Source: Vibrio cholerae ATCC 14035 (GTDB lineage: Bacteria > Pseudomonadota > Gammaproteobacteria > Enterobacterales > Vibrionaceae). Taken from it: DNA of 7,016 nucleotides. Positions 1 through 7,016 of the stretch are shown here, one piece after another. The notes beneath the pieces were generated by a model. It did no database searches. It had not been told where the DNA came from and saw only the letters and a list, made by a program, of their open reading frames with translations. The position numbers were made by a program, and so were the translations under genes. Positions within the stretch are counted from its first letter, which is position 1; each line of letters starts with the position of its first letter. The DNA lies in assembly GCF_000621645.1 (NCBI RefSeq), contig NZ_JHXR01000046.1:1-7016 (forward strand), written 5' to 3'.

Positions 1-10
1 GGCGTTAGTT
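1..10 (+). repeat. attC (3' end only, R' core GTTAGTT); truncated by the window edge
   Basis: The window opens with GGCGTTAG, identical to the 3' terminus (..GGCGGGCGTTAG) of the complete VCRs at 3136-3150 and 6921-6931. Confidence 0.8.
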
Positions 11-412
11 TCTATCAAGAAAAATCATCAAAAGCTCAGGTTCAACGTTTTGAAAAATCAGCTTTCAAGTTGTCCGACTTGGTTTTTGAGTTTCAGGCTG
101 ATGTTGCATTGGTAGAAAGTGTTGGAAGTTCAACAGTTTCAAAATTGCTGAAAATCAGCAAGCCTCGAAGCTTCAATGTTGTTGGATTTTCCACACGGTC
201 AGTTTGGTTTCACAAATAGCTGCATCATCGCTGTGATCTGGCTTTCTTTGTCGCCGACTCTTAACCGAGGCCAACTTAACCTTGATCGTTTTAAGTTTTG
301 GCTGCCAACTTCACAGCTTTTGGTGTTGGACGTGTGCTTGTTCGATGCATTTGCGTAAAATGACTTTCAAGCAAATGTGTTAAAAAAGTCATTGCTAAAC
401 AATAGGCTACGA
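11..412. other. Cassette body without a supportable ORF (paralog of 3151-3557); possible ncRNA cassette or decayed gene
   Basis: Aligns almost without gaps by eye to 3151-3557. Conserved blocks include TCTGGCTTTCTTTGTCGC, AGTTTGGTTTCACAAA and AGCAAGCCTCGA. The track ORFs 176-358 and 3314-3550 use different frames over the homologous sequence. No ATG-initiated ORF is conserved on either strand. Confidence 0.45.
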
Positions 413-542
413 AACTAACAAACGCCTCAAGAGGGACTGTCAACGCGCGGCGTTTCCAGTCCCATTGAGCCGCGGTGGTTTCGGTGGTTTGTGTTTGGGT
501 TTGGTTGTTATGCGTTGTCAGCCCCTTAGGCGGGCGTTATGC
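413..542 (+). repeat. attC site, VCR family (belongs to cassette 5-536)
   Basis: The site runs R'' AACTAAC, then AAACGCCTCAAGAGGGACTGTCAACGCG...CCCCTTAGGCGGGC, then R' GTTATGC. GAAACTAA at 411-418 is the reverse complement of the cassette start TTAGTTTC at 5-12. Confidence 0.9.
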
Positions 543-557
543 CTTTTGGGAGACAAT

Positions 558-1031
558 ATGCAGTTTTACAAAGCAGATGAATATCAGGCATCTTGTGAAA
601 ACCTGTATCGTAAGTACGAACTTGAGATAGCTGCTTTACTTCCAGATGCATCTATTGAGCATATTGGAACTTCCTCTATTCCTAATGCTGTATCTAAAGG
701 TGACCTAGACATACTTGTTGGTGTTAACGGCAAGGAACTAGAAAATGCAGTAAAGTTACTTTCTACTCTAGGTTTCAACGAAAAATCCGATACGTTAAGA
801 ACTCCGGAGCTTTGCATGCTGGAAAATAGCTCAGGTGAGGATGTCGCTTTTCAAGTTGTAGCTAATGGTTCGGAATTTGAGTTTTTTGTGGGGTTTAGAG
901 ACAAACTCCGTAAAAATCCTGAGTTAGTTCAACGATACAATGAGCTGAAAATATCTTGTACAGGTTGGTCTCACGAAGAGTATCGTCGGAAAAAATCAGC
1001 TTTTATTGAGCGCGTGTTAGGGCAGGCATAA
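558..1031 (+). CDS. GrpB/UPF0157 family (nucleotidyltransferase-fold) protein, 157 aa
   Basis: Motifs IEHIGTSSIPNAVSKGDLDILVGV and FRDKLRKNPELVQRYNELK fit the GrpB pattern (IEHIGST..P....KP.IDI, FRD.LR..P.....Y..LK). The first ATG outside the attC is at 558. The track start at 465 lies inside the VCR. The stop TAA (1029-1031) is embedded in the next R'' core. Confidence 0.8.
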   Translation: MQFYKADEYQASCENLYRKYELEIAALLPDASIEHIGTSSIPNAVSKGDLDILVGVNGKELENAVKLLSTLGFNEKSDTLRTPELCMLENSSGEDVAFQVVANGSEFEFFVGFRDKLRKNPELVQRYNELKISCTGWSHEEYRRKKSAFIERVLGQA

Positions 1032-1151
1032 CAAACTGTTTAAGAGTGATTCGCAACGCGTGGCATTTTTACTATGCGTTGGTTTTATTGATTAAGGTGG
1101 TATGCGGAAGCATCGGTATTGCGTTGCTCACACCTTAACAGGGCGTTATGC
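1026..1151 (+). repeat. attC site, variant family B (non-VCR)
   Basis: The site runs R'' GCATAAC, then AAACTGTTTAAGAGTGATTCGCAACGCG...GCGTTGCTCACACCTTAACAGGGC, then R' GTTATGC. It has the VCR architecture, but the L''/L' arms are CTGTT/AACAG rather than CGCCT/AGGCG. GGCATAA is complementary to the cassette start TTATGCC at 537-543. Confidence 0.88.
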
Positions 1152-1179
1152 CACAGCCAGAAAATATGGAGAAAAGGAA

Positions 1180-1806
1180 ATGGATCTTAATTCACTACTA
1201 CTGTTTATAGTCGCTTGTCTTGCTATCAATATGATACCAGGGCCAGACGTTATCTATATTGTTTCAAACACAATGAAAGGTAAGTTGGTCACTGGGTTCA
1301 AAGCTGCAATGGGACTTGGTGTAGGTTATTTTGTTCATACTTTAGCAGCTTCATTAGGATTATCTGCAATTATCCTCAGCTCAGCGGTAGCTTTTAGCGC
1401 AGTCAAATGGTTGGGTGCTGCTTATCTAGTCTATTTGGGTGTTCAGTCGTTACTTTCAATGTGGCGTGGGGGTAGCACATTGAAAGTAAGTGAAAGCGTT
1501 GAAAGTGACAAAAATGTATTTGTACAAGGCGTAATTGTTAGTGTATTAAACCCGAAAGTTGCACTGTTCTTCCTTTCGTTCCTGCCTCAGTTTATTGACA
1601 CATCATCAGGTTCGGCTTCGATGCAATTATTGTGGCTTGGTTTGTTATTTAGCGTACTGGCTACAATGTGTAATATCCTGTATGCGTCAGTAGGTAGTTG
1701 GGGCTTTAGTCGCCCGAATTCTCAGCGCTACTCGCGAGGGCTAGAGGGCGTATCTGGTGTTTTACTTATTGGGCTAGCAAGCAAAGTTGCGATCAGCGAT
1801 CGCTAG
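1180..1806 (+). CDS. LysE/RhtB family amino-acid (homoserine/threonine-type) exporter, 208 aa
   Basis: The N-terminus is MDLNSLLLFIVACLAINMIPGPDVIYIVSNTMKGK..G, a PGP-containing first helix typical of LysE/RhtB. The protein has multiple hydrophobic helices and a length of about 208 aa. GGAGAAAAGGAAATG supplies an SD-like purine run. The track start at 1102 lies inside attC-B. Confidence 0.85.
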   Translation: MDLNSLLLFIVACLAINMIPGPDVIYIVSNTMKGKLVTGFKAAMGLGVGYFVHTLAASLGLSAIILSSAVAFSAVKWLGAAYLVYLGVQSLLSMWRGGSTLKVSESVESDKNVFVQGVIVSVLNPKVALFFLSFLPQFIDTSSGSASMQLLWLGLLFSVLATMCNILYASVGSWGFSRPNSQRYSRGLEGVSGVLLIGLASKVAISDR

Positions 1807-1808
1807 TG

Positions 1809-1932
1809 GCATAACAAACAATTCAAGCAGACCCTCAACGCTCGGCGATTTTGGTTTGCGTCGGGTTTGGCGTTGCCGAGCAATGCGGTAGGTGAGCCAG
1901 GGCGTTTCGGGCTACTTAATTGGGCGTTATGA
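1809..1932 (+). repeat. attC site, variant family C (non-VCR)
   Basis: The site runs R'' GCATAAC, then AAACAATTCAAGCAGACCCTCAACGC...GGGCTACTTAATTGGGC, then R' GTTATGA. The L''/L' arms are CAATT/AATTG. GGCATAA is complementary to the cassette start TTATGCC at 1146-1152. Confidence 0.85.
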
Positions 1933-1946
1933 ATAAAGGAGATAGT

Positions 1947-2627
1947 GTGGAAAAATGTTACATGTGCGATGCAGAGGGAAACACTAAGGAGCATGTACCT
2001 CCTAAATGTATATTTCCTGAGGCAAAAGATGTTCCAAGTGGGGATAATTATAAAAAGAACCTTATAACTGTTCGCTCTTGTGAGAAACATAATACGGCAA
2101 AGTCAAAAGATGACGTATATCTATTGTTCTTTTTAGCAGCTAATGTTGTGTCAAACGATCTTGCTCAGACGCAGTTTGGCACGAAAATTATGAGAGCAGT
2201 AAATAGAACACCTCATGTATTTGCTCAGTTCGCTAAGAAAAATACACCAGTAACTCTTAAAGGTGAAAATGGTGAATTGATTCATACTGCTGCCATTGAA
2301 ATTGATCGTGCTCGATTTGATGCTGCAATTGAACATATTTCTCATGCATTGCATTACCACAAGTATGGAGAGACATTTATTGGTGATATTCAGGTTATTA
2401 CCAGTGGGTTGGTGGACCTATCAAGTATCGATAGTGTGGAGGTAAACGATAGAATTCAAAACTTTGGTCAAATGGTTGATGAGCTGTTAGCTGATGTAGA
2501 ACCTGAAGGTGATAACCCTGAAGTATTCACTTATAAGGTGTTAAAAACAGATGAACCTCATCAAGTCATTATCCAGATGAATTTTTATGGTGGTTTTAAG
2601 ATCGTTTCGATCATGAAGTACTCTTAA
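1947..2627 (+). CDS. HNH (beta-beta-alpha-Me) nuclease-motif protein with an uncharacterised C-terminal domain of about 170 aa
   Basis: The N-terminus reads C-Y-M-C...EHVPPK...NLITVRSC-E-K-H-N-TAKSKDD, giving CxxC...(E)H...N...CxxH spacing typical of an HNH zinc-finger nuclease core (nt 1956-2093). The GTG at 1947 follows AAGGAG (1936-1941). An in-frame ATG at 1929 lies inside the R' core and an ATG at 1962 is also possible, so the start is uncertain by up to 18 nt. Confidence 0.7.
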   Translation: MEKCYMCDAEGNTKEHVPPKCIFPEAKDVPSGDNYKKNLITVRSCEKHNTAKSKDDVYLLFFLAANVVSNDLAQTQFGTKIMRAVNRTPHVFAQFAKKNTPVTLKGENGELIHTAAIEIDRARFDAAIEHISHALHYHKYGETFIGDIQVITSGLVDLSSIDSVEVNDRIQNFGQMVDELLADVEPEGDNPEVFTYKVLKTDEPHQVIIQMNFYGGFKIVSIMKYS

Positions 2628-2634
2628 CCAATAT

Positions 2635-2760
2635 TCATAACAAACTGTTCAAGAGGGATTCGCAACGCGTGGCATTTTTACTATGCGTTGAATTTAGTGG
2701 TTAAGGTGGTATGCGGCGGCTTCGGTATTGCATTGCTCACCCCTTAACAGGGCGTTAACT
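2635..2760 (+). repeat. attC site, variant family B
   Basis: The site runs R'' TCATAAC, then AAACTGTTCAAGAGGGATTCGCAACGCG...CTCACCCCTTAACAGGGC, then R' GTTAACT. TTCATAA is complementary to the cassette start TTATGAA at 1927-1933. Confidence 0.88.
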
Positions 2761-2806
2761 GGCAAAATGGAAATGCCAAAAGCATCTGAGCAAAAGGAGT
2801 TTGCAA

Positions 2807-2968
2807 ATGTTTCGTTGTGGGCAATGCCGTCATTTCGAAAGAGCTAAAAATAATCTCAAGGATCTTTGTGGTGCTTGGGAACAACCTACGACTGCAACGC
2901 GTGAAGCTTGCGGATTTTTTATGCTCAGAAAACCAGCCCGAGATGTGAAAACACCAAATGAAGAGTAG
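2807..2968 (+). CDS. Small Cys-rich hypothetical protein, 53 aa (MFRCGQCRHF...; CxxC plus two further Cys), copy 1
   Basis: It is below the track's size cutoff. A strong SD, AAGGAG (2794-2799), lies 7 nt upstream of the ATG. A second copy sits at 5761-5922. All 4 nucleotide differences between the copies (2881, 2920, 2947, 2959) fall on third codon positions and are synonymous in this frame. All 4 are non-synonymous in the antisense 102-aa track ORF. Confidence 0.75.
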   Translation: MFRCGQCRHFERAKNNLKDLCGAWEQPTTATREACGFFMLRKPARDVKTPNEE

Positions 2969-3021
2969 AGTAATTTTCTTTGTGTTGGTTAAAAGTGCAG
3001 TGAAAATCATAAGCACCGGCC

Positions 3022-3150
3022 AGTTAACAAACGCCTCAAGAGGGACTGTCAACGCGTGGCGTTTCCAGTCCCATTGAGCCGCGGTGGTTTCGGCTGTTGT
3101 GTTTGAGTTTAGTGGTAATGCGTTGCCAGCCCCTTAGGCGGGCGTTAGCT
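3022..3150 (+). repeat. attC site, VCR family
   Basis: The site runs R'' AGTTAAC, then the VCR consensus, then R' GTTAGCT. AGTTAA is complementary to the cassette start TTAACT at 2755-2760. Confidence 0.92.
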
Positions 3151-3557
3151 TCTTAAAGCAAAAATCATCAAACTCTGGGTTTAATTGTCCTGAAAATTCA
3201 GATATTAGTGTTCAAATTGCACAATTTGGCTTTTGAACTTTTCTTGATGCTGATTTGGTCGAACGTGTTGAAAGTTCAGTGGGTTCAAAGTCGCTGAAAA
3301 CTAGCAAGCCTCGATGCTTCAAAGTTGTTGGATGTTCAACACTCAAAGTTTGGTTTCACAAAAGGCTGCATTATCTCTGTGTTCTGGCTTTCTTTGTCGC
3401 GGATTCTTAACCGTGGTCAACTTAGCCTTGAGCGCTTTGAGTTTTGGCAGCCAACTTCACAGCTTTTGGCTCTGGACGTGTGTTTGTGTGATGCATTTGC
3501 GTAGAATACATTTCAAGAAAATGTATTTAAAAATCATTGTTAAACAATAGGCTACGA
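3151..3557. other. Cassette body without a supportable ORF (paralog of 11-412)
   Basis: See 11-412. The 78-aa track ORF (3314-3550) is not frame-conserved with the 60-aa ORF in the paralog. Confidence 0.45.
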
Positions 3558-3686
3558 AGCTAACAAACGCCTCAAGAGGGACTGTCAACGCGTGGCGTTT
3601 CCAGTCCCATTGAGCCGCGGTGGTTACGGTTGTTGTGATTGAGTTTAGTGGTAATGCGTTTCCAGCCCCTTAGGCGGGCGTTAGGT
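3558..3686 (+). repeat. attC site, VCR family
   Basis: The site runs R'' AGCTAAC, then the VCR consensus, then R' GTTAGGT. GAAGCTAA is complementary to the cassette start TTAGCTTC at 3145-3152. Confidence 0.92.
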
Positions 3687-3718
3687 GAATGGTCAGTGGA
3701 TTGAACAAGGACAGTTTT

Positions 3719-4114
3719 ATGAAATGGTTTTTAGCTTTTTGGCTTGTTCTCGCAAGCTTTTTTTCGGTCGGCTTGCATGCCAATGACTCCGTTTTACAAC
3801 AAGCTTATAAATCGCAACAAAGTGATCTACAGGTTCAAGGATTCGGAAAGGTAGTGAAAGTGTTACCTGATGACAATGATGGTTCAAAGCATCAAAAATT
3901 CATCTTAAAGCTCAATAGCGGACAAACATTGCTGGTTGCTCATAACATCGACTTAGCACCGAGAATTCCAAACTTACAGGTTGGTGACAGTGTTGAGTTT
4001 TATGGTGAATACGAATGGAACAAAAAGGGTGGAGTTCTTCACTGGACTCATAAAGATCCTCAAAATCGTCATGCTCATGGTTGGTTGAAACACAATGGGC
4101 AGGTGTACGAGTAA
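3719..4114 (+). CDS. Secreted DUF3465-family protein, 131 aa, with an N-terminal signal peptide
   Basis: MKWFLAFWLVLASFFSVGLHA|ND looks like a Sec signal peptide. The core DDNDGSKHQKFILKL.SGQTLLVAHNIDLAPRIP.L.VGD.V.FYGEYEWNKKGGVLHWTHKDP...H..GW matches the conserved DUF3465 pattern as I recall it. AAGGA at 3707-3711 precedes the ATG at 3719. The track start at 3689 directly abuts the attC. Confidence 0.8.
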   Translation: MKWFLAFWLVLASFFSVGLHANDSVLQQAYKSQQSDLQVQGFGKVVKVLPDDNDGSKHQKFILKLNSGQTLLVAHNIDLAPRIPNLQVGDSVEFYGEYEWNKKGGVLHWTHKDPQNRHAHGWLKHNGQVYE

Positions 4115-4118
4115 ATTC

Positions 4119-4247
4119 ACCTAACAAACGCCTCAAGAGGGACTGTCAACGCGTAGCGTTTCCAGTCCCATTGAGCCGCGGTGGTTACGGTTGCTGTGTT
4201 TCAGTTTAGTGGTAATGCGTTGCCAGCCCCTTAGGCGGGCGTTATGC
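4119..4247 (+). repeat. attC site, VCR family
   Basis: The site runs R'' ACCTAAC, then the VCR consensus, then R' GTTATGC. TCACCTAA is complementary to the cassette start TTAGGTGA at 3681-3688. Confidence 0.92.
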
Positions 4248-4541
4248 GCCGAATATTGGGTTCACATCCATGCTCTTATGAAGAATTCGGATCACCCTGA
4301 TTTGTTGGCTGCCGGTTTGCTGATAAAAGATGACGTGACTCCCTTGGGGAAATTTTCTGTATCCCTCTCGGATTTCATCGCATGATTTACCAATGTCGGG
4401 ATTTTCCGCTAAAAGCCAAAAGGAATCATCGAATTGCTTTAAATAAACATTTCGCTGCTCTTTTCCCCAGCGTCGTTGAGTGAATAAAGCAATATCACGT
4501 AAATCGGCTTTGGCGGCGACGGTAAGATTAAATGGTTTCAT
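4242..4541 (-). CDS. parE: ParE-family type II toxin (RelE/ParE superfamily), 99 aa
   Basis: MKPFNLTVAAKADLRDIALFTQRRWGKEQRNVYLKQF......NPDIGK.CDEIREGYRKFPQGSHVIFYQ......IRVIRILHKSMD is a typical ParE sequence. Its ATG overlaps the upstream antitoxin stop by 4 nt (ATGA, 4538-4541). It is antisense to the array, as is usual for superintegron TA cassettes. Confidence 0.9.
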   Translation of the reverse strand: MKPFNLTVAAKADLRDIALFTQRRWGKEQRNVYLKQFDDSFWLLAENPDIGKSCDEIREGYRKFPQGSHVIFYQQTGSQQIRVIRILHKSMDVNPIFGA

Positions 4542-4780
4542 CGAATGTTTTCACTATCGAGTTCATTGATGAAGCTATCAAGGTCATAATCAGCGTCACC
4601 ACTTTGCTCTCCTTCAATAAGTAGTTGACGGAGTGACTGTAGTTTGGTTTCTTGGTTTTCGAGTAGACGTAGCGCAGAGCGAATGACTTCACTTGCTGAG
4701 CCGTAACGCCCACTTTGTATTTGGCTTGTAATAAAGCCATCGAAGTGTTCACCAAGAGTGATACTTGTATTTTTAGCCAT
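4538..4780 (-). CDS. parD: ParD-family type II antitoxin (ribbon-helix-helix, COG3609-like), 80 aa
   Basis: MAKNTSITLGEHFDGFITSQIQSGRYGSASEVIRSALRLLE is the ParD RHH N-terminus and is followed by an acidic C-terminus. It is translationally coupled to parE. GGAG lies 8 nt upstream of the ATG. Confidence 0.9.
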   Translation of the reverse strand: MAKNTSITLGEHFDGFITSQIQSGRYGSASEVIRSALRLLENQETKLQSLRQLLIEGEQSGDADYDLDSFINELDSENIR

Positions 4781-4796
4781 GAGCTCATCTCCATAA

Positions 4797-4842
4797 ATAC
4801 CAAAAAGTACCTAATTATGGTATCAAATGGCATTTTGGGCAA
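4797..4842 (-). promoter_or_regulatory. Putative parDE sigma70 promoter with an overlapping inverted-repeat operator
   Basis: On the minus strand, TTGCCC (4842-4837) is followed by a 17-nt spacer and then CATAAT (4819-4814). The inverted repeat ATACCA (4797-4802) / TGGTAT (4818-4823) overlaps the -10 element, as expected for antitoxin autorepression. This comes from pattern matching only. Confidence 0.5.
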
Positions 4843-4847
4843 GGCGC

Positions 4848-4975
4848 GCATAACAAACGCCTCAAGCGGGACTGTCAACGCGTGGCGTTTCCAGTCCCAT
4901 TGAGCCGCGGTGGTTTCGGTTGTTGTGATTGAGTTTAGTGTTATGCGTTGCCAGCCCCTTAGGCGGGCGTTATGT
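4848..4975 (+). repeat. attC site, VCR family
   Basis: The site runs R'' GCATAAC, then the VCR consensus, then R' GTTATGT. GCGCATAA is complementary to the cassette start TTATGCGC at 4242-4249. Confidence 0.92.
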
Positions 4976-5008
4976 GCCATTTCAAACATTTAGGAATATT
5001 AGGACAAA

Positions 5009-5587
5009 ATGAGTGTAGAGTTAACATCTGCTGTATTTGCAAGCGACATTGTAGAATTCAAAGAAAACAACGATAAAAATAGTATCATCCAGCTTGTGAA
5101 GCATAGATATGATGAGCGATTTATCAATCCATTCAGAGATAATTCTCAAAAACATGGCTTTGCGATGATGGCTGTATGCTGCTTAATGGTTGAATCACTA
5201 ATATCTATGAAGCGAGGTATTAATGAAACTTCAGATGCAAGAAATGAGCAGGGTCACAAGATATACTCAGGTGAACTATTCGAAGAGTTTTTTAGCGAGT
5301 CTTCATATTTTTGTGGTTTTTCTGGGTTAGGTAGGGATTTCTATAAACATATTCGCTGTGGAATTCTACATCAAGCTGAAACTACAGGTGGGTGGAGAAT
5401 TAGAAGAAAAGGTGAACTTGTTGATAAAAATGAAAAGATAATAAATGCAACTAAGTTCATGAATGCATTGGAAAGTGAATTGAATGCCTATCTACACAAA
5501 TTAGAAATAGAAGATTTTACGGATCTTGTATGGGTTAACCTGCTTAAGAAAATAGATTTTATTGCTTCCAATGCAGTCGGCGACTAG
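5009..5587 (+). CDS. Hypothetical protein, 192 aa, apparently all-alpha, with an Rx4H motif (possible HEPN-like RNase; speculative)
   Basis: It is a clean ORF filling the cassette, with AGGA at 5001-5004 upstream of the ATG. I recognise no family. The motif FYKHI-R-CGIL-H-QAET (R116..H121, nt 5354-5371) fits the Rx4-6H signature of HEPN domains in a helix-rich protein of appropriate size. Confidence 0.6.
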   Translation: MSVELTSAVFASDIVEFKENNDKNSIIQLVKHRYDERFINPFRDNSQKHGFAMMAVCCLMVESLISMKRGINETSDARNEQGHKIYSGELFEEFFSESSYFCGFSGLGRDFYKHIRCGILHQAETTGGWRIRRKGELVDKNEKIINATKFMNALESELNAYLHKLEIEDFTDLVWVNLLKKIDFIASNAVGD

Positions 5588-5588
5588 C

Positions 5589-5714
5589 ACATAACAAACT
5601 GTTTAAGAGTGATTCGCAACGCATGGCATTTTGACTATGCGTTGCGTTTAGTGTTTAAGGTGGTATGCGGAGGCTTCGGTATTGCGTTGCTCACACCTTA
5701 ACAGGGCGTTAACT
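5589..5714 (+). repeat. attC site, variant family B
   Basis: The site runs R'' ACATAAC, then AAACTGTTTAAGAGTGATTCGCAACGCA...CTCACACCTTAACAGGGC, then R' GTTAACT. GCACATAA is complementary to the cassette start TTATGTGC at 4970-4977. Confidence 0.88.
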
Positions 5715-5760
5715 GGCAAAATGGAAATGCCAAAAGCATCTGAGCAAAAGGAGTTTGCAA

Positions 5761-5922
5761 ATGTTTCGTTGTGGGCAATGCCGTCATTTCGAAAGAGCTA
5801 AAAATAATCTCAAGGATCTTTGTGGTGCTTGGGAGCAACCTACGACTGCAACGCGTGAAGCTTGCGGATTTTTCATGCTCAGAAAACCAGCCCGAGATGT
5901 AAAAACACCAAACGAAGAGTAG
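5761..5922 (+). CDS. Small Cys-rich hypothetical protein, 53 aa, copy 2 (protein identical to 2807-2968)
   Basis: It has the same SD and ATG context as copy 1. It differs from copy 1 only by 4 synonymous third-position changes. Confidence 0.75.
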   Translation: MFRCGQCRHFERAKNNLKDLCGAWEQPTTATREACGFFMLRKPARDVKTPNEE

Positions 5923-5975
5923 AGTAATCTTCTTTGTGTTGGTTAAAAGTGCAGTGAAAATCATAAGCACTGGCC

Positions 5976-6104
5976 AGTTAACAAACGCCTCAAGAGGGAC
6001 TGTCAACGCGCGGCGTTTCCAGTCCCATTGAGCCGCAGTGGTTACGGTTATTGTGTTTGAGTTTGGTGGTAATGCGTTGTCAGCCCCTTAGGCGGGCGTT
6101 ATAA
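5976..6104 (+). repeat. attC site, VCR family
   Basis: The site runs R'' AGTTAAC, then the VCR consensus, then R' GTTATAA. Confidence 0.92.
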
Positions 6105-6124
6105 CGATTTGGAGACGTTAGAGT

Positions 6125-6808
6125 ATGAAATATCGAAGTAAATGGGAACTCTGCTTTAATGCTTATAAAAAAGAGTGTACTCGAATTGTGATTTTCAAAG
6201 AAAGCCTTAAGTTTATAAGCTTTAAATTTAAAGCACTTATTTTTATTTCGATCATTCTCTTTGGAATATTCTTAGCTTTGGCAATAATCTCAGCAATCAA
6301 TAATAATCGAGATATGTACTACGTATACCTCGTTGCATTTTTATTTTTTGAAACCTCTAGCTTGATTTCTGTATTTAAAGCCCAGAAAAAATATACTAAT
6401 GAAGAGTATTCAGATTATGAGTTATCCCAAGCACCACCGGAAGATTATAAAGATCAAAAAGCTAGATATTTAAAGTTTCGTAGAGCTCTTAGGCTAAATG
6501 ATATTGAGCAATCTCACGTAAGTGGAATATTGGAAATCCTTGAATCAAGAATCGCTGTATGTGAAAACAGTGGAGTTAGTGTACAAAAAATAGTCGGTTT
6601 TTCTATTACATTTGCAATGTCAGTTTTAGTTGCAACAATGAAAAGCTTAACTATTCAGACAATTGCTCAAATTGGTGTTATTGGGGTGTTTTCAATTGCT
6701 TTTGTTTATATTTTGCATAAATTAACACCCAATACGAGAGAACAGTTGTATGAGTTAAAATATTTTTTAACAATGTTCAGTTATGAAGATCATGAAAAAT
6801 CGTTATAA
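6125..6808 (+). CDS. Hypothetical integral membrane protein, 227 aa (2 TM, a charged central region of about 70 aa, then 2 TM)
   Basis: Hydrophobic segments are ALIFISIILFGIFLALAIISAI, MYYVYLVAFLFFETSSLISVF, IVGFSITFAMSVLVATM and IAQIGVIGVFSIAFVYILH. GGAG at 6111-6114 lies upstream of the ATG. The stop TAA (6806-6808) is embedded in the R'' core. I recognise no family. Confidence 0.65.
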   Translation: MKYRSKWELCFNAYKKECTRIVIFKESLKFISFKFKALIFISIILFGIFLALAIISAINNNRDMYYVYLVAFLFFETSSLISVFKAQKKYTNEEYSDYELSQAPPEDYKDQKARYLKFRRALRLNDIEQSHVSGILEILESRIAVCENSGVSVQKIVGFSITFAMSVLVATMKSLTIQTIAQIGVIGVFSIAFVYILHKLTPNTREQLYELKYFLTMFSYEDHEKSL

Positions 6809-6931
6809 CAAACGCCTTAAGAGGGACTGCCAACGCGTGGCATTTCCAGTCCCAATGAGCCGTGGTGGTTACGGTTGTTGTGTTTGAGTTTCGTTGTTAT
6901 GCGTTGTCAGCCCCTTAGGCGGGCGTTAGGC
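6803..6931 (+). repeat. attC site, VCR family
   Basis: The site runs R'' TTATAAC, then a VCR consensus with a few substitutions (CCTTAAGAGGGACTGCCAACGCG), then R' GTTAGGC. CGTTATAA is complementary to the cassette start TTATAACG at 6099-6106. Confidence 0.9.
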
Positions 6932-6959
6932 GCTTTCTTGCTAATGTTAGATCAATCCC

Positions 6960-7016
6960 TTAGAACAACTTCTTGTAATGATTGATAATCAACTCAAATT
7001 TATCCTCAAGATGAGT
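6960..7016 (-). CDS. 3' end of a minus-strand ORF running out of the window (..THLEDKFELIINHYKKLF*), function unknown
   Basis: An open minus-strand frame runs from the window edge to a TAA at 6962-6960. Only 18 codons are visible. The inverted orientation in an integron array hints at a TA or self-expressed cassette, but this is not assignable. Confidence 0.3.
   Translation of the reverse strand, partial: THLEDKFELIINHYKKLF

Follow-up and report, generated by a model that had tools for sequence, protein, structure and literature searches.

The systems closest to the gene described here are single cassettes that protect bacteria from phages. According to Darracq et al. (bioRxiv 10.1101/2024.07.02.601686; Science 2025, 388:eads0768), 16 cassettes of the V. 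cholerae N16961 superintegron were cloned and conferred phage resistance, and DefenseFinder detected none of the 16 systems. Sirona and Nemetona are described there as single-gene systems that are distant relatives of His-Me finger (HNH) endonucleases; NinG is named as another distant relative of the two, and Sirona is reported from 34 genera of Pseudomonadota. The same study lists a primer designated '356.for' among 'the 16 anti-phage cassettes' (Darracq et al., Science 2025, 388:eads0768). Sirona was recovered again in an independent ICP2/T4 selection.

The 7,016-nucleotide stretch of DNA analyzed here (the window) is part of the seventh-pandemic superintegron of Vibrio cholerae, and the cassette of interest is cassette 57, which corresponds to VCA0356. 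A first-pass annotation had proposed that this cassette is a compact, single-gene anti-phage module in which an HNH nuclease core is fused to an orphan domain. The anti-phage part of that proposal agrees with published work, in which VCA0356 is among the 16 verified cassettes and is designated a 'PD system' (bioRxiv 10.64898/2026.03.17.712381). Because the defense role of VCA0356 is already published, the value of the locus as a discovery is low; our analysis establishes its identity, the anatomy of the cassette, and the properties of the protein family. The explanation that best accounts for the whole is that VCA0356 is a verified anti-phage cassette, most likely Sirona, encoding an HNH-type nuclease with an orphan module. 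We assign this explanation a probability of about 0.72.

Results

Identity of the cassette

An exact-sequence look-up found the encoded protein on ~1,000 V. cholerae contigs, and the identical protein is present in complete V. cholerae chromosome-2 records. Cassettes on chromosome 2 are arranged in the order GrpB, LysE, VCA0356, a 53-amino acid protein, a gene-less cassette, DUF3465, ParDE, and a 192-amino acid protein; proteins of 53, 227, and 88 amino acids, DUF6338, Mrr_cat, and a two-gene cassette with an IS follow. Mapping of attC sites placed nine cassettes between the toxin-antitoxin (TA) cassettes 51 and 61, the sixth of which is VCA0356. Epona (67) and Sucellos with its IS (68) provided a second anchor for the count. 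In ED Table 1 of bioRxiv 10.64898/2026.03.17.712381, cassette 57 is VCA0356 ('PD system'), 61 is VCA0359/60 (TA), 67 is VCA0366 (PD), and 68 is Sucellos/IS. The cassette order on the chromosome and the attC counts from two independent anchors fit this published table, which identifies the gene as VCA0356.

The ParDE encoded in the window is 100% identical to that in PDB 7R5A/7B22, which is VcParDE2. The designation parDE2 led us to consider whether the window might instead comprise cassettes 72–84, in which case the gene would be VCA0382, for which there is no defense match. This mapping was ruled out by the attC counts and by the downstream order, in which Mrr_cat/Epona is followed by Sucellos and its IS.

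Architecture of the cassette

All features described below lie on the plus strand. The attC of the preceding cassette (LysE, VCA0355) occupies positions 1808–1930, as judged from its sequence, the attC alignment, and the sites mapped at the V. cholerae chromosomal locus. Its R′ box (GTTATG) sets the G/TT crossover at 1926/1927 that opens the VCA0356 cassette. On the basis of crossover points and cassette counting, this cassette of the N16961-type superintegron extends from 1927 to 2754 (828 bp). The attC of VCA0356 (2636–2760) contains an R″ box (ATAAC) at 2638, an L″ box (CAAGAGGG), an L′ box (CCCCTTAA), and an R′ box (GTTAAC) with a crossover at 2754/2755. These canonical R″/L″/L′/R′ boxes, together with G/TT crossovers at both ends, define the element as an integron cassette. 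The span of 1927–2760 proposed initially was correct at its start; the cassette proper stops at 2754, and position 2760 merely includes the R′ box of attC.

The attC had also been described as distinct from VCRs, and this holds: the segment 2636–2757 is one of three variant copies (91–93% identity to 1027–1148 and 5590–5711) that differ in their centers from the seven VCR copies in the window and have the R″/L″/L′/R′ ends in common with them. The arm–arm duplex energy of the site is −16.2 kcal/mol, and the unconstrained MFE fold of its bottom strand was uninformative (z = −0.5). AT-richness, another feature noted at the outset, is real yet unexceptional; the GC content of the cassette is 38.2%, that of the window is 41.1%, and two neighboring cassettes have lower values (36.5% and 33.9%).

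The cassette contains a sole substantial open reading frame (ORF), as originally called, that begins at ATG 1929 or GTG 1947, ends at 2627, and encodes a standalone HNH-like protein of 232 or 226 amino acids, respectively. The remaining ORFs are short, overlap this one, and lie in other frames. GTG 1947 is the likely start codon, since a Shine-Dalgarno sequence (AAGGAG; 1936–1941) lies 5 nt upstream and the N-termini of family members read MxxCYMC; ATG 1929, by contrast, sits within the upstream R′ box GTTATG. The cassette is promoterless, and a search 5′ of the ORF found no sigma-70-like site. An Rfam search of the whole window returned no match.

The N-terminal module

The N-terminal His-Me/HNH-like module is encoded by positions 1956–2114 and is delineated by invariant alignment columns, predicted topology, profile alignment, and sub-threshold matches to HNH_5 and PtuB. 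Residues are numbered according to the 232-amino acid form. The motif from which an HNH nuclease had been proposed was placed exactly: C10 (1956–1958), C13 (1965–1967), E21-H22 (1989–1994), C51 (2079–2081), H54 (2088–2090), and N55 (2091–2093). These seven residues are invariant in 61 family members with identities down to 31%, so the motif did not arise by chance. K58, S59, D61, and D62 are also conserved, and the segment C51-x2-H54-N55-x2-K58 is invariant or nearly so. A regular expression for the motif, run against ~1,100 unrelated ORFs, retrieved, besides one paralogue, just a single further protein, which belongs to the classical HNH type.

The AlphaFold2 (AF2) model of the full protein (pLDDT 88, pTM 0.86) is a single compact globule. 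DSSP analysis of the model predicts two β strands (residues 19–22 and 47–50) followed by an α helix (residues 52–72), a β-β-α order that was reproduced when the module was modeled in isolation. As modeled, H22 would end the first strand and H54/N55 would open the helix. Alignment with a classical HNH protein by hhalign (P = 0.004; 43 columns) placed the CxxC, [DE]H, and C..[CH]N..K elements in register. E21-H22 aligns with the DH of that protein, and C51 through K58 aligns with its CKKCNSKK as well as with CVVCNQHK of NinG.

Matches to the Pfam model HNH_5 were sub-threshold (E = 0.044–0.068; one of the 61 members at E = 0.068), and the best score of 14.1 bits falls below the cut-off of 27.5; a bona fide HNH protein used as a control likewise scored under curated cut-offs. 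Septu PtuB was matched by three of the 61 members with E values down to 0.002, and two family members carry the UniRef label 'HNH endonuclease'. Searches of Pfam and NCBIfam profiles with the protein itself returned no match. When the N-terminal profile was searched against a collection of 5.8 billion proteins for a bridge to Pfam-annotated HNH domains, only fragments of the same family were returned. Foldseek, queried with the whole model, identified no HNH structure in the PDB or BFVD; the separately predicted 72-amino acid N-terminal module yielded one irrelevant match only.

The HNH core proposed in the first-pass annotation finds consistent support in the exact motif, its invariance, the predicted β-β-α topology, and the in-register alignment, but curated thresholds and the fold search did not identify it. 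The same division applies to the check on an AlphaFold model that had been recommended: the β-β-α topology is predicted, but no HNH structure in the PDB or BFVD is recovered. Taken together, sequence and model are consistent with an HNH core at a level that remains sub-threshold. C10, C13, C51, and H54 would form a putative C3H zinc site, with E21-H22 as the putative general base and N55 as a putative metal ligand.

In many His-Me families, the H-N-H triad has no middle Asn. The candidate for this residue in VCA0356, N44, is variable in the 61-member alignment (N/Q/D/E/T and others), and the adjoining L45 is invariant. Variability at the classical middle Asn would fit a different reading, which we consider improbable, in which CxxC...CxxH is a structural treble clef or zinc ribbon of a non-catalytic DNA or RNA binder that binds or blocks a phage component instead of cleaving it. 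Failure of curated HNH models and the fold search to recognize the domain would fit as well, as would the match of one consensus sequence to a C5HCH Cys-His zinc finger (E = 0.021), which equals the HNH_5 score. However, residues that have no role in zinc binding are invariant at the positions where HNH catalysis needs them, namely E21-H22 at the end of the first strand, N55 at the start of the helix, and D61/D62. The alignment of the full motif with the classical HNH protein and the weak matches to PtuB, itself an HNH nuclease of Septu, also argue against a mere binder.

The C-terminal region

Positions 2154–2624 encode a C-terminal α/β region of ~157 amino acids that is predicted by the AF2 model to pack on the N-terminal module. 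Its conserved residues are N76, R89, R129, G194, N196, F200, Y202, F219, and Y220, and they include the motif GxNPEVFxY. The ~170 residues that could not be assigned to a family from the sequence at first proved equally refractory to profile and structure searches. Pfam, NCBIfam, and PADLOC were empty, PHROG gave one insignificant match, and neither PDB sequences (with chance matches only for the 61-member profile) nor Foldseek produced anything significant. The top Foldseek matches in the PDB and BFVD (profilin, Roadblock/Ragulator-like proteins, and lipocalins) had probabilities <0.6 and TM scores <0.25 and were not used. The view that this region is a fused sensing domain is speculation.

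It is tempting, if doubtful, to go further and regard the ~165 amino acids that follow the core as a new fold through which the protein itself senses phages or selects its substrate. The family would then constitute an unclassified, widespread class of partner-free immune nucleases whose rule for distinguishing self from non-self is unlike those of type II, type IV, or Abi systems. This suggestion derives from the lack of significant matches in the PDB and BFVD and from conservation of the region over 1,400+ clusters (50% identity) for which there is no Pfam model. The rule embodied by such a fold could, for example, be to recognize phage DNA that is hypermodified or branched. If the suggestion is correct, VCA0356 represents previously unclassified and very widespread immune nucleases that consist of one polypeptide.

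Fusion of an effector to an unknown module is the usual architecture of single-protein Abi systems, and the gene has no partner or immunity gene across 80 homologous loci. Both features would suit an abortive-infection nuclease, which stays inactive until the C-terminal module senses a phage signal and then breaks down nucleic acid of the host and the phage indiscriminately, arresting or killing the infected cell. Two published observations point in the same direction. Darracq et al. report that, at high MOI, cells lysed or ceased to grow with all but one of the nine systems active in V. cholerae, a set that may or may not include VCA0356. In addition, Sirona emerged from a 'tab' selection that was built to catch abortive as well as direct systems; however, such selections also yield direct defenses. 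The model, a compact globule, suggests no separable sensor domain, and Foldseek revealed no known sensor fold in the PDB or BFVD. On balance, we consider an abortive mechanism rather unlikely and favor the reading of VCA0356 as an HNH-type nuclease with an orphan module.

Distribution and genomic neighborhood

At 50% identity, the family resolves into 1,421 clusters from >10 phyla, and its members are always ~225 amino acids in length. Outside Pseudomonadota, members occur in Bacteroidota, Planctomycetota, Nitrospirota, Desulfobacterota, Campylobacterota, Cyanobacteriota, and others. A horizontal origin of the cassette, which had been inferred from its attC and base composition, is reasonable because the family spans >10 phyla; the attC variant and GC content are weak evidence on this point. 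Using an arm-duplex energy criterion, we found attC-like sites 3′ of 8 of 77 distant homologues, where ~1 was expected.

The cassette had been noted to lack an immunity or methylase gene. This is correct for its single ORF and extends to the family, for which we found no conserved partner or neighboring gene across 80 homologous loci in >10 phyla. Neighbors of family members include Shedu, Thoeris TIR, PD-Lambda-4, dGTPase, type II restriction-modification, PDC-S15/S28, pAgo, AbiE, Avs4, and integrases, and a SIR2 gene and IS elements adjoin a member on a Marinobacter plasmid. Distal genes were about as defense-rich as proximal genes, which means that the distal control is no true background for this neighborhood signal. 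The family was absent from 50,697 phage genomes (INPHARED), and members are rare in IMG/VR. A PADLOC screen, one of the tests recommended initially, gave 0 matches for the protein (PADLOC-DB v2, 2023) and weak matches to PtuB and PDC-M38B in 4 of the 61 relatives. Because no curated model in Pfam, NCBIfam, or PADLOC v2 covers the family, it is invisible to annotation pipelines.

HNH domains are frequent in type II restriction enzymes and homing endonucleases, and the superintegron is stabilized by many TA cassettes, one of which, ParDE2, lies four cassettes away. VCA0356 might accordingly be an orphan restriction, selfish/homing, or addiction nuclease, with its methylase or immunity gene located elsewhere, that is kept for cassette stabilization and not for defense. 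The data make this highly unlikely. Neither a methyltransferase nor any other gene recurs beside the family at the 80 loci. A phage homing endonuclease is unlikely because the family is absent from INPHARED genomes and rare in IMG/VR, and an intron or intein context is absent. With respect to addiction, Darracq et al. describe the cassette as cloned singly and expressed for plaque assays in a superintegron-free host, which argues that VCA0356 is not overtly toxic. Moreover, VCA0356 carries no TA flag in ED Table 1 of bioRxiv 10.64898/2026.03.17.712381.

Discussion

The findings reported here suggest a model for the function of VCA0356 in which nuclease activity, the roles of individual residues, and the mechanism of discrimination are inferred. 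The N-terminal ~60 residues would form a zinc-stabilized β-β-α-metal (His-Me/HNH-type) nuclease center. Cys10, Cys13, Cys51, and His54 would hold the zinc, His22 would act as the general base, and Asn55, probably together with Asp61/Asp62, would hold the catalytic metal. An orphan α/β module made up of the other ~165 residues would lie against the nuclease center. In its native position, the promoterless cassette would be essentially silent and serve as a stored defense gene. Activation would occur when the integrase moves the cassette beside the Pc promoter or when the gene enters another expression context, and the expressed protein would then cut nucleic acid during infection. Sparing of self would be intrinsic to the protein, because no partner gene is found in any lineage and the published overexpression strains are viable for plaque assays. 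One way to achieve this, to which we give somewhat less than an even chance, is that the orphan module permits cutting only of a substrate peculiar to phages, such as modified DNA or intermediates of replication or recombination, as type IV or structure-specific enzymes do. The chief competing possibility, to which we give a lower probability, is that infection triggers an activity that brings growth to a halt (abortive infection).

The anti-phage phenotype of VCA0356 is published, and we conclude that the gene is most likely Sirona and less likely Nemetona. Sirona is favored because the distribution of the family is wide (~45 genera of Pseudomonadota) and similarity to NinG is absent. If the pertinent sentence of Darracq et al. 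was meant as 'respectively', Sirona, which would then be the type II restriction-endonuclease-like system, suits VCA0356 better than Nemetona. If the authors detected no HNH domain in VCA0356, a different name among the 16, such as Belenos, could apply to it.

Several features make VCA0356 an attractive subject. A partner-free, nuclease-like protein of 226 amino acids that protects without a methylase or immunity gene poses a clean problem of self versus non-self, and H22, N55, and the zinc site C10/C13/C51/H54 are obvious targets for point mutation. The family is far larger and wider than the published blastp survey suggests and is found on plasmids, in defense islands, and in other integrons. 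Finally, virtually every seventh-pandemic V. cholerae genome carries VCA0356 as an apparently silent gene, a fact that bears on phage therapy and prophylaxis of cholera.

How does VCA0356 compare with known systems? Type II restriction-modification was rejected as a description of the locus (single ORF, no methyltransferase alongside, and no neighbors conserved in 80 loci), as was a TA module (no second ORF, no conserved neighbor, no TA flag in ED Table 1, and cloned alone). NinG/Rap (PF05766), a structure-specific His-Me endonuclease of phage lambda, has the segment C-x2-[CH]-N-x2-K-S in common with VCA0356. Homology to NinG was rejected, as the hhalign match (E = 0.13–0.17 over 11 columns) is not significant and a Pfam match is absent; this comparison used a 24-sequence alignment, since NinG loci in IMG/VR are mutually too similar to be usable.

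Classical zinc-finger HNH proteins (Pfam HNH PF01844 and HNH_5 PF14279) have the same order of CxxC, [DE]H, and C-x2-[CH]-N-x2-K elements as VCA0356 on what is predicted to be the same β-β-α scaffold. VCA0356 differs from them in that its fourth zinc ligand is His and not Cys, the loop between its two β strands is long (~24 amino acids) and contains an invariant motif of its own (PPKCIFPExKD), a conserved middle Asn is lacking, and all scores lie under curated cut-offs. Septu PtuB requires the PtuA ATPase, whereas the VCA0356 family acts alone. Type IV (modification-dependent) HNH enzymes such as McrA, as well as GmrSD with its His-Me domain (DUF1524/GmrSD_C), are standalone and methyltransferase-free and spare self by their choice of substrate. 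We take the EH-x-P of VCA0356 to resemble the EHIxP motif of GmrSD_C; however, VCA0356 is much smaller than McrA or GmrSD, and a Pfam search of the protein found no match to GmrSD_C or a modified-base reader domain. The closest comparison is with Sirona and Nemetona, which are small, single-gene systems with remote homology to HNH nucleases that are missed by DefenseFinder/PADLOC. We count ~45 genera of Pseudomonadota for the VCA0356 family compared with the 34 published for Sirona, and we regard the resemblance as that of the same object, most likely Sirona, rather than of an analogue.

Identification of the cassette as VCA0356

The 7,016-bp window consists of integron cassettes whose attC sites are of two kinds, seven of the ~127-nt VCR type and three of a second variant. 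The target cassette opens at the G/TT crossover of the upstream attC (1926/1927), closes at that of its own attC (2754/2755), and encloses a single substantial ORF with no promoter-like site upstream of it within the cassette. Its attC, described as non-VCR in the first-pass annotation, is indeed one of the three copies of the non-VCR variant and retains canonical R''/L''/L'/R' ends despite its variant type. The accompanying description of the cassette as AT-rich is correct but unremarkable: its GC content (38.2%) is below that of the window (41.1%), but it is not the lowest in the array.

Public annotations contain three start versions of the target protein (232, 226, and 221 amino acids). 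The ATG at 1929 falls within the upstream attC, whose R' box (1926–1931) reads GTTATG, as do the R' boxes at 536–541, 1146–1151, 4242–4247, and 4972–4977. Such a box opens the following cassette with an in-frame ATG, which accounts for the 232-amino acid annotation of the target. The most likely start codon is GTG 1947, which would yield 226 amino acids, because AAGGAG lies 5 nt upstream and the N-termini of homologues read MxxCYMC. Residue numbers below follow the 232-amino acid form.

The exact target protein is found on ~1,000 V. cholerae contigs, pandemic El Tor strains among them. In complete chromosome-2 records, the target is preceded by a RelE/ParE-type toxin-antitoxin (TA) pair, a lipocalin, a 194-amino acid ORF, a gene-less cassette, GrpB, and LysE. 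It is followed by a 53-amino acid ORF, a gene-less cassette, DUF3465, ParDE, ORFs of 192, 53, 227, and 88 amino acids, DUF6338, a 311-amino acid Mrr_cat protein, and a two-gene cassette with an IS inside. When all attCs were mapped in the 20-kb chromosome locus, nine cassettes lay between the two TA cassettes, with the target as the sixth. Extended Data (ED) Table 1 of bioRxiv 10.64898/2026.03.17.712381 lists 178 cassettes in the N16961 superintegron, including 51 (VCA0348/49, TA), 57 (VCA0356, flagged "PD system"), 58 (VCA0356a), 61 (VCA0359/60, TA), 67 (VCA0366, PD system), and 68 (VCA0367-72, PD system/IS). The Mrr_cat protein and the IS-interrupted cassette fit the descriptions of Epona and Sucellos, respectively, by Darracq et al. 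(bioRxiv 10.1101/2024.07.02.601686; Science 2025, 388:eads0768). The TA cassettes and the Epona/Sucellos pair agree as anchors, which identifies the target as cassette 57, VCA0356. Placement at cassette 76 (VCA0382), considered first, was excluded by the downstream gene order.

The TA cassette at 4242–4780, the sole cassette on the minus strand of the window, presumably carries its own promoter. Its ParD and ParE are 100% identical to the proteins in PDB 7B22 and 7R5A (VcParD2:ParE2); because they occupy the position of cassette 61, parDE2 corresponds to VCA0359/VCA0360.

Published phenotype and name

Darracq et al. challenged cassettes with 5 vibriophages and 23 coliphages and report 16 anti-phage cassettes. 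The primers for these 16 in their methods are named 308, 322, 356, 366, 367-368, 374, 396, 399, 409, 410, 419, 441, 446-447, 450, 457, and 458, the same 16 that are flagged "PD system" in ED Table 1. The presence of VCA0356 in both sets marks it as an experimentally verified anti-phage cassette. Darracq et al. also state that DefenseFinder detected none of the 16 and, on the basis of HHpred, treat two of their single-gene systems, Sirona and Nemetona, as remote relatives of His-Me finger (HNH) endonucleases. Having been tested, published as anti-phage, and described as HNH-like, this exact cassette is already known as a defense gene. Our findings confirm the first-pass observation of a single-gene cassette in which an HNH-like motif precedes an unassigned region, and they support its interpretation as a compact defense module built on a putative HNH core.

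Among the names given by Darracq et al., VCA0356 is most likely Sirona. Sirona is preferred because of the HNH-like motif, the very wide spread of the family, and the lack of NinG likeness (a comparison of NinG with the target family was not significant). Darracq et al. place Sirona in 34 Pseudomonadota genera, among the top three systems by breadth of distribution; by our own count, the target family occurs in ~45 named Pseudomonadota genera. An independent ICP2/T4 survival selection is described as yielding Sirona again. Nemetona is the second candidate, at clearly lower probability, and a small residual chance falls to another of the 16 cassettes.

A probable divergent HNH center at the N-terminus

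The target protein went unrecognized by curated profiles (Pfam, NCBIfam, and PADLOC), and PDB sequences searched with a 61-member family profile gave no match. The AF2 model (pLDDT 88, pTM 0.86) predicts an N-terminal topology of β(19–22), β(47–50), and α(52–72), with His22 closing the first strand and His54/Asn55 opening the helix; the module predicted in isolation adopts the same fold. In this model, the predicted N-terminus is a ββα-metal arrangement. The motif coordinates in the first-pass annotation proved exact for all residues (C10 and C13, nt 1956–1967; E21-H22, nt 1989–1994; C51-x2-H54-N55, nt 2079–2093). C13, E21, H22, P24, P25, F29, P30, K33, L45, C51, H54, N55, and D62 are invariant in the family. 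Conservation is almost complete for C27, K58, S59, and D61 and for C10, which never varies in members that have this position.

The N-terminal profile was aligned by hhalign to a classical HNH protein encoded at one of the loci surveyed (P=0.004, 43 columns), which itself scores 21.8 bits against HNH_5 and 20.3 bits against HNH. The alignment pairs CxxC with CxxC, EH with DH, and C51-x2-H54-N55-x2-K58 with C-x2-C-N-x2-K, a register that puts His54 in place of the fourth zinc cysteine and Asn55 at the metal-ligand position. Weak matches were obtained for a natural-like family consensus against HNH_5 (E=0.044, covering the whole motif), for one of the 61 members against HNH_5 (E=0.068), and for three of the 61 against the Septu HNH nuclease PtuB (E down to 0.002). 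Two family members carry the label "HNH endonuclease" in UniRef. The Foldseek check proposed in the first-pass annotation recovered no HNH structure with either the full model or the isolated module. Together, the convergent sub-threshold evidence and the published HHpred statement, rather than any single significant test, indicate that the module is very probably (roughly 75–80%) a divergent C3H-zinc HNH/His-Me nuclease center. The middle Asn of the classical H-N-H triad is not conserved in the target family; that the module is instead a non-catalytic zinc-finger binder is considered improbable.

Residues ~76–232 are predicted to form helices and a β-sheet that packs against the N-terminal module. 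This region had been called unassignable, and it matches no family in profile searches and no fold in Foldseek. R89, R129, and a GxNPEVFxY motif are among its conserved features, which would suit nucleic-acid contacts.

Family distribution and genomic context

The family comprises 1,421 clusters at 50% identity (E≤1e-3), or 733 at E≤1e-10, with members of ~220–270 amino acids throughout that align across almost the entire query. None of the family members among the matches listed carries a precomputed Pfam domain; a very large family without a curated model represents a practical annotation gap. Members occur in Pseudomonadota, Bacteroidota, Planctomycetota, Nitrospirota, Desulfobacterota, Acidobacteriota, Spirochaetota, and Campylobacterota, as well as in Chlorobiaceae and on a Nostoc (cyanobacterial) plasmid. 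A Methanobacterium MAG contig binned as an archaeon (L055, 1097–1753) encodes a homologue at 35% identity, for which either horizontal transfer or a binning artifact could account. No member was found in 50,697 sequenced phage genomes, and 2.9 million IMG/VR contigs yielded only six loci.

No neighboring gene is conserved in 80 loci drawn from species-representative genomes, which indicates that the protein acts alone or with universal host factors. Recurrence was limited to occasional tandem paralogues (3/80 loci), as in a Bacteroidota MAG (L075) with adjoining same-strand copies at 7046–7855 and 8001–8639. Such pairs could reflect specificity diversification or hetero-oligomers. Immediate neighbors at some loci include Shedu SduA, a Thoeris TIR protein, PD-Lambda-4, a dGTPase, a type II RM pair, PDC-S15/FRG, PDC-S28, HipA, RES, and five integrases; pAgo with a nuclease partner, AbiE, Avs4, and MADS components lie 6–8 genes away. 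Strong defense matches account for ~8–11% of the genes sampled, by a hand count in which the distal genes, the only control, were comparably rich in such matches to the immediate neighbors. Defense genes usually make up 1–2% of bacterial genomes, and the observed share is well above this general baseline.

An attC-like site begins within 120 nt past the stop codon at 8 of 77 distant loci against ~1 expected, indicating that the gene moves as an integron cassette outside Vibrio too. Homologues also adjoin a SIR2 gene between IS elements on a Marinobacter plasmid and form a cargo gene on a 9.8-kb Acinetobacter plasmid. On the Burkholderia vietnamiensis conjugative plasmid pMSMB608 (L089, 6785–7696), a homologue annotated as longer (303 amino acids) sits in a long same-strand run of small hypothetical genes flanked by IS elements, an arrangement that recalls the leading or accessory regions of plasmids.

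Other cassettes in the window

A 300-bp block present in two copies (2636–2935 and 5590–5889; 96% identity) contains a non-VCR attC and then a cassette for a Cys-rich protein of 53–55 amino acids (MFRCGQCRHF...C...C; ORFs 2807–2968 and 5761–5922). These ORFs correspond by position to VCA0356a and VCA0361a, and neither Pfam nor PADLOC gave a match to the protein. Two gene-less cassettes (1–539 and 3149–3684) without Rfam matches share a 289-nt repeat (99–387 and 3245–3533; 83% identity). Promoters have been reported in gene-less superintegron cassettes, and these two could affect expression of cassettes downstream. Two AT-rich single-ORF cassettes encode a 192-amino acid protein (5009–5587; GC 36.5%; VCA0361 by position), with the same attC variant as the target, and a 227-amino acid membrane protein (6125–6808; GC 33.9%; VCA0363 by position). 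No significant family match was obtained for either protein, and neither gene carries a defense flag in ED Table 1 (bioRxiv 10.64898/2026.03.17.712381).

In another V. cholerae chromosome (L085, AP026559.1, 629–1420), the cassettes upstream of GrpB differ from those of three other loci (L083, L084, and L086) and encode a DUF6602 protein (Damona-like), acetyltransferases, and a TacA-type TA pair. This difference shows cassette rearrangement near the target with conservation of the GrpB-to-Epona block.

Proposed mechanism

VCA0356 is a mobilizable, promoterless cassette at array position 57, and its expression alone confers phage resistance, as published by Darracq et al. Its product would be a metal-dependent nuclease in which C10, C13, C51, and H54 hold a structural zinc, His22 acts as general base, and the catalytic metal is bound by Asn55 together with D61/D62.

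The first-pass annotation had pointed to the lack of an immunity or methylase gene in the cassette; this extends to every lineage, where we found no methylase, immunity gene, or other partner. An orphan restriction, selfish, or addiction nuclease is a very improbable reading. In the work of Darracq et al., the target could be overexpressed for plaque assays in a superintegron-less host. The absence of a partner in any lineage and the tolerated overexpression imply that sparing of self-DNA is intrinsic to the protein. We tentatively favor a reading in which the orphan module confers substrate selectivity and may direct cleavage to modified DNA or to phage replication/recombination intermediates, much as type IV or structure-specific enzymes do. 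Second in rank, at somewhat lower probability, is abortive infection through indiscriminate cleavage triggered by infection; the published observation that most of the systems active in V. cholerae arrest growth at high MOI keeps this reading well in contention.
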